Source: Terriglobia bacterium (GTDB lineage Bacteria > Acidobacteriota > Terriglobia > 20CM-2-55-15). From it: 64,000 bases of DNA. The position numbers and the translations under genes were made by a program. Where the stretch lies: NCBI GenBank assembly GCA_965198225.1, contig CBDAOY010000005.1:32001-96000 (forward strand), read 5' to 3'. The notes below the pieces were generated by a model, which saw nothing but the letters and a program-made list of their open reading frames with translations, did no database searches and had not been told where the DNA came from. Below, piece by piece: positions 1-64,000 of the stretch; positions within the stretch are counted from its first letter, which is position 1, and each line of letters starts with the position of its first letter.

Positions 1-120
1 GGAATGATCGTCGGGATCGCTCTAGCCCTCGCCTCAGCCGTCGGGGCCTTCTACAATCTCGAAAAGATGCGATATGCCCGGATTCCCAAGAAAACCGCCA
101 TGAGGATGAAGAGGCGATGA
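1..120 (+). CDS. 3' end of a membrane protein (partial, runs off the window)
   Basis: Frame 1 is open from base 1 (GMIVGIALALASAVGAFYNLEK...KRR*). Its TGA overlaps the next ATG (ATGA at 117-120). Confidence 0.55.
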   Translation, partial: GMIVGIALALASAVGAFYNLEKMRYARIPKKTAMRMKRR

Positions 121-1004
121 GCACCCACCTGTCGCTCTTGGTTCTGGCGGCCGCGTTGCAGCAACCCCTGCCCCAGATCCTGAACACCCCGGGAGACTCC
201 ATCTCGCTCGAGTTCTACGAAGGGCTCGAAGGTCGGGTTTTCGACGACGCCCGGAGGCTCTACGAAGAAGAGCGCTACCGGGAGTCGGCGGACCGGTTCC
301 TGGAGCTCCACGCTGCGACCGGGCATCCCGTGGCTCTGTTCCTGGCCGGCAACTGTTTTTACCGATTGGACGATATCGATCGTTCGATCGAGCTCTACCT
401 CCGGGCAATGAGCCATGGCCTGGAGGGTATGCCCGACGTGCACTACAACCTGGCCAACGCCTACTACTCGAAGTACCGGCGTGAGGAAGCGATCTCCGAG
501 TTCAGGAGGGTGCTCGAACTGACTGACGACACCGACGCGATGGCTCACTACCACTTGGGTATTCTTCTCGATGGCGAAGGAGCCCACGACGAATCCATCG
601 TCCACTACCGTAAGACCGTCGAGCTGACCAACGACGGGGAGCCGCTGGCCCGACAACACCTCGGGGTCGCCTATTTCATGAACGGCGACTATGAGAATTC
701 GGCCCGGGAGTGGGAGATCTACATCCGGATGGTCCCGGATGACCCGGGGGGCTACCTCAACCATGGGATGGCGCTTCGATACGTCGGCCGGTTGGAACAG
801 GCGATCGAGCAGCTGAGGCGAGCGCTGGAGGAAAGCGGGGACAACCTAGCGCCGGCACACTACCAACTCGCACTCATCTACGCGGACCGCGAAGAATACA
901 CGCTCTCGGTCGAGCACTTCGAAGCCGCTATCGCACTAGGCCATGCAAGCCCGAAGCTGCTGGAAGAGTATGAGGCGGTCAAGAGGAAGGGACCGGGTCC
1001 GTAG
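117..1004 (+). CDS. Secreted tetratricopeptide repeat protein
   Basis: Signal-peptide-like N-terminus and multiple TPR motifs (HYNLANAY, AHYHLGIL, YLNHGMAL, AHYQLALIY). Confidence 0.9.
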   Translation: MSTHLSLLVLAAALQQPLPQILNTPGDSISLEFYEGLEGRVFDDARRLYEEERYRESADRFLELHAATGHPVALFLAGNCFYRLDDIDRSIELYLRAMSHGLEGMPDVHYNLANAYYSKYRREEAISEFRRVLELTDDTDAMAHYHLGILLDGEGAHDESIVHYRKTVELTNDGEPLARQHLGVAYFMNGDYENSAREWEIYIRMVPDDPGGYLNHGMALRYVGRLEQAIEQLRRALEESGDNLAPAHYQLALIYADREEYTLSVEHFEAAIALGHASPKLLEEYEAVKRKGPGP

Positions 1005-1025
1005 GCCGTTGACCGTAGGCCGTTA

Positions 1026-1068
1026 GCAGCCACCCCTGCCGGCAGCCGTGCTGCCGGCGGGTGGCTGC
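1026..1068. terminator. GC-rich hairpin between convergent genes
   Basis: GCAGCCACCC...GGGTGGCTGC arms enclose an inner GCCGGCAGC/GCTGCCGGC stem. No clear U-tract. Confidence 0.45.
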
Positions 1069-1101
1069 GCTAAAGGTGCAGACGGGGTGGTTCTTCCGAA
1101 G

Positions 1102-2268
1102 TCACTTCTTCGAAGGAACTTCCGGCTTAGTCTCGATGGGCACGGACTTAAAGGCCAGCGGTTTGACGGCGCGTCCGAGTTCGTAAACGGTCAGAACCAG
1201 CGCCAGGGCGTGGGCGAAGAACCAGAGTGGTGCAAACCACGTAGCGGCTCTCAGACGTCGCGAGTAGCAGAAGTAACTGGTCGCCATCAAGCTGTAGCTG
1301 AAGGCGGAAAAGTAGAGGATACCCAGGCTCGAAAACCCGGTCTGAGTGGAAAACATTCCAAAAAGTATGCCGACGACCGCCACGATCGAGATCGCGGCGT
1401 TGCCGAGCACGAAGGCCATGACGCGCCCGAAACTGAGCGATTCAGCGTCGAGCCCGGACATCAGAGACCGCACCGACGCTTCGCGCGCGATCCATCCGGA
1501 GCCGTCCCCCTGGAACGTCTTCAATCCTTCCGAGCGATAGCTCCAGATCGTCCAACCCGATTCATTGAGTATCCCCGGTAGTCGATTCAGACGATTGATC
1601 ACTGTGTGGGTGTGGCCGTGCAGGAGCAGAAACGGCTCGGTCAGGTTCATGCGCTTGCTCTTCTCTCTCCCGCGGTCCACAGCGCGGATCATTCGCACAA
1701 ACCACTCCAGCGAAGGTGCCAGCAACTTTTGCAGCAGGGAACGACACTCGATACCGGGCGACAGCGCAACCGCGGTGAGGTCCTCCGTACCGGCAAACTC
1801 GAGCGCCGATTCGACCGCAAACTGTTCCAGTACGACGTCGGAATCCAGCACCAGCATCCACGACCCCCGGACGCTCGCCTGGGCCTGGTCCAGGGCCCGG
1901 ATTCGATCGATTTCACTTTCGAGCCGGAACGAAACGGGAATCTGCTGGACGGGAATGTGCGAACGCATCGCTTGAAACTCCCGTGCCAGGCTTTCGTGCC
2001 GTCCGTCGTCTTCGTCGTAAACGATTAAGAGCTCGATAAACGGGTAGGACTGCTCGAGTATCGATTCCAGCGCCCGGCGGGAAACTGCTCCGGCTCCCCT
2101 GAGAGGCACCAGGACCGAGACCACCCCGTAGCTTCCCGAGGACCGGCGAACCGACAGGCGAGATCGGCGCGTCAGCGCAAACCAGCTTTCGAGGAAGATG
2201 ACGAGTGTGACCAGCGCTGAAAGCCAGCAGACAAACAGTAACGCGTACCCGACCGAGGCGCCAGTCAT
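1102..2268 (-). CDS. Membrane-bound glycosyltransferase family 2
   Basis: N-terminal TM helix, VSVLVP...ALESILEQSYP, DSD (DxD) motif, C-terminal TM helices. Confidence 0.85.
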   Translation of the reverse strand: MTGASVGYALLFVCWLSALVTLVIFLESWFALTRRSRLSVRRSSGSYGVVSVLVPLRGAGAVSRRALESILEQSYPFIELLIVYDEDDGRHESLAREFQAMRSHIPVQQIPVSFRLESEIDRIRALDQAQASVRGSWMLVLDSDVVLEQFAVESALEFAGTEDLTAVALSPGIECRSLLQKLLAPSLEWFVRMIRAVDRGREKSKRMNLTEPFLLLHGHTHTVINRLNRLPGILNESGWTIWSYRSEGLKTFQGDGSGWIAREASVRSLMSGLDAESLSFGRVMAFVLGNAAISIVAVVGILFGMFSTQTGFSSLGILYFSAFSYSLMATSYFCYSRRLRAATWFAPLWFFAHALALVLTVYELGRAVKPLAFKSVPIETKPEVPSKK

Positions 2269-2503
2269 GGATCCTTTCTAAATCCGGAGTCGGGCTCCTG
2301 TCAACAACGAAGGGCAAAAACTGGGTGGGCTGGTTCTGTTCTCAAAGTCGACAGGTCGAATGCGACAGACGAGCGGCGGTTGATCGCTCGTGGGATTTCA
2401 CGAACGTTTCCGGCGAATCATTGGGATCCGAGAAAGGCTCCAGGGGTCGGACAACGAATCCCATGATGAATGCCTCCAACGACAACCCCGGCAGGATGCC
2501 CGC

Positions 2504-5341
2504 TTACGATTTCCCCAGCAGGATGAACGGGGCCCAATAATAAGGATGCGGAAAGGATTCTTTGACGGCCCGAGCGGCCAGTTGCAGCGCCCGGGGCTTG
2601 GACAGGCCCTCTTCGAGCCCCTCGTAGAATCGCCTCATCAGCACGGTGGTTGAGCGATCGTTGACCCGCCACAGGCTGACCAGCAGCGAGGGCGTGCCCG
2701 CGTAGAGAAACCCTCGTGTCAGTCCCAGTAACTCGTCTCCCTCATAAAGTGCGCTCATACCAGTTTCACAGGCGCTCAACGTCGTTAGATCCGCTCCCAG
2801 CCGCAGGTTGAAGATATCGATCAAGCTAAGCCAGCTGTCGCCGAGACGAATCGAAGAGAACATCGGGTTATCGCTCCGGAAAACGCCGTGGGCGGCAATG
2901 TGGATTCTGCGGGCTGAGGGACCGTATTCCCGAAGGAGGTCTACCGTAGCATCCTCGCCGACGAACACACGCGCATTCGGGAGCAGCTGCTTCAACGTTT
3001 CGGCTTCGTCGAGAATCGCCGGCGTAGTTTCATCGGCAACGGCGAGGATGAGGTCTTCCGTTGCGTCGGGCGATTCCTTCTCACGGCAGATCTTCATCAC
3101 CGACGCGCTGGCGCTGTAGACGATGTCGTGGCAGTCGGCGACGTAGCCGGATCCATCGTAAAGCGCCTGGAACGGAACGTAGTGCAGCACGTCGTGCGGG
3201 ATGACGACCAGCGAGCGTCCGTCAATCCATTCCTGGAGAGGTTCGAGCAGCAGCTTGTGCAGCTCACGCAGATGATGTCGTGTCGCGCGCAGAAGGGTCC
3301 GTTCGTGGTGTTTCAGGTAGTCGGCGCTCAGATGAAACTTGGACAACTGGAAGTTGAGACCCTTCAAGCACGCGCGCACGGCGTCCTTCGTGGCCAGGTC
3401 GGCAACGAACTGGAATTCGTCCCTACCGATGACGAACGCACAGAACCGGTCGCCCACCGCGTAGTACTCGATCAGGATCTCGTCGGAGCCGAGCATTTCC
3501 TGGATCTCTTCGATTCCGGGCATTCCCATCGTCTCCAGCCTGGCCCAGTCTTCCTTCTCCGACCCCGCATCGCGGAGCAGTGACATCAGCTCCTGTTCCC
3601 GCCGGGTGATCTCCTGCTGGGTCGCCTGATCGGAGCGCAGCGAGCTGACGGTCGTGCCGGCCTGGGACAACCGGCTGTAGAGCGCATTGAGATCCCGTCG
3701 CACTTTCTCGATCTCCGCGCGCTTCGAGCCGGAGCCGTTCGAGCCCCACATGGTGTCCAGGTTGCGCTCGAGCAGATCCATCAGCGTGCGCGACTTGGAT
3801 CGTTCCACGAATTGAAATGCCTCGACCGCGGCGTCGGTCCGGATCTTGAGGTCGACGAGGTTTTCGTAGACCTGATACTTGTCCCGCCCGAATGACATGC
3901 GGAACTCGTCGAGCTGGATGTTCCCGCGGAGCGATTCCATCTCGTCGATCGCCTTCAGGTACAGCCGTTCGGCTTCATCCAGAGCGCCGTTGGCAGACTG
4001 GAGCCTACCCAGGAGGTCGTAACACTGGTAGGACACCCAGGTTGCGTGATAGCCCTCGAGTTGCTCCAGGGCTCTTTGAGCCTGTTTCAGAGCTTCTGGC
4101 CGACGGCCGTCCGCGACGAGAATATCGGCCGCCACGGTCCGCGCGTAGGCTCCGCGAACGGCAAGTTCCTGGACCTCGAAGGCTTCAGCTGCGGAAAGGG
4201 CGAGCTTCCGGGCTTCTGGAAACTGCCGCTGCTTGTAGCACAGTTTCGCCAGCTGCAGATCGACGGCCGCCGTGGACACTTCGTTGCCCTCTTCGCGGAA
4301 TAGCTTCCTGGCTCTGCGGAATGTTTCCTCCGCCGCGCGGCTATCTTCCCTCTCCGCGTGCGCGATTCCGACCAACTCCAGGCACTTCGCCGCGTCGAGC
4401 ATGCTGGATTGTCGTTCGAAGGTCGCATGCGCCCTCTCGGCCAGATCCGCAGCTTCCTCGGCGAGGTTCAGCTGTAGATAGATTTCGGCGCGGGCCCTGT
4501 CGCAGATTGCGACCTGACGATCATTGGACGATTCTTCCCACCGAAGCCGGACCTTCTCGCGAATCCGGAGTGCCTCAGAGTAGTTACCGCGCTTGAAATG
4601 CAGCTCCGCCATATCTCCCTCCAAACCGGCCAGAAGGGGGACTAGGCCGTGCTGTTCGCAGCATTCCCGGGCGATTTCATAGGCCTGCATGGCCTCGTCG
4701 AATCGATTCAGCTCGACCAGCGCCTGCCCGCGATTGTGATGCGCGGTGGCGACCACGACGTAGTCGTCGCTATCCCCGATCTTCTCCAACATCTCGTCGT
4801 ACAGCGCCAGCTGATCGGCAAACCGATTCAGGCGGTAGAAGGTACCCCCCAGTGCGAAGTACACCCGTGGCAGATACTCGGTGTCCCCGGCCTCCTCGAG
4901 CAGCTCCCGGGCTCGCGCGGCAAGTTCCTGGGCCTTCTCGTATTCGCTGAGATAGTTCAGGTTATAGGCCTGGAAGCACATCGTCCGTCCCAGCTCCCGC
5001 ATGGCCCCTGCCTCCGTAAATGCCTGTCCGGCCTTCTCGTAGAACGGTTTCGCCTCCGCAGCCTTCTTCAGATTTGTAAAAGCAAACGCCTTACACTTGT
5101 ACGCATACCCCCAGGCCAGAGGAGTATCGAGCCGGGCCGCCAGTTCCAGGTTCGACTCGGCGAGGGCTTCCGCCAGCGGGGGGTCTTTCAGGAGCAGTTG
5201 ACGGATGCGCTCGCTCAGCTCCTCGACCAGTTCCTGGGAGGGGGGGGAGTCGGATTCCGAGATGAACGCACGTTGGCCGGCGACATCACGAATCTGGATC
5301 AGACGGTCTACGAATTCACGGGCTGGGGAAGAAATCGCCAT
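2504..5341 (-). CDS. Cytoplasmic TPR-CHAT (caspase-like) protease
   Basis: Long TPR region followed by CHAT motifs ERSKSRTL, PHDVLHYVPF, IHIAAHG (catalytic His), LSACETG (catalytic Cys), SLWRVND, HPYYWAPF. Confidence 0.93.
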   Translation of the reverse strand: MAISSPAREFVDRLIQIRDVAGQRAFISESDSPPSQELVEELSERIRQLLLKDPPLAEALAESNLELAARLDTPLAWGYAYKCKAFAFTNLKKAAEAKPFYEKAGQAFTEAGAMRELGRTMCFQAYNLNYLSEYEKAQELAARARELLEEAGDTEYLPRVYFALGGTFYRLNRFADQLALYDEMLEKIGDSDDYVVVATAHHNRGQALVELNRFDEAMQAYEIARECCEQHGLVPLLAGLEGDMAELHFKRGNYSEALRIREKVRLRWEESSNDRQVAICDRARAEIYLQLNLAEEAADLAERAHATFERQSSMLDAAKCLELVGIAHAEREDSRAAEETFRRARKLFREEGNEVSTAAVDLQLAKLCYKQRQFPEARKLALSAAEAFEVQELAVRGAYARTVAADILVADGRRPEALKQAQRALEQLEGYHATWVSYQCYDLLGRLQSANGALDEAERLYLKAIDEMESLRGNIQLDEFRMSFGRDKYQVYENLVDLKIRTDAAVEAFQFVERSKSRTLMDLLERNLDTMWGSNGSGSKRAEIEKVRRDLNALYSRLSQAGTTVSSLRSDQATQQEITRREQELMSLLRDAGSEKEDWARLETMGMPGIEEIQEMLGSDEILIEYYAVGDRFCAFVIGRDEFQFVADLATKDAVRACLKGLNFQLSKFHLSADYLKHHERTLLRATRHHLRELHKLLLEPLQEWIDGRSLVVIPHDVLHYVPFQALYDGSGYVADCHDIVYSASASVMKICREKESPDATEDLILAVADETTPAILDEAETLKQLLPNARVFVGEDATVDLLREYGPSARRIHIAAHGVFRSDNPMFSSIRLGDSWLSLIDIFNLRLGADLTTLSACETGMSALYEGDELLGLTRGFLYAGTPSLLVSLWRVNDRSTTVLMRRFYEGLEEGLSKPRALQLAARAVKESFPHPYYWAPFILLGKS

Positions 5342-5581
5342 TCCTACGCTTCCTACGTACTGGCACGCTACTCGCTGCCGAAGGGCATACCCGGCCCGAG
5401 TCTGCCGGGCAAACTTCAGTCAACTGACTTTGTACACACAACAGGGTCTACCTGACTTGTCCGGCAGGTGTATCTATGAATGATAGCGTATCGGCCTGGT
5501 CGAATGAAAACTGCCCGCAAGTGCGTGTGCGTCGCTTGATCGGCAAAGGGCCGGTACGATCCGGGGCGCTTCCGACTCGAT

Positions 5582-6208
5582 CTAGCGGTAGTAGTGGCGG
5601 AGGCGCTGGTACAACCCGGCTGTCGCCTTGCAGTCCGCCAGGCAGTAGTGGGCGATCTCGTCCAGGCGACCCTGCTTGAAGTAGTCTCCGACCTTGCTGC
5701 CGTCGATGCCGTCCTTCGGAGACGGCACACCGAAAATCTCGCAGAAGAATTCCAGTGTGCCCTTCCGGTAACGATCGTAGTTGGTCAGGGCCTCGCGCAC
5801 ATCAAAGTGCCGATCCGTGGAAAAACGGCGCGTGTCGAGCATGATATCCCGCGGTACGGGAACTTCGAGTATTGCGCTGCGGACCTTGATGTAGGGAAAG
5901 TCGAACGACTTTCCGTTGAAGGTCACGAAACGGCTGGGACGAATCTGACCCAGGTCGGACCAGAAGTTGGCCAGAAGCTCTCGCTCGTCGCTCTGGCAGT
6001 AGGCTCGAGATCGATCAACCTCGAGCCAATAGACCCCGATGCAGATTATGCGGCCGGTGGAGGGGTCCAGTCCAAGGCTATCCAGCACGCGTTGACGCTC
6101 CTCATCGTCCTCGGTGGGAAGCAGTATTTCCAGGGCTCGCGGCGGGATACTGTCGACGTCCTGCCCCACGGTCTCAATGTCGACGATCAGGGTGTTGGGA
6201 TTGGCCAT
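5582..6208 (-). CDS. PolB-like 3'-5' exonuclease (RNase H-like, DEDD)
   Basis: ExoI VDIET, ExoII TFNGKSFDFPY, ExoIII YCLAD. Confidence 0.88.
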   Translation of the reverse strand: MANPNTLIVDIETVGQDVDSIPPRALEILLPTEDDEERQRVLDSLGLDPSTGRIICIGVYWLEVDRSRAYCQSDERELLANFWSDLGQIRPSRFVTFNGKSFDFPYIKVRSAILEVPVPRDIMLDTRRFSTDRHFDVREALTNYDRYRKGTLEFFCEIFGVPSPKDGIDGSKVGDYFKQGRLDEIAHYCLADCKATAGLYQRLRHYYR

Positions 6209-6280
6209 CGAAACGATGCTAACGAGGCCACAGGACAGATCAGGTCGGCAGGGTCCGGGGTTGAGCTGAAGTGGTTAGTG

Positions 6281-7024
6281 CTACATCCGGACGGTCATGC
6301 CGCCATCGACCGTTATGACTTGGCCAGTGATGTAGTTGTCGGGTTCCAGGAACATCTCTATCGCACGAGCCACGTCATCGGCACGCCCAAGGCGGGTGAT
6401 CACGTCCTTCTCGATGAACGGATCGTACTTGCCGCTGGCGACGCTCTTCTGGGCCATCCCGGCCGACGTCACGCCCGGCGCGACCACATTCACGCGAATG
6501 CGATCCGATCCACCCCACTGCTTTGCCAGGATGCGGGCCGAATGAACCAGCGCTGCTTTGGGCGCCGCATACGCGGTGCTGCCCGGAAAGACCCCGATCG
6601 CCTGCATGGTCGAAACGAAAACGATGCTGGCGTCGTCACCGGCAGCCGCGGCGGCGAAATCGCGAGCCAGGAGGATCGGGGCGACAAAATTGATTCGCAT
6701 CGAAGCGAGCAGGTCCTCGGCCGTCGCCGTCTCGACCGGTACGCGGGCCGGTTCTCCGACAAGTGGGACCAACCCGTACGGCTGTCCCGACGAGCGGGCA
6801 GCTTCGATCAATCGCCCCCGCGTCTCGGAAACGAGAACATCACCAACGACGAGCGGGGCGGAGATCCCGTGCCGCTCCCAGATGTCGAAAGCGAGCCGCT
6901 CTCCGCGCGCTCGATCGCTCGAACATCCGATCACGGGAATCGCCCCGCGCGAGGCAAGCCTCAGAGCAAGCGCTGAACCCAATCCACCGGATCCACCCGC
7001 CAGAATGACGGTTTTGGATTTCAC
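6281..7024 (-). CDS. Short-chain dehydrogenase/reductase
   Basis: GGSGGLG Rossmann motif, YAAPK (YxxxK), RVNVVAPG, ITGQVITVDGG. Confidence 0.92.
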   Translation of the reverse strand: MKSKTVILAGGSGGLGSALALRLASRGAIPVIGCSSDRARGERLAFDIWERHGISAPLVVGDVLVSETRGRLIEAARSSGQPYGLVPLVGEPARVPVETATAEDLLASMRINFVAPILLARDFAAAAAGDDASIVFVSTMQAIGVFPGSTAYAAPKAALVHSARILAKQWGGSDRIRVNVVAPGVTSAGMAQKSVASGKYDPFIEKDVITRLGRADDVARAIEMFLEPDNYITGQVITVDGGMTVRM

Positions 7025-7034
7025 AAACGTTCTC

Positions 7035-8564
7035 TCACAAACGCATCAACACCGACGCGACGTACCTCGGGTCCACTTTCTGGCCGATCAGAGGCTCCAG
7101 TTCCCCGTGCAAGTCCTTCAACCAGTCCGCCGCGATCGGCCGGAGCTCATCGGGCAGATCCAGTTCGGGAAACTCGATCCCGTCAGACAGGAAACTCTCC
7201 AGGTCCTCGCGGTTCAACGCGGTCGGCTCAAATTCGCCTGAGAGGGCTTGCCGGATGACGGCGGTGTTGAAAGCCTTCCGGAGAGTCGTTTCAGTCGACG
7301 CAAGAATCGGCAAGAAGCCATGCACCATGGTGCGAAGCCGGTCCAGGCGAACCGACGCATCCCGGACGTCGGTGAGACTCTCGAAGTTTCTGTACTGCTT
7401 ACCATCCCATAGTAAAGGCTTGAACCGGCGGAGGCCGGTCAGGAACTCTTGATCGGGGCTCTCGAACAACTCGGCTGAAAAGGCCGGAAACTGCGCCAGT
7501 TTGTCGGCCTGGTCCCGGAGACGCGCCAGTTGGTCGAACCCGGCCTTGAAGACGGTCTGGACGTGGTTCGTTGTGAAGGCCAGTGCGGCCGATTCCAGGT
7601 CCTGCCCCGACAGCGTCTCCAACCCGATGGTCAAAAATGCGCGCATCTCTCCGAGTGCGTTCCGAATGCTGTCGACGTCCCCGAGATTCACCAGGTTCGC
7701 CGACAGGATGCGATTCCCCAGGGCGGTCAGCTCGTCGGCCAGGCGCTCAGACTCCCCCGGCCCCACGTTGCCGAGCGCGCTGAGCAGAAATCCTCCTCCC
7801 GCCAGCGAGTCGGCAAAGACCGTCGGCAACCGCTGCGGCGGTTCCTCGCCCGGAATCTCTTCATCGGCATCGTCGTCACGCGGCACCGCCACCGTCTCGC
7901 TGGGTTCCGGACCCGCGTAGATCGACAGCGCCTCGTAGTAATCGACAAAACCGTGAACGTCGAGACGACGGGTCTTGTTCTGGTAAGCCGTCTCCTCCAG
8001 ATCGGTTCGAGTCGTGTACCGGATCAGACACAAGATGCTGTAGGCCAGGTCCGGCATGAAGCGGAAGAGAGCGTCGAGGATCAGCGAGGCGATGGTGGAA
8101 ACGTCGCCGGTCTCAATCTGTTGGACCGCAAAACGCTGATCCGGGGAATAAACGAGTTCGGTGGCGGGGGGTGGCTCATCTCGCTCGATCTCGTAGACCT
8201 CGATCAGATCCTTCAAAAACAGCGCGACGACGTACTCATCTATTCCCTCGAGTGCCCGAACTGTGCCCTCTGGACCTGTCTGGATGAACGCTGCAACCCA
8301 CTCCATGAAGGGCTTGCGGGCGAATGAGTCCTTACGCCAACAGTCCAGGTCCACGAAGGCGGAGACCTGACGCTCGCTGGCGAGGGCCAACAACTCCAGG
8401 GAATCGGCCAGGCCCAGGGTCTTAATCGTGAAGAAGACCTGCTCGAACGAGGAATCGCGGACCGTCCTCAACGCGTCGGGCAAGGAGAGAAACTCTTCCA
8501 GCTGTTGCTTGTTCTGGATCCGGAGCGTGGAGCCTATAAGTGGGTTCAGGACATCTTCGGTCAT
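7035..8564 (-). CDS. Conserved hypothetical protein (DUF6178-like)
   Basis: 509-aa ORF with DLDCW and RLDVHGFVDYYEALSIY motifs that I recall from DUF6178. Confidence 0.65.
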   Translation of the reverse strand: MTEDVLNPLIGSTLRIQNKQQLEEFLSLPDALRTVRDSSFEQVFFTIKTLGLADSLELLALASERQVSAFVDLDCWRKDSFARKPFMEWVAAFIQTGPEGTVRALEGIDEYVVALFLKDLIEVYEIERDEPPPATELVYSPDQRFAVQQIETGDVSTIASLILDALFRFMPDLAYSILCLIRYTTRTDLEETAYQNKTRRLDVHGFVDYYEALSIYAGPEPSETVAVPRDDDADEEIPGEEPPQRLPTVFADSLAGGGFLLSALGNVGPGESERLADELTALGNRILSANLVNLGDVDSIRNALGEMRAFLTIGLETLSGQDLESAALAFTTNHVQTVFKAGFDQLARLRDQADKLAQFPAFSAELFESPDQEFLTGLRRFKPLLWDGKQYRNFESLTDVRDASVRLDRLRTMVHGFLPILASTETTLRKAFNTAVIRQALSGEFEPTALNREDLESFLSDGIEFPELDLPDELRPIAADWLKDLHGELEPLIGQKVDPRYVASVLMRL

Positions 8565-8759
8565 CCGGGTCAGGGTAACACGCGGGGTCGGTTAACCGTA
8601 GGCCGTAGACCGTTAGTCGGCTCGGTTGAATCTCCTGATGATTTGTCCCATTTGTCACTTGCCGCTTGTCTCCGACTTACCGTGAGCCGAGGGTTGGCAA
8701 CTGACTACTGACTACCGACTACGGACTACTTCCTCAACACCCGCATATAATGGGCATCG

Positions 8760-10706
8760 GTGGAACTAGAAGGACGCATCGTCGAGTTTCTCGATTCGGG
8801 GACGCTGAGCGTGGGATACGTGCGGAAGCACGACCGCAGCAAGGTCCAGATCGTCGACCGTCGAGGCCGTCAATCCAGTGTGCCATCATCTCGTGTCGCC
8901 ATCGTTCACCAAGCCCTGTCCGAAGCCGAGTTTCCCGAGGCCGCCGACCTACTTCTCGAACAGGTTGAAGAATACCGCGGCGAGATCGACGTGGAGCTGC
9001 TCTGGGAGTCCATCAATTCTGAATCTCGGGACTTTTCCCTCCGGGAATTGGCCGAGGCCTATTTCGGCGAGACCTCACCCGCTGCCGAAGCGGCCCTCTT
9101 TCGAGAACTGGAACGGGCGCCTTTGTTCTTCAAGCTGAAAAGCGCCCAATTCCAGCCGAGATCCGAGGAACAGGTCGCAAGGGAACGGCTTCGCAAAGAG
9201 CGGGAGCAGAAACGGCAGGACTTTCGGAAACGGGCGGAGGAATTGCTCCGCAGCGCCCTGAGAAACCCGGTATCTCCCGACGGCCCGTTCCAGACGGAGG
9301 TGCTGGACCGATTGGACGCGTGGCTGCGCCATCGCCGCAAGGATGAAGTCGGAGAGATCCTGGAGCGGATCACGAGTCCTTCAAAGGCACGGTCGCGGGC
9401 CTATGAGATTCTGCTCGGGGCGGGAAGAATCCGCGCCGACGAGGACCGGTTTCTGCTGATTCGAGGCATCCATCCGGAATTTCCGCCCGACACCCTCGCC
9501 ACGTGCGCTGCCCTGTCCTGGTCGGAAGCCGACCAGGACCGCCTGGATCTGACCTCCCTTGCGGCTATCGCGATCGACGATGAGGACACCCTTGAAGTGG
9601 ACGATGCCATTACCGTTCAGGAGATCGCCGGCGAAACCGTATTAGGTGTTCACATTGCCGACGTGTCCACTTTCGTCCGGAAGGGTGATCCGCTGCTTCG
9701 GGAGGCCTACAGGCGGTCGGCAACCATATACCTGCCGAATATCTCGGTCATGATGTTCCCGGAACGATTGGCCACGGATCTGGCGAGCCTCGTCCAGGGG
9801 TCTCCCCGCCCCGCCTTCACCTTCGAAGCCCGGTTTGACGGCGAAAACGTCCTGTCCGGGTATCGGATCCGGCGGAGCGTGATACGGGTCTCCGAACGCC
9901 TGTCCTACGGGGAAGCGGATAGGGCGCTCAGAGAGGGCCATTCCGGCCTGGTCCGGCTTCATGGCATCGCGATGAGCCTGCTCGCGATGCGGCAGGACAT
10001 GGGAGCCCAGATCCACCGTCGTCCGGAACTCAAGGTTCGTGTGCGTGGCGACGAGATATCCGTGAGGCAGATCGACACGAACTCTCCAACTCGTCAACTC
10101 GTGAGTGAAATGATGATCCTCGCCAACCGCCTGGCAGCCGACCAGGCGACCGCTTCGAGAATCCCGATCATCTTCCGAACGCAGGAGCCACCTGATTCGG
10201 TGCCCGAGGATCTGGAGGACATGCCCGAGCCACTCCAGTTCGACCAGAGGCGGAGGAGCTTCAAGCGGTCACGCCTGTCCTTAACACCGGGTGAGCATTC
10301 AGGGCTCGGGCTGAGGGCCTACACTCAGGTTTCTTCGCCGATTCGACGGTATGCGGATCTGGTGACGCAGCTCCAGTTCGCCTCGGCCCTGGCGGGCGAG
10401 CCGTTTCCTTACGACAGCGAAGAGCTGCTTCGGATCCTCACAACCGCGGAATCGGCAGAACTCGAGAACCGCCGGTTGGAGCAAGAATCGACAACCTACT
10501 GGGTTCTGAAATACCTTGCACGCGAAGAGATGAACCGTCCCCTTCCCGCGCTCCTCCTCGATCGCAAGGGAAATGTGGAGTTGACCGACTATCTCGTGCG
10601 AGGAAAGGCTTCCGACAAACATCAGCGGCAGCCGGGCGAGAGCACGATGGTGGAAATAGAATCGATCGACCTGGAACGCCAGGAAATCCGATTCCGATCG
10701 GCCTGA
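8760..10706 (+). CDS. RNase II/R family exoribonuclease (RNB domain)
   Basis: IDDEDTLEVDDA catalytic motif, HIADVS, EMMILAN, HSGLGLRAYTQVSSPIRRYADL. Confidence 0.93.
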   Translation: MELEGRIVEFLDSGTLSVGYVRKHDRSKVQIVDRRGRQSSVPSSRVAIVHQALSEAEFPEAADLLLEQVEEYRGEIDVELLWESINSESRDFSLRELAEAYFGETSPAAEAALFRELERAPLFFKLKSAQFQPRSEEQVARERLRKEREQKRQDFRKRAEELLRSALRNPVSPDGPFQTEVLDRLDAWLRHRRKDEVGEILERITSPSKARSRAYEILLGAGRIRADEDRFLLIRGIHPEFPPDTLATCAALSWSEADQDRLDLTSLAAIAIDDEDTLEVDDAITVQEIAGETVLGVHIADVSTFVRKGDPLLREAYRRSATIYLPNISVMMFPERLATDLASLVQGSPRPAFTFEARFDGENVLSGYRIRRSVIRVSERLSYGEADRALREGHSGLVRLHGIAMSLLAMRQDMGAQIHRRPELKVRVRGDEISVRQIDTNSPTRQLVSEMMILANRLAADQATASRIPIIFRTQEPPDSVPEDLEDMPEPLQFDQRRRSFKRSRLSLTPGEHSGLGLRAYTQVSSPIRRYADLVTQLQFASALAGEPFPYDSEELLRILTTAESAELENRRLEQESTTYWVLKYLAREEMNRPLPALLLDRKGNVELTDYLVRGKASDKHQRQPGESTMVEIESIDLERQEIRFRSA

Positions 10707-10733
10707 AAGCGGCCGATCATCGAGAAACGACCC

Positions 10734-12308
10734 TTGGCGAGGCGTAAAGACAGAAGCAGCCGTCGGAGAAAATCGAGATTCGACCGCGCGATGGTCGACA
10801 GCACCGACCTCTTAAGCGAAGTCATCGCGGACATCGAATTCCCGATCCCCGCCGACGATTTTACGGTCTACGAGCTGGCACGGCTGACCGCGGATTACGA
10901 AACACCGCTGTTCAAGGACGAAGAATTCCGCCTTCTTCTCGAACAGGGCATTCGTCTCCACGTGGATTCCAGCGTCGAACTCCGGGCCCGGTTGGTAGAA
11001 CGACTGCGCGACGCAACCCCGGAAATGGATGCCGCAGCACGCAAGATCACGCTCGACGTGATCAGTGGCGTCGAAGATATCGAATTTCCCTTGTACAGGA
11101 TCGGAGCGGTCGTCAGCAGCTACACCAACCAACTGTTCCAGAAGCTGGAGGGCATGCCGGACTCGTCGGAGGCGGAAGACGAGGCCCGACGTCTGCTCGA
11201 AGAGTGGCGGGGCGGGAGGCTCGGACGCCAGACGATGATGGAAGAGCTGCGCGAAATTGGTCCCGGGGCAGTGGCGCCGGCAGCCGACCTGCTTTTCGAG
11301 TCGCCGGACGATCGAGCCGTTGCCGACGCCGCCCTGGAGCTCCTGTCGACACTGGAATCGAACACCTCGGCAAGGATACTGGCCTACCTGGTGTCGGAAC
11401 CCGTCCTCGAAGAGGAACAGGAAGAACGAGCCCAGCAGACGCTCGCCGAAATCTGGCCGACTCCCCTGCCCTACATTCTCTACAACCTCAAGAAGCACTC
11501 GCACGAGGACCTCCCATACCGCTGGTTCGAGCTGCTGGTCGCAACCGGATACACCAGGGCGGCTGACCGGATCCTGGAAGAGGTGGCCGTCCATTCCGGC
11601 CTCGAGCGCTTCAGGGAGGACCTCCTCTCGATTCTCTCGCTGCTGGAGGCCTCGAAAGATCCGGGCGTCGTCGGCAAGATCCTGCGGCTGATGACGGATG
11701 CGCGTACGACGGAACCTACTGTTCTGATCCTCGAAAACTGGCTGGAGGAGTCCTCGATGGCGGAAGAGGTCGAAGCCGGAATGGACCGGTGGAACGACGG
11801 GCGTTCCATCCTTGTCGCTCGTGACGAGGACTTCAATGCGTTGGTGTCTCGACAGCCTGAGCGCGGCTTCGATGAGTTGAGGCGGGATTGGAACGACGCG
11901 TTCCATGAGTCGCTCGGCTGGCAGCGGAGAAAGCAGTTTAAACGGGGCGCGCTCGAAGCCGAATTCGAGGAGCAGCTACAGGAAACGATGATGCGAGAAC
12001 TATCTCTCAATCCCAGGCACGACGAAGCCGAGTTGCAGGCGCAAATCGAGTCCTTCAGGGAAGACTGGCTGATGAGGCCGCGAGATGGGGTGATCCCGCT
12101 GGTCGCGATTTACCTGGAACGGCCGCGCGAGAACCCCTGGTTGGAGGAAATCTACTGGTGTGAGATCAACGGCTGGTATGCGAAGGCCGCTCAGTTCTTC
12201 GACCAGGGTATCCGCAGCAAAGCCCGCCAATACCTGGATATCGTCCTGCAGATCGAGTCAGAGTACCCGCTTGCACGAACGCTGGACAAGGCGCTTGGCC
12301 ACGAGTGA
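10734..12308 (+). CDS. Hypothetical alpha-helical (HEAT/TPR-like) protein
   Basis: 524-aa acidic helical ORF with genome-like codon usage. Its stop codon lies inside the TIR of the downstream MITE. Confidence 0.7.
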   Translation: MARRKDRSSRRRKSRFDRAMVDSTDLLSEVIADIEFPIPADDFTVYELARLTADYETPLFKDEEFRLLLEQGIRLHVDSSVELRARLVERLRDATPEMDAAARKITLDVISGVEDIEFPLYRIGAVVSSYTNQLFQKLEGMPDSSEAEDEARRLLEEWRGGRLGRQTMMEELREIGPGAVAPAADLLFESPDDRAVADAALELLSTLESNTSARILAYLVSEPVLEEEQEERAQQTLAEIWPTPLPYILYNLKKHSHEDLPYRWFELLVATGYTRAADRILEEVAVHSGLERFREDLLSILSLLEASKDPGVVGKILRLMTDARTTEPTVLILENWLEESSMAEEVEAGMDRWNDGRSILVARDEDFNALVSRQPERGFDELRRDWNDAFHESLGWQRRKQFKRGALEAEFEEQLQETMMRELSLNPRHDEAELQAQIESFREDWLMRPRDGVIPLVAIYLERPRENPWLEEIYWCEINGWYAKAAQFFDQGIRSKARQYLDIVLQIESEYPLARTLDKALGHE

Positions 12309-12574
12309 CCTGTAACAGTGCTATCGGTACCAGCGTTCGGCCCAACGGCGTCGGATTCTAGGAGTGACGCCCGAGCCAATGCTGTTTCATTGCGAGGGCG
12401 TTACGACACCGAAAACGGCGCCGTTGGGCCGAACCCTTCGGGCCGATGGGGGTTGCGGGCGATCTCTTTGTCGGAAGCCGTCACCGATGAAAGAGCATCG
12501 CTTTCCGTCTCCCTCCTCGACCTTGCCCGCAAGACCCATCGGCGATGGTGCCGATACCACTGTTACAGGCCACT
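12304..12574. mobile_element. 271-bp MITE-like element, copy 1
   Basis: 32-bp terminal inverted repeats, 28/32 match (AGTGACCTGTAACAGTGCTATCGGTACCAGCG / CGATGGTGCCGATACCACTGTTACAGGCCACT). Homologous to 19101-19371. Confidence 0.8.
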
Positions 12575-12727
12575 ATAGCGGGCCGTCAGAAGTCGCTGCA
12601 GGATTTGAAGTACCCGCATCTCGGGCAGTTCAGCTTGCACCGGTCCTGATCCATCTCCGCGTCGCAATTCGGGCAGGTCCGTTCGATCGCCTCCTGGTCG
12701 GGAACGGCCCCATGGTCTGTTTCCATC

Positions 12728-13609
12728 TTAACCCTCCACTAGCGTCGGGGGCCGGTCGGCGGCGGACAGGACCACTCCGCTAAAGATCAGCACACCTGAA
12801 AGCGCCATCGTCCACGTCAGGGTCTCGCCGAGGATCGGAACGGCCAGGAAAGCCACCATTACCGGCTGCAGGCAGATGTACACCGCGACGAGGGTCGAGG
12901 ATGCCTTCTTCAGTACGAATCCGGTGAGAAAATAAGCGAGGATACTTGTGAAAACGACCAGGAACGCGATCGATGCCCAGGTCAGCGCGCTCAACGAAAG
13001 AAAGCTGGTCCGGGCGACATCCCCCCATGCGAACGGCAGCATCACCACGGACCCGAAGGTAAAAACCCATGTCACCACCGTCAAGGGATGGTAGCGGGAC
13101 ATGATGTTGCGGGCCAGGACGAGGTAGAGGGAGTAGGCGAACGCGGCGCTGAGCAGCAACACATTACCCACGCCGTAGGTAGAATCGAAGGAAATCGAAC
13201 CTGGACCGGCCAGGACGAACACTCCGGCGAAAGCGAGGACGACGCCGAGAGTTTTCCCCACACTCGTTGCTTCGCGACCCAGCAGGAGAGCGATCACAAA
13301 AGTAAAGACAGGAATCATTCCGATCAGAATCGTCGCGTTGATCGCCGTCGTCAACGAAAGGCCGTGCAGGTAACACAGCTGGTTGACGCTGGCGCCGAAA
13401 ACGCTGAATATCGCCAGCCGGCCGTAGTCGGATAGCTCCACTCGATCGGGCGAGGCCACGAAGAACCATACCAGCAGGATGAAGGCGGCGAGCGCGAGCC
13501 GGACCCAGGCGAGCGACCATGGCGAGATTTGTCGGAAAGCTATTATTGAAACAACCGGGGACACGGCAAAGATCACCTGAACGGCTAGAAGATAAAGATG
13601 CGTCGCCAT
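12728..13609 (-). CDS. DMT/EamA family transporter
   Basis: About 10 TM helices in two EamA-like repeats (GLSLTTAINATIL, LLLGRE, PILGETLT). Confidence 0.9.
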   Translation of the reverse strand: MATHLYLLAVQVIFAVSPVVSIIAFRQISPWSLAWVRLALAAFILLVWFFVASPDRVELSDYGRLAIFSVFGASVNQLCYLHGLSLTTAINATILIGMIPVFTFVIALLLGREATSVGKTLGVVLAFAGVFVLAGPGSISFDSTYGVGNVLLLSAAFAYSLYLVLARNIMSRYHPLTVVTWVFTFGSVVMLPFAWGDVARTSFLSLSALTWASIAFLVVFTSILAYFLTGFVLKKASSTLVAVYICLQPVMVAFLAVPILGETLTWTMALSGVLIFSGVVLSAADRPPTLVEG

Positions 13610-13674
13610 TGGATACCGGATGACTGCCGCCTGGGAAACAGAGCGAGGTAGTGCAACGCGGCCTTTGACCGCAC

Positions 13675-13699
13675 AAAAAAAGGCGCTCGTGGAGCGCCC
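13675..13699 (-). terminator. Rho-independent terminator
   Basis: Minus strand reads GGCGCTC-CAC-GAGCGCC-TTTTTTT, just downstream of 13724-14356. Confidence 0.75.
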
Positions 13700-13723
13700 T
13701 CGCCGACGAAAGTCTTCTCGCCC

Positions 13724-14356
13724 CTACAAGTATTTGTCGTCCTGCTGCTGATCATCCGGCTGTTCCTTCCCAAAGTACTCGGCCAGATGACCCAGGATTG
13801 CTGCAGCGTCTGCAGGGCGGCCTTCAAAGGTTGTGATGCAACGCGATCTTCTCCACCCCTTGCCGTGTTTGACACCAATAATGATGTACTGATCGAAGAA
13901 TCCGGTGTCTTTCAGAAAACGAACTGCCGATTCGGGTGTGAATTCATTCGTTCGGAATTCGCAGACGCTGACAAGGTCCCTCAATCGTTCCGTCTGTTCG
14001 GGCTCGAACGTTTCCATGAAAGGCTCCAGCCCGTGAACTTCGCATTTTGCCGGAGCCTGGCCGTCTGCCGACAGAGCCTCCAGCTGCGCGCGCACAAACT
14101 CACCGAGAGCACAGTCGACGAATCCTTCGATGACAGGGCCGGTTCTCGGATGCGACAACGAGAAGACGCCATCTCGCGGGATCACCTTTCCAGCGTCATC
14201 GACCGACGCGAGAAGCGCGGCTTCCTCCAGCGTCGGAAACTGAAAGGTAATCGGCCGGATGGTGGTTCGGCGGTTACGAACGCCAGCGTCAAAAACTGTG
14301 TTTCGGATACGGAACCGTAACTCGACCATCAGCTGCCTCCCATGATATTCCTCCAT
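13724..14356 (-). CDS. Hypothetical protein
   Basis: 210-aa ORF followed by a terminator. No recognised motif. Confidence 0.65.
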   Translation of the reverse strand: MEEYHGRQLMVELRFRIRNTVFDAGVRNRRTTIRPITFQFPTLEEAALLASVDDAGKVIPRDGVFSLSHPRTGPVIEGFVDCALGEFVRAQLEALSADGQAPAKCEVHGLEPFMETFEPEQTERLRDLVSVCEFRTNEFTPESAVRFLKDTGFFDQYIIIGVKHGKGWRRSRCITTFEGRPADAAAILGHLAEYFGKEQPDDQQQDDKYL

Positions 14357-14486
14357 TTATGCTGGAGAGAGAGGACAAGAGTGGTCCCACACATCGATTG
14401 TCCCCCAACGGGTTTGAATCGCGCGTGGACACATTTCGCCTGAGCAGCCCGTTTGTTAAGATCTTCGATGTCGATGGGCTGCTGAC

Positions 14487-14708
14487 ATGAAGACCTTCAC
14501 CGATAGGGAGCGCCTGCTGATTCAGAAGCTCAGGAACCTCTCGCCGCAGGCGACGCTGCACCTGAGGGAGCCTTGCCCGAGTCATTCCTTCTGTGTACCT
14601 CTTCCGCTATTCAGTTTGTATCGCGTGGACGAAGAAACTTTCGAGGCCGAGTGGAACGACCATCATCGGAGTGGGCCTACGCAAATTTTTCGCTTTTCGG
14701 AAATTTGA
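14487..14708 (+). CDS. Small hypothetical protein
   Basis: 73-aa ATG ORF divergent from 13724-14356, ending just before a REP doublet. Confidence 0.4.
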   Translation: MKTFTDRERLLIQKLRNLSPQATLHLREPCPSHSFCVPLPLFSLYRVDEETFEAEWNDHHRSGPTQIFRFSEI

Positions 14709-14717
14709 GGAATGAAA

Positions 14718-14784
14718 TGTAGGTGCGGTCTATGACCGCACACTGTTCGAACAGAAACATGTGCGCTCATAGAGCGCACCTACA
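14718..14784. repeat. GTAG-type REP doublet (REPIN)
   Basis: GTAG-GTGCGGTC-TAT-GACCGCAC followed by inverted GTGCGCTC-ATA-GAGCGCAC-CTAC. Partial copies near 14911 and at 15063-15082. Confidence 0.85.
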
Positions 14785-15085
14785 CCCCCTCCGAGAGTCT
14801 CGCTTGACCCCGGCACCGAGACCTCTTCGGGGACTTGAACGCTGCGCCTATTGATTCGAACAGGCTCGTCTCGTACAGAGGGGTTCCCTGCAGATGTTTT
14901 GGACACCAATGGTCTATGACTGCACACTGTTCTGGCCAAGGATGGCGTGGGGGGACCGGACCAACTGTCTTTCTCTGTGAACCCACGCACGGCAATTCGG
15001 TCAGTGAACGTTCAGTCTTTCGTCGTGAGGGGGACGGTGGGCCCGACGCTAATAGATGGTTCCGCTCATAGAGCGCACCTACACT

Positions 15086-15949
15086 TCACCGCACCAGGTA
15101 GCCGTCGCGGGCACGGATCTTCAAATCTCTACCGGGAACCTCGACACGGATCGAGTGGTAACCGCTTTCGGCGGGGGCGTGGTATCCAAGATAGTATTGG
15201 TTGCGTAGCTCGCGACGGATTCCGCTCAGTGCCTCCGCGACAGCATCGTCCTTTCCGATGTGCGTGACGCTGCCGCCGGTCATCGACGCCAGACCCTGGA
15301 TCGTGTGCATGTCGATCAGGACACGGGGTCCGATGGCAATGAAATACAGCAACGCCATGCTGCTCTGGGCCTCGTCGACTACCACACCGTAGCCGTACTC
15401 GCTCCGGTTGTCGTTACCGTCGGAAATGACGATCAGCGCCTTGCGTTGGTGGCTGCCGGTGCGCACCTTACCGATTCCCTTATAGAGCGCGTCGTAAAGA
15501 ACGGACGTCCCCCACGAACGTAGACCGTCGAGCCGTGCCGACAACGCTTCCCTTTCATGCCGGAAGTCATGGATGACATCCGCCTCGATCGCAAACGACA
15601 TCACGAACGTTTCATCGTCCGCCCTCAGACCGCCCACAAACTCCTCGACACCGAGCTTCACCGAGCTCAGAACGTCGGCGGAGCTCCCGCTGTTGTCGAT
15701 CAGAACGCCCACGCTGGTATCGACTTCATCCTGCTTCTCAAAAACCTCGATCGGTTGCTGTCGATCGTCGACGAGCAGAACGAAATTCCCCCTGTCGAGA
15801 TCCGTAACGAAATTACCCGCATCATCCTGCGCGGTAACGAACACGCTGACAAGGTTGACATCGACCTTCAGCGTCTGCTGTAGAGGCAGTAGCAGGGGGA
15901 GCAGTGCCAGAACGGACAGTCGACGTGCAGAGCTCGCCATGCGGTTCAA
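15086..15949 (-). CDS. VWA domain protein (Acidobacterial VWFA-related type)
   Basis: LKVDVNLVSVFVT, DNSGS MIDAS motif, TSVLYDAL, ISDGNDN, ELRNQYYLGY. Confidence 0.9.
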   Translation of the reverse strand: MNRMASSARRLSVLALLPLLLPLQQTLKVDVNLVSVFVTAQDDAGNFVTDLDRGNFVLLVDDRQQPIEVFEKQDEVDTSVGVLIDNSGSSADVLSSVKLGVEEFVGGLRADDETFVMSFAIEADVIHDFRHEREALSARLDGLRSWGTSVLYDALYKGIGKVRTGSHQRKALIVISDGNDNRSEYGYGVVVDEAQSSMALLYFIAIGPRVLIDMHTIQGLASMTGGSVTHIGKDDAVAEALSGIRRELRNQYYLGYHAPAESGYHSIRVEVPGRDLKIRARDGYLVR

Positions 15950-18900
15950 TAAGCCTCCACACTCCGGAGAGTCCTGTAAATCGTCGTATCGGTCGGGAAA
16001 ATTCGGGCGCCTTTCAGCAACACTCGTTCCGCGTCATCCCAACGCTCGTCGGCTATGTACAGATTCGCCAGGCGGGTGTAGATCGCGACGTCGCGATCCA
16101 ATGCATAGACGGTCAGGATTTCCAGATGATCGATCGCCTGAGGAGTGTCGCCCTGCCCCTCCAACACCTCCGCCAGACGTATCCGCGCCAGGTAGGAATA
16201 AGGTTCTAGATCCAGAGCGGTGTGCAGGGCTTCGAGAGCCTCATCGTAGCGTTCCGCGGCGACGAGGTACTCGCCGAGCAACGCCCAATAGAAGGCAATC
16301 GGATTGGGTGAAGTCTGGATGTACTGTTCCATCCACATCACCGCTTGATCCCACTGTCTGGACAAGGCACTCAGCTCGGCAAGCTTGCGGAAGGATTCGA
16401 AGCGCGTCGGATCAGCCGATATGATTTGAGTGTGATGCCGCACGGCCTCGGAACGGTCCCCGGTCCTCTCCCGAAGCAGCGCCCACAACTCCTCCCGCTC
16501 GATCGCGAAACGGTCGGGATCGAGCGCCAGCTCTTCGGCCTGTCTCAGCGCGTCTTCGGCGTCGTCATACTGCGAGGAGTCGATATTCAGCCGCGCCATG
16601 GCGATGTAAAGGCTGGCTTCGACTTGACGTTCCAGCAGGGCGAGCTCACGAACAGCCTGTCCGGCGAACAGAGACTCCCCCATCTCGATCAGGGGCTTCA
16701 TGACTGCAACGTACGCGCGTTCGCGGACCTCCTCGGGTAACTCCGGGGGGAAGAGGTCGGACTTGTAATCCTGGAGCAGCTCCATGTTCAGATCCCACGT
16801 CTGAGAGAACAGGTTGCGCGGCGCGTGAAACTCGAGCAATGGATGATCGTCGGTGTTGCGCAGCGCCCCGGCTGAGAATCCCCGGACCTGAGCTGATGAC
16901 ATGACGTAGTGCGCATAGAGTCCCATCGGGTCGTCCAGCGCCAGGTGCTCGCGGAAGTCTCTCCGCACGGTCTCGTCCGAAGCCAGAAGACGATCCATCC
17001 GATCCGCATCGATGTGTAACGGCTGGCGACTCCCGAGCAGCACGATGTCTCCAACACCCATGTCCCACACCGACACCTCCGGAAACTGGCGCTGGAACTC
17101 CGCGAGGACCATACGGACATCGTCGGGTGAAAGCTCGTAGAGCTGAAGCCATTGAGCAAACACGCCGTCCGGATTGAGGGCAGATGCCGCCCGTTCGTAG
17201 AATTCCGCGGTAAAGAGACTGCCGACTCCGGCTATCCAGGGATTGGACGGCTCCGAAATGATTATGTCGTACGTGTTCTGGCTGATGTTGAGGTAGTTGC
17301 GGGCATCCCCGTAGATGATGTCGACCTTCGGATGGTCATAGCTCCTCCGGTTGACCTCATCAAACCAGTGACCGGCGCCGACCACTGCGGGCTCGATCTC
17401 GACACACTCGACACGCTGCACCTGCGGAAAAACCGTGGCGGCCCCTGCACTGACTCCACTGCCGTAGCCGACGACAAGGATGTTTTCCGGGGAGGGATGA
17501 TGAAGCCCCGGAAGGTAGGCCAACAGCAACTGCGTCGTCATGTCTTCTCCATTCGAGGCATCCACCTTCCCGTTGGTTCGCAGGCCGACGTAGTTGTTTC
17601 CTCGACGGACAGAAATACTGGCGTTGTTGCCCTCAGCCCAATAGACGATGTCGGTGTCGGTGTAGTGCTCGTCGATCTTGAGCTCTGGACGTGACTCGAA
17701 CTGCCTGGCATAGATCAGGACACCCCGGTCCAGGGAGTTCGGGCTCCAGAAGAGCCCGCCGCTCATCGACACCGTCGCGACGAGCAGAAGGCCGACGGCA
17801 ACCCACCGCGCAACCGCGCCCCTCCCCTTCTCTTCCGCCAGCAGAAGGAGCGCTATCGCGGAGTTCAGGAACAGTCCGAAAAGGATCGTCCGCTCGGTGC
17901 CGATGACCGGGACCAGGATGAAGCCCGCCAGGAGGGAACCGAAGATCGCTCCGACAGTGTTGATGGAATACACGCCGCCGATCCGGCGGCCCAGAAACTC
18001 CATCCGGTTGGAAAAGAGCTGGCCCGCGATCGGAAACGTCGCTCCCATGAAGAAGGTTGCCAGGATCATGAGTGCCGAACACACGATGAACTGGACCGTA
18101 AGGATGGCGGGGAACGAATAATACAGCGCCCGGATCAGGGCGACCAGCAGGTAAGGTGCAACGAGATAGCCCAGGAGAAACACGACGCCGCCGATAGCTA
18201 TGGCCAGCTGAAAGAACCCGAGCAGTCGAATGCTGGCGCTGGGGCGAAAACGGCTTGCCCACGAACTCCCGACAGCAATGCCGACAAGGAAGGTCACCAG
18301 CATGATCGCGAACGCGTAGGTCGAACTGCCGATCACGGCGCTCAGCGCCCGGGTCCAGGCCACCTCGTAGATCATCGCAGCGAACCCGGAGATCGCCAGC
18401 GTCAACAGGAGGAGCCGATCCGAGGCCCGGTCCACGACGGTCTCGCCCGGTTCATCGAGGGACACATCGTAGACTTCGGTCCCAGACTTCTGACCGAGAT
18501 CCAAACGGATCGCAACCAGGCCGATCGTGACGTTCATCGAGGCGATCCAGATCGTGGTGGTCTGATTGCCGAGACCCGGGATCAGAACCAGAGCCGCGAG
18601 GAGCGTTCCCGCCGCTGCGCCGAACGTATTCAGGGCGTACAGCGTCCCGAGCTTCGACTCCACCTCATTGACCTGCCTGACGAAAAAGCGGGCCAGGATC
18701 GGCAGCGTTCCACCCATCAGAAACGTCGGGACTAGCATGATGACGAACGAGGTTGTAAACCGGACCAGCCCTTCGGCTCCCGGAACCGCCGACAGGCTGG
18801 GCACCAGACCCCAGTAGAGGGTGTCCATGCCCCGAAAAGCAGCCGGGACCAGGGCCGCCGAAATCCCGATCCCTATCTCGAGGACCCCGTAGAGCCGGAG

Positions 18901-19098
18901 CGGTCGGGCATTCCTGTCCGAATAGGAACCGAGCACCCAACTTCCCAGCGCAAGCCCTGCCATGAACGCCCCGAGCACCGTCGCGATCGAATGGGAGGTG
19001 TTGCCGAAGACCAGACCGGTCAACCGAACCCAGATGACTTCATAGACAAGTCCGGTGGCGCCCGATAGGAAGAAGATCAGGTAGAGGATTCGGGTCAT
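15946..19098 (-). CDS. Fused MFS-like membrane domain / spermidine synthase with C-terminal TPRs
   Basis: SGATGLVYEVIW TM repeats; SAM-binding motifs VVGYGSG, VEIEPAV, DARNYL, YDIIISEPSNPW. True start is probably ATG 19098 (MTRILYL), since the longer ORF start lies inside the MITE. Confidence 0.9.
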   Translation of the reverse strand: MTRILYLIFFLSGATGLVYEVIWVRLTGLVFGNTSHSIATVLGAFMAGLALGSWVLGSYSDRNARPLRLYGVLEIGIGISAALVPAAFRGMDTLYWGLVPSLSAVPGAEGLVRFTTSFVIMLVPTFLMGGTLPILARFFVRQVNEVESKLGTLYALNTFGAAAGTLLAALVLIPGLGNQTTTIWIASMNVTIGLVAIRLDLGQKSGTEVYDVSLDEPGETVVDRASDRLLLLTLAISGFAAMIYEVAWTRALSAVIGSSTYAFAIMLVTFLVGIAVGSSWASRFRPSASIRLLGFFQLAIAIGGVVFLLGYLVAPYLLVALIRALYYSFPAILTVQFIVCSALMILATFFMGATFPIAGQLFSNRMEFLGRRIGGVYSINTVGAIFGSLLAGFILVPVIGTERTILFGLFLNSAIALLLLAEEKGRGAVARWVAVGLLLVATVSMSGGLFWSPNSLDRGVLIYARQFESRPELKIDEHYTDTDIVYWAEGNNASISVRRGNNYVGLRTNGKVDASNGEDMTTQLLLAYLPGLHHPSPENILVVGYGSGVSAGAATVFPQVQRVECVEIEPAVVGAGHWFDEVNRRSYDHPKVDIIYGDARNYLNISQNTYDIIISEPSNPWIAGVGSLFTAEFYERAASALNPDGVFAQWLQLYELSPDDVRMVLAEFQRQFPEVSVWDMGVGDIVLLGSRQPLHIDADRMDRLLASDETVRRDFREHLALDDPMGLYAHYVMSSAQVRGFSAGALRNTDDHPLLEFHAPRNLFSQTWDLNMELLQDYKSDLFPPELPEEVRERAYVAVMKPLIEMGESLFAGQAVRELALLERQVEASLYIAMARLNIDSSQYDDAEDALRQAEELALDPDRFAIEREELWALLRERTGDRSEAVRHHTQIISADPTRFESFRKLAELSALSRQWDQAVMWMEQYIQTSPNPIAFYWALLGEYLVAAERYDEALEALHTALDLEPYSYLARIRLAEVLEGQGDTPQAIDHLEILTVYALDRDVAIYTRLANLYIADERWDDAERVLLKGARIFPTDTTIYRTLRSVEAY

Positions 19099-19100
19099 CA

Positions 19101-19371
19101 AGTGGCCTGTAACGGAGCTATCGGTACCAGCGTTGCGGCGGAACGGCACCGGATTCTAGGAGTCGACGACGAGGTAATGCTCCTACATTGCGAGGAGGAG
19201 CGACAACGAAGACGGTGCCGTTCCGCCGCAACCCTCCGGGCCGATGGGGGTTGCCGTCGATCTCTTTGTCGTTCGTCGTCTTGATGAAACCGCATCAACT
19301 CCTCCTCTCTCCTCGACCTCGACTGGCAAGACCCATCGGCGATGGTGCCGATAGCTCCGTTACAGGCCACT
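19101..19371. mobile_element. 271-bp MITE-like element, copy 2
   Basis: 32-bp TIRs with 30/32 match. Same length and internal homology as 12304-12574 (e.g. GGGCCGATGGGGGTTGC, GCAAGACCCATCGGCGATGG). Confidence 0.82.
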
Positions 19372-19419
19372 AGGTCTCAGGTTAAAACAGGATCGGGCGA
19401 GTGTAATCGAAAATCGCGC

Positions 19420-20238
19420 TCAGACGGCAGGTTGGTCCAGCGAATCCGGATCGGCGTAGGCGCTTGTAGCAGGTTGCTGAGGAAGGCGTATCGCGAAGGT
19501 CGTGCCCGGGGGCACGCTGGCAACCGTGATCGCCCCTTTCAGATCCTCCACGACGATTCGACGTGTAATGTAGAGTCCCAGTCCCGTTCCCGAGTTCCCT
19601 TTCGTCGTGAAAAACGGTTCGAACACGCGATCGCAGTCCTCTTCGGGAATCCCCCTGCCGGTGTCGGAGATCTCAATGCGGACGGCATCGGACTCGGTGC
19701 CGGCGGTGACCTTGAGGTTCCGTTGGGGACAGTTCACCATCGCATCGGCGGCGTTCTGAAACAGGTTGATCAAAACCTGGACGAGGAGATTCCGGTCGAC
19801 CGAGACCGGTCGCATCTTCGGTTCATTGTCGAATTCGAAAGAAACCGTCCTCAGGCTCAAGTAAGGTCTGACGAAGCGGTACGCGTCGTCGACGATCTCG
19901 CTGATGTCACACCGCTCGACCCTGGACGACGGCTTTCGGCTGAAATCGAGCATCCGTGATGCCAGGCGCCCGATTCGATCGGACGCGTCATTGGCCGCCC
20001 TCAGGTTGTCACGCAAAGGGTGATCGCGGGGGATCTGCTCGTCGATCAGACGCAGATGACCCTGGATGAGCATCAGAGGATTCGAAACGTCGTGGGCGAA
20101 GCAGGCCGCAAGTTCACCGATCATGACAAGCCGGGAGAGATGGATGAGCCTTTCTGCCTCGCCCGCGTCATCGACTGCGGGTCCTACGGACGCGCCCTGG
20201 CCTGTGAGTCGATCCATCCACCAACTCGGATAGTTCAT
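19420..20238 (-). CDS. Histidine kinase without a sensor domain (HisKA + HATPase_c)
   Basis: H-box FAHDVSNPL, N-box NLFQNAADA, G1 DTGRGI, F-box FEPFFTTK, G2 GTGLGL. Confidence 0.9.
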   Translation of the reverse strand: MNYPSWWMDRLTGQGASVGPAVDDAGEAERLIHLSRLVMIGELAACFAHDVSNPLMLIQGHLRLIDEQIPRDHPLRDNLRAANDASDRIGRLASRMLDFSRKPSSRVERCDISEIVDDAYRFVRPYLSLRTVSFEFDNEPKMRPVSVDRNLLVQVLINLFQNAADAMVNCPQRNLKVTAGTESDAVRIEISDTGRGIPEEDCDRVFEPFFTTKGNSGTGLGLYITRRIVVEDLKGAITVASVPPGTTFAIRLPQQPATSAYADPDSLDQPAV

Positions 20239-20903
20239 CTGCGAAGTTTCTTTCTCATCCTGTTCAGTACTGCCTCGATGCCCGACACGCTCAGGTCGAA
20301 ACCGGGAAACGCCGACAGCTCAGAAGCGGTAAAACCGTCCATGTAGTGCAGTTTGAATATCAGCAGATTGCGTGTGGCGTTCTTGCGATCTTCATCATTG
20401 TTGAGCACGCGTTCAACGTCGATCCAGGACAGGAGGGCCCCGACCGACTTCGCGTCCAGATCGGTGCCGTCGACACGGGCGTTCTCTATCATTTCCTTGG
20501 CATGGTCTATCGAAATCACTTGTGCCTGCCTTTTCTCGGCCATCTGATACCGAAAGTGATCGGACACAACACTCGCGGCGACCCGGGCCAGGAACGCTTT
20601 GACGGAAAACTCAGTCTGACCCCGGAACGATTGCAGCATCCGACCGTCGTTCTTAACAAGACGGACATACACTTCCTGTGCCAGATCGAGGATGACCTCC
20701 CTTAGCGCATCCTGTTGTCCCCTGGAAATGCGGCACGCACGGAGCAGGTATAGGAAGATCCGGCGTTGGAACCGCTTCTGGAACTCCTCCCACAGTTCCG
20801 GATCGGTCAGGCGATTACCGCATTCACGCAGGAGGTCCGGAGAAGCGACGTCATCGAGCTCCTTCGGACCCAGCTGTCGAACTACACTAGTCATCAGTGT
20901 CAC
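20235..20903 (-). CDS. ECF (sigma-70 family) RNA polymerase sigma factor
   Basis: Region 2 (WEEFQKRFQRRI, DLAQEVYVRL, FLARVA...DHFR) and region 4 (FKLHYMDGFTASEL...NRMRKKLRR). Confidence 0.85.
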   Translation of the reverse strand: MTLMTSVVRQLGPKELDDVASPDLLRECGNRLTDPELWEEFQKRFQRRIFLYLLRACRISRGQQDALREVILDLAQEVYVRLVKNDGRMLQSFRGQTEFSVKAFLARVAASVVSDHFRYQMAEKRQAQVISIDHAKEMIENARVDGTDLDAKSVGALLSWIDVERVLNNDEDRKNATRNLLIFKLHYMDGFTASELSAFPGFDLSVSGIEAVLNRMRKKLRR

Positions 20904-21761
20904 TCAGTTCAGCCGTTCGAGGCGGTCTCGAACCTCATCCGCCCACTCGGATTCCGCGTCGATGGCCAGGTAGCCGTAGGAGAGTCTCTCGACCAGGTCC
21001 GGGTTGCCCCGCAGGTCGGCGAGCACGATCCGGTTGAACATCGCAGGAAGGAAAGACTCGTCGAGCTCTAGAACCAGGACGAACTCTTCTTCGGCTCTTC
21101 CGAGGTTCGCGGCTCTCTCCTCGGGAGTCCCGGCGCCGGATTCCAGGTAAGCCACGCCCAGATCGTTGCGGACGGCGGTGTCCGCGGGTGTTTCCGATGC
21201 GGCGCGTTCCAGATGGTCGATTGCGAGACCAAACCTCTTCTGGGTGAGGTAGAAGAGACCCGTAAAATAGTCGCCGGCCCGAAGTCGCTCGAAGTCAGGC
21301 TGTGCCGGCTCGACCTCTGTCTCGGGAATCGATCGCGTCAGGATGAAACGCAGGAATTGCTGGTCCGACAGCCTCGACTCGAAGGGCCGGTTCTCTCCCA
21401 GATAATCCCTGACGATGGATTCGGGATCGATGTCGATCCCGCCGCCATCGAAGAAGATGCCGACAGTGAGAGCCACCAGGACCGCGGCGGCCGCAGCAAG
21501 CCACGGGCCGGTGCCTGAAGCCTTCTTCCTTGCTCGGGTGGGCAAAAACCGACGGGTCCAATGGCTAAGCGCTTCCTCGACTGCCGAATCCTCCTCCTTG
21601 AGCACGTCATCGTCGAGGATTCGCATGTAGAACGCCAGCTGGCTTCGGCAATCGTCGCAGCCGACGAGGTGCTGCTCGGTCGCCACGCGGATGGCGGGGT
21701 CGAGCTGGCCTTCGAGGTACCCGGTCAACGAGTCTTCCTTTAGGCATTGTTGGTTGTTCAC
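20904..21761 (-). CDS. Zinc-finger (zf-HC2) anti-sigma factor with TM helix and extracytoplasmic TPR
   Basis: N-terminal HLVGCDDC (HxxxCxxC), TM segment WLAAAAAVLVALTVG, TPR segment AVRNDLGVAYLE. Confidence 0.88.
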   Translation of the reverse strand: MNNQQCLKEDSLTGYLEGQLDPAIRVATEQHLVGCDDCRSQLAFYMRILDDDVLKEEDSAVEEALSHWTRRFLPTRARKKASGTGPWLAAAAAVLVALTVGIFFDGGGIDIDPESIVRDYLGENRPFESRLSDQQFLRFILTRSIPETEVEPAQPDFERLRAGDYFTGLFYLTQKRFGLAIDHLERAASETPADTAVRNDLGVAYLESGAGTPEERAANLGRAEEEFVLVLELDESFLPAMFNRIVLADLRGNPDLVERLSYGYLAIDAESEWADEVRDRLERLN

Positions 21762-21798
21762 GCGTTTTGTTCCCCTTGGGTTGTGGATTTACATTCCC

Positions 21799-21917
21799 CT
21801 AGGAGTCTGCGCGGCAGAAGAACGATTTTGGGTCATTGTGACCACAGCATAGTGCGTGTGCGCAGCACTTAGCATCGACATGTAGTACCGGGTTTCTTCT
21901 GCCGCGCAGACTCCTAG
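21799..21917. mobile_element. 119-bp MITE-like element with perfect 24-bp inverted repeats
   Basis: CTAGGAGTCTGCGCGGCAGAAGAA at 21799-21822 and its exact reverse complement at 21894-21917, with CTAG at both ends. Confidence 0.7.
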
Positions 21918-22069
21918 CCTAAAAAGACGAAAAAAGCGGTGTGTGACCACGCTAAAAAAATTTCGGCAAGTGAGCCAGTGTTGGTTACGTCTCTTAAAAC
22001 AGGGACGTCACATCGTCCCTTACCCCACTCGAACGATCCCCCATACCAACCAAACAAAAGGAGTTAACA

Positions 22070-22860
22070 GTGAATCGACGTGATTTCATGACAGTCTTCG
22101 GCGGCGTCAGTGCCGCCACAGTGCTGGGAAACCGCCAGCTCTTTGCATTCGATGGCGAAACCACTCCGTTCTATGTTCGTGGTCTCGTCATGCTGACCTT
22201 CGATGACCCGAACTATCTTCGGCTTGCGATTCCCGAGGCTCACGGACACAAAGCCACCTTGAGCATCGTGCCCGACGAGGGCGACCAGCGAACCTTGGCC
22301 ATAAAAGGGCATGGGGCGTTGGAAGGCATCGCGCCGAACGGCCGGAAACCAGATCTCAAACTTCCGGAGCTGCTTGACGTCCGTGAGATCTACCGCGACG
22401 CCACTCCAAAGATCGATGATAGCCCGTCTATCATATCGATTCCGTGGTCGGCGATCCGGTCCGTCAGCACGAACACGGTCAGCGACGATCGGTGGACATT
22501 CGTGCGAACGGATACGGGCGAAGTAGTACACACGGTTCGGCCACGCAAGATTGCGGAGTCGCTCAAGATTGAACTAGTATCTTCGGGTACGCTGAAACTC
22601 AACAACGGGAAAGCTTCTGTCGCTCTCAGCGGGGCCCGGGAACTGTGGACGGATTTCATACCGGTCAGGGACGACATCGGTGATTTCGTCGACCACTTCG
22701 AGCACTACCTGCCCTACGTCGAGACGTCAGAGGCTTTTCATGTAATTCCGAAGAGATTAGGACGGCCACGACGGAAGCCGACGGTTCCACCGACATGGGC
22801 AACTCCTACGCCACGGTGTTTCCGGACCTGATGTGCTTCCTGCTTTTGCTGGCGAGATAA
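22070..22860 (+). CDS. Tat-exported hypothetical protein, probably frameshifted near 22760
   Basis: AGGAG RBS, twin-arginine signal NRRDFM. The ORF track ends at 22831, but a GC3-rich alternative frame runs to TAA 22860, just before the next gene. Confidence 0.7.
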
Positions 22861-22863
22861 TCG

Positions 22864-25800
22864 ATGTTCTTCCCCTCGATCCGTGTCGCGGCAGGTTTCG
22901 TCCTGACCGTCAGCGTCGGCTTCAGCATTTACGCGCTGACGTCTGACAGATCGGACGAGGCAGCTGTCGAGAAGTTACTCCTCGACAAGTTCGCCGACGC
23001 ACGGACAACGGGAGGACGCCTTTTCGGAGTTCCTTACTCAGAGTTTGCACCCGCTCGGCCGCTCTCTGAAGAGCTCAATCGGGCGCAATTTCTGCTGGGA
23101 ACCCTGGAGCAGGATTCGGACGAAATAATCCTGCTCCAGGCCTACTCCGATATTGCGATGCAAGCGTGGCGGTCCGCGGCAGCGCGACTTGAGCGCCACG
23201 CGGCTCGCAATCCCGGCGACCCCAGAGTCCTTAACGATCTTGGCGTCGTATATCTTGAACTCGCCGAAAACGATCCGTCGGCATTGCCCAGAGCCCTGAA
23301 TCGCTTTCTGTCCGCGGCGGCTCTGGCTCCGATGGGGGTCGAGCCTGTCTTCAATCTTGCCCTGACGTATCGAAGACTACACCTCCCAATGGAGCAGGCG
23401 GCGGCCCTGGAGTTGTACGGAGGTCTCAGCGCGGATGATGGTTCCGTCCAAGAACTCATCGATGAATCCGAAAGCAGCGACCAACTGGACGTCCCGGGGC
23501 TGAAGACGGCGCTCGCCGAGGACCGCATAGATCGTGCCTGGGCCATCACCAGGAATAGCCCGGACAGCTTCTGGCAGGTCCTGTTGGAAGTCGCAGTCAA
23601 CAGGGTGGAATCCTTTGACGAGTACGCATCGATAGTTCAGATCGTTGAGTTATTCGAGCAGCACTTCCACGACGAAACGCCCCGGGCGATTGTGTCGCCA
23701 CTTGTGTCAGAGCGACGCGATCGTGTTAGTGCATCCAGAAAGGCGGTCTTCGAGGCACTCGGAGAGTATCGGCAGGGGAACCTCGACGACAGCCTTGGAA
23801 AACTGACCCTCGCTTCACGGTTGGCGGAAGAGTCCGGTTCGGACTTCGATCGGAGTTGGGCGCGAGTGGCACGCGCCAACGTCCTCATTTCCACTCAGGG
23901 ACTCTCGGAAGCTCGGGAACTGCTGGATTCGGTTGTTGAAACAACACGCCACAATGGCCAGAAGTGGTTGCTCGCAAGAACCCTGACCGTATTCGGCCTG
24001 CAGCATCAGCTCCTGAGAAACCGTCCGGAAATGATCGAGCGCCTCGAAGAGGCCATTGACCTGTACGAGAGCGTCGGAGCCAATGTCGAGTCCGCTGGAA
24101 CTCGGTTCTATCTGGCGACCCACTTGCATCGCGAAGGGAGCGCGACTGAAAGCATGAGGATTGCCGGCCGCGCCCTTGACGTGACCCCTGACACGAACCA
24201 CGCCGTCCTCTCTTCACTATGCTGGGTCATGGGCATGAACCTGGAGCTTCGCCAAGACCGTTCGTTAGCCGTGCTTTTTGCACGGGAAGCGGCAAGGCAG
24301 GCGGAATTGGCGGGTGACCCGCTACGCAGCAGCCAGCTGTTGATCGAACTGGCTGAACTCTACGAACTCGCGGGTGACCGTGAGGAAGCCGATCGCCATG
24401 TCCGGCTGGCCGAAGAAGCAGCCAGTGCCACCGACTCCACTGTTTATGTCAAGAACATACAGGACTTGATTCTAAATCTGGGAAAGGCGCGCATTTTGAC
24501 CCGACGCCAGAGGCTGGCCGAGTCCGAAGCGATGCTCAAGGGGAGCCTGCCACTGCTGGACAGGGCAGACATCGACATCGTGTACAGGCATCAATACAGG
24601 CTGGAGCTTGCCAAAGTCTATCAGGAACAGGGTGATGCGGTCCGAACTCGCGAGGAGTTTCAGCTCGCGGTTGAGGCGGTGGAGTACGAGGACGACATGC
24701 TAGCTCCACCTGCCCGCCTTGCATTTGACCAGCAGCGGCGGGATGTCTTCGAATTTGCGATTGCGTTCGAATTCGATCAAGGTGAACTCGACCGCGCCTG
24801 GCAATACGCACAGCGCTACAGGGAGAAGCTCATTACCGAAATGCTCGACCAGTACTCGCCAAGGGAGGACGGGTTTGCGGATCGCGTGTCGCTTGCGGTC
24901 CGAGACAACGCTCCGCCCGAAGACCTGTCGCTTGTCGAGTACACCATGCTCGAGGATCGCCTGCTGATATGGGTGGGATCGTCAGCCGGTCGAACCGGCC
25001 GTGAGCACCCGGTTTCGCGGGACGTGCTTACGATGAAGGTCGGGCGGTTCCTCGAACTCCAGCGCGATCAGTCGGCAAGCCGGGAGATCACCGAGCTGGC
25101 AAAAGAACTGCATCGGGCCTTGATTGCGCCAATCGCAGATCTTCTGGATGGAACCGACGTTGTCTCGATTGTTCCGGATCGGGTTTTGAACCGCCTGCCG
25201 TTCGACGCTCTTATGTCAACAGACGGCCGTTACTTTGCGGAAGACCACACACTACTCGAAACCCCGAGCACTGCCTATTTTATGAGCCCGCTGCCAGCCC
25301 CAGCCGCTCCGGGTACGCTGGTCGCCATGGGCTCGCGGGCACAAGACTCTTCCATCCGGGCCGAACTTGAAGAGGTAAGCAGGATTCACCGAGGAATGGA
25401 GGTGTTGGATCAATTCGAAGTCGACGGAGACGTGTTCCTCGAGGCGGTCGACGGAGCCAGCCTGTTTCACTACTCCGGACACTCGGCCATCGACGGGGCA
25501 AATGCTCTGATGTCTTCGATCCAGCTTGACGGCGCCGGGTCCGGGCCGAATGCCGTCACCGCGATGGAAATCGCGAATCGACGGTTGGCGGCCAATGCCG
25601 TCGTCGTCCTAGCGTCGTGTGATTCGTCGGTCGGAAACTCTACCGGCGGTGTGGGAGTGCGCGGGCTCACTTAGGCTTTCCTCATAGCGGGTGCCGGCGC
25701 GGTCGTGGGTTCCCTATGGCCGGTCGAGAGCGACTCGACCCGAGAGATCGTCGTCCGCTTTCACCGCGCTCTGGAGAGTGGAAGCTCGCCGGCTCGAGCC

Positions 25801-25956
25801 CTCCGTGAAGCCCGGACTTCCTTCCTCCAGGACTTTCCCGAAAGGTCGCATCCTTATTACTGGGCCGGTTTCACCTTGACCGGCAACAGGAGCGCACTGG
25901 AACCACTCGTCTTCGCCTCCGAAACCGCTACGGAATCAGAAGCACTTTCCCGGTAG
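22864..25956 (+). pseudogene. Membrane-anchored/secreted TPR-CHAT protease interrupted by an in-frame TAG at 25672-25674
   Basis: FHYSGHS (His) and VVLASCDS (Cys) are intact. GLT*AFLIAGAGAVVGSLWPV...HPYYWAGF continues in the same frame to 25956. Confidence 0.85.
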
Positions 25957-26896
25957 TCTTCCGTCCCTCCAACTGTCGGTGCGCCTCGGCCGCCTCTCGG
26001 AGAGGAAACGTGTGTTCGATGCGGAGTTTGAGCTCGCCGGCTTCATGCCACGCAAACAGGTCCTTCGCCCGGGACATCAACTCCTCGCGGGTCGCCGCAT
26101 AGTTGGCCAGCGTGGGACGGGTCAGGAAGAGAGATCCTTTCGCAGACAGCCGGACCGGCTCGAAAGGCGGGATGGGGCCGCTGGCCTGACCGAACGAAAC
26201 CATGTAGCCCCTTGGGCGCAGACAGTTCAGGCTTTTGTCGAACGTTGCCTGACCGACCGAATCGTACACGACGTCCACACCGCGGCCGTAGGTCCACCGC
26301 TGGACTTCAGTCTCGAAATCCTGCTGGGTATAGAGAATGACGTCATCGGCTCCGGCACCTCGGACGAGCTCAGCTTTTTCTTCGGTCGAACAAGTCCCGT
26401 AGACGGTCGCGCCTATCCTCTTTGCGATCTGGATCAACAACAGACCGACTCCGCCGGCCGCGGCATGGACGAGAGCCGTGTCCCCTTTCTTCAAGGCAAA
26501 GGTGCTGTGACACAGGTAGTGGGCCGTCAACCCCTGAAGCATGATCGCTGCACCGGAGCGGGCGTCCATGCCGTCGGTCAGTTGGATCAGCTTCCAGGAC
26601 CCGACGATAGGCGCTTCGGAGTACGATCCCGGAGTCATGGCATACGCCACACGGTCTCCTACCTGAACCTCGGTCACATCCGGGCCGACGGCCTCGACCG
26701 TTCCCGCCGCCTCCATGCCCGGTGTAAAAGGCGTATCGAAATGGTACAGACCGGTCCGGTGGTACACGTCGATGAAGTTCACACCGATCGCTTCGGTTCG
26801 GACGACAGCCTCTCCCGACCCCGGCTCGGGGTTCGGGGTCTCCTCGAAACTGAGGACTTCGGGCCCTCCGTGCGTGTGTATGCGAATGGCTTTCAT
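25928..26896 (-). CDS. qor: NADPH:quinone oxidoreductase (zeta-crystallin family)
   Basis: [41 protein letters not shown]. Confidence 0.93.
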
Positions 26897-27014
26897 GATC
26901 CGCCCAACTTAAGTTAAGCCGACACGGCCGGTCAACGACTTTGTCGGCACGGCGCTTCTCGGGGCGGAATTCCGAAATTGAAAATCCATTCTCGCTTTAG
27001 TACATTCCTTCAAC

Positions 27015-27440
27015 CTGCAGACCGATGGAATCTGGGCCAACATTTTCCGGCTCGGTCACACCAAGGAAGACGTCAGCGAGATTCTTCGGCATGTTCCGAT
27101 CTTCCGGGACTTGAACGACCGTGAGCTTCAGATTCTGACTGGTATCGTGCACACCCGTTCCTACCAGGCCGGTGAGATCATTTTCATGGAGAGCGAGCCG
27201 GGGGCCGGCATGTACGTCATCGAGTCCGGCGGCGTCGATATCATCCTGAACCATGCGTCGGACAGGCCACTCTACCTGGCGCAGCTCGATGCCGGAGATT
27301 TCTTCGGGGAGATGGCGTTGCTGGGGGATCCGGAACTCGGTGGCGAAGTGCTGGGGCTTCTGATCGCCGTGCCAGTCGCGGCCAGCATGAAGATCGTCGG
27401 CACGGAGTTGTACCGCAATTACAGCCTGCAGGTAAGATGA
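27015..27440 (+). pseudogene. Truncated cNMP-binding domain fused to an AI-2E-transporter-like C-terminal fragment
   Basis: VPIFRDL...GEIIFMESEPGAGMYVIESG...GDFFGEMALL, then an abrupt switch to GGEVLGLLIAVPVAASMKIV. The RSA motif of the phosphate-binding cassette is missing. Confidence 0.55.
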
Positions 27441-27506
27441 GCCCGCTACTGATTGTCTGTCGCTTCGGGAACTTCGGTCTCCGTCCCCGAATTCCGGACA
27501 CTTGGT

Positions 27507-27650
27507 GGTCTTATTGCAAATCGCGATATCTGAACAATCCACATTGCAGGTAGCTCATTGGAGATTGCTTCATTTCAGATTTCCGACCAATAAGAAATCG
27601 AGCAGTCTCCAACTTCCAATGCGGATTCGTCCGATGACCAATCTGCAATG
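27507..27650 (+). repeat. About 145-bp dispersed intergenic repeat, copy 1
   Basis: Highly similar to 47615-47765 in inverted orientation, with short terminal inverted motifs ATTGCA(A/G)AT / ATCTGCAAT. Confidence 0.8.
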
Positions 27651-27707
27651 CAATGGTTATGGGATGGGGGAGTTCTCGGCGCTCAGTCAGATCGGGTCAG
27701 GGTCGCG

Positions 27708-28623
27708 TCAAGTCGCGGGGACTCCCGAAGGCGCCTCCCACAGCGCGGTGCTCATGTAACGTTCGCCGATGTCGTTGAGGATCGTCACGATGGTTCCCTC
27801 TCCGATCCGTTTGGCGGTTTCATACACACCGTGCAGGTAGGCTCCCGACGACTGGCCGGCGAAGAGGCCGTGTCGGGCCAGCAGCGCGCACATGCGGGCA
27901 GAGTCGTCGCTCGAAACGCAAACCCGGTGGTCGACGACGCTCGTGTCCAGAATCTTCGGAATGATGTCGCCGGGAGACTCGAGCGGCTTCAGACCTTCGA
28001 TACCGGGAAAATCCTCGGGAATGATCTGGACGATTTCGACGCCCGGAACCTCCTTCTTCAGTCGGCGGCCGACTCCGGTCAGTGTGCCTCCTGTCCCGAC
28101 GCCGGCCACGAAATGGGTGACGCGGCCCTCCATCTGGACCAGAATCTCGGCGGCGGTCGTCTCGTAGTGAGCCAGCCAGTTGTTGTCGTTTGAATACTGA
28201 TCGCAGTGGAAGAAGCGATGGCCCTCGGCATCGACGATCCGATGGCTCTCGCGCAGCGCCTCGTCGTAGCCTTCGATCGGATCCGTCTCGATCAGCGTGG
28301 CGCCGTGGGACTGTATACGAAGCTTTCGTTCCTTGCTCGCGTTCCCGGGCACCACGATGTGAACCGGGACCTTCATCATCGCGCCGATCATCGCATAGGC
28401 GATGCCGGCATTGCCGGAGCTCGAGTCGAGCACGGCCCGGCCATCCTCCAGCTCGCCGGCCAGCAGCGCCTCGAGGAGCATCCGTCGAACGGGTCGGTCC
28501 TTGAGGCTTCCGCCAGGATTGGCGTACTCGGCTTTGGCGAATACGCGAACTCCCGGAAACTCCTCTTTGAAGCAGAGTATCTCCACCATCCGGGTGTTCC
28601 CGACCAGGCTCAACGCCGGAAAC
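27708..28623 (-). CDS. Cysteine synthase (CysK/CysM family, PLP), 3' exon
   Basis: VGNT, KAEYANPGGSLKDR (PLP lysine), SSGNAG, GVGTGGT, GQSSGA. Begins immediately after the intron 3' end. Confidence 0.92.
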
Positions 28624-28710
28624 ACCGGGTGGCCGGAGGCAGTTGCCCGCCTCCGGCTCCCACAGAACGCAGCGTGCGGATTTCCCGCACTGCGCTCTTC
28701 AGAATTGGAT

Positions 28711-30057
28711 TTACAGCACAGCGAGAGACTGGAACTCCCGATAGCGGAGAGCCAACTTGGGACGCTGTAACGGAAAGTGCAGCTGAATCCGGTTGAATAC
28801 TTCCCACCGGACGAAGCCTGCACGACTACGACTGCTGAGCATTTGGCGCCAGTAACGTTCCACGGCCCGAGCGACGTGCTGCAGAGCCCGGAGGTTCCCG
28901 GCAATGCCATAGTAGGCGTAGTGCCCGCGCAAGACTCGGTTCAGATTGTGCACTTGCTCCCGGACCGGCAAGTGACGCATTCGCCTCATCACGCCGCGTA
29001 GATGAGCCAGACTGCGTCGAAGTCGAGACTTCTCTGTTCGCAGTCCCACTCTAAAATTGCCTTTGCGATTACGCGTACAGTACAGGGTCATGCCCAGAAA
29101 ATAGATCGTCTCTGGACGTTTTCTCCCGCGCCGGACGACATCGCGCTGGGCATAGCGGCCGAATTCGACGAGCTTCGTCTTGGTCGGCTCCGGAACCAGT
29201 CCAAACTTTCCCAGTCGCTTGCGCAGAACGTTCTGGAAACGAAGCGCATCGTCCCGATATTGGAAACACACGACAAAGTCGTCGATGTACCGCACCAGAT
29301 ACGCTTCACCCTTCAGGCGTGGCCGGACCATCCGGTCAAACCACAGGTCAAGCACATAATGCAGGTACAGATTGCTCAGCAGAACGCTGATCGACCCACC
29401 TTGCGGGGTTCCCTCTTCGTTCGAATGCAATTCCCCGTCTTCGAAAACGCCCGCCTTTAACCATCGTCGTATCAGACTGATGATCCGCGGATCTCCGACT
29501 CGATGCTCCACAAAGCGGAGTAGCCATCCATGGTCTAAACTCCCGAAAAAGTTCTTCAAGTCCGCCTCCAACACCCAACTCACCTTGCATCCGGAAATCA
29601 CCTCATGGAGGGTTGCCAGTGCATTGTGGGCGCCCAGCCCAGGCCGGCCACCAAAGGAACAGGGCAAGAAGTCCTGCTCGTAGATGGCGACCAATACCTC
29701 GGCCACGCTGCGCTGAAGGGCCCGATCTTGAACACAGGGCACGCCCAGGGGACGTTTCTCCTGCTTGCCGGGCTTGGGGATATACACCCGCCGAATCGGC
29801 GGAGCGCGATATCCCTTCTGGTGAACAGACTGGAGCATTGGCTCCACCCAGACTCCGAATTCCTCCTTCGCCTCCGGTACCCTCTGACCATCACATCCGG
29901 GAGCCGTGTTGCGGGGCACTTGACACAGGTTCTTCCACACACGCTCTCGGGTGACATGATGCGCCAGTGACGTGAACCGGAGCTTTGGCTCACTCCGAGC
30001 TTTCGCCGCTATTCGTTCCAGTTTCGTTTCCATGACTGGTTGTTCCTCTCGTTGCAT
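28711..30057 (-). CDS. ltrA: Group II intron reverse transcriptase/maturase (no En domain)
   Basis: RRVYIPKPG, RPLGVPCVQDR, GTPQGGSIS, YIDD, and maturase X domain LRGHYAYY. Confidence 0.95.
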   Translation of the reverse strand: MQREEQPVMETKLERIAAKARSEPKLRFTSLAHHVTRERVWKNLCQVPRNTAPGCDGQRVPEAKEEFGVWVEPMLQSVHQKGYRAPPIRRVYIPKPGKQEKRPLGVPCVQDRALQRSVAEVLVAIYEQDFLPCSFGGRPGLGAHNALATLHEVISGCKVSWVLEADLKNFFGSLDHGWLLRFVEHRVGDPRIISLIRRWLKAGVFEDGELHSNEEGTPQGGSISVLLSNLYLHYVLDLWFDRMVRPRLKGEAYLVRYIDDFVVCFQYRDDALRFQNVLRKRLGKFGLVPEPTKTKLVEFGRYAQRDVVRRGRKRPETIYFLGMTLYCTRNRKGNFRVGLRTEKSRLRRSLAHLRGVMRRMRHLPVREQVHNLNRVLRGHYAYYGIAGNLRALQHVARAVERYWRQMLSSRSRAGFVRWEVFNRIQLHFPLQRPKLALRYREFQSLAVL

Positions 30058-30159
30058 AGAGGACCGTATCCTCCCGTTGCATGGAGCTCATGTTTCCCAA
30101 GAACGAGTCCACTTCTGCTGGCCGCTTCCCCATGTGATCGGCTCTCCCGACCTCGGAGT

Positions 30160-32012
30160 GTAGAGTCGAAAGTGGTCGGGCCGATCGGCCCTTCCACCGT
30201 CCGCTCAATCAAACGGCTCGTGCGGTTTTCCCGCAAGCCGCTTTCCTCAGTTGCTCCTCGTTCGGAATTCGCTGTGTGGCGGCAGGTGGCGGCTTCGTTC
30301 GTACCGCGTTTGGGTCTTTCGCTAAGGGAACTATCCAAGTTCACGATATCTCCGCGTTTCCCATCGCTCGCACATTCACGACTGAGTACGGGGACTTCCC
30401 CCTCCAACGGGCCTTTTGGACCCGCCAGCGCCGCTGCTCGAAGCAACGATCCGAGACCTTATGTTTGCCGTCTCGTTCCTGAGTGTAGAGTCGAAAGTGG
30501 TCGGGCCGATCGGCCCTTCCACCGTCCGCTCAATCAAACGGCTCGTGCGGTTTTCCCGCAAGCCGCTTTCCTCAGTTGCTCCTCGTTCGGAATTCGCTGT
30601 GTGGCGGCAGGTGGCGGCTTCGTTCGTACCGCGTTTGGGTCTTTCGCTAAGGGAACTATCCAAGTTCACGATATCTCCGCGTTTCCCATCGCTCGCACAT
30701 TCACGACTGAGTACGGGGACTTCCCCCTCCAACGGGCCTTTTGGACCCGCCAGCGCCGCTGCTCGAAGCAACGATCCGAGACCTTATGTTTGCCGTCTCG
30801 TTCCTGAGTACTATTCCCCGATCCGATTCCTGACACCGCGTCGGCCGGAATTTCGCTCTCGCTTATATCCGCACCTACCGCGCAGGGCTCTAGGTCGATG
30901 TTTGTCTTCTCGGTTGCCCGCCCTTTCTAGGTCTGCGGGGTGTCTGCGGGTGCCACATCATCTCGACCTTACCTTCCGCTCGGACGATACCAGGCCTCCC
31001 TGGGTCACTCGCGTCTCTTCTCCACCGTGTCGCCCGCACACACCTTGGTGCGATGGGGTGGAACCAATGCGCCTTCGCCCCAATAGTGCGGGCTCGACCA
31101 TTCCCCATCTTTGGCCGACCGGTTCATCCTCGGGATGGCTCCCGTCGATTACGACCCGGTGGTTCTCCTCATGCCCTTCAGACCCCACCTCGCGGTGGGC
31201 GCCCTGCCCTCCAAAGTTTCCGTAGCTGGCTCCAGCTTTGCCTTGGCCGTATCCGGCTTTCGCCTTCGTGCCCGTTTAGGCATCTGCACTACCTGTCTAC
31301 ACTTCGGCCAGTGAGGCATTACCCCCACTTGTTGGATATCGACCCGTGGCCTCGGGCCGAGCGGGACTTTAACCCGCCGGAAACGCGTGCTGCCAGGCAC
31401 GCACTATTCCCCGATCCGATTCCTGACACCGCGTCGGCCGGAATTTCGCTCTCGCTTCCTGACACCGCGTCGGCCGGAATTTCGCTCTCGCTTATATCCG
31501 CACCTACCGCGCAGGGCTCTAGGTCGATGTTTGTCTTCTCGGTTGCCCGCCCTTTCGTCTGCGGGTGCCACATCATCTCGACCTTACCTTCCGCTCGGAC
31601 GATACCAGGCCTCCCTGGGTCACTCGCGTCTCTTCTCCACCGTGTCGCCCGCACACACCTTGGTGCGATGGGGTGGAACCAATGCGCCTTCGCCCCAATA
31701 GTGCGGGCTCGACCATTCCCCATCTTTGGCCGACCGGTTCATCCTCGGGATGGCTCCCGTCGATTACGACCCGGTGGTTCTCCTCATGCCCTTCAGACCC
31801 CACCTCGCGGTGGGCGCCCTGCCCTCCAAAGTTTCCGTAGCTGGCTCCAGCTTTGCCTTGGCCGTATCCGGCTTTCGCCTTCGTGCCCGTTTAGGCATCT
31901 GCACTACCTGTCTACACTTCGGCCAGTGAGGCATTACCCCCACTTGTTGGATATCGACCCGTGGCCTCGGGCCGAGCGGGACTTTAACCCGCCGGCGTGC
32001 TGCCAGGCACGC
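30160..32012 (-). mobile_element. ORF-less group II intron B nested in domain III of intron A (935 nt, split by B')
   Basis: 5' GCGTG at 32012; DV AAGCGGCTTGCGGGAAAACCGCACGAGCCGTTT; DVI ending CGACTCTAC at 30160. Removal rejoins CTGATAGT|ACTCCG of intron A. Confidence 0.88.
30485..31402 (-). mobile_element. ORF-less group II intron B' nested in domain III of intron B (918 nt, contiguous)
   Basis: Near-identical to B. Flanked by GGGGAATAGT| and |ACTCAGG, and carries the uninterrupted GGGGAATAGTACTCAGG site at 30803-30819. Confidence 0.88.
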
Positions 32013-32413
32013 ACTATCAGCCAGTCTGACTTCCGACAGGCCTTCGGGTCTTCCTCGCGTTGTTGGCTTGTCCAACCCTACAAGCTCCGCTTGAACCTGA
32101 CGGATCTCCCTTGTTCCCATGAAATCCTTGGTTGCATGCCGGCGGTACGAACCCCGGAAGCACCCCAGGGCACTTGCCATTGCGTGCCCTGCGATTCCGC
32201 CTTCCCCCTAGAGCGACAGGGTCGGCTACTTCAACCACGTTCGATTTCGGGGCTATCTTTCCGTTCACTGGTGTTCCGGCCTACTCCCTCCCTGTCTACG
32301 CTTCGCAGTGTCCGTCACCGACCACCACGCAAGACTCGGTACGTGGCTGCCGGCTAGGCTCTGCCACGGCCGCCATCTCAGGCGACTGGATCTCATGCGC
32401 TTGCAAGGCGCAA

Positions 32414-32469
32414 CGCTCATGAAACTCGACGTAGGATTCTTCGACCGGTATGGTTGCCGCTAAGTTCAT
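32414..32469 (-). CDS. Cysteine synthase 5' exon
   Basis: ATG at 32469 encodes MNLAATIPVEESYVEFHE plus CG. Joining G at 28623 gives Arg and continues in frame as FPALSLVGNT. Confidence 0.85.
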
Positions 32470-32630
32470 CGATTGAGAGGCTAATTAATCAAACAGGTAA
32501 AGAATCAGTGTACCGCAAAAATCGGTGGGTTCTCGCGAGGGACGAGGATGAACCCGTTCAACGAGTTCCGCATGCGAACAGGGAGGTAGGAATCTGTGCC
32601 TGTTTCAATCCCTTCCTTTCCAGCTACTTG

Positions 32631-33527
32631 TCACTTCTTCGGCACTAGCTTTCCCAGATTCTGCGCGCGAACGTCTGCGAAGTAGATGTTCCCGCCGGCA
32701 TCCATCGATACCCAGTGTGGCCGGCCGAGGCCGCCGATCACATCCAATTTCTGGCCGGAACCGTCCACGATCGTAATCGAACCGCCGTTGGCGTCGGCAA
32801 CCAGCAGGATGTCTTCTTCAGTGATGTGGAGACCGTAAGGCGTGCTGACGTCGTTCCACTGGTCGAGATACGTGCCCTGTTGGTCAAAGATCTGGACGCG
32901 GCCGTTCTCGCGGTCGCCGACGAGCACACGGCCCCGAGAGTCGATCACGATCGAATGCGGCAGATCGAACTCGCCCGGTCCTGTCCCTTTACTCCCCCAG
33001 GACTTCAAGAACTTGCCGTTTCGATCGAATTTCACGACTCGCGAGTTTCCGTATCCATCACTGACAAAGAAATCTCCGTTCGGCGCCACGGCGACATCGG
33101 TCGGTCGGTTGAACGTGTCGGGACCATCGCCAGTCACGTCGCGTTGACCCAACTCGAGGAGCAGTTCACCGTCTGGGCTGAACTTCATCACCACATGTCC
33201 CTGGCCGTCGGTGGCCCAGATGAATCCATCGTCATCGACGCGGAGTCCATGGGCCCATTTGAACAGACCATCGGCCCAGCCCTCGATGAACCTTCCGGCC
33301 GCATCGAGCACGACGATGGCTGGATCGACGCGTTGCATCGCAAGGATACGGCCTTGACGATCGACGGACACCGACGAAACCGGCCCCCACTCCATGCCCT
33401 CTCCCAGCTCGACCCAATCGGAGGCCACCTCGTAGGAAGGTGGGTTCTGGGCGAGCAGGAAGGGAAGGACCAGTAACACCAGCACGAAACTGGCAACCCA
33501 ATATCGACGCATCAGCGCACCTCCCAT
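32631..33527 (-). CDS. Secreted NHL-repeat protein (PAL-like beta-propeller)
   Basis: Signal peptide, HGLRVD, FNRPTDVAV, DGYGNSRV, FDLPHSI, DRENGRVQIF. Confidence 0.9.
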   Translation of the reverse strand: MGGALMRRYWVASFVLVLLVLPFLLAQNPPSYEVASDWVELGEGMEWGPVSSVSVDRQGRILAMQRVDPAIVVLDAAGRFIEGWADGLFKWAHGLRVDDDGFIWATDGQGHVVMKFSPDGELLLELGQRDVTGDGPDTFNRPTDVAVAPNGDFFVSDGYGNSRVVKFDRNGKFLKSWGSKGTGPGEFDLPHSIVIDSRGRVLVGDRENGRVQIFDQQGTYLDQWNDVSTPYGLHITEEDILLVADANGGSITIVDGSGQKLDVIGGLGRPHWVSMDAGGNIYFADVRAQNLGKLVPKK

Positions 33528-33543
33528 GTTACTGATTACTGAG

Positions 33544-33811
33544 TGTAGGTGCGCTCAATCAAGCTGTGAACGAATTATGGGAACGGAAAATCGGGTGGCG
33601 GGGTTTTTCACGTGTAGATGCGGTCTATGACCGCACAGCTTGTGGTCCCGCGGACATTTGTGCGGTCATAGAGCGCACCTACACTTGAGGCTCGCAGGTT
33701 CTTCGTGAAAAGCCCCGCCACCCGATTCTCCAACGAATGACATTCGTTCACAGCTTGTATGAGCGCTCATGTTTCGGTTCGAAGAGTGTGCGGTCATAGA
33801 CCGCACCTACA
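33544..33811. repeat. Nested REP structure: REPIN interrupted by a 198-bp TIR element that contains another REPIN
   Basis: Outer REP is split as GTAGGTGCGCTC|...|TATGAGCGC. Perfect 16-bp TIRs at 33560-33575 and 33742-33757, inner 24-bp IR, central REPIN at 33613-33683. Confidence 0.8.
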
Positions 33812-33816
33812 CTTCT

Positions 33817-34686
33817 TCAGCTGACTACGGTTTTCGCACAGCGAAAACCGAGCGTCACAGTCCGCAGTGAGGGTTTCGTGTAGTTCCGGTAGTTCACCGT
33901 GAGCATCCGGCTGTCGGGATCGCCCCAGCTGCCGCCCCGGAAGACGCGGTAGACGCCTTCGGCTGGGCCCTGCGGATTCTCGTCGGGACTGACGGCGTAG
34001 TACCCTCTCTCGTACCAGTCCGAAACCCATTCGCTGACATTGCCGGTGGCGTCGTACATTCCGAATCCGTTCGGGGGCAGAGATCCGACCTCGACCGGGC
34101 CGCCGGGCCAGCCAAAGTGCGCCAGAGTCGTCCGCTCGCCGCGTCCGCTCTCTTCGAAGTCGGCCGTATCGGCGACTTCGAAGTCGTCTCCCCAGGGGTA
34201 GTTCTTCCGGTCGAGGCCGCCGCGGGCAGCCCGTTCCCACTCCGCCTCAGTCGGTAGGCGCTTGCCAGCCCAGCCACAATAAGAACTGGCCTCGTCCCAG
34301 TTGACGTTGTAGGCCGGGAATCGCTCCCGACCCGCCGGAACCGCGCCCTCAACCCAATGGTAGGGAGCCGCTCGTCCGGTCGCCTCGACGAAGGCGGCAT
34401 AACGCTCGTTGGTCACTTCGTACTCGTCGATGTAGAACGAGTCGATGAAGACCAGATGAGCGGGCTGGTCATCCATCCGGGGCCGTGCCCGCCAGTTCAA
34501 CTCATCGAGCAGGTTTCGGTGGACCCGGCCGAGCCAGAATTCCCCGGCGGGAATGCGAATCATTCCGGGTTCGGCTCGTTCGGCCGGTTCTGGCTTGGAA
34601 GGTGTCTGCGCAGGGAATGGGGCAGCACTGGCGACGAAAAGAATCGCGGCAGCGAGGATTGCGAACGGCCCTCCGGCTCGACTCAT
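33817..34686 (-). CDS. FGE-sulfatase (SUMF1-like) domain protein, secreted
   Basis: EVTNERY, RLPTEAEWERAARGG, NGFGMYDATGNVSEW, RGGSW, GFRCA. Start probably MSRAGG at 34686. Confidence 0.9.
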   Translation of the reverse strand: MSRAGGPFAILAAAILFVASAAPFPAQTPSKPEPAERAEPGMIRIPAGEFWLGRVHRNLLDELNWRARPRMDDQPAHLVFIDSFYIDEYEVTNERYAAFVEATGRAAPYHWVEGAVPAGRERFPAYNVNWDEASSYCGWAGKRLPTEAEWERAARGGLDRKNYPWGDDFEVADTADFEESGRGERTTLAHFGWPGGPVEVGSLPPNGFGMYDATGNVSEWVSDWYERGYYAVSPDENPQGPAEGVYRVFRGGSWGDPDSRMLTVNYRNYTKPSLRTVTLGFRCAKTVVS

Positions 34687-34691
34687 GGTAG

Positions 34692-36098
34692 CTACTCGAA
34701 CAGCTCGGCGATCTCGTCGGTGGCGATGGGCTGGCTCTGTGCCAGACCGAAAGCGTCGACGTAGTCGTAGGAGCGACCCGATGGCGTGTCTTCGATGCTC
34801 TTGAGCCAGTCGATCCCGAGGGCGGAGTAGATCGACGCAACGGTATTGTCCATGGCCGGCTGTTCGAAGTGCTTCCAGCCCGTGTCGATACACTTCGAGC
34901 AATTTTCGTTGGTCTTGCCGATGATCCGGCCACCCTTGACGCCTCCTCCGGCGAAGAACGTCGTGTAGGTGTCTCCGTAGTGATCCCGTCCCCGAACCGC
35001 GTTCATGGCCGGCGTTCTGCCGAATTCGCTGGCCGCCACGATCAGTGTCTCATCCAGCATCGTCTTGCCCTCCTCGACACCCGGCATCGAGGCCAGGTCG
35101 TCGAGCAGGCTCGTGATCCCCTTGTCGAATCGGTTGCAGGTGAAGTAGTGGTTCCTCGGGTATCGGTCGTGATCGAAGATGTAGCTGTGGTGATCCCATT
35201 TGTCACCGTCGTAAACGTACACGAAATGGGTGCCGGCATCGGCGGCCAGGACGTTCTTCGCCAGGATCAGCCCCAGACCGTACTCGTCGCCACCATACCT
35301 TTCGCGCTCGGCTTCGCTCGTGTTGAAGACCGTCGCCCAACGCGGGTCGTTCAGCAGGCCGTAGGCTTCCCGATAGAAAGTCCTGTAGTCGGACGTCTTT
35401 TCGCCCAGCGACGCGCGTTGGGCGGCGGAGACTTCGGCGAGTTCGCCCAGCAGCGTCCAGCGTTCGTCGAGCAGGGTGTCGACGCCTTCCCTGTTCCCGC
35501 GGAAGGCTTCGAAGACCGTCGTCGGATCCAGATCGAGGGCCGTGAACTGGGCCGGAAACAGCCCGGAACCGATCGAGCCTGCCCGCGCCCGGGTCAGCCC
35601 GGTGCTGACGTAAGTGGGAAATCGATCCGTGTCGCGGCGGAGGGGATCCAACTCTGTTGCGATGACGCTGCCGAAAGCGGGAATCTCTTTGGCCACGGCC
35701 GGGTTCAGCGCACGACCTGCCTGGGTGTGGTACTGGCCCTGGAAGTGGATGCGCTCGGGCGACCACATCGAACGCACGAGCGACACCTGATCCATCTTGT
35801 CGATGAGGGTCGGAAACAGCCGCCTAGAGAGAGACAGCTCCGAGGACACCTGCTCGACGTCCAGGTCCCTGGGGGTGAACCTGGTCTCCTTGAAATCCCA
35901 GCATTCCATCGGGCTGATCGCCCCACCCATCTCGATAAAAATGCAGTTCCGTGCCGTTCCGCGCGGGTTCGCCCGACCCTGGGCTCGTACGTTGAGGGGC
36001 CATATGAGGCGATCGACCCAGGTCGCGGCAAGAGCCGCGCCCCCCCACTGCAGTACTTCTCTTCGAGTCGGAATCAGGTCCCTGAGCTGGCGTTCCAT
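34692..36098 (-). CDS. DUF1501 family protein (Tat-like signal)
   Basis: TRREVL, IFIEMGGAIS...WDFK, WDHH, SEFGRTP, GRDH, AGGGVKGG. Confidence 0.88.
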   Translation of the reverse strand: MERQLRDLIPTRREVLQWGGAALAATWVDRLIWPLNVRAQGRANPRGTARNCIFIEMGGAISPMECWDFKETRFTPRDLDVEQVSSELSLSRRLFPTLIDKMDQVSLVRSMWSPERIHFQGQYHTQAGRALNPAVAKEIPAFGSVIATELDPLRRDTDRFPTYVSTGLTRARAGSIGSGLFPAQFTALDLDPTTVFEAFRGNREGVDTLLDERWTLLGELAEVSAAQRASLGEKTSDYRTFYREAYGLLNDPRWATVFNTSEAERERYGGDEYGLGLILAKNVLAADAGTHFVYVYDGDKWDHHSYIFDHDRYPRNHYFTCNRFDKGITSLLDDLASMPGVEEGKTMLDETLIVAASEFGRTPAMNAVRGRDHYGDTYTTFFAGGGVKGGRIIGKTNENCSKCIDTGWKHFEQPAMDNTVASIYSALGIDWLKSIEDTPSGRSYDYVDAFGLAQSQPIATDEIAELFE

Positions 36099-36137
36099 TT
36101 GATCGTTCCTCGTCCAGCAGCCCGTGGCGGAAGGCTG

Positions 36138-38024
36138 CTAGTGGTTCAGGATGAACTCCACACCGTTCAACAACGCCCACTGAAGGTTTTCGGCTCCACG
36201 CCTGCGGTCGCGCTCCATGTGTTGGAGAGAGACTTCCCTTTCGGCTGGCGTTGGGAAGCGACCCAGACTGGCCAGGAACAGCTCGTCGACAATATCCGCG
36301 TCGGCCTTCTCCGATTCGACGAGCCTCTGAACCCGACTGTCATCGGACGCGAGGACTCGATCGTTCACGATGGCCGAGTCCATCAACAACAGCGCCTGCA
36401 GTGTGGACGCCTTGTTTCCGATAGGGGGCGGCGTCGACCGATTGCTCTGAAAGAAGCTCTGCATGATGTTGGTGATCATCGCCCCTTCTGTGCTCCTGCG
36501 GCCGACGTCACCGGGACTGGCCATCTGCTTGACGCGAGTGACCGGCATCCCGGAGAACGTGAAGTTGCCGGGCCGCCCGGTCGCCTGCGCAATCGAATCG
36601 ATCACTTCCGGACCGCTCAGGACACGGATGAGCTTCCGCGAGTAGTAGGACGCGTAGGAGTCCCGCCATTCGCCGCTGAACTGCGACGAAAGCTGGTACG
36701 CGCTGGACTTCATGATGGTGCGGATGACGTGCTGGACACTGTGGTCGTTCGCCCCGAAGTCTTCCGCGAGTGCCTCCAAGAGTTCGGGGTAGGTCGGCTG
36801 GATGGTCCAGGGCGCCGGCGGCGGGTTGTCCGGATCGAGCCGGTCGAGGTCGAACGAGTCATAGGGCTCGACGAAAGCCAGCGTCATCAGGCGACCCCAC
36901 ACGAGGTTGACCAGCGCGCGTCGAAACTGCGGATGAGTCGTGATCATCCGGGCGAATTCCTCACGCGGGTCGGCTTCGGTTCGTGCTTCTTCGCCCGTCA
37001 GGACGAAGGCGGGCTGATATTTTCCGCCGTAACGCGGATACTTCGTGATGCTGTCGGTGATCCAAGGCGCGTCGAAGGCGGTGTCGTAGCCTGCAGCCAT
37101 CTCGTCAAAGACCATGTCGGAACCGGAGTTGTTCCTGCTCCGTTCGTCCCATGCCGCAATCATCCGGATGTTGCCCAGGAACGCCGCCTGCCGGAAGAAC
37201 TCCTGGCGTGTTTTCCGGGAAAGGTAGAGGTTGATCGGCTCGAGGTGTCCGGCACCGTCGTGGCAGGAAATACAGCTGATGTTGATGCCCAGGAACAGAC
37301 GGGTCACGTCCACGTTCATGTCATCGATGCTGTCGAGCCGGTTCAGCTGGGCATAGTCATCCGGCGTCCTCGGCAGCTGGTTCGTCCCGCTGTAGCTGCG
37401 CGCGAGCACACCGAGTTGGGGAATCGTGCTATGGCTCTTCGCGACGCCCGTGAGCAGGTCCGTGACGACGTCGGTGTAGGGCCGGTCGACCCGCAACCAT
37501 TCCTTGTTCCAGTAGTGGAAAGCGTTCTTCCCTTTGCCGGTCGGACCTGTCAGGCGAAACAGATCGCCCCAGAACCACGCCCACTGCTCGGCGAACTCGG
37601 CGGTCCCGATGAGGGAATCGATTAACCGATCCCGCTTGTCGGGGTCTGCACTCGCCACGAATTCGAGAACGGCTTCAGCGGGAGGCAACAAACCGGTGGC
37701 ATCGAGGTGTGCGCGGCGAACGAACTCGAAATCGTCAGAAAGACCCGAATGCGGAACGCCGTCACGCTCGATCCGTCCGAAAATGTAGTCATCGACAAAA
37801 TTGTTGTGCGGTATTTCGGACGAACCAGTCGACACCGGCAACGCGCTGGCCATCGCGTCGGTGAAGCCGCTTTCCTCTTCTACCCTGTCGGGCCCTCGTC
37901 CCAACAGGCCTTCATGCGCCTTCTCGATCCGTTGTTCCTGGCCCGGTTTCCGGGGTGGCTTCTGCTGGGCGAACAAAGCCACGCCGAGCAAAGAAAAGAT
38001 CGCCACCATCGCAACGGTTTTCAT
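36138..38024 (-). CDS. DUF1549/DUF1553 (PSCyt2/PSD1) protein with a CxxCH motif
   Basis: NFVDDYI, EFVRRAHLDATGLLP, FLGINISCISCHD, QALLLM, WALLNGVEFILNH. Start probably MKTVAMV at 38024. Confidence 0.88.
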   Translation of the reverse strand: MKTVAMVAIFSLLGVALFAQQKPPRKPGQEQRIEKAHEGLLGRGPDRVEEESGFTDAMASALPVSTGSSEIPHNNFVDDYIFGRIERDGVPHSGLSDDFEFVRRAHLDATGLLPPAEAVLEFVASADPDKRDRLIDSLIGTAEFAEQWAWFWGDLFRLTGPTGKGKNAFHYWNKEWLRVDRPYTDVVTDLLTGVAKSHSTIPQLGVLARSYSGTNQLPRTPDDYAQLNRLDSIDDMNVDVTRLFLGINISCISCHDGAGHLEPINLYLSRKTRQEFFRQAAFLGNIRMIAAWDERSRNNSGSDMVFDEMAAGYDTAFDAPWITDSITKYPRYGGKYQPAFVLTGEEARTEADPREEFARMITTHPQFRRALVNLVWGRLMTLAFVEPYDSFDLDRLDPDNPPPAPWTIQPTYPELLEALAEDFGANDHSVQHVIRTIMKSSAYQLSSQFSGEWRDSYASYYSRKLIRVLSGPEVIDSIAQATGRPGNFTFSGMPVTRVKQMASPGDVGRRSTEGAMITNIMQSFFQSNRSTPPPIGNKASTLQALLLMDSAIVNDRVLASDDSRVQRLVESEKADADIVDELFLASLGRFPTPAEREVSLQHMERDRRRGAENLQWALLNGVEFILNH

Positions 38025-38178
38025 AGATGTCTCCACGACGCGTCCTCCCGAAACCAGACGCAGCCGGTCGCTGGAAACACACCGGCCGCGGCCAGGGTCA
38101 CTGGGCTGAAAACAATTTAACGCACTCACGATAAAGGGTTTGCTGTAACGAGTCAAGAAAAGGAGAACGGAAGGAACA

Positions 38179-38418
38179 TCAGATTCTGACGACGCGCCTG
38201 AACCCGGCCCAAAACCTCTGCCAGTAGGACACTTCGAGATTGATGAAACCGTCCTCTTCGTCCAGTTTGTAAGCGCGCTTCTTCGCGAGCTGCTTCACGG
38301 TGTCGTGGTAGGCAAACACCTTGCAGTGGACACAGCGCATGAGAGGGATGTGGACTTCCAGAACAGGAAGGAACAGGTGATCGGTTGATTTGCAGATCGC
38401 CGAGTGTTGCATGTCCAA
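38179..38418 (-). CDS. Small hypothetical protein with Cys/His (possible Zn ribbon)
   Basis: 79 aa containing ICKSTDH and RCVHCK. Confidence 0.45.
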   Translation of the reverse strand: MDMQHSAICKSTDHLFLPVLEVHIPLMRCVHCKVFAYHDTVKQLAKKRAYKLDEEDGFINLEVSYWQRFWAGFRRVVRI

Positions 38419-38613
38419 GGCGACACTCTATCCGCAGGGCGGGCCAGATTCGGACCCGGCCAGGGGAGGCGCTGCAGAGTTGTCGAGCTGCCATCGCGGT
38501 ATCTTTGAGTCGGGCCCCAAAACGCGCAGTTTTTGCGTCAGGACGGGCGAATTATTCGCCAGGACGGATGGATTAAAGGTAAGGCTCCGACCGCCGATCT
38601 AACCCTTAGAGAT

Positions 38614-39258
38614 ATGGAGCACAAACACCACATGCTGCGCCTGATTGCAGTGGCCTCGATCCTCGGTGCCGGAGTGGCCGTCTACTGGTTCGCCCCTGGC
38701 GCGACGGAGATGGAGCAGTTTCAGCGCTCGCTTCAGTCGATGGGCGGTTGGGCCGCTCTCGTTTCGGGGCTTTTGATGATCACTCAGGCCGTCGTCGCTC
38801 CGCTGCCCGCAAACGTGATCTCGGCATCGAACGGATTCCTGTTCGGCGCATTCTGGGGAACATTGCTTTCCTGGACCACGACGCTGGCGGGAGCTTCGCT
38901 CTGCTACTACATCTCGAAGACCTTCGGGAAACCAGTGGCGATGAGGTTTGCCGGACGAGCACTGGCACGTTCCGAGCGCTTCATGTCCAGGTACGGAGGC
39001 CGAGCCATATTCATTGTCCGGCTGCTACCCGCCGTGCCCTTTGACGCCGTCAGCTACGCGGCCGGTCTGACGGGGGTGGGTTTCGGCCGCTTTCTCCTTG
39101 CCAGCGCGATCGGCTCGCTCCCATCGTCGCTGTTTTATGCCGTAGTGGGCTCGCTGTTCCTCCAGACCCACTGGTGGGTACTGTTCGCGGCGTCGAGCGT
39201 TTCGCTGGTTGTCATCCTGTTCGTGTCGAGACGGCTCGAAGCTCGCCTGGCAGCATAG
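38614..39258 (+). CDS. TVP38/TMEM64 (DedA/VTT) membrane protein
   Basis: APLPANV, GFLFGAFWG, RLLPAVPFDAVSYAAG. Confidence 0.9.
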   Translation: MEHKHHMLRLIAVASILGAGVAVYWFAPGATEMEQFQRSLQSMGGWAALVSGLLMITQAVVAPLPANVISASNGFLFGAFWGTLLSWTTTLAGASLCYYISKTFGKPVAMRFAGRALARSERFMSRYGGRAIFIVRLLPAVPFDAVSYAAGLTGVGFGRFLLASAIGSLPSSLFYAVVGSLFLQTHWWVLFAASSVSLVVILFVSRRLEARLAA

Positions 39259-39589
39259 CTGGCATGTCCTAATCAGTGATCCTTAGTCCGTCCCTGGCTG
39301 GACCACTGGCCACCGGTCCTAAGAAAAAACAGGTACAGCCTCGACTGTCCCTGTTTTTTCCTTATCTTTTCTGGTCACTTGTCACTCGTCACTTCCCCTA
39401 CGCAGTGCGATACGACTTCGTCAGGACCCCATGACCGGTGGGACCGAACTCCAGAATCGACACGTCTCGTCCCAGAAAAACGCCTAGGAATTAGTTTTGA
39501 TTTTCGTTGACCCGTGTCGGTCGACCATCGTAGGCTGGAAACATTCTATTACCTACAAATTCTTCGCAATGGACCGAGGTGTGTGACCT

Positions 39590-39856
39590 GTGGATAACTT
39601 CGCCGGAAACCTGGATGCGCTGAAGAGACTGGTTCAAGAAGCCGGCTACAGAGGAGGGTGGACCGTGATCGCTCACGGCTACCAGTTCCAGGCCGAGGAT
39701 GGCGCCGTCCTGAATTGGTTTCCGGCCCCGGCGAACACGCTCTACTACCAGGGCCCGTCCGAGGCGAAAGACAAACTGCGCACGACGCTGATCAACCGCC
39801 TGGACACAGCCGGTAATGGCGCCGCAGGCCCCGCCACCCGCAACGCCGTCCCCTGA
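39590..39856 (+). CDS. Small hypothetical protein (possible TBP-like fold)
   Basis: GAGG RBS upstream; YQFQAEDGAVLNWF...TLYYQG pattern. Confidence 0.55.
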   Translation: MDNFAGNLDALKRLVQEAGYRGGWTVIAHGYQFQAEDGAVLNWFPAPANTLYYQGPSEAKDKLRTTLINRLDTAGNGAAGPATRNAVP

Positions 39857-39900
39857 GGAAACTCAACCGCTCCCTCCCAGGTTCGAAAATCAACCCGGGA

Positions 39901-40602
39901 TCACAGGCGTCGGTTCGGATTGATAATCGTCCGCCACATGTGCGCCACCGGGCTGTTGTCGAACCCCAACCCTTCCTTCGGTTGCTTGAAGTGACGGCCG
40001 ATGATGTCGATGAACGGATCGAGCGACACCTCGGCGTTGCGGTCGAAGCTGTACTCGTCGTTCATCGTGATCAGCCTTGCCCGCATGTACCACTTGTGAT
40101 TGCGCGCGTAGTTGTACGCCTCTTCGATGTAGGGTTCCGGCACGTAGTCTCTGCCGAACATGCGGTAGTACATCTCCGGATACTCGTAATCGACCGAGGG
40201 ATCCGGGTAAAACCGCAGCGGCTGATGGTATCGGATCGCCCAACTTACGGTTTCGGGAACGTAGGGCTCGAACAACTGGCCGCCCCACCAGCCATGATCG
40301 GGACGCTGGAGGGTCAAAACGAGGTCGTGGAGCAGGCAGGAGAGGATGACTTCCTCGTCCTGGCCCGTCTTCATCGCGCGCGTCGCGCTCTGTAAGACGT
40401 GGTTGCTTGAAGTGAAGCGCAGTTTGAAGAAGTCCTCGAGCGTGGGTTTCTCCGGCATCGGCTCGAGTTCCCGCTCTTGTCCGCCCTGTGGTTCGAGTTC
40501 TTCGATCATCCGGTGCTCAAGCGCTTCGGCGAGCACGGCTGTAGGCACCACCGACGTCGCACCGGCCGCGCCGATCGCTGCAAAGAAGTTTCTCCGATCC
40601 AT
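39901..40602 (-). CDS. HD-domain metal-dependent hydrolase with Tat-like signal
   Basis: MDRRNFF signal, HVLQSATRA, LLHD, IRYH, NDEYSFD. GGAG RBS before ATG 40602. Confidence 0.75.
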   Translation of the reverse strand: MDRRNFFAAIGAAGATSVVPTAVLAEALEHRMIEELEPQGGQERELEPMPEKPTLEDFFKLRFTSSNHVLQSATRAMKTGQDEEVILSCLLHDLVLTLQRPDHGWWGGQLFEPYVPETVSWAIRYHQPLRFYPDPSVDYEYPEMYYRMFGRDYVPEPYIEEAYNYARNHKWYMRARLITMNDEYSFDRNAEVSLDPFIDIIGRHFKQPKEGLGFDNSPVAHMWRTIINPNRRL

Positions 40603-40746
40603 ATAGGCACTCCTTGGTTGATAGCCTGTTTTTCCGACACTATGAAAGGCACGAGGAGTGGCGTCAACGAATTTCGACGCCATGAACCTGACGCCCGACA
40701 GTGCAACGAGCCTGCTCGTCGCGCAACCTGCCGCCGTCATCCCCCC

Positions 40747-41607
40747 TCAGAACGAAACCTCTATGTCCTGCAGACGGGCTTCGATGCGCGCCAGGCGTCC
40801 CTGAACATCCGTCGTCGGCAGGTTACTCAGGTAGATGTTCCTCATGCCGCGCCGCAGCAACGCATGAATAGTCTCTGCGCAAATGTCTTCGGGTTGGCGC
40901 CCGCCGGCGAAATCCGCTTTCAGCCCTTCGACCGGCACCGGAAAGAACCTGCCGAGCGCGTTCAGCGTCTTCGGGTTGGCGCTGCGGTAATAGAAGACCC
41001 CGAATACTCCGGGTATTCGTACACCCCGATCGCCACATTCTTCCAGAAACTTGTCCAGCGCCTCCGCATTGTGATGGGAACTGATCTGGGAAAGATAGAA
41101 GTCGGCGCAATAGTCGGCATCGACCATGAACTCGACCTGCCGGGTGCCGCCGTGAGGGTTCGCCCATCCGCCCAGGGCCAGCCCGGGCACGCGTTCTCGA
41201 ATCTTCTTGCGCAGCTCGTATGCGTGTTCCACGCATCTTGGAACACCGTCGAACCGATCGCCTCCCAGGACGACCAGGGATCGAAACCCGAGCGCATAAG
41301 CTTTCTCGGCAAAGTCGAGGCAATAGTCGAGAGGGTGCTTGGCAGTGAGGATCGGAACGATCAGGGAATGGTCGGCTTCGGTACCGAGGTTGATGATCAC
41401 GTGCCGAAGGTTCTGTTCCTCACGGCGCCCGGTCGACCCGTCCGTCATGAAGACAAAGCGCTGGAGCGAGGTGACTTTCCGGATGAAGTGGTTGCTGTCG
41501 ATCCAGGCGTCCAGGCTCTGATCGAGCGACAGATCCATCTGCGGCGGACACCATTCGATGTTCAGCAGAGGTTGCTTCGGGTCGTTTAATGCTTTGAGCA
41601 GGGACAT
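40747..41607 (-). CDS. MetF/MTHFR-like FAD-linked TIM-barrel protein
   Basis: IEWCPP, TDG, LVVLGGD, GGWANP, ADFYLSQ. Confidence 0.7.
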   Translation of the reverse strand: MSLLKALNDPKQPLLNIEWCPPQMDLSLDQSLDAWIDSNHFIRKVTSLQRFVFMTDGSTGRREEQNLRHVIINLGTEADHSLIVPILTAKHPLDYCLDFAEKAYALGFRSLVVLGGDRFDGVPRCVEHAYELRKKIRERVPGLALGGWANPHGGTRQVEFMVDADYCADFYLSQISSHHNAEALDKFLEECGDRGVRIPGVFGVFYYRSANPKTLNALGRFFPVPVEGLKADFAGGRQPEDICAETIHALLRRGMRNIYLSNLPTTDVQGRLARIEARLQDIEVSF

Positions 41608-41667
41608 CCTTGAAGGATAACCGAAGGCAGGCAGAGTCGGACCAGCGCGTCCGACTTCGACGACCGC

Positions 41668-42735
41668 TCAGCGCTTGGCGACGGCTGGTGCTTTCCGGAC
41701 CTTCTTCTTCGGCTTCCGCCCCTGGGCCGGTGCCACGGTAACCTCTCTCCGGTAGGCGGCGGCCATGGAATCGAGGTCGGCCTCGATCCGTCGCCTCAGG
41801 CGTTCCGGTGACAGCACAACCGCCGACGGGCCGAAGCTCATGATCCACGCCACCAATTCAAACTCTCCACCGACGTGAAGGCTCATAACAATCTCTCCGC
41901 CGCCAACATCGCGGACTTTCTGAGAAGGATGCCACGCGCGTGACCGAACGTACTGAGCGATTTCGGCCTTGAAGAGCACCTCGACGTCGATCGGATCTTC
42001 CTTGACGAGTCCGAAGGCCGATTCGAGATAGCTCTCCACGGAAAAATCGGCGGGTTTTTCGAAGTGGTCGGAGCTCTTCTCGATTTCCTCGATGCGCTCG
42101 ATCGCGAACGTCCGAATCTGTTCATATTCCTCGACGTAGCCGAACAGGTAGAGCCCGCCCTTGTAATACATCAGCCGATAAGGATTCACCGTGTAGGATT
42201 TCTTCTTCTGGCTATGGACGGAGAAATACTCCATGAGGATGGTCGCATCCTCGCCGATCGCATCCATGAGAGTCCGGATCGTCTGTTTGTGCTGATCCAG
42301 GTGTTTGGGTGCGTCGGCGCGGACCGATATCATGGAGTCCAGGCTGTCGAAAAACGAGATGTTCTTCTCCGGAAGCGCCCCCTCGATCTTCTTGAACGCC
42401 GAGTCGATGTCATTGGAGAAGGGAGGCGCTGCGAGCGCGCCGACCATGTTCCTGCTGAAGTAGAGCGCGGCCAGTTCCGACAGCGACAGGTTCGCCAACG
42501 GCAAGCCTTTGTAGTCTTCAGCCAGGCGCCAGTAGACCTTGCCCTCGTACCGTTCGTCGTAGAGCGGGAACCCGGCTTCCATGAGCGCTGCAAGGTCGCG
42601 ACGAATCGTCTTCGTCGAGACGGAGTGGCGTGAGGCAAGGTCCGGAATCGTGCTCCAGCGCGTGCTCTCGATCTGTTTGAGGATCGCCCATTGACGGATC
42701 AACTGTGCATTTCGTCCCATCTTCGACCTCTCCAC
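41668..42735 (-). CDS. WYL-domain transcriptional regulator (HTH-WYL-WCX)
   Basis: VSTKTIRRDL HTH, VNPYRL, YLFGY, IRTFAIERI, WIMSFG...PERLR. Confidence 0.92.
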   Translation of the reverse strand: MERSKMGRNAQLIRQWAILKQIESTRWSTIPDLASRHSVSTKTIRRDLAALMEAGFPLYDERYEGKVYWRLAEDYKGLPLANLSLSELAALYFSRNMVGALAAPPFSNDIDSAFKKIEGALPEKNISFFDSLDSMISVRADAPKHLDQHKQTIRTLMDAIGEDATILMEYFSVHSQKKKSYTVNPYRLMYYKGGLYLFGYVEEYEQIRTFAIERIEEIEKSSDHFEKPADFSVESYLESAFGLVKEDPIDVEVLFKAEIAQYVRSRAWHPSQKVRDVGGGEIVMSLHVGGEFELVAWIMSFGPSAVVLSPERLRRRIEADLDSMAAAYRREVTVAPAQGRKPKKKVRKAPAVAKR

Positions 42736-42782
42736 CGACCCGCGCGGTGCGCTGCTAGGAGTGAGCGTTTTGGAGAAGGATT

Positions 42783-43100
42783 CTATGGTCGGGGGGCCAT
42801 GAAGACAAGCAATACCAGGTTGTCCTCACCCTGGTTTCGGACTCCATGATCCTCATTCGGCCGCGCGATGACGGCCTCGCCGTCTCCGCACTCGCGTTCC
42901 TCACCAGCGATATGGAACAATCCACGGCCCTCGATGACATAGTAGATCTTGTCGGATTCGGGATGCCTGTGGACACGCTGTTCCTGCCCAGGCTTGAGAC
43001 AATACAGGTCGCAGAAGTACTTTTCGGAGCCGAAAAGGGGGACCTTCTGCATCTTCTCGTCGGAAAAACCCACCGAGGCGCGAACGTCCTTTAACTCCAC
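42783..43100 (-). CDS. Cupin domain protein
   Basis: PGQEQRVHRH...YYVIEG, HGVRN. Confidence 0.88.
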   Translation of the reverse strand: MELKDVRASVGFSDEKMQKVPLFGSEKYFCDLYCLKPGQEQRVHRHPESDKIYYVIEGRGLFHIAGEERECGDGEAVIARPNEDHGVRNQGEDNLVLLVFMAPRP

Positions 43101-43105
43101 AGCCG

Positions 43106-45439
43106 TTATTGTAGTGGAAAGACCTTGGCGTCGGTGACAATTTCGCGGACGAGCTCGCTGAAGTGCGGGTGACAGGTGAAAAGCAGTACCTGATGGGTTT
43201 TCGACAGGTCGCGGGCGGCTTTGATCGAGTTGCGGGTGCGCTCCGGATCGAAGTTGACGAAGATGTCGTCGAAGATGACGGGCAGTGGTTCCACGTGCCG
43301 GGAGTACTCGCGAACCAGCGCCAGACGGACGGCCAGGTAGAGCTGTTCGGCGGTGCCGCGGCTCAGATGCTCCGGGCCGATGCGAGTCCCATCCTCACGC
43401 TCGATCACCAGGTCGGCCGACCCAAGCGGGCTGATGACTCGTGTGTATCGACCGTCGGACATCCGGTTGAAACACTCCGAGGCAGACCGCAGGACTTCCG
43501 GTTGACGCTCGGTCTCGTAGATCTTCCGGGTTTCCTCCAGTAGAGTGCGGCACAGGGTCAGCACCGCCCACTTCTCGGAAGCTTCGTCGATTCCAGCCAG
43601 GATGGATTCCTGGCGCAGGCGAACCCGCGAACGCTCCTCATTGCGCCCCAGAGCACGGATCCGTTCTTCGACCCCGCCACAAGCGTGTCGGGTCTCGGCC
43701 AGACGGGCGCTGGACGCCTCCAGCTCGGCGGTCTCAGCCCGGTAGGCGGCGGCATCGACTGCATCGACGCCCTCCATCCCGGGTTCCGGATCGATGGTCC
43801 CCGACGGGGTTCGATCCAGCTCTACTTGAAGATTTTGCCTCTGTTTGAAGAGCTCTCCGCGACGGAAAAATTCACTCTCCGTCGCCGCACCGGCAGCTTC
43901 GAGCAGCGAGAGGATCTTGCTTTCGTTGTCCGCAACATGCTTCATGATGGCTTCCCGCTGCCGGTCTTCGAGCTGCAGCGCCTCGTCGAGGGATCGGATG
44001 CCATCCGCCATCTCGCCCAAATCCCGAACCCTCGCCTCTTCCCGGGCCAGATCGACACCCGAGAAATCAGGTCGGCCGATCAGGGCCTCGATGCTGGATC
44101 GCAGCGTCGAACGTTGATCCTCGACCTTGCGTAGGCCTTCTTCAGCAGAACGCAAGCGCTCCTCGCAGGCCTCCACCTGCGCCTGCAGGCGCGCCGACCG
44201 GCGCCTGCGACCGTAGTACCACAGCGTCATCGCGAACAGCACCGCACCGATCGCGCCGCTGGCGACCGGCTGCGCCATCATGAAGAGGACGGCACCGACG
44301 ACACCGACCAGGACGATGAAGATCGTCATCGCAAGCGCGGAAGGCGGGCGCGCCGCCCGGGCAGCGGAGGAGATCGCAGCGAGTTCGCCCGACACGGCTT
44401 CCTGCTTGGCGGCAGCGGCCGCCACGACTTCGGCGGCGGCGTCCTGGCGCGGCAGAAGCAGTCTCAGGGACTCGACCCCACGTCCGCGGCGGATGAGCTC
44501 CTGCGGCGTGTAGCGCGAGGCCAATTCGGCCCGTTTCGCCCTTCGCTGCTCGTTCTCCACGCGATGTCTTTCCAAGTCGTCCTCGAGCTGCCGTCGCTGG
44601 TGCAGCAAGAGGTTCAGGCTCTGGACACCTCCTTCGGGGAAGCTGTCGATCGTCTCCAGACCTGCAAGCTGTCTTTCGATTTCGTTTCGCCTTTTGCGGT
44701 ACGGTTCGGCTTGGCGCAGCTTCTCGTAGTGCGCGACCCGGCTCGCCAGCCGGGACATCGACTCTTCGAGAGCTTGAATCTCTACTTCGAGACCGGCTCG
44801 CTCTTCGTGCGCAGCGACGTACTCCTCGGGTTCGTGCTCGGTACGGTCCAGCTCGTCGCGAACCGCCTCCAACTCCTTCAAAGACCGGTTGATCGTGCTG
44901 TTCTGGCCGCGCGGCAGGAACAACTTGCCGCGGCGATCTTCGAGGTCCTTCCGGACCCGGCTCCAACGCGAGGCACCGACACCCATGCCGGCGCCTGAGA
45001 TGTGGGAGGCCACTTCGCTTTCCTCCAGCGTGCGAAACTGTTCGAGCTCTTCCAGGCCGAACGCAAAAACGTTGTGGTACAGGGTGCGTGTCGTGCCTCC
45101 CAGGAGGGACTCGAGCATCTGTTCGTCGCCGGTCCCGCCGTCGTGATGCACGGCCACGGCGCCACGAACGTGACGGCCGGCTTTACGCTCTACCCGAATG
45201 ACTTTCTCCTCGAGCCTCAACCCGAGCGAACCGCCGTGGATGCCCCCGCCGAGCGGCTCATACCTCCGGGGATGGTTCCTCCGCTCAAACCCGAAGAGAA
45301 TCGAACGGACGAAGCTCATCAAGGTCGTCTTGCCCGCCTCGTTGGGACCGAGAAAGACGTTGACGCCTTCCGACAGGCCGCTCCAGACCTGGTCATGCCA
45401 GACCCCGAAGCCATTCACGGCAATGTCGGTGATCCTCAT
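43106..45439 (-). CDS. YhaN/SbcC-like AAA ATPase with coiled coil and TM hairpin
   Basis: Walker A GPNEAGKTT, signature LSRGTAEQLYLAVRL, Walker B DDIFVNFD, FTCH. Confidence 0.9.
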   Translation of the reverse strand: MRITDIAVNGFGVWHDQVWSGLSEGVNVFLGPNEAGKTTLMSFVRSILFGFERRNHPRRYEPLGGGIHGGSLGLRLEEKVIRVERKAGRHVRGAVAVHHDGGTGDEQMLESLLGGTTRTLYHNVFAFGLEELEQFRTLEESEVASHISGAGMGVGASRWSRVRKDLEDRRGKLFLPRGQNSTINRSLKELEAVRDELDRTEHEPEEYVAAHEERAGLEVEIQALEESMSRLASRVAHYEKLRQAEPYRKRRNEIERQLAGLETIDSFPEGGVQSLNLLLHQRRQLEDDLERHRVENEQRRAKRAELASRYTPQELIRRGRGVESLRLLLPRQDAAAEVVAAAAAKQEAVSGELAAISSAARAARPPSALAMTIFIVLVGVVGAVLFMMAQPVASGAIGAVLFAMTLWYYGRRRRSARLQAQVEACEERLRSAEEGLRKVEDQRSTLRSSIEALIGRPDFSGVDLAREEARVRDLGEMADGIRSLDEALQLEDRQREAIMKHVADNESKILSLLEAAGAATESEFFRRGELFKQRQNLQVELDRTPSGTIDPEPGMEGVDAVDAAAYRAETAELEASSARLAETRHACGGVEERIRALGRNEERSRVRLRQESILAGIDEASEKWAVLTLCRTLLEETRKIYETERQPEVLRSASECFNRMSDGRYTRVISPLGSADLVIEREDGTRIGPEHLSRGTAEQLYLAVRLALVREYSRHVEPLPVIFDDIFVNFDPERTRNSIKAARDLSKTHQVLLFTCHPHFSELVREIVTDAKVFPLQ

Positions 45440-46656
45440 CGTTCGAGGAGAAGGTCCACCCCGAGGGTCCCCGCTTTCTCGATCCACTCCCCGATGCGGG
45501 CGGCGTCGGGCGTAAACAACTCCCTTTTTCGGAAGAGGGGAGTCAGACTCTCGGCGAGTTCAGCTCGGTAGGCAGGATCGGTCTGGGCTCTTTCTACGAG
45601 GCTGAGGAAATCGCTGATGACGGGTTCAGATGCTGCCAGATCGTCGCGGCCCGATCCCGGGTCGGTCATGATCCGGACGGATTCGACGTCGACAAGGGAC
45701 TGAAGCTGATGCTGAATCTCCTCGCTCATACCCTCGCGGCGCAGATCGGAGTGGAGAGGCCCGTTCCCCACGAGTCGGCAGCGAAGGAGGGTGGGGCCGT
45801 CGAACTTCGCGCCGATCCGCTTCGCTTTTTCTTTGAGCCCGTCGATCAAGCTATCCATCCGGGAGTGGCCGCCGATGGAGAATTCGAGGTTGGCCCAGCG
45901 GACGACGTCGGTCTCGATGAACGTCAAGCGTGTCCGGCCGCTGGAGTCGACATCGACCTGAAAGCAACCCCGGGGCCCGGTCTCTCGGGCATGTCGACCC
46001 TGCGGGTTCCCCGGATAGACGATGGGTGGCGACGCGAACAGGACGGATCGGTTGTGAACATGACCGAGGGCCCAATAGTCAAAGCCGGCACGGACAAGGT
46101 CGTCGAGCGGGGCCGGCGCATAGTCGGCGTGACCGGACTGGCGGCCGATGTTGGCATGCAGGACGGCGATCGAATACACGTCGCCAAGGGTGCGCTTGAA
46201 CGACCGCGCCAGGTTGTCGGTCACCCGCTCCCGCGTGTAACTCACGCCGGCGACTCGCGCAACTTCCCGTCCTCCCCGGATGACCGGCAAAGCCTGTACC
46301 TGACCGTTGAAGGTGAACACGTTCGACGGCATCTTGAACTCGCTGCCCCAGCCGTTGAGCGGATCGTGATTGCCGTGGACGACATACACTCCGATGTCGC
46401 GCTCGGCGAGCCGTTCCATCTGGTGACGGAACTCGACCAGTGCCCGAAGGCTTCGGTCGCGGGAATCGTAGAGGTCCCCGGCAATGACGACAAAGTCCGA
46501 CTTCGACTCGATCGCGTGCGTGACGATCCGATTCAACGCTTCGAAGGTTGCCGAGTGGAGATGGTCCCGGAGGGCCCCAGACGTCTGGGCCAGACCGCGA
46601 AAAGGGCTGTCCAGATGCAGGTCGGCTGTGTGGATGAATCGAAGCTTCTTCATCAA
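45436..46656 (-). CDS. YhaO/SbcD/Mre11-like metallophosphoesterase nuclease
   Basis: DLHLD, GDLYD, GNHD, ALGHVH, YPGNPQGR. Confidence 0.92.
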   Translation of the reverse strand: MMKKLRFIHTADLHLDSPFRGLAQTSGALRDHLHSATFEALNRIVTHAIESKSDFVVIAGDLYDSRDRSLRALVEFRHQMERLAERDIGVYVVHGNHDPLNGWGSEFKMPSNVFTFNGQVQALPVIRGGREVARVAGVSYTRERVTDNLARSFKRTLGDVYSIAVLHANIGRQSGHADYAPAPLDDLVRAGFDYWALGHVHNRSVLFASPPIVYPGNPQGRHARETGPRGCFQVDVDSSGRTRLTFIETDVVRWANLEFSIGGHSRMDSLIDGLKEKAKRIGAKFDGPTLLRCRLVGNGPLHSDLRREGMSEEIQHQLQSLVDVESVRIMTDPGSGRDDLAASEPVISDFLSLVERAQTDPAYRAELAESLTPLFRKRELFTPDAARIGEWIEKAGTLGVDLLLER

Positions 46657-46820
46657 ATAATTATGCCGATGAACGCGGTCAGGTCTGGTCCGGGTGCAGG
46701 GTGCGTGTCGATGGGGTAAACTATTGATCAGTATGGGATAGCGACGAGTTCACGAGTTCGTCCGACGGCAATCGGCTTCGGGAACCGAAGCAAAACGGCT
46801 TCGGAAAGAGGGATCACCAC

Positions 46821-47570
46821 ATGCGGACGCTGGTTCTGCTGCGACACGGCGAGAGCACCTGGAATAAGGAAAACCGGTTCACCGGATGGACGGATGTCGG
46901 CCTGACCGAGAAAGGTGTGAGCGAGGCAACGGAAGCCGGCCGCGCGATGAGCGAAGCAGGCTACCACTTCGACATCGCGTTCACCTCGGTGCTGAAACGG
47001 GCGATCAAGACGCTCTGGCTGGCGCTGGAAGAAATGGACATGATGTGGATCCCGGTCCGGCGCAGTTGGCGTCTCAACGAGCGCCATTACGGAGACCTCC
47101 AGGGCGCAAACAAGCTGGAGATGGTCGAACGGTTCGGCTCGGAACAGGTGCACGTCTGGCGCCGCAGCTACGACACTCCACCGCCGCCACTCGAAGCAGA
47201 AGACGAACGAAGCCCCCGCAACGACCCCCGGTACAGTTCGCTGGCCCCCGAAGACGTGCCGTTGACCGAAAGCCTGAAACTGACTGTCGATCGAGTCATG
47301 CCCTACTGGCACGACACGATCGCGCCGGACTTAACCTTGGGAAAGCGAGTGCTGATCGTCTCGCACGGCAACAGCCTCCGCGCGCTGGTCAAGTACCTCG
47401 ACAACGTCAGCAACGAGGACATCGTCGGCTACAACATCCCCACCGGAATCCCACTGGTCTACGAACTGAACGACGACCTGACTCCGATCCGCCACTTCTA
47501 CCTCGGAGATCCAGACGCCGTGGAACGCGCAGCCAGAGCCGTTGCGGAACAGACCCGTCAGAAAGACTAG
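46821..47570 (+). CDS. gpmA: 2,3-bisphosphoglycerate-dependent phosphoglycerate mutase
   Basis: [39 protein letters not shown]. Confidence 0.97.
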
Positions 47571-47614
47571 CCCCGGTGCCCTAACGGGTGCCGAGAAACT
47601 CCTCGTCTCGGAAC

Positions 47615-47765
47615 CATTGCAGATTGGTCATCGGACGAGTCCGCATTGGAAGTCGGAGATTGGAGATTGCTCGATTTCTTATTGGTCGGAAATCTGAGAT
47701 GAAGCAATTTCCAATGCACAACTTGCAATGCGGATTGTTCAGATATCGCGATCTGCAATAAGACC
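47615..47765 (-). repeat. About 150-bp dispersed intergenic repeat, copy 2
   Basis: Inverted homolog of 27507-27650. Confidence 0.8.
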
Positions 47766-47825
47766 CCTACTAAGTTTTCGTAAGACCTCTAGATCTTTCT
47801 CTGTCCCGAATTCCCCAAGGTCGGC

Positions 47826-47892
47826 TGTAGGTGCGCTCTATGAGCGCACGTCGTTGTAGCCCGACAATGTGCGGTCATAGACCGCACCTACA
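47826..47892. repeat. GTAG-type REP doublet (REPIN)
   Basis: GTAGGTGCGCTCTATGAGCGCAC ... GTGCGGTCATAGACCGCACCTAC. Confidence 0.85.
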
Positions 47893-47923
47893 CCTGGTTC
47901 ATGCACCCGCGAAACATTTCTAT

Positions 47924-47968
47924 TTGACAGCACGATCGTTCGTTCTTTATAATACGAACGATCGTGCT
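47924..47968 (+). promoter_or_regulatory. Consensus sigma70 promoter overlapped by a TetR-like operator
   Basis: TTGACA (47924-47929), 18-nt spacer, TATAAT (47948-47953). Perfect 15-bp inverted repeat AGCACGATCGTTCGT / ACGAACGATCGTGCT flanks the -10 box. Confidence 0.8.
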
Positions 47969-47993
47969 TGTAAATGAGATTGGGAGGCAATGT

Positions 47994-48665
47994 ATGGGTT
48001 CAGCGACGCATCGGATCTCGAAGGGCGCGACGACCCGTCGTCAAATTGTCAACGTCGCGGTCGACAGCGCCTCGGCCGAAGGCCTGGAGGGGCTGACGAT
48101 CGGTCGTCTGGCCAGAGAGCTCGAAATGAGCAAGAGCGGGCTGTTCGGGCACTTCGGTTCAAAGGAAGAGCTCCAGCTCGCAGCGGTGGAACGGGCGGGG
48201 GACGTCTTCGTCGAGGAGATCATCACTCCCGCCGCGGACACGGAACGGGGCCTGGAGCGACTCGGTGCCCTGCTGGACAACTGGTTGTCCTACGTCGAGC
48301 GAATCGTCTTTCGCGGGGGCTGCTTTTTTGCGGCAGCGTCGGCGGAATTCGATTCGCGGCCTGGAGCGGTTCGGGACCGGATAGCGGAACTGTGCCAGGC
48401 CTGGGTTCGAATCCTGGAGGAAGAAGTCCGGGAGGCTCAGAGCCGTTCGCAGTTGGGCAGCGAGATCGAACCCGCCCGGCTGGTTTTCGGACTGCACGCC
48501 TTCGTGCAGGAGGCGAACTGGGCGTTCAAACTCCTGAACGACCCCGCCGCGTTCGAGAAGGCGCGTCAGTCCATCGACGAACTGATCCTTAACTCCAGCA
48601 AGAAACCCGGCCGAAGAACGGCCGGTCAAAAGCAACAACTCGAACCAACTCGGAGAAAACCATGA
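47994..48665 (+). CDS. TetR family transcriptional regulator
   Basis: GLEGLTIGRLA...MSKSGLFGHFGSKEEL, GGCFF. GGAGG RBS before ATG 47994. Confidence 0.93.
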   Translation: MGSATHRISKGATTRRQIVNVAVDSASAEGLEGLTIGRLARELEMSKSGLFGHFGSKEELQLAAVERAGDVFVEEIITPAADTERGLERLGALLDNWLSYVERIVFRGGCFFAAASAEFDSRPGAVRDRIAELCQAWVRILEEEVREAQSRSQLGSEIEPARLVFGLHAFVQEANWAFKLLNDPAAFEKARQSIDELILNSSKKPGRRTAGQKQQLEPTRRKP

Positions 48666-49054
48666 ACTCGAAACTTCTGAAGAGATCGTTACAGGCCAAC
48701 GGGGCCTTTTCACTGGCATCGGCCGCGATCCTGCTCGCCGGGGCGATCCCGTTGTCCGCCGCCTTCGGACTCTCGGAACCCTTCATCTTGATCGGCGTCG
48801 GCATCTCGCTGATTGTCTTCGCCATCGGTCTTCTTCGTAACGCGGCCCGCGAAGATATCCGCCTGGGCGAGGCCAAGCTGGCGGTCGCGCTGGACGTTGC
48901 CTGGTTGGTGGGTACCGCGATCGTCCTGGCGGCCGGACTCCTCACGCCGTCTGGGAACCTCGCCCTGATCCTGGTGGCGGATTTCGTCTTCCTATTCGCG
49001 CTACTGCAGGCCCTCGGGATCCTCCGAATCCGCAGAACCCAACCGGCCTGTTAA
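48662..49054 (+). CDS. Small integral membrane protein
   Basis: Four hydrophobic helices; overlaps the TetR stop (ATGA). Confidence 0.8.
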   Translation: MNSKLLKRSLQANGAFSLASAAILLAGAIPLSAAFGLSEPFILIGVGISLIVFAIGLLRNAAREDIRLGEAKLAVALDVAWLVGTAIVLAAGLLTPSGNLALILVADFVFLFALLQALGILRIRRTQPAC

Positions 49055-49082
49055 CCGATCCGGCTTTCCCACGTCTTACTAG

Positions 49083-49424
49083 ATGAGTGTCGAAACTAAC
49101 GAAGAACGGATGGGCAAACCGATGAAGCCAAAAAACGAAATCCCCTTGAACGCAACCGGCTACAAGGTCGTTTCGCTGAACTCGAGACTGGCCGGCTTTC
49201 GCGAAAACCTGAAAAGAACCCTCGCCGAAGGCACGCTGGCTCGCGCGGATCAGAACCGAGACGGTTTCTATGAGGTCGAGGTGGGCGGTCGCTGTTTCTA
49301 CATCCACATCTACGATGCAATGAAGACGGTGTACCTGGTCGGCGCGGTCGAGTGTGTCGCCGAATTCGGCAAGAGACTGTCGAGCGCGCGTACACCGTTC
49401 CAGGCAGAAAGCGCAGTGGCGTAG
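49083..49424 (+). CDS. Hypothetical protein
   Basis: 113-aa ORF followed by a terminator. Confidence 0.55.
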   Translation: MSVETNEERMGKPMKPKNEIPLNATGYKVVSLNSRLAGFRENLKRTLAEGTLARADQNRDGFYEVEVGGRCFYIHIYDAMKTVYLVGAVECVAEFGKRLSSARTPFQAESAVA

Positions 49425-49466
49425 CAAAAAGCGAAGGACGAGTGGCCGATTCGGCCGCAAAAGAAG

Positions 49467-49500
49467 AAAAGCCCGGGGGTTTCATCCCCGGGCTTTTGTT
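49467..49500. terminator. Bidirectional intrinsic terminator
   Basis: AAAAGCCCGGGG-GTTTCAT-CCCCGGGCTTTT between convergent genes. Confidence 0.85.
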
Positions 49501-49531
49501 GTTTGCGGTCAGGACCGCACCGGCACCTGAT

Positions 49532-50476
49532 TCAGTGCGCTGGCGCTCTGTCCGCGGCAAAGACGGGCGTGCACCAGTCGCGGTACTTCTCTTCCCTACC
49601 GCGGACGACGTTGAAGAACAGATTGCGCAGTTTCGTCGTCACGGGTCCCATCGAGCCGGAACCAACCGGCCGATGATCGACCTTCGTGATGGCTGCGATC
49701 TGAACTCCGGTCCCGCCAAAGAACGCTTCGTCCGCGACATAGAGTTCCGTCCGGTCCAGCTTGCGTTCCACAACCTCCACTCCCAGGTCATCCTGCAACA
49801 GTTGGATCATGGTGCGGCGCACGATGCCCTCGAGGATATTGTCGGTGACGGGCGGCGTCAGGACGCGGCCGTCACGAACCAGAAAGACGTTCGCGGCGGA
49901 GCCTTCGGAGATGTGCCCATCCTCGGTCAACACGATGGCTTCGTCGAAACCCGCACGCTCGGCATCCGTCTTGACGAAGGCCGAATTGACGTAGGCGCCG
50001 GAAATCTTGCCGCGTGCCGGAATCGTGTTGTCGTCGACACGGCGCCAGGATGAAACGGTGACGTGCGCACCCTGGTCGTTCTCGACGTAGAGTCCGAAAG
50101 GAAACGTCACGATCGACAGATCCGGATTCATGTCGTGTAGCTTTACACCGATGACCTCGTCGGGGAAGAACGCTAGAGGACGAATGTACACATCCTCGTG
50201 AAGGTCTTCCCGCCGTAGAAGATCCAGGGTTACCTGGGTCAGATCCTGCAGCGTGTAAGGGAGTTCCATGCATAGCAGGTTCGCCGACTGCAGAAACCGC
50301 CGGTAATGATCCTCCGGACGGAAGACAAACATCTGTTCTTCGTCATCGTTCCAATACCCGCGAAGTCCTCCAAAAACGCCGGTCCCATAATTCAGGGTAT
50401 GCGCCAGGACTCCGACCTTCGCTTCGTTGTAAGGAACGACGCGGCCTTGGAAAAACGCATATTTCGGTGTAGCCAC
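49532..50476 (-). CDS. ilvE: Branched-chain amino acid aminotransferase
   Basis: LNYGTGVFGG, YIRP, GKISGAYVNS, EGSAANVF, ILEGIVR. Confidence 0.93.
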   Translation of the reverse strand: MATPKYAFFQGRVVPYNEAKVGVLAHTLNYGTGVFGGLRGYWNDDEEQMFVFRPEDHYRRFLQSANLLCMELPYTLQDLTQVTLDLLRREDLHEDVYIRPLAFFPDEVIGVKLHDMNPDLSIVTFPFGLYVENDQGAHVTVSSWRRVDDNTIPARGKISGAYVNSAFVKTDAERAGFDEAIVLTEDGHISEGSAANVFLVRDGRVLTPPVTDNILEGIVRRTMIQLLQDDLGVEVVERKLDRTELYVADEAFFGGTGVQIAAITKVDHRPVGSGSMGPVTTKLRNLFFNVVRGREEKYRDWCTPVFAADRAPAH

Positions 50477-50646
50477 TATCGTCTCCTGTGTCAGGACGTC
50501 TTGTTAGATAGATGCGCCTCGGAAAGGCTTATCCAACCGCCCTTTCCGAGGCGCAATATAATCAGTATGCACCCAATGCCATGGATTCATGGAAGATATT
50601 CTCCGGTTTAGGCCCCGAAGAGTGAGGTTTTTGCAGGTCTCCCGGT

Positions 50647-51366
50647 TCAGCCGACGAACTTATACCCGAGCCCGTGGACGGTGAGGATGAACTGAGGCCT
50701 GCGGGGAGTGGTTTCCAGCTTCTGACGGAGCCAGGCGACATGCACATCGACGGTACGTGTGGAGGGCATCGAATTGTAGCCCCAGACCTCATCGAGTAGC
50801 TCGTTGCGCGAGAGGGTCGCGCCGCGATGCTGGATGAAGTGGCGCAGGAGCTGGTATTCCTTGGCCGAGAGCTCGACCTCGCGTCCATCCTTCTCGATCT
50901 CGGCTTTGCGGAAGTCCACGACCACGTCGTCGAACCGGTATCGATCACCGGAGCGGGACGAGCCCGTCGTTGAGCGGCGCAGCAAGGCTTCGATCCGTGC
51001 CAGAAGTTCGATCATCTCGAAAGGCTTGGTCAGGTAGTCGTCGGCGCCGAGTTTGAGTCCGACGACCTTATCGGTAACCTGCCCTCGCGCGGTCAGCATC
51101 AGCACCGGCGTCTCCAGACCCTGTTGCCGGAGATCCCGGCAGATGTCGAATCCGCTCCTGTGGGGAAGCATGAGATCGAGGATGATCAGATCGAACGTCT
51201 TTCGGGCGGCCGAGGGAACCGCCTCGTTGCCGTCCGATACGGTTTCCACGCTGTAGCCCTCGCTGGTCAACCGGTCGACGAGCGTCACCACCAGGCCCGG
51301 CTCATCTTCGATGAGCAGGATGTGGGGGCTGGTCTGGCTGGTCGGCAGCGGCTGCGGCGCGCTCAT
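50647..51366 (-). CDS. OmpR-family response regulator
   Basis: LLIEDE, DLMLP, LTA, GADDYLTKPF, RTVDVHVAWLRQKLE, GLGYKF. Confidence 0.93.
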   Translation of the reverse strand: MSAPQPLPTSQTSPHILLIEDEPGLVVTLVDRLTSEGYSVETVSDGNEAVPSAARKTFDLIILDLMLPHRSGFDICRDLRQQGLETPVLMLTARGQVTDKVVGLKLGADDYLTKPFEMIELLARIEALLRRSTTGSSRSGDRYRFDDVVVDFRKAEIEKDGREVELSAKEYQLLRHFIQHRGATLSRNELLDEVWGYNSMPSTRTVDVHVAWLRQKLETTPRRPQFILTVHGLGYKFVG

Positions 51367-53255
51367 GAGGCCCCGGCCACGACGGGAAGACGAATCGAAA
51401 AGGTGCTTCCCCTGCCGGGCTCGCTCTCGACGCGGATCGTTCCCTTGTGCGCCTGGACGATCTGACGGACCAGGCTCAACCCGAGACCGTTTCCGTGGAT
51501 CTGACCTTCCGTGGATTCTTTGCCGCGGTAGAACGGTTCGAAGATCTGATCCAGGTCCGCGGGCGTGATACCGATCCCTCGATCTTCGACCCGGAGCTCC
51601 ACCTCGGAACCGTCCTCTCCCTCCACGGCCGCGGCGGAAATCTTCGCCCATCGCTGCCCGCCGCAGTACTTCATCGCGTTGTTGAGCAGGTTCGCGATTG
51701 CGGAACGAACCGCGGTCGCATCCGCCAGCACGTCGGGCAACCCTTCGGGCACGTCCTTGTGGACGTCGAAGCCCTGCTCGACCATCAGGGGCCGGTAATC
51801 CGCGATGGCGTCGTCGATCAGGGTTTCCATTGAAAGCGGGTGGATCTCATAGCGTTTCTTTCCCGAGTGGACGCCCGCAAAATCCATCACCTGCTCGACC
51901 ATCCCCGAAAGCCGGCGCGCTTCGGCACGGATGAGGGCACCATACTTTCTGGCTTTGTCGGGATCGGAGATCAGGCCGTCCTCGAGGTTCTCTCCAGCCG
52001 AGCTGATGACGGCAACCGGTGTTCGGAGTTCGTGGGACACGTTGGCGACGAAGTCCACCTGTTGCTGGGCCAGCCGTTGGGCTCGTTGGGTCGATATCAC
52101 AATGATCATCATGCCCGCACCCAGCACCATCAGGATTCCGAAGCTGATCATCAGGTTCCGCTGGCGGATTTGATTGACGGCAACCTCGAGCGAGCCGGCC
52201 CGGTGTTGAGCGACCAGCTCCCACTCGGGCGCCGAGAAGTCGATGTGGCGCTCCCCGGCGAACTGTTCGACGAGAATCTCCTCGGCAGCGGAGTTCGTGA
52301 TTCTCACGTCCGACCCGCGACGCCCGACGACATGAGCCGTCGTTGCCCGGGAACGGTCCCCCGAGAAGGAATCCCCTTCGAAGGCCCACATGAATCGAAC
52401 CTCACGGCCGAGGTTGAAGATCGGAGAAGTCGCATCCGGCTCCGCCATTATCGCCGGCAGCGGTTCCGGATCGGACGCGTAGAACACGGTGTCGGGATCG
52501 TCCTTGCGGAGGACGGCAACTCGATACTCGGATTCTCCAGCGGCATTGAAGTGCCGTTCCATCAGCTCGGGCATCAATACATCCCGGACATAGTTCTGAT
52601 CGAGTCGGATCACGAACCAGGACGAGATTCCCAGCCCGCCGACGATTTCTGCGATGTGGACTTCGTGAAACTGTTCGCCTCCGTCGAAGCGGAACTGATT
52701 CCTTCGAGCCGCGACCTGCGGCAGCAGCAGGACCATCGGGTCGGTGATCAAGTGTTCCGACATCGGGGGCAGGGCCACTCGGACGCCCGGACCGACTCGA
52801 TACCCATCGTAGGTTCGCAGGTGCGGCCGGATCCGATCGAGCTCCGCGTCCCATTCCGCATCGATGAACGCTTCCGTGTCGGGGACGAAACGGCGAAGGT
52901 CGAAGTCGTCTTCGTTCGGGGAGACCAGGTAGAGTGCGTCGACCAGCCCGGGATGAGGGGCCGACTCCTCCCAATTCCGGTGCAGGCGGGCAACGACCTG
53001 GTCGACCTCGCTCGTCGATCGATCGAGGGGCGACGCGACCGCGGAGAACGCGAACCTCAGACGGGCCAGCTCGGTGTCGAATTCCTCCGTAAACCGGTTG
53101 GCACTGACGTGGAGGTTGGACTTCATGCGCTCGTGCTCGTTCTCGCTCAACTGCCCGAGCCAGTTGTACTGGAGGCCGGCCAGCAGCGGCAGAGAGATCA
53201 GCAACACGACGGTGAAGCCAAGCGTCAGCGGCCTTTTCCGGAGCAGATCCATCAT
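51363..53255 (-). CDS. Membrane sensor histidine kinase
   Basis: Two TM helices, VSHELRTP, NLLNNAMKY, DRGIGI, GNGLGL. Confidence 0.93.
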   Translation of the reverse strand: MMDLLRKRPLTLGFTVVLLISLPLLAGLQYNWLGQLSENEHERMKSNLHVSANRFTEEFDTELARLRFAFSAVASPLDRSTSEVDQVVARLHRNWEESAPHPGLVDALYLVSPNEDDFDLRRFVPDTEAFIDAEWDAELDRIRPHLRTYDGYRVGPGVRVALPPMSEHLITDPMVLLLPQVAARRNQFRFDGGEQFHEVHIAEIVGGLGISSWFVIRLDQNYVRDVLMPELMERHFNAAGESEYRVAVLRKDDPDTVFYASDPEPLPAIMAEPDATSPIFNLGREVRFMWAFEGDSFSGDRSRATTAHVVGRRGSDVRITNSAAEEILVEQFAGERHIDFSAPEWELVAQHRAGSLEVAVNQIRQRNLMISFGILMVLGAGMMIIVISTQRAQRLAQQQVDFVANVSHELRTPVAVISSAGENLEDGLISDPDKARKYGALIRAEARRLSGMVEQVMDFAGVHSGKKRYEIHPLSMETLIDDAIADYRPLMVEQGFDVHKDVPEGLPDVLADATAVRSAIANLLNNAMKYCGGQRWAKISAAAVEGEDGSEVELRVEDRGIGITPADLDQIFEPFYRGKESTEGQIHGNGLGLSLVRQIVQAHKGTIRVESEPGRGSTFSIRLPVVAGAS

Positions 53256-53490
53256 GAAATTTTAGCATCCGACGTGATGGAGGTTTCGGCTGGTCGCAAA
53301 ACTTTACATCCTTAACATTGGGGACGTAGGTCGTTGTCCGTAGGCCGTAGGCCGTTGTTTGTGGGACGTAGGCCGTAGGCCGTTGAAGAGCGCGCAGGGA
53401 TATGCACCTAGCTCCGTGCCTCCGCGCCTCCGTGGTTAATCCTCTTTGGACGGAAGAGACACCGAAACGTGTTACCGACACAACCGACCG

Positions 53491-54003
53491 CTATTCCAAC
53501 GTTCTGCTGGATTCGATCTGGTCGTAGAGGAGGGACAGGTGGCGGGTCGGCAAGTCCAGCCGCAGGCGGTCCCCGTCCTGTAATTCGATCAGAAGGCTGG
53601 TTTCTCCCCTTCCCTCACGGAGGGTTTCGACGTTGACGATGTGCTGATAAGTGGCCTTGCGCATCGCCAGGCCCGTTCGTCCGGTGGACACGAAATACTC
53701 GGGATAGAGGCCGGCAAACTGACGCAGCAGCAGGACGAACCCGAACACGTAGACCAGGCCGACGATGAGGAACTGCATCCCGATCACGGCCGGGGCCGGG
53801 GCGGTTCCGTAGTACGCGTTCCGGATGAACACCGTCACGATTGCGGTCACGCACCCGATCAGAGTCAGGTTGCCCCCGATCGACCACTGCCGGTGGGACA
53901 GCGCCAGGGGATCGGGCAGATTCTGGAGGACGCGAAAGATCCAGGTCAGAGGGACCGTGGCCACCAGAGCGGCCACCGACAGAGCTGCGATCCATGGAGG
54001 CAT
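53491..54003 (-). CDS. Hypothetical membrane protein
   Basis: Three TM helices plus a soluble C-terminus; directly downstream of the AddA-like gene. Confidence 0.65.
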   Translation of the reverse strand: MPPWIAALSVAALVATVPLTWIFRVLQNLPDPLALSHRQWSIGGNLTLIGCVTAIVTVFIRNAYYGTAPAPAVIGMQFLIVGLVYVFGFVLLLRQFAGLYPEYFVSTGRTGLAMRKATYQHIVNVETLREGRGETSLLIELQDGDRLRLDLPTRHLSLLYDQIESSRTLE

Positions 54004-54009
54004 CGGAGA

Positions 54010-57000
54010 CTATCCCGCCGCCGGACGTGGTTCGAATGCCCACTCCCGCCATCCCTGAAGCAGCGGGAAATACAGGCCCAGGCGAATCGGGCGAGAGTCG
54101 ATGTGCTGCATCACGTTCGCGTAGTTTTCCAGCTGAGGGCGGTAGCGCACCTGTTCGTTGTCCAGGAAGGCGTCCGCTCCTCCGCCCTCGTGTGTTCCGG
54201 TCTTGTAGTCGATGATCCACCGGACTCCGTCATCGACGAAGGTACGATCGAGAAGGAAGCGGCGGACGCGTCCGGCCACGACCCCGGACAGCGGATACTC
54301 CCGCCGGTCATCGAGGTGCTCGGACAGAATCCACAGGCCTTTTTCGTCGGAAAGGGTTCCCTCCAGCGCCAGCTCGACTCGACGGACAGCCTCGTCGAGC
54401 CTTTCGCCGTCCAACCCCTCCGCGACCAGGGCGGCGCGGATCGTAGCGCGGTTCCCATCCCCCGGGTTCCGGGCCGAGGTTCGCTGCAGCATCGCATGGA
54501 CGACGATGCCGACGCGACGTTGCAGCTCGCCGGCCCATTCGAACGCCGGATGCGTTGAAGCGGTGGCCGGCTCCGCGTCGGATGCGGAATCGGTAACGCG
54601 AGAAACCCAGTCGATGTCGGCGGGCCGCGGAGGTGCTTGCCAGCCGCGGCTCAGACGGCGCAACGGCACTCCCCTGGTTTCGACCGAGTCGAGAGCGGCG
54701 CCAGCGTTGGATGCGGGGCGTTCGGAGGCCAGCGTTCTTTCAAATTCCGGCTCTACGATATCCCAGATCTTCGCCAGCAGCGAACGGGCAGCCGGAACCC
54801 TGGCCCGACCCGCATCGCCGTCGATTCGAGTGTGACCGAGCAGGTGTAATCGCTTGCGGGCGCGTGTGGCCGCCACATAGAGGAGTCGGGTGTTTTCGTG
54901 GTCCCGCTTGATCATCTGGACTCGCCGCAGGTATCCATACAGGGGGTCGGGGGCCGCGCCAGTCTCTTTGATCGGCGCCAGCAGGAGCCGCGTCTTACCG
55001 TGGCCGTCGATGTATTCGAGCCACATCATCAGGCTCCGATCCTCATCGCGAGTGCAGCGTCCCAGACCGGGCAGGAGGACCGTGTCGAACTCCAACCCCT
55101 TGGCTTTGTGAATCGTGAGCAGTTGCAGGCCGCCCTGTTCGCCGACATTCGGGGCTTGGACGTCGGGGCGGGCAAACAGCCGGGTCACGTCATGAGCGAA
55201 CTTCTGTTCGTCCCGAAGATCGGCGCCAGTCACGGACTCTTCGAGTAAATCCAGGTACGCGGTCGCGTCTTCCAGATCGGTCCGATCCTCCACACAGGCC
55301 GGACCGCCCAACTCGATCCACGTGGCTTCGACCCATCGGCGGACATGCATGGTTCCGCCTCGGGCCAGGGCGTCCTTCAGCGTCTCGAGAACCCGCTCGA
55401 CCCGGGATTGGCCATCAGCAGACAAACCCGAGACACGCTCGTGATCGCAGATCAGATCCCAGATCGCGGAAGAAAGGTCGCCGCCGACCAGCGTGTCCAG
55501 ATCGGCGAGCGTCAGGCCACACCAGGGCGCGCGGAGTATCGCCAGCCAGGCAATGCGGTCGGCCGGGTGCAACAGCGCCCGGGTCAGGGCGAGGAGATCC
55601 TGGACGACCGGGCGTTCACCCAGTGCGTCGATTTCCACGGCCTGGAATTTTTCCCCGGCGCGGCGCAGAGCGGACACGATCGCAAAAAGATGGCTGCGCG
55701 AGCGAACCAGCACCGCGATCGTGCCATCCGGATCCGCCGACCGGGAACCCCGGATGATCTCGAGGACGCATTCAGCTTCGGGCTCGGAATCGCCGCTGAA
55801 GAACGGATGGACGGAGACGGCCCGCCCGGGGCCGCTAGCCTCAAACGGATAGGACGGCTCGTAGGTCACGGCGCCTGTAAAAGTGTCTTCGGCGTCTGGG
55901 AACGCCTCACCCAGACCGCGATTCACCCATTCCACGATTCCGGCATTCGAACGGAAGTTCACCGAAAGCTTCAGCGCCATAAGCCGGATGTTGCCGATGC
56001 CCTCCCTCCGGGCTCGCATGAAGAGCGCGACTTCGGCTTCACGGAAACCGTAGATCGACTGCATGGGATCGCCGACCAGAAACAGCGTCCGCCCGTCGCC
56101 CGGCTGCCACTCTTCGGTCAAACGGGCCAGCAACTCGTACTGACTCTGAGAGGTGTCCTGAAACTCGTCCAGGAGCAAATGCTGAAGTCGGTAATCGAGG
56201 CTGAACGCCAGATGGGTCGGGCTGCCCGATGCTCCCAGGGCGGTTTGCGCCGCGTGTGCGATCTCGGTGAAATCCACGACGCCTTCCTGTTCGAAAACCA
56301 CCTTCAAATACGCCGCCGCACGGGGAAGCAACTCCATCAATGCGTCAAGGATCTCGAACTGGTTCTCGTCGAGAGCGGTTCGTGGAAGAGGCCTCAAACC
56401 GTGCAACCTTGCGATGAGGACGTCGTCGAGCGGGATCCCCAGGGCGCGACGCCTCGCATCCCTCCCCTGCTTGCCGGCCGGAAAACCCTGGCGGATGTTC
56501 AGTTGCGTGCGGCGGGTGCCCGTTCTCTTCAAGAACATTTCCGCCAACCCCAGCCAGAGAGGGAGGCATTCGGCATCCTTGCCGGGTGGCGATTCGAGTT
56601 CCGCACATGCGGCCAACGGGCTGTGGATTCGAGCGTCATCGAGATTTCGCGCTGCGAACCGCGCCAGGGCGAGCGTTTCGGCAATGATATTCTCGGGAAA
56701 AAGCCCGACGATCTCCTCGAGCGCGTCGGTCACAATCCGCTCGAGCGCCGATTCCAATAGATAGCGAAAACCCTCCGAACCGGCGTTCCCGACGACGTGC
56801 CGCAGCCACTGGTCGCGGCGGGCGAGCATGGAGGCGAGGAGTTCCTCGACGATGGCGACGTCGTTGTCGAGATGTGTGAGGAGCCGGGCCAGCGCCTCCG
56901 CCTCCGGGTCCTCCGAATACAACTGCTCCAGCGCGGCTCGGGCGGCCCGGCGGTACAGATGTTCGACATTCTCCTCGGGTCGGGGCGGAGCGCCCATCCT

Positions 57001-57462
57001 CGAAACCCAGGGCATCTGCTTCACGATGCCGGCTGAGAGGGAATCGATCGTCTGGATGCGGAGCCGTGACGGATGCTCGACGAGTCGCCACCCCAAGTCT
57101 CGGTCTCTGGCCACGGCCCGACGGGCCAACTTCCACGTGTACCGCTCGTGCGCGGTTTGCGGTTCCGCACCCGAAGCCCTTTCGAGAGCCTCGATCACTC
57201 GATGCCGCATCTCGCCGGCGGCTTTCCGAGTAAAGGTGATGGCGACGATCGATTCGGGCTGCTCCACAACGGCAAGCAGGGCGAGGAAGCGCTGGATCAG
57301 CAGTTCGGTTTTTCCCGAACCGGCGGGGGCCTGGACGATGAACGACTGATCGACCCGCAGGGCCTGAACCCGCTCGGCCTGGTCCCGGACGCGTCCGTTC
57401 GGCTCAGGCACCGGTGGGCTCCGAATCTTTGGGAAGTGCGGGACCTCCGGAACGCCCCGCAT
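54010..57462 (-). CDS. addA: AddA-like UvrD helicase with C-terminal PD-(D/E)XK nuclease
   Basis: APAGSGKT, TFTRKAAGEM, DEFQDTS, VGDPMQSIYGFR, TIHKAKGLEF, YVAATRA, IIDYKT. Confidence 0.88.
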   Translation of the reverse strand: MRGVPEVPHFPKIRSPPVPEPNGRVRDQAERVQALRVDQSFIVQAPAGSGKTELLIQRFLALLAVVEQPESIVAITFTRKAAGEMRHRVIEALERASGAEPQTAHERYTWKLARRAVARDRDLGWRLVEHPSRLRIQTIDSLSAGIVKQMPWVSRMGAPPRPEENVEHLYRRAARAALEQLYSEDPEAEALARLLTHLDNDVAIVEELLASMLARRDQWLRHVVGNAGSEGFRYLLESALERIVTDALEEIVGLFPENIIAETLALARFAARNLDDARIHSPLAACAELESPPGKDAECLPLWLGLAEMFLKRTGTRRTQLNIRQGFPAGKQGRDARRRALGIPLDDVLIARLHGLRPLPRTALDENQFEILDALMELLPRAAAYLKVVFEQEGVVDFTEIAHAAQTALGASGSPTHLAFSLDYRLQHLLLDEFQDTSQSQYELLARLTEEWQPGDGRTLFLVGDPMQSIYGFREAEVALFMRARREGIGNIRLMALKLSVNFRSNAGIVEWVNRGLGEAFPDAEDTFTGAVTYEPSYPFEASGPGRAVSVHPFFSGDSEPEAECVLEIIRGSRSADPDGTIAVLVRSRSHLFAIVSALRRAGEKFQAVEIDALGERPVVQDLLALTRALLHPADRIAWLAILRAPWCGLTLADLDTLVGGDLSSAIWDLICDHERVSGLSADGQSRVERVLETLKDALARGGTMHVRRWVEATWIELGGPACVEDRTDLEDATAYLDLLEESVTGADLRDEQKFAHDVTRLFARPDVQAPNVGEQGGLQLLTIHKAKGLEFDTVLLPGLGRCTRDEDRSLMMWLEYIDGHGKTRLLLAPIKETGAAPDPLYGYLRRVQMIKRDHENTRLLYVAATRARKRLHLLGHTRIDGDAGRARVPAARSLLAKIWDIVEPEFERTLASERPASNAGAALDSVETRGVPLRRLSRGWQAPPRPADIDWVSRVTDSASDAEPATASTHPAFEWAGELQRRVGIVVHAMLQRTSARNPGDGNRATIRAALVAEGLDGERLDEAVRRVELALEGTLSDEKGLWILSEHLDDRREYPLSGVVAGRVRRFLLDRTFVDDGVRWIIDYKTGTHEGGGADAFLDNEQVRYRPQLENYANVMQHIDSRPIRLGLYFPLLQGWREWAFEPRPAAG

Positions 57463-60133
57463 CGTTGATCCGACACAGAGGGGTCAAAGGGCAATGAAGG
57501 CAGGTCTTCCCGGGTTTCTTCGGGTCTACAGCAGACTTGCCGGCCCGGAACTCTTGCCCTAGTCGGTCGAGGACCGCACGCCACTGCTCGATCGCGATTT
57601 CAAGCGAGACATGCTTACCGTTTGGTCTCACACCCGGAACAATCCCCTCCGCTGCGGCCAGTCCGCGGAACCCCACCTTCCCGATCCGCAGGGTTCCGAA
57701 AAACACGCCACTCACCCCTGAATCTGCCGTGACCGCATAAAGCGGCAGTTGGGGTTCGTCCGGACGGTCGCCCTCCCATCGGGACGGGCCGCTCAGCCCG
57801 GTCTTGTAGTCGATGACTACGAGCGTACCGTCTTCCAGGACGTCGACACGGTCCGCGCGAATACCGATGTCGATACCACCGACCTTGACGCGCCGTTTCT
57901 CTTCCCGGCTGAGAACCCAAAAGGGCGGTCGGACCTTCTCCAGTTCCAACCACTCGGTAACGAGCCGGGACAGCCTCGACTGTTCGATCGCCGCGAAACG
58001 AGTGTGACGGAGCACTCGTCTCCTGAGCGACATCTCCTGGATCACGGCACCGGCCTCCTTCCGAACCAACGCCGCAAGCCTGTTTTCGTCGGTGGACATC
58101 AGCCCGGCGTGGGACCGCAACCGAGCCCAGACCCGCTCGAGCATCCCGTGGATTAGAAGGCCCCGATCCAGAGCACTCAGGCCGGGTCGTGCTACATCGT
58201 GGGCGTCGGCGCCCAGGCGCAGTTGGCCGAAGGCACGGAACGGGCATGCCGCCTGGTAGCGGAAGATCGCAGTACCACCCCGAGCTTCCGAACCGGTCCA
58301 GCGCGGAGCCTCGTGATCGTCGATGGTCTCCATGCGGGACGAGAGGCGCAGCTCCTCGGCGTAGTCGAAACCGGGAAAAACTCCAAGCTCGGCCGTGCTC
58401 GTCTCCGGCAGGTCCACAAACAGCGGGCTTGGCCTCAGATCCGAATCCGCCTCCCGGTCGGAACTGCTGACGACAACTTCCGGCGCCGCGGACAACATCC
58501 GACCGGTCAGGAGTTTCGCGAACTCCAGTTCCCGCTGTGGCGAGGACCGCGGCATGTTGAACCGTCGTTGGAGCCGAAGCGGGAGGAACGGATTCGGACC
58601 GCTCGAGGGCGGCCACACCCCATCGTGCATCCCCATGATCCAGAGCTGATCGAACCGCAGGCCGGTCGATTCAAAAACTCCGAGGATCTGCACTGGCGCC
58701 GGCTCGGATTCCGGCTGGAACTGCCGCGCAACCGCCATGCGCTGCAGCACCCCCACGGCGGTGCCCAGGGTCATCCTGCCGCTCACCTGGTCCATGCCCC
58801 CCAGTTCCAACAGCAATTCGTTCCAGACATCCGCCGTCTGGTACTCCGCGCTGCCGAGGCTCCGATCTCCAGGCCAGCCCATGGCCCTCAACAGAGCTGA
58901 CACCGACGAGACCCAGTCGCTAGGCCTCTGAATCGCTGGCAACCGGTTCCACTCGTCCTGCCATCGCGAAAGGAGCACGGCGAGTTTGGGACAGCCGAAC
59001 TGTTCCCTCCTCGCCCGCGCCATCGCGACGATTGCTCCCAGCCCCACTTCCGGCTCCCTCAGGGCGCGCAGCTGAGCGTCGAGGAGCCCCCGTCGAGTGT
59101 GTTCTTCACTCGCTCCACCGATGAACGGACTGCGCACCAGCCGTCCGGCGTCTTCGATCGGGATCGACTGAGGAGTTGTCCCGAGGATGCGCAGGGCGGT
59201 GTCGATCAGCGGATATTCCGCCAGCGCCATGCCCAGGGAGATGTTGAAGACCCGCTCCGAGTCGCGTTCGGGGGTCAACCGGCCGCCGGGATGAAACTGC
59301 TCGGCAAACACGTGTTCGATCCGGCTGCGGCAGGCTGACAGATCGGGAACGATGATCCCGATGCGGTGGCCGGACGCACCCGATGAACCGGCGGCATCCA
59401 GGCCCTGGCGTGCCCAGACGGCGGCGGCTCGCACTTCTTCGTCCTGATCGATCAGCCGAACTCGGACGGCTCTGGAGGGATCGGCGTTATCTTGTCGCAC
59501 TTCGACGTCGGTGCCCCTCCGACGGAGCGATTCGTTCAGCCGCTCGAGGGCCGGTGTCGTTTCGATGAAACCGGCGATCACGATCCTCTCCGGAGCCGCG
59601 ATGGCTCCGTCATCGATCCGGTCCGCGATGAAGCGGGCCAAACTGGCCCCCGACAGCCAGCCGTTCGCCTCGCACCGGCTGAGGAACGCGCCGGTCCACC
59701 GGCAAAACGCCTCGTTGTCGTCCGAGTCGTTCCACTCGGACGAGTCGAACGGAAGCTCCCAGGCACAGGCCAGACTCCATGCGTCCATCGCCGCCTGGGC
59801 GGTCTGGGCAACCCGGAACAGCGCGTCGCCTTCCGCAGAACTGCGGACGACGTCTTCCCAGACCGCCCTTTCCTGGGCAGGCCGGAGCAAGTGGAGTGGA
59901 CTGTTCGCCCGACCCGAGTACAACCAGTCGCGCCAGAGTCTGCCGAGCCACGAATTGACCGGAAGGATCTCTGGAGACGGCCACGTGAGGCGGCCGGCCG
60001 CAAGCTGCTCGTCGTCGTACTGCCGCCGGAGCTCGCGCGCGAGTCGGGTCGTCGCCGTGACGACCGGTGCGGGAAGGAGACCATGTGCGACTTCAGCCGA
60101 AGGCTCAGACTGTGGAACGAGCTGCCGAATCAT
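57404..60133 (-). CDS. addB: AddB/RexB-like inactive helicase with Fe-S-associated PD-(D/E)XK nuclease
   Basis: ACPFRAF, RADRVD...IDYKTG, QLPLY, C-terminal CLHC..C. Confidence 0.82.
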   Translation of the reverse strand: MIRQLVPQSEPSAEVAHGLLPAPVVTATTRLARELRRQYDDEQLAAGRLTWPSPEILPVNSWLGRLWRDWLYSGRANSPLHLLRPAQERAVWEDVVRSSAEGDALFRVAQTAQAAMDAWSLACAWELPFDSSEWNDSDDNEAFCRWTGAFLSRCEANGWLSGASLARFIADRIDDGAIAAPERIVIAGFIETTPALERLNESLRRRGTDVEVRQDNADPSRAVRVRLIDQDEEVRAAAVWARQGLDAAGSSGASGHRIGIIVPDLSACRSRIEHVFAEQFHPGGRLTPERDSERVFNISLGMALAEYPLIDTALRILGTTPQSIPIEDAGRLVRSPFIGGASEEHTRRGLLDAQLRALREPEVGLGAIVAMARARREQFGCPKLAVLLSRWQDEWNRLPAIQRPSDWVSSVSALLRAMGWPGDRSLGSAEYQTADVWNELLLELGGMDQVSGRMTLGTAVGVLQRMAVARQFQPESEPAPVQILGVFESTGLRFDQLWIMGMHDGVWPPSSGPNPFLPLRLQRRFNMPRSSPQRELEFAKLLTGRMLSAAPEVVVSSSDREADSDLRPSPLFVDLPETSTAELGVFPGFDYAEELRLSSRMETIDDHEAPRWTGSEARGGTAIFRYQAACPFRAFGQLRLGADAHDVARPGLSALDRGLLIHGMLERVWARLRSHAGLMSTDENRLAALVRKEAGAVIQEMSLRRRVLRHTRFAAIEQSRLSRLVTEWLELEKVRPPFWVLSREEKRRVKVGGIDIGIRADRVDVLEDGTLVVIDYKTGLSGPSRWEGDRPDEPQLPLYAVTADSGVSGVFFGTLRIGKVGFRGLAAAEGIVPGVRPNGKHVSLEIAIEQWRAVLDRLGQEFRAGKSAVDPKKPGKTCLHCPLTPLCRINDAGRSGGPALPKDSEPTGA

Positions 60134-60385
60134 TCATGACCTCGGTGGGAAAACCCGCGCCGGAGAGCGAAGGTCCTTCGTCGGAGGTGGGCGTCCCCCA
60201 CTGCGGCTAACAGGATCCGATGACTTTATTCAATTTCCCATGCAGTGCGGACAGGTCGGGTCCGAGCGATCATGACGCGCAGAAGGTGAGAGGCAATCGG
60301 TCAGATCAACCCGTCCAACCCTTGCCTCCACGTTCCGCCCAGATGCATACTGGCAACCAGCCCTTTCGAAGTGTGGAGAAAGACA

Positions 60386-60583
60386 TTGGCAACTAAGGAA
60401 ACAGTGAAGGCGCTACTCGATCGTCTTCCTGATGACTGCAGCCTCGACGATGTTCTCTACCATCTCTATGTGTTGCAAGCGGTCGAGCGCGGGCAAGCCG
60501 ACTCCGAGTCCGGTCGGACCATTTCTCACGAGCAAGTGGCACGGGAGCTTCGTGAGAAGTGGCTGCTCGGCAAAGAAGGGTAG
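60386..60583 (+). CDS. Putative antitoxin (partner of ParE/RelE)
   Basis: LLDRLPDDCSLDDVLYHLYV...ERGQAD...GRTISHEQV; overlaps the start of the toxin gene. Confidence 0.75.
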   Translation: MATKETVKALLDRLPDDCSLDDVLYHLYVLQAVERGQADSESGRTISHEQVARELREKWLLGKEG

Positions 60584-60875
60584 TCTGGACTAGCTCCGCT
60601 CGATTATCCGTCGACGATACAATCCTCTACATCGCCCAAGAGTCTCCGATGGCAGCCCACGCTTTCTCGAAGGGGTACTCGAGGCAGCGGACTCGCTGGG
60701 AACATTGAGCGACCGTGGCCGGAGTGTGCCCGAACTGAACGACCTGTCGATTCGTGAGATTTTCGTGCGACAGTACCGACTGATTTACGCGGTCGGGGAA
60801 ACTCAGGTCACGCTCCTGGCCTTTGTCCACAGCGCCCGAGATTTTGCGAATTGGCGGAATCAAATTGAGGAATGA
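60559..60875 (+). pseudogene. RelE/ParE toxin with a frameshift near 60660
   Basis: VVWTSSAR...YIAQESPMAA in one frame; GRSVPEL...IREIFVRQYRLIY...FVHSARDF in another. Confidence 0.8.
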
Positions 60876-60879
60876 CCCG

Positions 60880-61018
60880 ACGCAATTCGGGACGAATATC
60901 TCATCCATGCTAGTCTCAAGGGACCGGCCGGAAAAGAAGCTGAAATAACAAGCGTTTGGATCGTTCTGAACCGGGAAGATGTCCCGCGCTTTGTGACGGC
61001 ATATCCTGGAGGGCAACG
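60880..61018 (+). pseudogene. DUF6883-like remnant (C-terminal part only)
   Basis: LKGPAG...ITSVWIV...PRFVTAYP, lying directly upstream of a DUF4926 gene as is typical. Confidence 0.6.
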
Positions 61019-61252
61019 ATGGAATTCAAAGTGCCCGACACAGTCATCCTGACCCACGATTTGTCTGAACACGGGCTTTGTCAGGGCGATCTTGGCACGG
61101 TCGTGCAGGTTTATGGTCGTGAAGCCGTCGAAGTGGAGTTCGTCACGGCAGGTGGCCGGACCCAGGCCCTGGTCACCCTCAAGACCGAGGACGTCCGACC
61201 CGTTAAGGACACCGATTTGATCGCGGTTCGTTCGACAGACCAGTCCCCGTGA
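61019..61252 (+). CDS. DUF4926 family protein
   Basis: DTVILTHDL...GDLGTVVQV...VEVEFVTAGGRT. Confidence 0.8.
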   Translation: MEFKVPDTVILTHDLSEHGLCQGDLGTVVQVYGREAVEVEFVTAGGRTQALVTLKTEDVRPVKDTDLIAVRSTDQSP

Positions 61253-61369
61253 GAGCACCCCGCTATATGTACCGGCGGTGTGTACGATCGCCGCCTCCTT
61301 AGCGCTTCTGTTCGGGTTTTCGCGACACACGAGCCGCGGTCAATGGGCCTGACTTTTGGGGACAGCTTC

Positions 61370-62374
61370 CTACGGGGCCAGAGAGGCGGTGTAGGCGCCG
61401 ATCGACACCAGGTCTTCCAAAGTCAACTCGGCCACGACGTCATGCATCAGTTCTGCCCACACCCCGTTTCGCGCGCCCGACTGGAAGTCGTAAAGCTGGC
61501 GGACGCTGTAACTGGGGGAACGGCCTGCAATCCCTGGCACGGGACCAAGACCCTGCAAATCCGGGCCATGGCAGATTCCGCACGGAGTCGTTCTGCCGCC
61601 GCCGCCGGTGGTGACCAATACCTCGCCTTTGCGGATGCTGCCGGGCGGCACGTAGACAACGAACCCGGAAGCCCCGTCACGAAGCCCGGTTCTGCCCAAA
61701 TCTTCAGGTAGCTCGACAATGCGTTGGCCGATCGGCTCCTCGGCGCCGTCCTCGGACGGGACAAACATGGCTCCAGAGACATAGGGCTTCGGCACGTTCG
61801 CCGATTCGATGACCCGGATCCATGGTTTGAATTCAAAACTGGAAAAGTATTCGGCCGCGGCCCTCACTTCAGCGTCGTTCGCGCTTTTTCCGATGGCGAG
61901 CATCGCATTCGGTGGCCCCATCCTGGGTTCCGAGCTGATTCGGAGGCCGTTCTTGTAATCGGCCATCTGCTGCACGATGTAAGCGGCAGGCAGGCCGGCC
62001 AGACTGGCATTTTCGGGACGACCCTGCCCGTTAGTCAGATGGCAGTAACCGCACGCACGCACCTCCGGACTTCTGCCATGGGCCACGATTTCGGGCATCG
62101 GGGGATGGCCGTCAGGATGCCAGTCGGGGGGGTTGAACAAATCCCTGGTTTCGCTCAGCGTGAAAGTCACGCTGCTGCCGGGAACGCGTCGCGGAGTGCC
62201 ATCGTCGGGCGGACGGGGAGCACGGGCCGCGTCCGGGTCCCGGACAGGATACGCCCAAGGTGGAGGGGAGGCCCCGGCGGCGGGTGCGCGATCACGCTGT
62301 GGCCGCGCCGCAAGGACTCCAAGCGCCACAGCGGACACGACCGTAAACGTCAGGATGCGAGGGAGATTCCTCAT
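61370..62374 (-). CDS. Di-heme cytochrome c (c4-like), secreted
   Basis: Signal peptide, CGYCH and CGICH, AGGAGG RBS. Confidence 0.9.
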   Translation of the reverse strand: MRNLPRILTFTVVSAVALGVLAARPQRDRAPAAGASPPPWAYPVRDPDAARAPRPPDDGTPRRVPGSSVTFTLSETRDLFNPPDWHPDGHPPMPEIVAHGRSPEVRACGYCHLTNGQGRPENASLAGLPAAYIVQQMADYKNGLRISSEPRMGPPNAMLAIGKSANDAEVRAAAEYFSSFEFKPWIRVIESANVPKPYVSGAMFVPSEDGAEEPIGQRIVELPEDLGRTGLRDGASGFVVYVPPGSIRKGEVLVTTGGGGRTTPCGICHGPDLQGLGPVPGIAGRSPSYSVRQLYDFQSGARNGVWAELMHDVVAELTLEDLVSIGAYTASLAP

Positions 62375-62463
62375 GAATTCCTCCTTGATATCTTCGGTGG
62401 TTCAGACACGTCGGTTCTTGGGGACTCCTGTATACACTGAGGGAGTCTCACTGCGCAATGCGT

Positions 62464-62886
62464 TTGGCAAAGTTCTACGGCGTCTCCACAAAGCGGTTGA
62501 ATGAGCAAGTCAAACGGAACAAGGATCGGTTTCCGGCAGATTTCGTATTTCGATTGACGAGTTCCGAGAGGGCTGAGGCAGTCGCGAATCGCGACCACCT
62601 GTAGAGGCTCAAGTTTTCCTGGGCCCTGCCGTATGTTTTCACTGAACACGGAGCTCTGAAGGCAGCCAGCGTTCTGAATGGCCGTCGGGCCGTCGAAATG
62701 AGCGTGTTCCTGGTACGAGCATTTGTGAAGCTCCGTCAGGCAGTCGGACAGGACAGGGAATTGGCTCACCGACTGAATCAACTGGAGCGACGACTGACCG
62801 CTGGGCGGTATCGTCCGAGATTCAGGTCTTTCGATCGCACAGTTCAAGAAGCTGCTGTAGCTCAATCGCAGATCCGATCAACCTGA
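62464..62886 (+). pseudogene. ORF6N-domain protein remnant
   Basis: LAKFYGVSTKRLNEQVKRNKDRFPADFVF...*...PYVFTEHGA...ASVL. In-frame TAG at 62602-62604; 5' end missing. Confidence 0.8.
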
Positions 62887-63026
62887 TCTATACCAGATCG
62901 GATGTCAAACGACCCCTTGTCATCCCGACACACGATGCGGTCCCAGTGTTCGTGATCAAGAACCTGATTCGCACCGCTGGCCTCAGTCGGGATAGTTGTT
63001 TCGCCCGACCACGCCAAGCTCAATGA
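62880..63026 (+). pseudogene. HicA-like toxin C-terminal fragment
   Basis: LIYTRSDVKRPLVIPTHDAVPVFVIKNLIRTAGLSR. Confidence 0.6.
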
Positions 63027-63176
63027 AACGGATACCCCTGTTTCATGACCACTAGGTGAAAAGTGGCTGCTCGGAAAAAAAGGATGATATGGGTTGACTC
63101 GGCTCGACACGACCTCGCATAAGGCAAAAACTCGAACCTCTAGCCTTTTCACCATCACCGGAATACACTTCTATCC

Positions 63177-63380
63177 ATGGCAGATCAGCCGATCACCGTC
63201 ACGTTGAGCACCGAACAGATTGCCAGGCTTAAGGAGTTGGCGACCCGCTGCGGTGTCCCGATTGAGGAGCTCGCGCGAGCCGGGATTGAGGATTTGCTTG
63301 CCCGCCCTGACGACGCATTCGACGAAGCAGCAGAAAAGATACTGCGGAAGAATGCGGAGTTGTATCGCCGCCTTTCCTAG
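63177..63380 (+). CDS. RHH/CopG-like antitoxin
   Basis: ITVTLSTEQIARLKELA...KNAELYRRL; overlaps the doc start. Confidence 0.8.
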   Translation: MADQPITVTLSTEQIARLKELATRCGVPIEELARAGIEDLLARPDDAFDEAAEKILRKNAELYRRLS

Positions 63381-63766
63381 TGCGTTATCTCACAACGGGC
63401 GAACTCCTGGAGCTCTACCGCCGGGTTGTGCAGCAATCTGGGGGTGCATTGGGAGTTCGAGACCTCGGCGCTTTGGAATCGGCCCTGGCGCAGCCCAGAA
63501 TGACCTTCGATGGAGTGGATTTATATCCTGAGCTGGCCGAAAAGGCGGCCGCCCTGGGTTTCTCCCTGATTCAGAACCATCCCTTCATCGACGGCAACAA
63601 GCGGATCGGACATGCCGCGATGGAGCTGTTTCTGATTTTCAACGGGTCTGAATTGCAAGCAGCCGTAGGGGAACAAGAATCCGTCATATTGCGGCTCGCT
63701 TCCGGGGAGTTACCTCGCGATCAATTCGCCGCGTGGGTACGCGACCACATCACTCCTCTTCTGTAG
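63380..63766 (+). CDS. doc: Doc/Fic family toxin
   Basis: GVRDLGALESAL, HPFIDGNKRIG Fic motif. Confidence 0.9.
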   Translation: MRYLTTGELLELYRRVVQQSGGALGVRDLGALESALAQPRMTFDGVDLYPELAEKAAALGFSLIQNHPFIDGNKRIGHAAMELFLIFNGSELQAAVGEQESVILRLASGELPRDQFAAWVRDHITPLL

Positions 63767-64000
63767 AGACGATCTATTCGCCGCCGTGGTTCCCGAAGGT
63801 CCAGGTGCGTGCTGTGATCGCACAAATCGCGGTGACGCGCGCTCACCTCATTGCCGACCCCTGTCGTCCGTTCCTGCCGATGGGCGCATGCATTCTGCGA
63901 TGAATCGAGCAAACGGACGAATGTCGTTGTCCACACTTGCACTCTCGAGCGCGGACATGTATTTCGTTCTGTCCTCAACCCGGATAATCGTCCACGGGTA

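Follow-up and report, generated by a model that had tools for sequence, protein, structure and literature searches.

Evidence for nested mobile group II introns within a cysteine-synthase-like gene from a sponge-associated acidobacterium

A cysteine-synthase-like gene on the minus strand of the window (the whole 64,000-nt stretch of DNA analysed here) is interrupted by an insert in which a repeat search finds two pairs of direct repeats, each an exact match of 300 nt: one pair lies at 30942-31241 and 31557-31856 (spacing 615 nt), the other at 30156-30455 and 30481-30780 (spacing 325 nt). A preliminary description had read the resulting XXYY pattern as three nested group II introns, A containing B and B containing a second copy of itself, B'. 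Here we ask whether this nest is real, where its members come from and how they came to lie inside each other. That mobile group II introns really are nested here, within a cysteine-synthase-like gene from an acidobacterium associated with a sponge, has in our estimate a probability of roughly 0.85.

The order on the minus strand is exon 1, A-5', B-5', B', B-3', A-3' and exon 2 (Table 1), and the segments of the three-element nest that had been placed at 28624-32413 were found at exactly these coordinates, the copy number of B being as read from the assembly. Y and Y' are 100% identical, and X and X' differ solely by three private indels: 5 nt deleted between 31996 and 31995 in the outer B, a 36-nt tandem duplication at 31458-31493 also in the outer B, and a 14-nt insertion at 30928-30941 in the inner B'. 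The 5' junctions read ..GATAGT/GCGTGCC.. and ..AATAGT/GCGTGCC.. (a slash marks a junction or insertion point throughout) and the 3' junctions ..CTCTAC/ACTCAGG.. and ..CTCTAC/ACTCCGAGG.., so the inner copy is delimited exactly by intron termini. Taking it out leaves continuous B sequence as in single copies, which read ..AATAGTACTCAGG.., and both the junctions and this removal bear out the nesting A > B > B' of three group II elements within a PALP/cysteine-synthase-like gene.

Table 1. Features of the intron nest and of its host gene in the window
Feature	Coordinates	Strand	Details
Exon 1, PALP/cysteine-synthase-like gene	32414-32469	-	ATG at 32469; ends ..CATGAGCG at the 5' splice junction
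Intron A, 5' segment (A-5')	32013-32413	-	401 nt; starts TTGCG
A, 5' domains	32378-32144	-	RF02005, 137.2 bits (cut-off 49)
A, candidate EBS1	32215-32211	-	CGCTC, in a hairpin loop
Outer mini-intron B, 5' part, X (B-5')	31403-32012	-	610 nt; starts GCGTGCC, ends ..GGGGAATAGT
Outer B, candidate EBS1	31702-31697	-	ACTATT
Inner mini-intron B', complete	30485-31402	-	918 nt; X' + Y'
X' (B'-5')	31402-30810	-	593 nt
B', candidate 5' domains	31199-31092	-	RF02001, 24.5 bits (cut-off 32)
B', candidate EBS2	31183-31178	-	GTCTGA
B', candidate EBS1	31087-31082	-	ACTATT
Y' (B'-3')	30809-30485	-	325 nt
B', DV/DVI	30570-30485	-	
Outer mini-intron B, 3' part, Y (B-3')	30160-30484	-	325 nt; starts ACTCAGG, ends ..CTCTAC
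Outer B, DV/DVI	30245-30160	-	positioned by identity with Y'
Intron A, 3' segment (A-3')	28624-30159	-	1536 nt; leader, IEP ORF, DV/DVI
A, IEP ORF	30057-28711	-	448 aa; RT + maturase
A, DV/DVI	28699-28624	-	RF00029, 47.1 bits (cut-off 40)
Exon 2, stop codon included	27708-28623	-	PALP 3e-61

Ligation of the two exons gives 972 nt and 323 aa in frame, collinear with uninterrupted orthologues in three genomes of the same genus; exon 2 scores about 262 bits with the cysM/cysKM models (cut-offs 344-394), which allows a family-level assignment only. Expression of the host gene would need splicing of A alone, the B nest of 1853 nt presumably sitting in an insertion-tolerant part of A. Both A and B may be splicing-competent; some RNA contigs lack 325 or 918 nt, but single-B loci explain these equally well as splicing. 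In run X1 one contig has 32414 next to 28623 and so skips exactly 28624-32413 (3790 nt), and one of run X3 has the same exact skip together with a synonymous change. Among the four public runs no contig links the exons of the gene to A, and both runs that cover the site carry the intron-less allele.

That short-read contigs of four runs never cross the nest and show the gene intron-free, and that the element is multi-copy (the genome contains 27 matches to Y and 24 to X), would suit an assembly artefact, with the halves of B wrongly expanded or the composite misplaced and a true locus holding one B or none. We regard this as highly improbable. The two X copies are told apart by the three private indels, changes that do not arise when an assembler collapses or expands repeats, and the 3790-nt insert is flanked by in-frame, orthologue-collinear halves of one gene, as a chimeric join would not be. 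The genome consists of nine contigs without N, and the order XXYY was also obtained at two further loci of the assembly, C6:839762-843511 and C8:158737-160383 (the latter having a diverged inner copy), as well as on G020:C24, which belongs to an independent MAG. The X/X' junction (31378-31432) is moreover covered by 55-nt contigs in two other, RNA-library runs, reaching 25 nt to one side and 30 nt to the other (below the criterion of 31 nt), for which any other nest could be the source.

Without its passengers intron A measures 1937 nt and encodes an RT/maturase (RVT_1 5e-29; GIIM 23 bits, which is at the cut-off; TIGR04416 317.2 bits, cut-off 300), in which no endonuclease domain was found. 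A construct lacking A matches two empty sites, C6:5959-6217 and C5:743295-743553, with 100% identity along 259 nt; these are two copies of the usual target of A in this genome and fix its boundaries to the base, the insertion being precise and without target duplication. Group II introns have the 5' end consensus GUGYG. Neither the first bases of A, as fixed by the empty sites, nor those of B, of which every copy begins GCGTGCC (GCGUG), agree with it; the GYGYG-like 5' end claimed for each element thus stands for B (GCGTG conforms to GYGYG, though the usual form is GUGYG) and falls for A. GAGCG lies directly 5' of A in 6/6 A copies of G000 and in the one of G020. The usual insertion point of A follows GAGCG and lies 8 nt 3' of the domain V hairpin in other group II introns; in the cysteine-synthase-like gene A entered a look-alike of this target, ATGAGCG/G, in codon 19.

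The copies of mini-intron B (904-935 nt) have an RT/maturase-encoding relative of 2153 nt, B-full, of which the same genome holds two intact copies. Its protein is a 479-codon open frame (RVT_1 2.1e-33; GIIM 1.3e-19; TIGR04416 392 bits, cut-off 300) with the motif WADD, the usual RT motif being YADD. B-full and B are 95% identical across their common parts, and all ORF-less copies, including those 81-92% identical, are collinear over one deletion point (B 809/812). B and B' do lack an RT ORF, as had been described, through a deletion of 1251 nt relative to this parent, and comparison of the copies identifies B as an ORF-deleted miniature of B-full. The B-full protein probably acts in trans to mobilise it.

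Three DV/DVI matches had been expected from Infernal. That of A exceeds the cut-off, whereas each B 3' end reaches 36.9 bits (E 1.9e-5, 918-nt search), just below the cut-off of 40, and is absent from the RF00029 matches of a 9-kb search; the threshold given in one survey is above 24 bits (PMC8919778). The DV/DVI alignment of B has the AGC triad, a 2-nt bulge and, 7 nt short of the 3' end, a bulged A. For its 5' domains the RF02001 match is below the cut-off and RF02003 scores 15 bits, and RNAalifold on 12 B copies gave no convincing domain map of a six-domain fold. The indels of the window copy, including the 5 nt lost just past the 5' end of the outer B, might impair the outer B.

Group II introns of several kinds carry B ahead of their protein gene, inserted after (R)TAGT/A, and here too empty sites fix the boundaries to the base. 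A construct of host intron HC7 lacking B matches at 100% over 320 nt at 7/7 other full-length HC7 copies; in HC7 the site precedes the first ATG of the protein by 60 nt. Seven A-type introns in four related genomes (G003, G005, G012, G021) are without B and read straight through ..GATAGTACTC.., and B-free relatives of A read ..GATAGTACTCCGAGG.. at the insertion point. Within A, B lies about 100-125 nt upstream of the point where the protein begins, and domain IV is its most likely location.

Site choice by B-type introns operates through RNA-DNA pairing, in which the candidate EBS1, ACUAU(U/G), pairs with (N)AUAGU immediately upstream of the cut, possibly with a second pairing at -17 to -12. 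Among 22 scored B junctions 17 pair 6/6 with the copy's own ACTAT(T/G) and the other five pair 5/6. At position -6 the distinct sites covary, with C in 5/6 ACTATG copies and A/G in 5/6 ACTATT sites, and ACTATT ranks first of 899 B windows for pairing to nine distinct sites. The candidate EBS2 ties with another window; candidate EBS2 words belong to the Rfam RF02001 consensus.

The target motif is present in the leaders of several kinds of group II intron, ahead of the protein gene, and in B itself. The X/Y junction of B and the site of B in A share nine nucleotides, ATAGT/ACTC, and the candidate EBS1 pairs 6/6 with the junction site, which supports the earlier view of XXYY as the product of an element inserting into its own copy. 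Because B contains its own target, self-insertion is explained: a B copy can home into another B copy, giving X[XY]Y. Two tandem duplications, or unequal crossing-over, in a single B would yield the same pattern, and recombination or slippage is required anyway by the forms XYY (C5:812868-814096), X XY (C4:150750-152235) and B(1-885)+B(725-918) (C4:97368-98438); the window copy itself contains the 36-nt tandem duplication. The blocks end, however, at the intron's own first and last bases and at a nine-nucleotide site identical to that in A, and two independent events with exactly these ends are very unlikely. In the nest at C8, which lacks A, the inner copy is 81-87% identical to the query and the outer halves 96-99%, which is consistent with entry of a different copy and not with duplication in place. 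We therefore give duplication very little credence and retain insertion of B into B; homologous recombination between the repeated halves would then trim nests to XYY or XXY.

Other B copies were sought with their flanks in the genome and in related MAGs, as had been proposed, and B was found almost only within other group II introns. Thirteen of the 16 fetched loci lie in recognisable ones, with a match to Rfam D1D4-6, D1D4-3 or D1D4-2 located 92-292 nt upstream of B; two of the remaining three are without any Rfam match and the third is a 5'-truncated B fragment with one. At least two copies (C5:3834 and C8:158737) occupy sites without a recognisable intron. All A copies in this genome carry B, and the complete composite A5'/X/XY/Y/A3' recurs at C6:839762-843511 and, at a different target, in G020, a MAG of another genus. 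Relative to the window copy they show 5-8 mismatches and 3-4 indels. The B-full protein was not found in G020 (best match 36-39% identical), which fits B having arrived there as a passenger of A.

The preliminary description had suggested that B may be a distinct ORF-less lineage that parasitises group II introns. On such a reading B would live solely in these hosts, use their proteins, for example that of A, and home into itself anew at each locus. The presence of B in the introns at those 13 loci and in every A here, and G020's B copies without a B-full protein, agree with this, yet we hold it to be unlikely: the deletion is one and shared, and the closely similar parent still has its RT/maturase frame intact in the same genome. 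The proteins of A and B-full are just 32% identical, which makes cross-mobilisation by the protein of A less likely than by that of B-full, and the copies without a recognisable intron host also count against it. Since the three composites are near-identical, shared variants included, they appear to have been copied and not rebuilt. The composite thus probably formed once and was then copied as a unit, rather than arising by repeated self-homing at the window locus, and the finished A>B>B' would have spread through A's own retrohoming. Since G020 belongs to another genus, its near-identical composite hints that symbionts living together may pass on whole nests.

A wider interpretation, which is tentative and which we think less likely than not, is a layered 'intron-on-intron' ecosystem. 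B would be tuned to a motif in the protein-gene leader of at least three unrelated classes of group II intron and of itself, and A to the stretch directly following domain V of other introns; self-renewing nests of up to four levels (D>A>B>B at C6:839762-843511) would move as units, cross sponge-symbiont genera, shuffle their halves by recombination and now and then land in essential-looking genes. If so, these elements would, in a bacterium, live mainly in introns and not in host genes, and a conserved functional RNA element, perhaps the protein-binding site in domain IV, may underlie the target motif shared across classes. The locus itself offers a clean and recent bacterial case of group II introns multiplying with each other as landing sites, with exact empty sites for every layer and a base-pairing rule that accounts for site choice. 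It bears on how introns can proliferate without killing the genome, a question tied to ideas on the origin of spliceosomal introns, and since the nest lies in a conserved enzyme gene its splicing could be tested against a clear read-out.

Nests of this kind have already been published for an archaeon and for cyanobacteria; the present one adds a variant and leaves the known mechanism of group II introns unchanged. Triple nesting, earlier taken as unusual, has precedent in Methanosarcina acetivorans, for which up to five nested introns are described, built by repeated homing and balanced by recombinational deletions (PMC4424553). As here, homing there is site-specific and into introns, ORF-less ones included (Dai & Zimmerly 2003, via PMC4424553), with multi-level nests, recombinational removal and the intron as a perpetual homing site. 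In contrast, the host is an archaeon and the flanking exons are described as without coding ORFs (PMC4424553), whereas here an acidobacterial genome is concerned and a conserved PALP enzyme gene is interrupted. The title of the cited paper names related intron ORFs as the homing targets in the archaeon; B inserts ahead of the ORF, at a site present in introns that match three different Rfam D1D4 models.

In Thermosynechococcus elongatus, ORF-less deletion derivatives lie in DIV of ORF-containing relatives (PMC2882425). The TeI3/TeI4 twintrons described there resemble B in that a single ORF deletion, identical in its break-points from copy to copy, gave rise to the ORF-less introns, and in a position within domain IV (for B the probable one) near the protein start; mobilisation is by the relative's protein, as seems likely for B, and spread is proposed to occur as a composite or separately, comparable to the present case. 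They differ in having two levels only, with inner and outer introns from one ancestor and a site between two start codons (PMC2882425), while B also invades itself and unrelated intron classes, its outer host A encoding a protein just 32% identical to that of B's parent. The twintron of Trichodesmium erythraeum, reported as the only bacterial one then known in a protein-coding gene, shares that setting with our nest; its two introns were shown experimentally to splice sequentially (PMC4649490), whereas the nest described here has three levels. A parallel to B within B is cox1i1149g2 of lycophyte mitochondria, a group II intron inserted in its own domain IV, hypermobile and with many extra insertion sites; this organellar intron has two levels and forms a 'zombie' twintron (PMC7049729), while B is bacterial and recent, with near-identical copies.

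The three-level map drawn in the preliminary description was borne out to the single base by a repeat finder and the sequence itself: an outer reverse transcriptase (RT)-encoding group II intron, A, contains the ORF-less mini-intron B, which in turn contains a second copy of itself, B'. The 5' and 3' parts of outer B are termed X and Y, those of B' X' and Y', and the order is A5'-X-X'-Y'-Y-A3'. With a slash marking each joint, the four internal junctions read ..GATAGT/GCGTGCC, ..AATAGT/GCGTGCC, ..CTCTAC/ACTCAGG and ..CTCTAC/ACTCCGAGG; since the flanking bases differ in each case from the alternative, the segment boundaries are unambiguous. Y and Y' show no difference. X and X' differ from the common 579-nt X form by indels only, with 0 substitutions: a 5-nt deletion and a 36-nt tandem duplication are private to outer X and a 14-nt insertion is private to X'.

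Segments of the nested introns, joints expected from intron removal, and empty copies of one further intron type (C4-C9, contigs of the source genome)
Feature	Position	Length	Strand	Basis or joint
Exon 1	ends 32414		minus	sequence
A-5'	32413-32013	401 nt	minus	repeat finder + sequence
X (B-5')	32012-31403	610 nt	minus	repeat finder + sequence
X' (B'-5')	31402-30810	593 nt	minus	repeat finder + sequence
Y' (B'-3')	30809-30485	325 nt	minus	repeat finder + sequence
Y (B-3')	30484-30160	325 nt	minus	repeat finder + sequence
A-3'	30159-28624	1536 nt	minus	repeat finder + sequence
Exon 2	starts 28623		minus	sequence
Exon-exon joint				..CATGAGCG/GTTTCC..
A minus B joint				..GATAGT/ACTCCG..
B minus B' joint				..AATAGT/ACTCAGG..
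Empty RF02001-type copies examined	C7:488449.., C9:611818.., C8:882279.., C8:1093647.., C7:1071708.., C5:716616..

Joined, the exons give 972 nt coding in frame for 323 aa. Exon 2 encodes a PALP enzyme (3e-61); its best models, cysM and cysKM, score about 262 bits, below their cut-offs, so that 'cysteine-synthase-like' is the apt name. Orthologues in three genomes of the same genus are 86-87% identical, lack any interruption and align collinearly with the ligated exons through the junction, and two PALP paralogues elsewhere in the genome are 36-37% identical. Among public sequencing runs, a 1554-nt contig of run X1 joins 28623 to 32414, skipping exactly 3790 nt, and a contig of run X3 has the same join plus one synonymous change (library kind unrecorded for both); there are thus alleles without the intron elsewhere, which makes the insertion recent or polymorphic. 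The occupied allele, with gene exons joined to A, was not seen in the contigs of runs X1, X3, X14 and X16. At 34340-34400 (minus strand), in or beside an ORF, a Guanidine-III riboswitch-like match of 21.8 bits (gathering score 36, E 0.37) is probably due to chance.

Intron A exceeds the Rfam gathering scores of both RF02005 (137.2 bits) and RF00029 (47.1 bits). Its ORF (30057-28711, 448 aa) has RVT_1 and GIIM domains and scores 317 bits against the NCBIfam group II RT/maturase model (cut-off 300); a domain search reported no endonuclease domain in this protein. In the source genome, G000, ..GAGCG precedes six of six A 5' ends and G follows the 3' end in eight of nine cases. A construct of the flanks alone matched at 100% over 259 nt at C6:5959-6217 and C5:743295-743553, both copies of D, a different RT-encoding intron, whose A site is empty; A is thus exactly TTGCG...CCCGGT and causes no target duplication. 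The upstream flank of most A copies is the domain V hairpin of D, 8 nt before the cut. CGCTC, complementary to GAGCG, lies in a hairpin loop at 32215-32211 that is also present in the RF02005 alignment, and we infer that it is the exon-binding site EBS1 of A. The synonymous change in the run X3 allele is a G-to-A at 32416, within the GAGCG word, and would weaken the site for A. Since the target in the window, ..TTTCATGAGCG/GTTTCC, has ATGAGCG/G in common with the D site, the entry of A into the cysteine-synthase-like gene looks like homing to a look-alike site.

The genome is rich in introns, with 32 RF00029 hits at E <= 0.01 (24 over the cut-off) and 31 maturase-domain hits. A search of it and of related MAGs for other B copies, as had been proposed, showed 17 B-containing blocks in G000 and further copies in G020, a MAG of another genus of the same family; five among the 40 genomes searched had hits. 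B is absent from the three same-genus genomes. At each B 3' end RF00029 scores 36.9 bits (cut-off 40; E 1.9e-5 when 918 nt were searched), and the alignment contains the AGC triad, the bulge and, 7 nt short of the end, a bulged A. The 5' part matches D1-D4 models weakly (RF02001 24.5 bits, RF02003 15 bits); RNAalifold on 12 B copies gave no trustworthy domain map. Two of the blocks (C5:501714-503866 and C6:343788-345941) are longer by 1251 nt, located between B positions 809 and 812. This 2153-nt form, B-full, has a 479-codon open frame matching RVT_1 (2.1e-33), GIIM (1.3e-19) and TIGR04416 (392 bits), and the short copies are all collinear across the 809/812 point, even those only 81-92% identical. 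The two RT-encoding copies and the common deletion point mark B, on sequence comparison, as a derivative by ORF deletion of an autonomous intron, as in Thermosynechococcus, and contradict the earlier suggestion of a separate ORF-less lineage. The A and B-full proteins are 32% identical. The RT active-site block, usually YADD, reads WADD in both intact B-full copies. At C4:97368-98438 and C5:3834-4942 B copies have an extra partial 3' half and hence two DV/DVI modules, which might serve as alternative 3' splice sites or may be mere recombination scars; such alternative sites are described for Clostridium tetani in a review (PMC4424553).

Apart from one that ends in TGGC, the 5' flanks of the B blocks all end in (R)TAGT or TAAT, and the first base 3' of the insertion is A. 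Rfam was run on 16 fetched B loci (139 kb, 33 hits at gathering score), and a D1D4-6, D1D4-3 or D1D4-2 match lies 92-292 nt upstream of B in 13; two others are without any Rfam hit, and the last, a 5'-truncated B fragment, has a hit that does not enter the count of 13. In HC7, one host intron, 60 nt separate the B site from the ATG that comes first in the protein frame downstream, and in A the distance to the protein start is about 100-125 nt; the site thus falls in the leader ahead of the protein gene and most likely belongs to domain IV of the host introns. HC7 minus B is found at 100% over 320 nt at seven other loci. Seven A-type introns from four other genomes (85-89% identical; G003, G005, G012, G021) run uninterrupted through ..GATAGTACTC.., and no B-free A copy was found in G000. 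An RT-encoding intron with an RF02001 match of 114.9 bits has eight copies in G000, only one of which contains B, and six empty copies each stand directly after a GC-rich hairpin and T run. Such placement is the behaviour of class C introns, which target terminators.

B positions 316-321 read ACTATT or ACTATG and pair with the six bases immediately 5' of the cut: of 22 scored junctions, 17 pair 6/6 and five pair 5/6. Copies of the G form have C at -6 at 5/6 distinct sites, those of the T form A or G at 5/6. Against nine distinct sites this window ranks first of 899 six-base windows, with 48/54 pairs (next 43). A candidate for the second exon-binding site, EBS2, is GTCTGA at position 220, which is complementary to -17..-12 with variation limited to wobble-compatible changes and ties with GTTTGA (position 850) in the window-ranking control. 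A conserved hairpin before the B site in host introns was rejected as its pairing, judged by eye, fails across hosts. B's own X-Y junction, ..TCGGATCGGGGAATAGT/ACTCAGG, satisfies both pairings 6/6; B therefore contains a homing site for itself and should yield X[XY]Y, in agreement with the preliminary description of XXYY as an outcome of self-insertion.

The whole composite, A5'-X-XY-Y-A3', recurs at C6:839762-843511 and in G020, where it occupies another target, its flanks being only some 84% similar to G000, 8 nt past the apparent domain V hairpin (judged by eye) of a different intron. Over about 3.75 kb, 5-9 mismatches and a small number of indels separate the three composites. Taking one X and the 14-nt insertion out of the window composite gives the XYY locus C5:812467-815631 with 0 mismatches. 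The simplest account would be a single initial insertion of B into B within an A copy, after which the composite, presumably mobile as a unit, would have spread through A's own mobility, and recombination between repeated halves would have yielded XYY, X XY and B(1-885)+B(725-918). A nest at C8:158737-160383 has no surrounding A and an inner copy only 81-87% identical to the query; it represents, as read from its sequence, a second, older self-insertion. The composites at C6:839762-843511 and C5:812467-815631 lie 8 nt after domain V of D, with the D maturase domain and a D1D4-4 match just upstream, giving nests four levels deep (D>A>B>B or D>A>B+Y). Two loci, C5:889958-892399 and C4:150750-153771, have a D1D4-2-type intron 5' of B and A-3' on its 3' side, and are chimeric host introns, for which recombination between B copies in different hosts is the best explanation. 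The A parts of the G020 composite (G020:C24:327-4071, L080, on a contig that also holds L082) are 100% identical to those in the window, and G020:C9 and G000:C8:609039-611066 share a 2028-nt stretch at 100%. The B-full protein is absent from G020 (best match 36-39% identical). The near-identical composite there points to horizontal transfer between symbionts living together or, alternatively, to a binning error.

That the nest is an assembly artefact is countered by four assembled nests in two assemblies, by the private indels that separate the two X copies and by flanks that are in frame and collinear with orthologues. Contigs of 55 nt in two RNA-library runs also cross the X-X' junction, reaching 25 nt to one side and 30 nt to the other, under the 31-nt criterion. 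At least half of the sampled words were present in 17 of the 24 listed runs, most words coming from multi-copy introns. None of the Logan contigs of the four runs compared spans the nest, and run cover excludes for instance 30938-31219 in X1 and 31502-31924 in X3, X14 and X16; contig joints skipping 325 nt (X14) and 918 nt (X16) fit spliced RNA or single-B loci alike. The X-X' junction string has one record in the public genome-contig collection, apparently G020:C24; neither this string nor a 42-nt B domain V string matched among JGI metagenome contigs.

Triple nesting had been regarded as unusual; published cases of the same kind exist. Nested arrays of up to five introns occur in M. acetivorans, and for Methanosarcina the review gives the same balance of homing and recombination as proposed here (PMC4424553). 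In T. elongatus, ORF-less derivatives sit within domain IV of related introns (PMC2882425), and B is likewise an ORF-deletion derivative; a bacterial twintron in a protein gene is reported from Trichodesmium (PMC4649490) and self-invasion of domain IV from lycophyte mitochondria (PMC7049729). The literature searched yielded no description of the present system. The novelty lies in the combination: a nest of three levels, and of four at other loci, in a bacterium and within a conserved enzyme gene; a mini-intron whose targets include several intron classes and itself; and an outer intron, A, that targets the stretch after domain V.

Follow-up and report, generated by a model that had tools for sequence, protein, structure and literature searches.

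An ORF-less group II intron nested within itself and within a host intron apparently belongs to a clade that homes to the domain III loop of other group II introns

The intron termed B here is probably (at roughly 0.85) an ORF-less derivative of a clade of endonuclease-less (En-less) bacterial group II introns that encode a reverse transcriptase (RT) with a maturase and that habitually home to other introns of this group, at the 5' strand of the internal loop conserved in their domain III (DIII). It was found in a 64,000-nt stretch of Terriglobia bacterium DNA (the window), where B lies inside a second copy of itself, B', which in turn lies inside a different, ORF-bearing intron, A. An earlier reading from the letters alone (the sequence-only reading) had observed this nest, which is confirmed, and its interpretation is largely supported and extended. 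It had described B as a non-autonomous hyperparasite using a conserved ribozyme motif; the DIII habit stands, but it is not unique to B, being shared by a whole clade with autonomous, ORF-bearing members. This habit explains layered nests of introns, a source of confusion in annotation and assembly.

All features of the nest lie on the minus strand (positions 30160-32012 and flanks; Table 1). The arrangement, A[B'[B]], is that of a twintron, one group II intron within another on the same strand and at a defined site, and each copy of B has entered its host's DIII precisely between AUAGU and A of the internal loop. The 5' part of B' carries a 5-nt deletion near its 5' end and a 36-nt tandem duplication (tandem repeat 31420-31493), and its 3' part matches the corresponding stretch of inner B with 100% identity (period 325). 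Inner B contains an empty site, GGGGAATAGT^ACTCAGG (carets mark the insertion point), and the filled counterpart reads GGGGAATAGT[GCGTG...CTCTAC]ACTCAGG; the ends of B are unambiguous and the cut cannot be shifted. Intron A interrupts a PALP (cysteine-synthase-like) gene, and excision of 32418-28623 fuses the ATG...CAT exon in frame to FPALSLVGNT. Expression of this gene would need three sequential splicing events. A misassembly or a simple tandem duplication is a negligible prospect as the source of the X-X-Y-Y pattern. Repeats identical over 325 nt, such as the two 3' parts, do confuse assemblers, but three indels distinguish the 5' parts, the junctions correspond exactly to intron ends at the DIII site, and tandem duplication yields X-Y-X-Y rather than X-X-Y-Y. 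The same nest recurs intact at a further three loci in this genome, along with two recombined remnants, and is present in a related genome (G013). The only exact 918-nt joint in an RNA library (X15, 30484 to 31403) is also present as DNA in other genomic copies; this joint and a 325-nt joint in X14 were both rejected as evidence of splicing, since further genomic copies or the repeat account for them. None of the RNA-library contigs contains the ligated DIII of A or a joint spanning the entire B insert in A, an absence that speaks neither for nor against splicing.

Table 1. Features of the intron nest and of the two ORF-bearing siblings of B (window positions unless a contig is named)
Feature	Position	Strand	Remarks
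Host intron A	~32418-28623	-	ORF-bearing group II; ends from comparison of copies; 5' end +/- ~2 nt
A, D1-D4 match to RF02005 (D1-D4-6)	32378-32144	-	137 bits
A, D5-D6 match to RF00029	28699-28624	-	47 bits
A, intron-encoded protein (IEP), 440 aa, RT + maturase	28710-30033	-	Pfam RVT_1 4.8e-29, GIIM 7.7e-5
A, DIII basal stem, 5' strand CUGGCUG	32024-32018	-	MFE fold of joined flanks
A, DIII basal stem, 3' strand CGGCCAG	30124-30118	-	MFE fold of joined flanks; GAAG just before
Outer B', 5' part (D1, D2, 5' strand of DIII)	32012-31403	-	
Outer B', 3' part (remainder of DIII, residual DIV, D5, D6)	30484-30160	-	
Inner B, complete ORF-less group II intron, 918 nt	31402-30485	-	starts GCGUG
Inner B, D5-D6 match to RF00029	30570-30485	-	36.9 bits; last base of match is last base of B
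Inner B, weak match to RF02001	31199-31092	-	24.5 bits
EBS1 of inner B, ACUAUU	31087-31082	-	terminal loop of Id3-like hairpin
EBS1 of outer B', ACUAUU	31702-31697	-	
IBS1 for outer B' in DIII of A, GAUAGU	32018-32013	-	5 Watson-Crick pairs + G.U at -6
IBS1 for inner B in DIII of B', AAUAGU	31408-31403	-	6/6 Watson-Crick
Unoccupied target in inner B, CGGGGA-AUAGU^A-CUCAGG	30803-30820	-	cut would fall between 30810/30809
Predicted ligated DIII junction of A after B' excision			...CUGGCUGAUAGU^ACUCCGAGG...
Downstream PALP-family exon	27708-28622	-	Pfam PF00291 3e-61
Upstream exon, 17 codons, ATG...CAT	32419-32469	-	read by eye; frame continuous with downstream exon
ORF-bearing sibling of B	C5:503866-501714		RT-maturase ORF between B positions 812 and 818
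ORF-bearing sibling of B	C6:345941-343788		RT-maturase ORF between B positions 812 and 818

The insertion sites had been placed on the AUAGU^A strand of an AGUA/GAA internal loop above the DIII basal stem, and this placement holds for both hosts. The stem of A appears in the minimum free energy fold, while that of B (CGGGGA/TCCCCG, 6/6 pairs around ATAGTA...GAAG) is absent from such a fold and was found by a motif scan. The proposed EBS1, ACUAUU in both B and B', was likewise borne out, its pairing being perfect with AAUAGU and including one G.U pair with GAUAGU. The hairpin arms proposed for it, GCCCGC and GGGGC, are not fully complementary; the actual hairpin has four base pairs, G310-C326 to C313-G323, enclosing a 9-nt loop, GCACUAUUG. 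A structure placing ACUAUU outside the EBS1 loop is not what emerges from the alignment of 16 clade members, in which the hairpin is supported by covariation (pair 313:323 is CG in nine members, UA in six and UG in one) and the register of EBS1 by compensatory changes. RNAalifold predicts 88 pairs for these members, 41 of them with compensatory changes on both sides, in support of the domain I fold. A competing helix that is strong in the single sequence, CCCGCAC/GUGCGGG (B 311-317 with 364-370), was rejected, since G370A is uncompensated in six members and 313:323 covaries.

The covariation extends to the exon. The terminal loop, 5'-ACUAUK-3', pairs with exon positions -1 to -6 (5'-N-R-U-A-G-U-3'), and the last EBS1 base (321) covaries with exon -6: the two are paired in 33 of 35 distinct genomic events (29 Watson-Crick; two mismatched), a level reached by 0 of 10000 shuffles, although the shuffle ignores relatedness and the non-G states at 321 go back to a small number of changes (to U in ORF-less copies of B, to C in L076). 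Among metagenome events, counted without 14 flank groups in which the search pattern found no EBS1, the -6:321 pair forms in 36 of 37, with pairing at 5/6 positions in 10 and at 4/6 in three. Compensatory EBS1/IBS1 combinations are found in L076 (C321:G-6), L175 (AAUAUG with CAUAUU), L118 (ACUAGG with CCUGGU) and L172 (AAUCUG with CGGGUU). No EBS2-IBS2 pairing is evident across the 77 distinct flanks, exon positions -7 to -12 being the variable DIII stem of the host. A candidate EBS2, the Id loop AGCCAU pairing with CUGGCU of A, was dropped after by-eye comparison with other intron-host pairs, in which it fails. The first base of the 3' exon is A in all 53 scorable genome and metagenome loci, and this constancy suggests an EBS3-type contact at +1.

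The genome of origin contains about 20 B-type copies in at least eight host intron lineages, including two ORF-bearing siblings. Their 5' junctions end in RTAGT in 18 of 20 cases and their 3' flanks begin with A in all 20, and same-strand Rfam D1-D4 matches (RF02005, RF02001, RF01999) lie just upstream in seven of nine host loci, with A in addition. One old copy (C8:158737) has no recognisable intron host in an Rfam search of its upstream flank. Relatives from many phyla and from metagenomes, chosen solely for protein similarity, nearly all have (C)RUAGU^A as their insertion site, with a J2/3-like block upstream of it. Among 44 loci on genome contigs the 5' end could be mapped in 22, of which 21 are preceded by TAGT and 21 begin with GUGYG; the mapped 3' flanks all begin with A (13/13), and a host D1-D4 from one of four Rfam families was found upstream in 15 of the 18 loci searched. 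Metagenome relatives were mapped at 62 of 80 loci, with host matches in 13 of 20 searched. The sequence-only reading had asked whether B homologues sit in DIII of other introns or mostly at unrelated sites. They are found at RTAGT in 18/20 own-genome copies, 21/22 relatives on genome contigs and 59/77 distinct flanks, and most junctions are preceded by a same-strand Rfam-recognised D1-D4. Over the 77 distinct flanks the target logo is conserved at -6 to -1 (C-R-U-A-G-U), variable at -12 to -7 and marked by the J2/3-like block at -21 to -13. In a crude and weak test the flanks close a DIII stem with 7/7 pairs in 13 of 53 loci, vs 2 of 53 in a swapped control; on many contigs the 5' and 3' flanks come from unlike hosts, owing to recombination or to chimeric assembly. 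The hosts come from RF01999, RF02001, RF02003 and RF02005, and the site targeted in them is the internal loop of DIII, which lies upstream of both DIV and the ORF. Since the loop motif is common to many intron classes, hosts in at least four Rfam D1-D4 families are open to one EBS1. A set of eight loci with IEP identities of about 40-47%, bearing titles of Verrucomicrobia-group MAGs, gave neither a TAGT^GUGYG junction nor an nhmmer match to the D1 profile, and was unusable as an outgroup for a change of EBS1 with target.

DIII targeting is habitual but not exclusive or obligatory. In the related genome G024 the ORF-bearing form is found in ordinary genes: at least five copies lie at RTAG(T/C)^A, and no host intron was detected around them. 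This genome has almost no other introns, with only two sub-threshold D5 matches, and of four sites checked for open frames two are spanned by long sense-strand frames. A CGAR word is present 1 to 3 nt upstream of IBS1 in all five of these sites. Such copies favor a distinctly unlikely alternative, in which insertion occurs at any (N)RUAGU^A word and copies in DIII simply persist as harmless while others are purged. The identifiable pairing of just 6 to 7 nt, near-identical copies in hosts that differ at -7 to -12, and the 1672 occurrences of RTAGTA on both strands of the genome of origin, which make non-intron targets plentiful, also favor it. Against it, at least eight of about ten distinct host contexts in that genome are DIII, and by rough arithmetic, with a few tens of the 1672 words lying in introns, the binomial P is ~1e-11. 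The ACUAU of EBS1 is invariant in all 16 aligned members even though their IEPs are 53-94% identical to that of the B lineage, which fits a long-held fixed niche better, and variant host loops are matched by variant EBS1 sequences (L118, L172, L175). Differential survival explains retention but not the EBS1 invariance, the DIII excess or the EBS1 matching, and it is partly compatible with a habitual DIII homing site. The DIII loop may serve as a safe site, as suggested in the sequence-only reading.

Comparison of empty and filled sites shows precise insertion without target-site duplication in B and in a further host family, H8, where one filled copy was compared exactly with four empty ones of the seven empty sites in the scan; the point of integration is precisely the U/A junction. 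Over its first 560 nt B shows no substitutions among the copies in A, in B and in host H6, pointing to one recently active B master. It is very improbable that B entered only a few times and was then copied as passive cargo by host retromobility or duplication, and as a sole explanation this is contradicted. The 5' and 3' parts of A are 100% identical among five to seven copies, every A copy with an intact site carries B, and the master B is identical, so passive co-amplification of A[B] may apply to the A copies. However, the hosts comprise dozens of unrelated sequences drawn from at least four Rfam D1-D4 families, the same B sequence is found in A, B and H6, the H8 family has seven empty sites to one filled, and loci titled MFD03551 hold copies in five different host flanks (L066, L067, L069, L070, L072). 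In related genomes B is also found in host H2 (G013, in addition to the nest) and in a variant of A (G023).

The nesting of B in B may be traced to a single base. Members of the clade carry A at position -6 of their own DIII, which mismatches their own G321; a mismatch between these positions is seen in 26 of 26 scorable members. The ORF-less B master instead has U321, which pairs with its own AAUAGU and wobble-pairs with the GAUAGU of A. The G321U change removes the mismatch and explains self-nesting, and the two pairings would allow B to invade both A and itself, giving A[B'[B]]; U321 is present in the inner copies of all four scorable B-in-B nests. One base could therefore switch self-avoidance to self-invasion. 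That nesting could repeat is plausible, as the sequence-only reading had proposed, given the intact target in the innermost copy, but the B copies of this genome include no nest of B three layers deep.

B itself contains no ORF and hence no DIV-encoded RT-maturase. The sequence-only reading had left the mobilizing protein to be identified, naming the RT of A or another. The likely helper is the 415-aa RT-maturase of the two ORF-bearing siblings rather than the RT of A, to which the sibling IEP is only 32% identical. In both siblings the ORF is uninterrupted (RVT_1 2.1e-33, GIIM 1.2e-19, no further domain), and B is ~95% identical to them over positions 1-812, up to the point of ORF deletion. 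B would be mobilized in trans by the sibling IEP, probably reverse-splicing into transiently single-stranded DNA as for other En-less introns, and the resulting nests would be trimmed by homologous recombination between copies.

A more far-reaching proposal, tentative and somewhat unlikely, is that the clade consists of dedicated hyperparasites for which DIII is recognised by its structure, whether an ssDNA hairpin or a folded host intron RNA showing RUAGUA in an internal loop, and that avoid themselves through the -6 mismatch, a restraint lost in B. An RNA-level route may also operate, with reverse splicing into host intron RNA that becomes fixed on host retrohoming. Reading of structure would explain how 6 to 7 nt find introns among well over 1000 equal words, and the question raised is whether the specificity of such a short guide comes from structure or from selection. 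If these are hyperparasites, the catalytic-effector domain of the host is split, and host splicing and mobility would depend on prior excision of the invader. Such nests offer a natural system for interactions among selfish RNAs, in which an invader might silence, regulate or ride on its host.

Several signals bear on the class membership of B. The RF00029 match covers the model end to end (1-77; E 1.9e-5) at 36.9 bits, below the 40-bit gathering cut-off, which three clade members exceed (L073 41.4, L076 40.3 and L079 40.2 bits); the D1 match to RF02001 is weak (24.5 bits vs a cut-off of 32). B and its close siblings start with GCGUG, a variant of the conserved GUGYG 5' end. Among solved structures the sibling IEP best matches 7uim (3e-65) and 6ar1 (8.5e-63), of group IIC introns and their RTs; the 6me0 maturase-RT (7.6e-45) and LtrA (8.7e-39) match less well. 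Group IIC introns are not known to have an EBS2, and they recognise a stem-loop in DNA. Like them, the B clade has a small En-less RT-maturase and only a short EBS1 plus a +1 contact evident; unlike them, B has a much larger D1 (~420 nt in the 16-member alignment), and its target, an internal loop, is located within a stem-loop, above the stem, and not on the 3' side of a hairpin of the terminator or attC kind.

Insertion of introns into introns has several precedents. A 2003 paper by Dai and Zimmerly reportedly concerns, by its title, homing into the ORFs of related introns in Methanosarcina acetivorans. For the nested introns of this organism the outcome has been termed a 'perpetual homing site' within 'Twintrons' passages of a review (PMC4424553); the setting is archaeal, unlike that of B, and those passages mention neither DIII nor cross-class hosts. 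In the account of Thermosynechococcus elongatus consulted (passages of PMC2882425), ORF-less F3 introns (TeI3c type) home into F1 introns. As would be the case for B, they are ORF-less introns mobilized in trans by the IEPs of related ORF-bearing introns, and the inner copies are identical while the outer have diverged. B differs from both systems, in which a related intron is entered at its DIV or ORF, and from F3 as described there in that its target is a loop of the ribozyme core, its hosts belong to several structural families and the habit is clade-wide across phyla. A full-text literature search returned no description of DIII as a homing site in the passages retrieved (including PMC4649490, PMC4476101, PMC8742464, PMC7049729, PMC4028801 and PMC7306698), and one may exist elsewhere, for example in the bacterial group II intron database. 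The degenerate 'zombie' twintron of organelles resembles B as an intron inside a copy of itself, but there the insertion lies in the structurally dispensable DIV, with no targeting of a conserved motif. Group II introns homing into group II introns are thus already known from a few genomes, at ORF or DIV targets of close relatives. What appears to be new is a single conserved EBS1 complementary to a ribozyme-core motif common across intron classes, a match through which one lineage could parasitize many unrelated introns in many phyla.

All relevant features of the window lie on the minus strand, where Rfam detects a single ORF-bearing group II intron, A. This intron interrupts a PALP-family (cysteine-synthase-like) gene after codon 17 and itself houses two ORF-less introns, the outer B' and the inner B, in the nest A[B'[B]]. 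The frame of the PALP-family gene becomes whole again only on removal of B, then B', then A. Because inner B retains an empty insertion site that can be compared with the filled one, the ends of the element (GCGUG...CUCUAC) are exact to the base, and the cut cannot be shifted. The 3' parts of B and B' are 100% identical over 325 nt, and indels alone separate their 5' parts. B' has lost 5 nt and carries a 36-nt tandem duplication (31420-31493) immediately upstream of its domain III (DIII) site; inner B has 14 extra nt at about 30928 that none of the four sequencing runs compared shows in its contigs. An intergenic stretch at about 33540-33830 (minus strand) carries several direct and inverted copies of a ~25-nt palindromic word (tgtaggtgcgGtctatgaccgcaca-like), which look like REP-type repeats.

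Positions of the nested introns and of related copies (window coordinates, or contig and position in the organism's own genome, G000)
Feature	Position	Strand	Source or remark
PALP-family gene, exons	32469-32419 + 28622-27708	minus	
A, D1-D4-6 match	32378-32144	minus	Rfam
A, D5-D6 match	28699-28624	minus	Rfam
A, RT-maturase ORF	30033-28710	minus	
Outer B', 935 nt	32012-31403 + 30484-30160	minus	inside A after ...CUGGCUGAUAGU
Inner B, 918 nt	31402-30485	minus	inside B' after ...CGGGGAAUAGU; copy of same element
Intact insertion site within inner B	30820-30803	minus	GGGGAATAGT, then ACTCAGG
ORF-bearing siblings of B	C5:503866-501714; C6:345941-343788		
X-Y-Y loci, no outer 5' part	C5:812868-814096; C5:3834-4942		full B + second copy of 594-918 (or 594-798)
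A copies in the D5-like hairpin comparison	window 32418-32470; C5:606919, C5:760174, C5:812460, C6:839755		

B is a group II intron. The Rfam D5-D6 model aligns over its full length to the terminal 86 nt, finishing on the final base of B, at 36.9 bits (E 1.9e-5; under the 40-bit curated cut-off), and its domain I fold shows compensatory changes in 41 of 88 pairs in an alignment of 16 members (B and relatives). B carries no ORF. Two siblings in G000, about 95% identical to it over B positions 1-812, have 1.25 kb more sequence, located between B positions 812 and 818 and containing an unbroken 415-aa frame (TTG start) comprising RVT_1 and GIIM and no other domain. This RT-maturase, 32% identical to that of A and with small IIC-type RTs as its nearest solved structures, is the likely trans-helper of B.

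Group II introns widely share a conserved internal loop in DIII, to which the sequence-only reading had assigned both insertion sites. Both indeed lie there: the joined flanks in A fold as CUGGCUG-AUAGUA...GAAG-CGGCCAG, a scan finds CGGGGA-AUAGUA...GAAG-UCCCCG in B, and each site is located 3' of D1, D2 and a J2/3-like word (GUCAGA or CGGA) and 5' of DIV and D5. The clade's own DIII shows both-sides changes in two of three predicted basal-stem pairs, modest support from a 10-member alignment, and the loop was seen in hosts from four Rfam D1-D4 families. Across 77 distinct flanks from genomes and metagenomes, positions -6 to -1 are conserved as C-R-U-A-G-U and the J2/3 block at -21 to -13 is likewise conserved, with -12 to -7 variable; this pattern is the signature of the DIII base in diverse introns. 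No conserved EBS2-type pairing is possible, since the -12 to -7 stretch varies.

Recognition of the exon hexamer (IBS1, -6 to -1) was attributed to an EBS1 loop, ACUAUU, and ACTATT is present in both B copies at the positions first reported. It falls within the 9-nt loop that caps a 4-bp hairpin, the hairpin being enclosed by a longer Id stem that covaries, and the innermost hairpin pair covaries (CG 9, UA 6, UG 1). A competing long-range helix, drawn from a single B sequence, receives no support from the alignment. ACUAUU pairs at 6/6 positions with AAUAGU at the B site, and at 5/6 plus one G.U with GAUAGU at the A site. A pair between the last loop base (321) and exon position -6 is formed in 33 of 35 distinct (flank, EBS1) genomic events (321:-6 being G:C in 26, U:A in 2, U:G in 3, C:G in 1 and G:U in 1), a level matched in 0 of 10000 shuffles, which ignore relatedness, the non-G states being few changes. 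Among 37 scorable metagenome events, a count that leaves out 14 flank groups without an EBS1 by the search pattern, six of six positions are paired in 24, five in 10 and four in 3. Compensatory combinations at other positions occur at L175 (AAUAUG with CAUAUU), L118 (ACUAGG with CCUGGU) and L172 (AAUCUG with CGGGUU). Given the hairpin-loop location, the -6:321 covariation, the genomic and metagenome pairing and the compensatory cases, the proposed EBS1 register is right. EBS1 AAUCUG belongs to a sub-lineage on metagenome contigs (L140, L141, L144, L172); L172 and L144 follow CGGGUU and CGGAUC, matching variant loops behind J2/3-like words, and L140 and L141 are located at CGUAGU, with just 4/6 pairs.

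Relatives were collected via similarity to the sibling intron-encoded protein (IEP) only, blind to location. Genome records yielded 44 loci, whose IEPs are 40-94% identical to that of the sibling and whose record titles point to many phyla. Where the 5' end could be mapped (n = 22, the other 22 being truncated, partial or outgroup), the flank ends in TAGT in 21 and the intron starts with GUGYG in 21. A host D1-D4 match lies upstream in 15 of 18 loci searched (RF01999 5, RF02001 5, RF02005 4, RF02003 1), several with a host D5 downstream as well, and the copies in loci titled MFD03551 occupy five distinct host flanks. Metagenome contigs gave 80 loci, 62 of them mapped (12 without a D1-profile match and with short upstream sequence and 6 unusable were left out), with host matches in 13 of 20 searched. 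All 53 scorable 3' exons, genome and metagenome, begin with A. The clade junction was not found in an outgroup of 8 loci (about 40-47% IEP identity, Verrucomicrobia-group MAG titles). Within the same taxonomic family, one genome (G013) has the A[B'[B]] nest plus B in a D1D4-2 host, and another (G023) has B within an A variant.

The 6.4-Mb G000 assembly contains 35 matches to B. The 5' junctions read RTAGT in 18 of 20, with GTAAT in one and GATGGC in one (a rearranged copy), and A comes next at all 20 3' junctions. Hosts are A, two D1D4-2, two D1D4-3 and two more D1D4-6 introns, and B itself; a same-strand Rfam D1-D4 match lies just upstream at 7 of 9 host loci, and the same search upstream of C8:158737 and the rearranged C5:3834 gave no host match. 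A scan of one host family (H8) found 7 empty sites, and in four empty copies compared with one filled copy the insert is the exact sole difference. One B master has recently been active in three kinds of host, because the first 560 nt show 0 substitutions between copies in A, B and host family H6. Although RTAGTA words number 1672, with a few tens inside introns, DIII accounts for at least 8 of about 10 distinct host contexts (P about 1e-11 by our rough binomial), an excess that fits targeting or selective retention alike. The A copies are 100% identical and every one is filled, so at those loci A and B may have been amplified together, as A[B].

Four G000 loci carry B-in-B nests, and two more show the X-Y-Y arrangement expected from recombination between nested copies; these look like nest remnants after deletion between repeats. 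The 5' flank of one host joined to the 3' flank of another, on many metagenome contigs and at two G000 loci, could reflect recombining copies or, where short reads were assembled, chimeras. At C4:150750-153772 and C5:889958-892400 the 5' flank is of D1D4-2 type (ATGGCCCGTAGT) and the 3' flank and D5 are those of A; these look like chimeric hosts that arose when B copies recombined. G013 (L041) has the same D1D4-2 5' host with a matching 3' flank. A D5-D6 match (59 bits) ~60 nt upstream of the D1D4-2 host D1 (C5:889425-889500, L006 968-1043; C4:150206-150281) marks a further intron pair, tandem or nested. A itself begins directly 3' of a D5-like hairpin (GAGCCGGAUGCGGGAAAUCCGCAUGUCCGGUUCG) of a further intron in 4 of 6 copies, unlike the window copy in the PALP gene, and one downstream flank is common to 7 of 9 A 3' ends; A too may home into an intron, near D5/D6.

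In all 26 clade members whose own DIII was found by our criteria, the hexamer has A at -6, mismatching their own position 321 (G or C); at the sites that they actually occupy, -6 is C. In the ORF-less B master, position 321 is U and matches the A at -6 of its AAUAGU, so that B, unlike its relatives, invades itself. U321 is present in 4 of 4 scorable inner copies of B-in-B nests, and the own DIII sites of the G321 siblings in G000 are empty. The single -6 mismatch may be enough to protect from self-insertion. One metagenome member (L147 1-19), inserted after GGAUCGGGGUGUAGU, looks to be in the own DIII of a B-type intron whose -6 is U (pairing G.U with its G321); it may represent self-type nesting beyond the U321 lineage.

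DIII is not obligatory, since in a related genome with just two sub-threshold D5 matches (G024) several ORF-bearing copies sit at RTAG(T/C) before A with no host intron detected there. Long sense-strand frames span two of four sites checked (347+ and 297 aa), the latter by eye resembling a flagellar P-ring protein. A CGAR word, possibly an IBS2-like element, precedes the hexamer by 1 to 3 nt at all five G024 non-intron sites (L033, L042, L046, L050, L053). In contigs of an RNA library the exact 918-nt joint is present, but other genomic copies account for it, since the same joint exists as DNA elsewhere in G000.

The nested introns first noticed at DIII sites hold in coordinates, EBS1 and both sites, and their interpretation as hyperparasitism is supported and widened to a whole clade by RTAGT junctions and upstream host D1-D4 matches. 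On present sequence evidence B is very probably (about 0.85) an ORF-less, self-targeting offshoot of an intron clade parasitising the DIII loop of other introns; it would move by a DNA route, with DIII presumably serving as a safe site. Earlier work already describes group II introns that home into others of their kind, ORF-less copies mobilised in trans, nests, and their trimming by recombination. The literature searched gives no DIII homing site and no cross-class host range, which may be described elsewhere. The homing site in T. elongatus (Thermosynechococcus; PMC2882425) falls in DIV of related introns, between their RT start codons, whereas the B clade targets the DIII loop. Likewise, the self-invasion described in a plant mitochondrion (PMC7049729) is in DIV, and that of B is in DIII.
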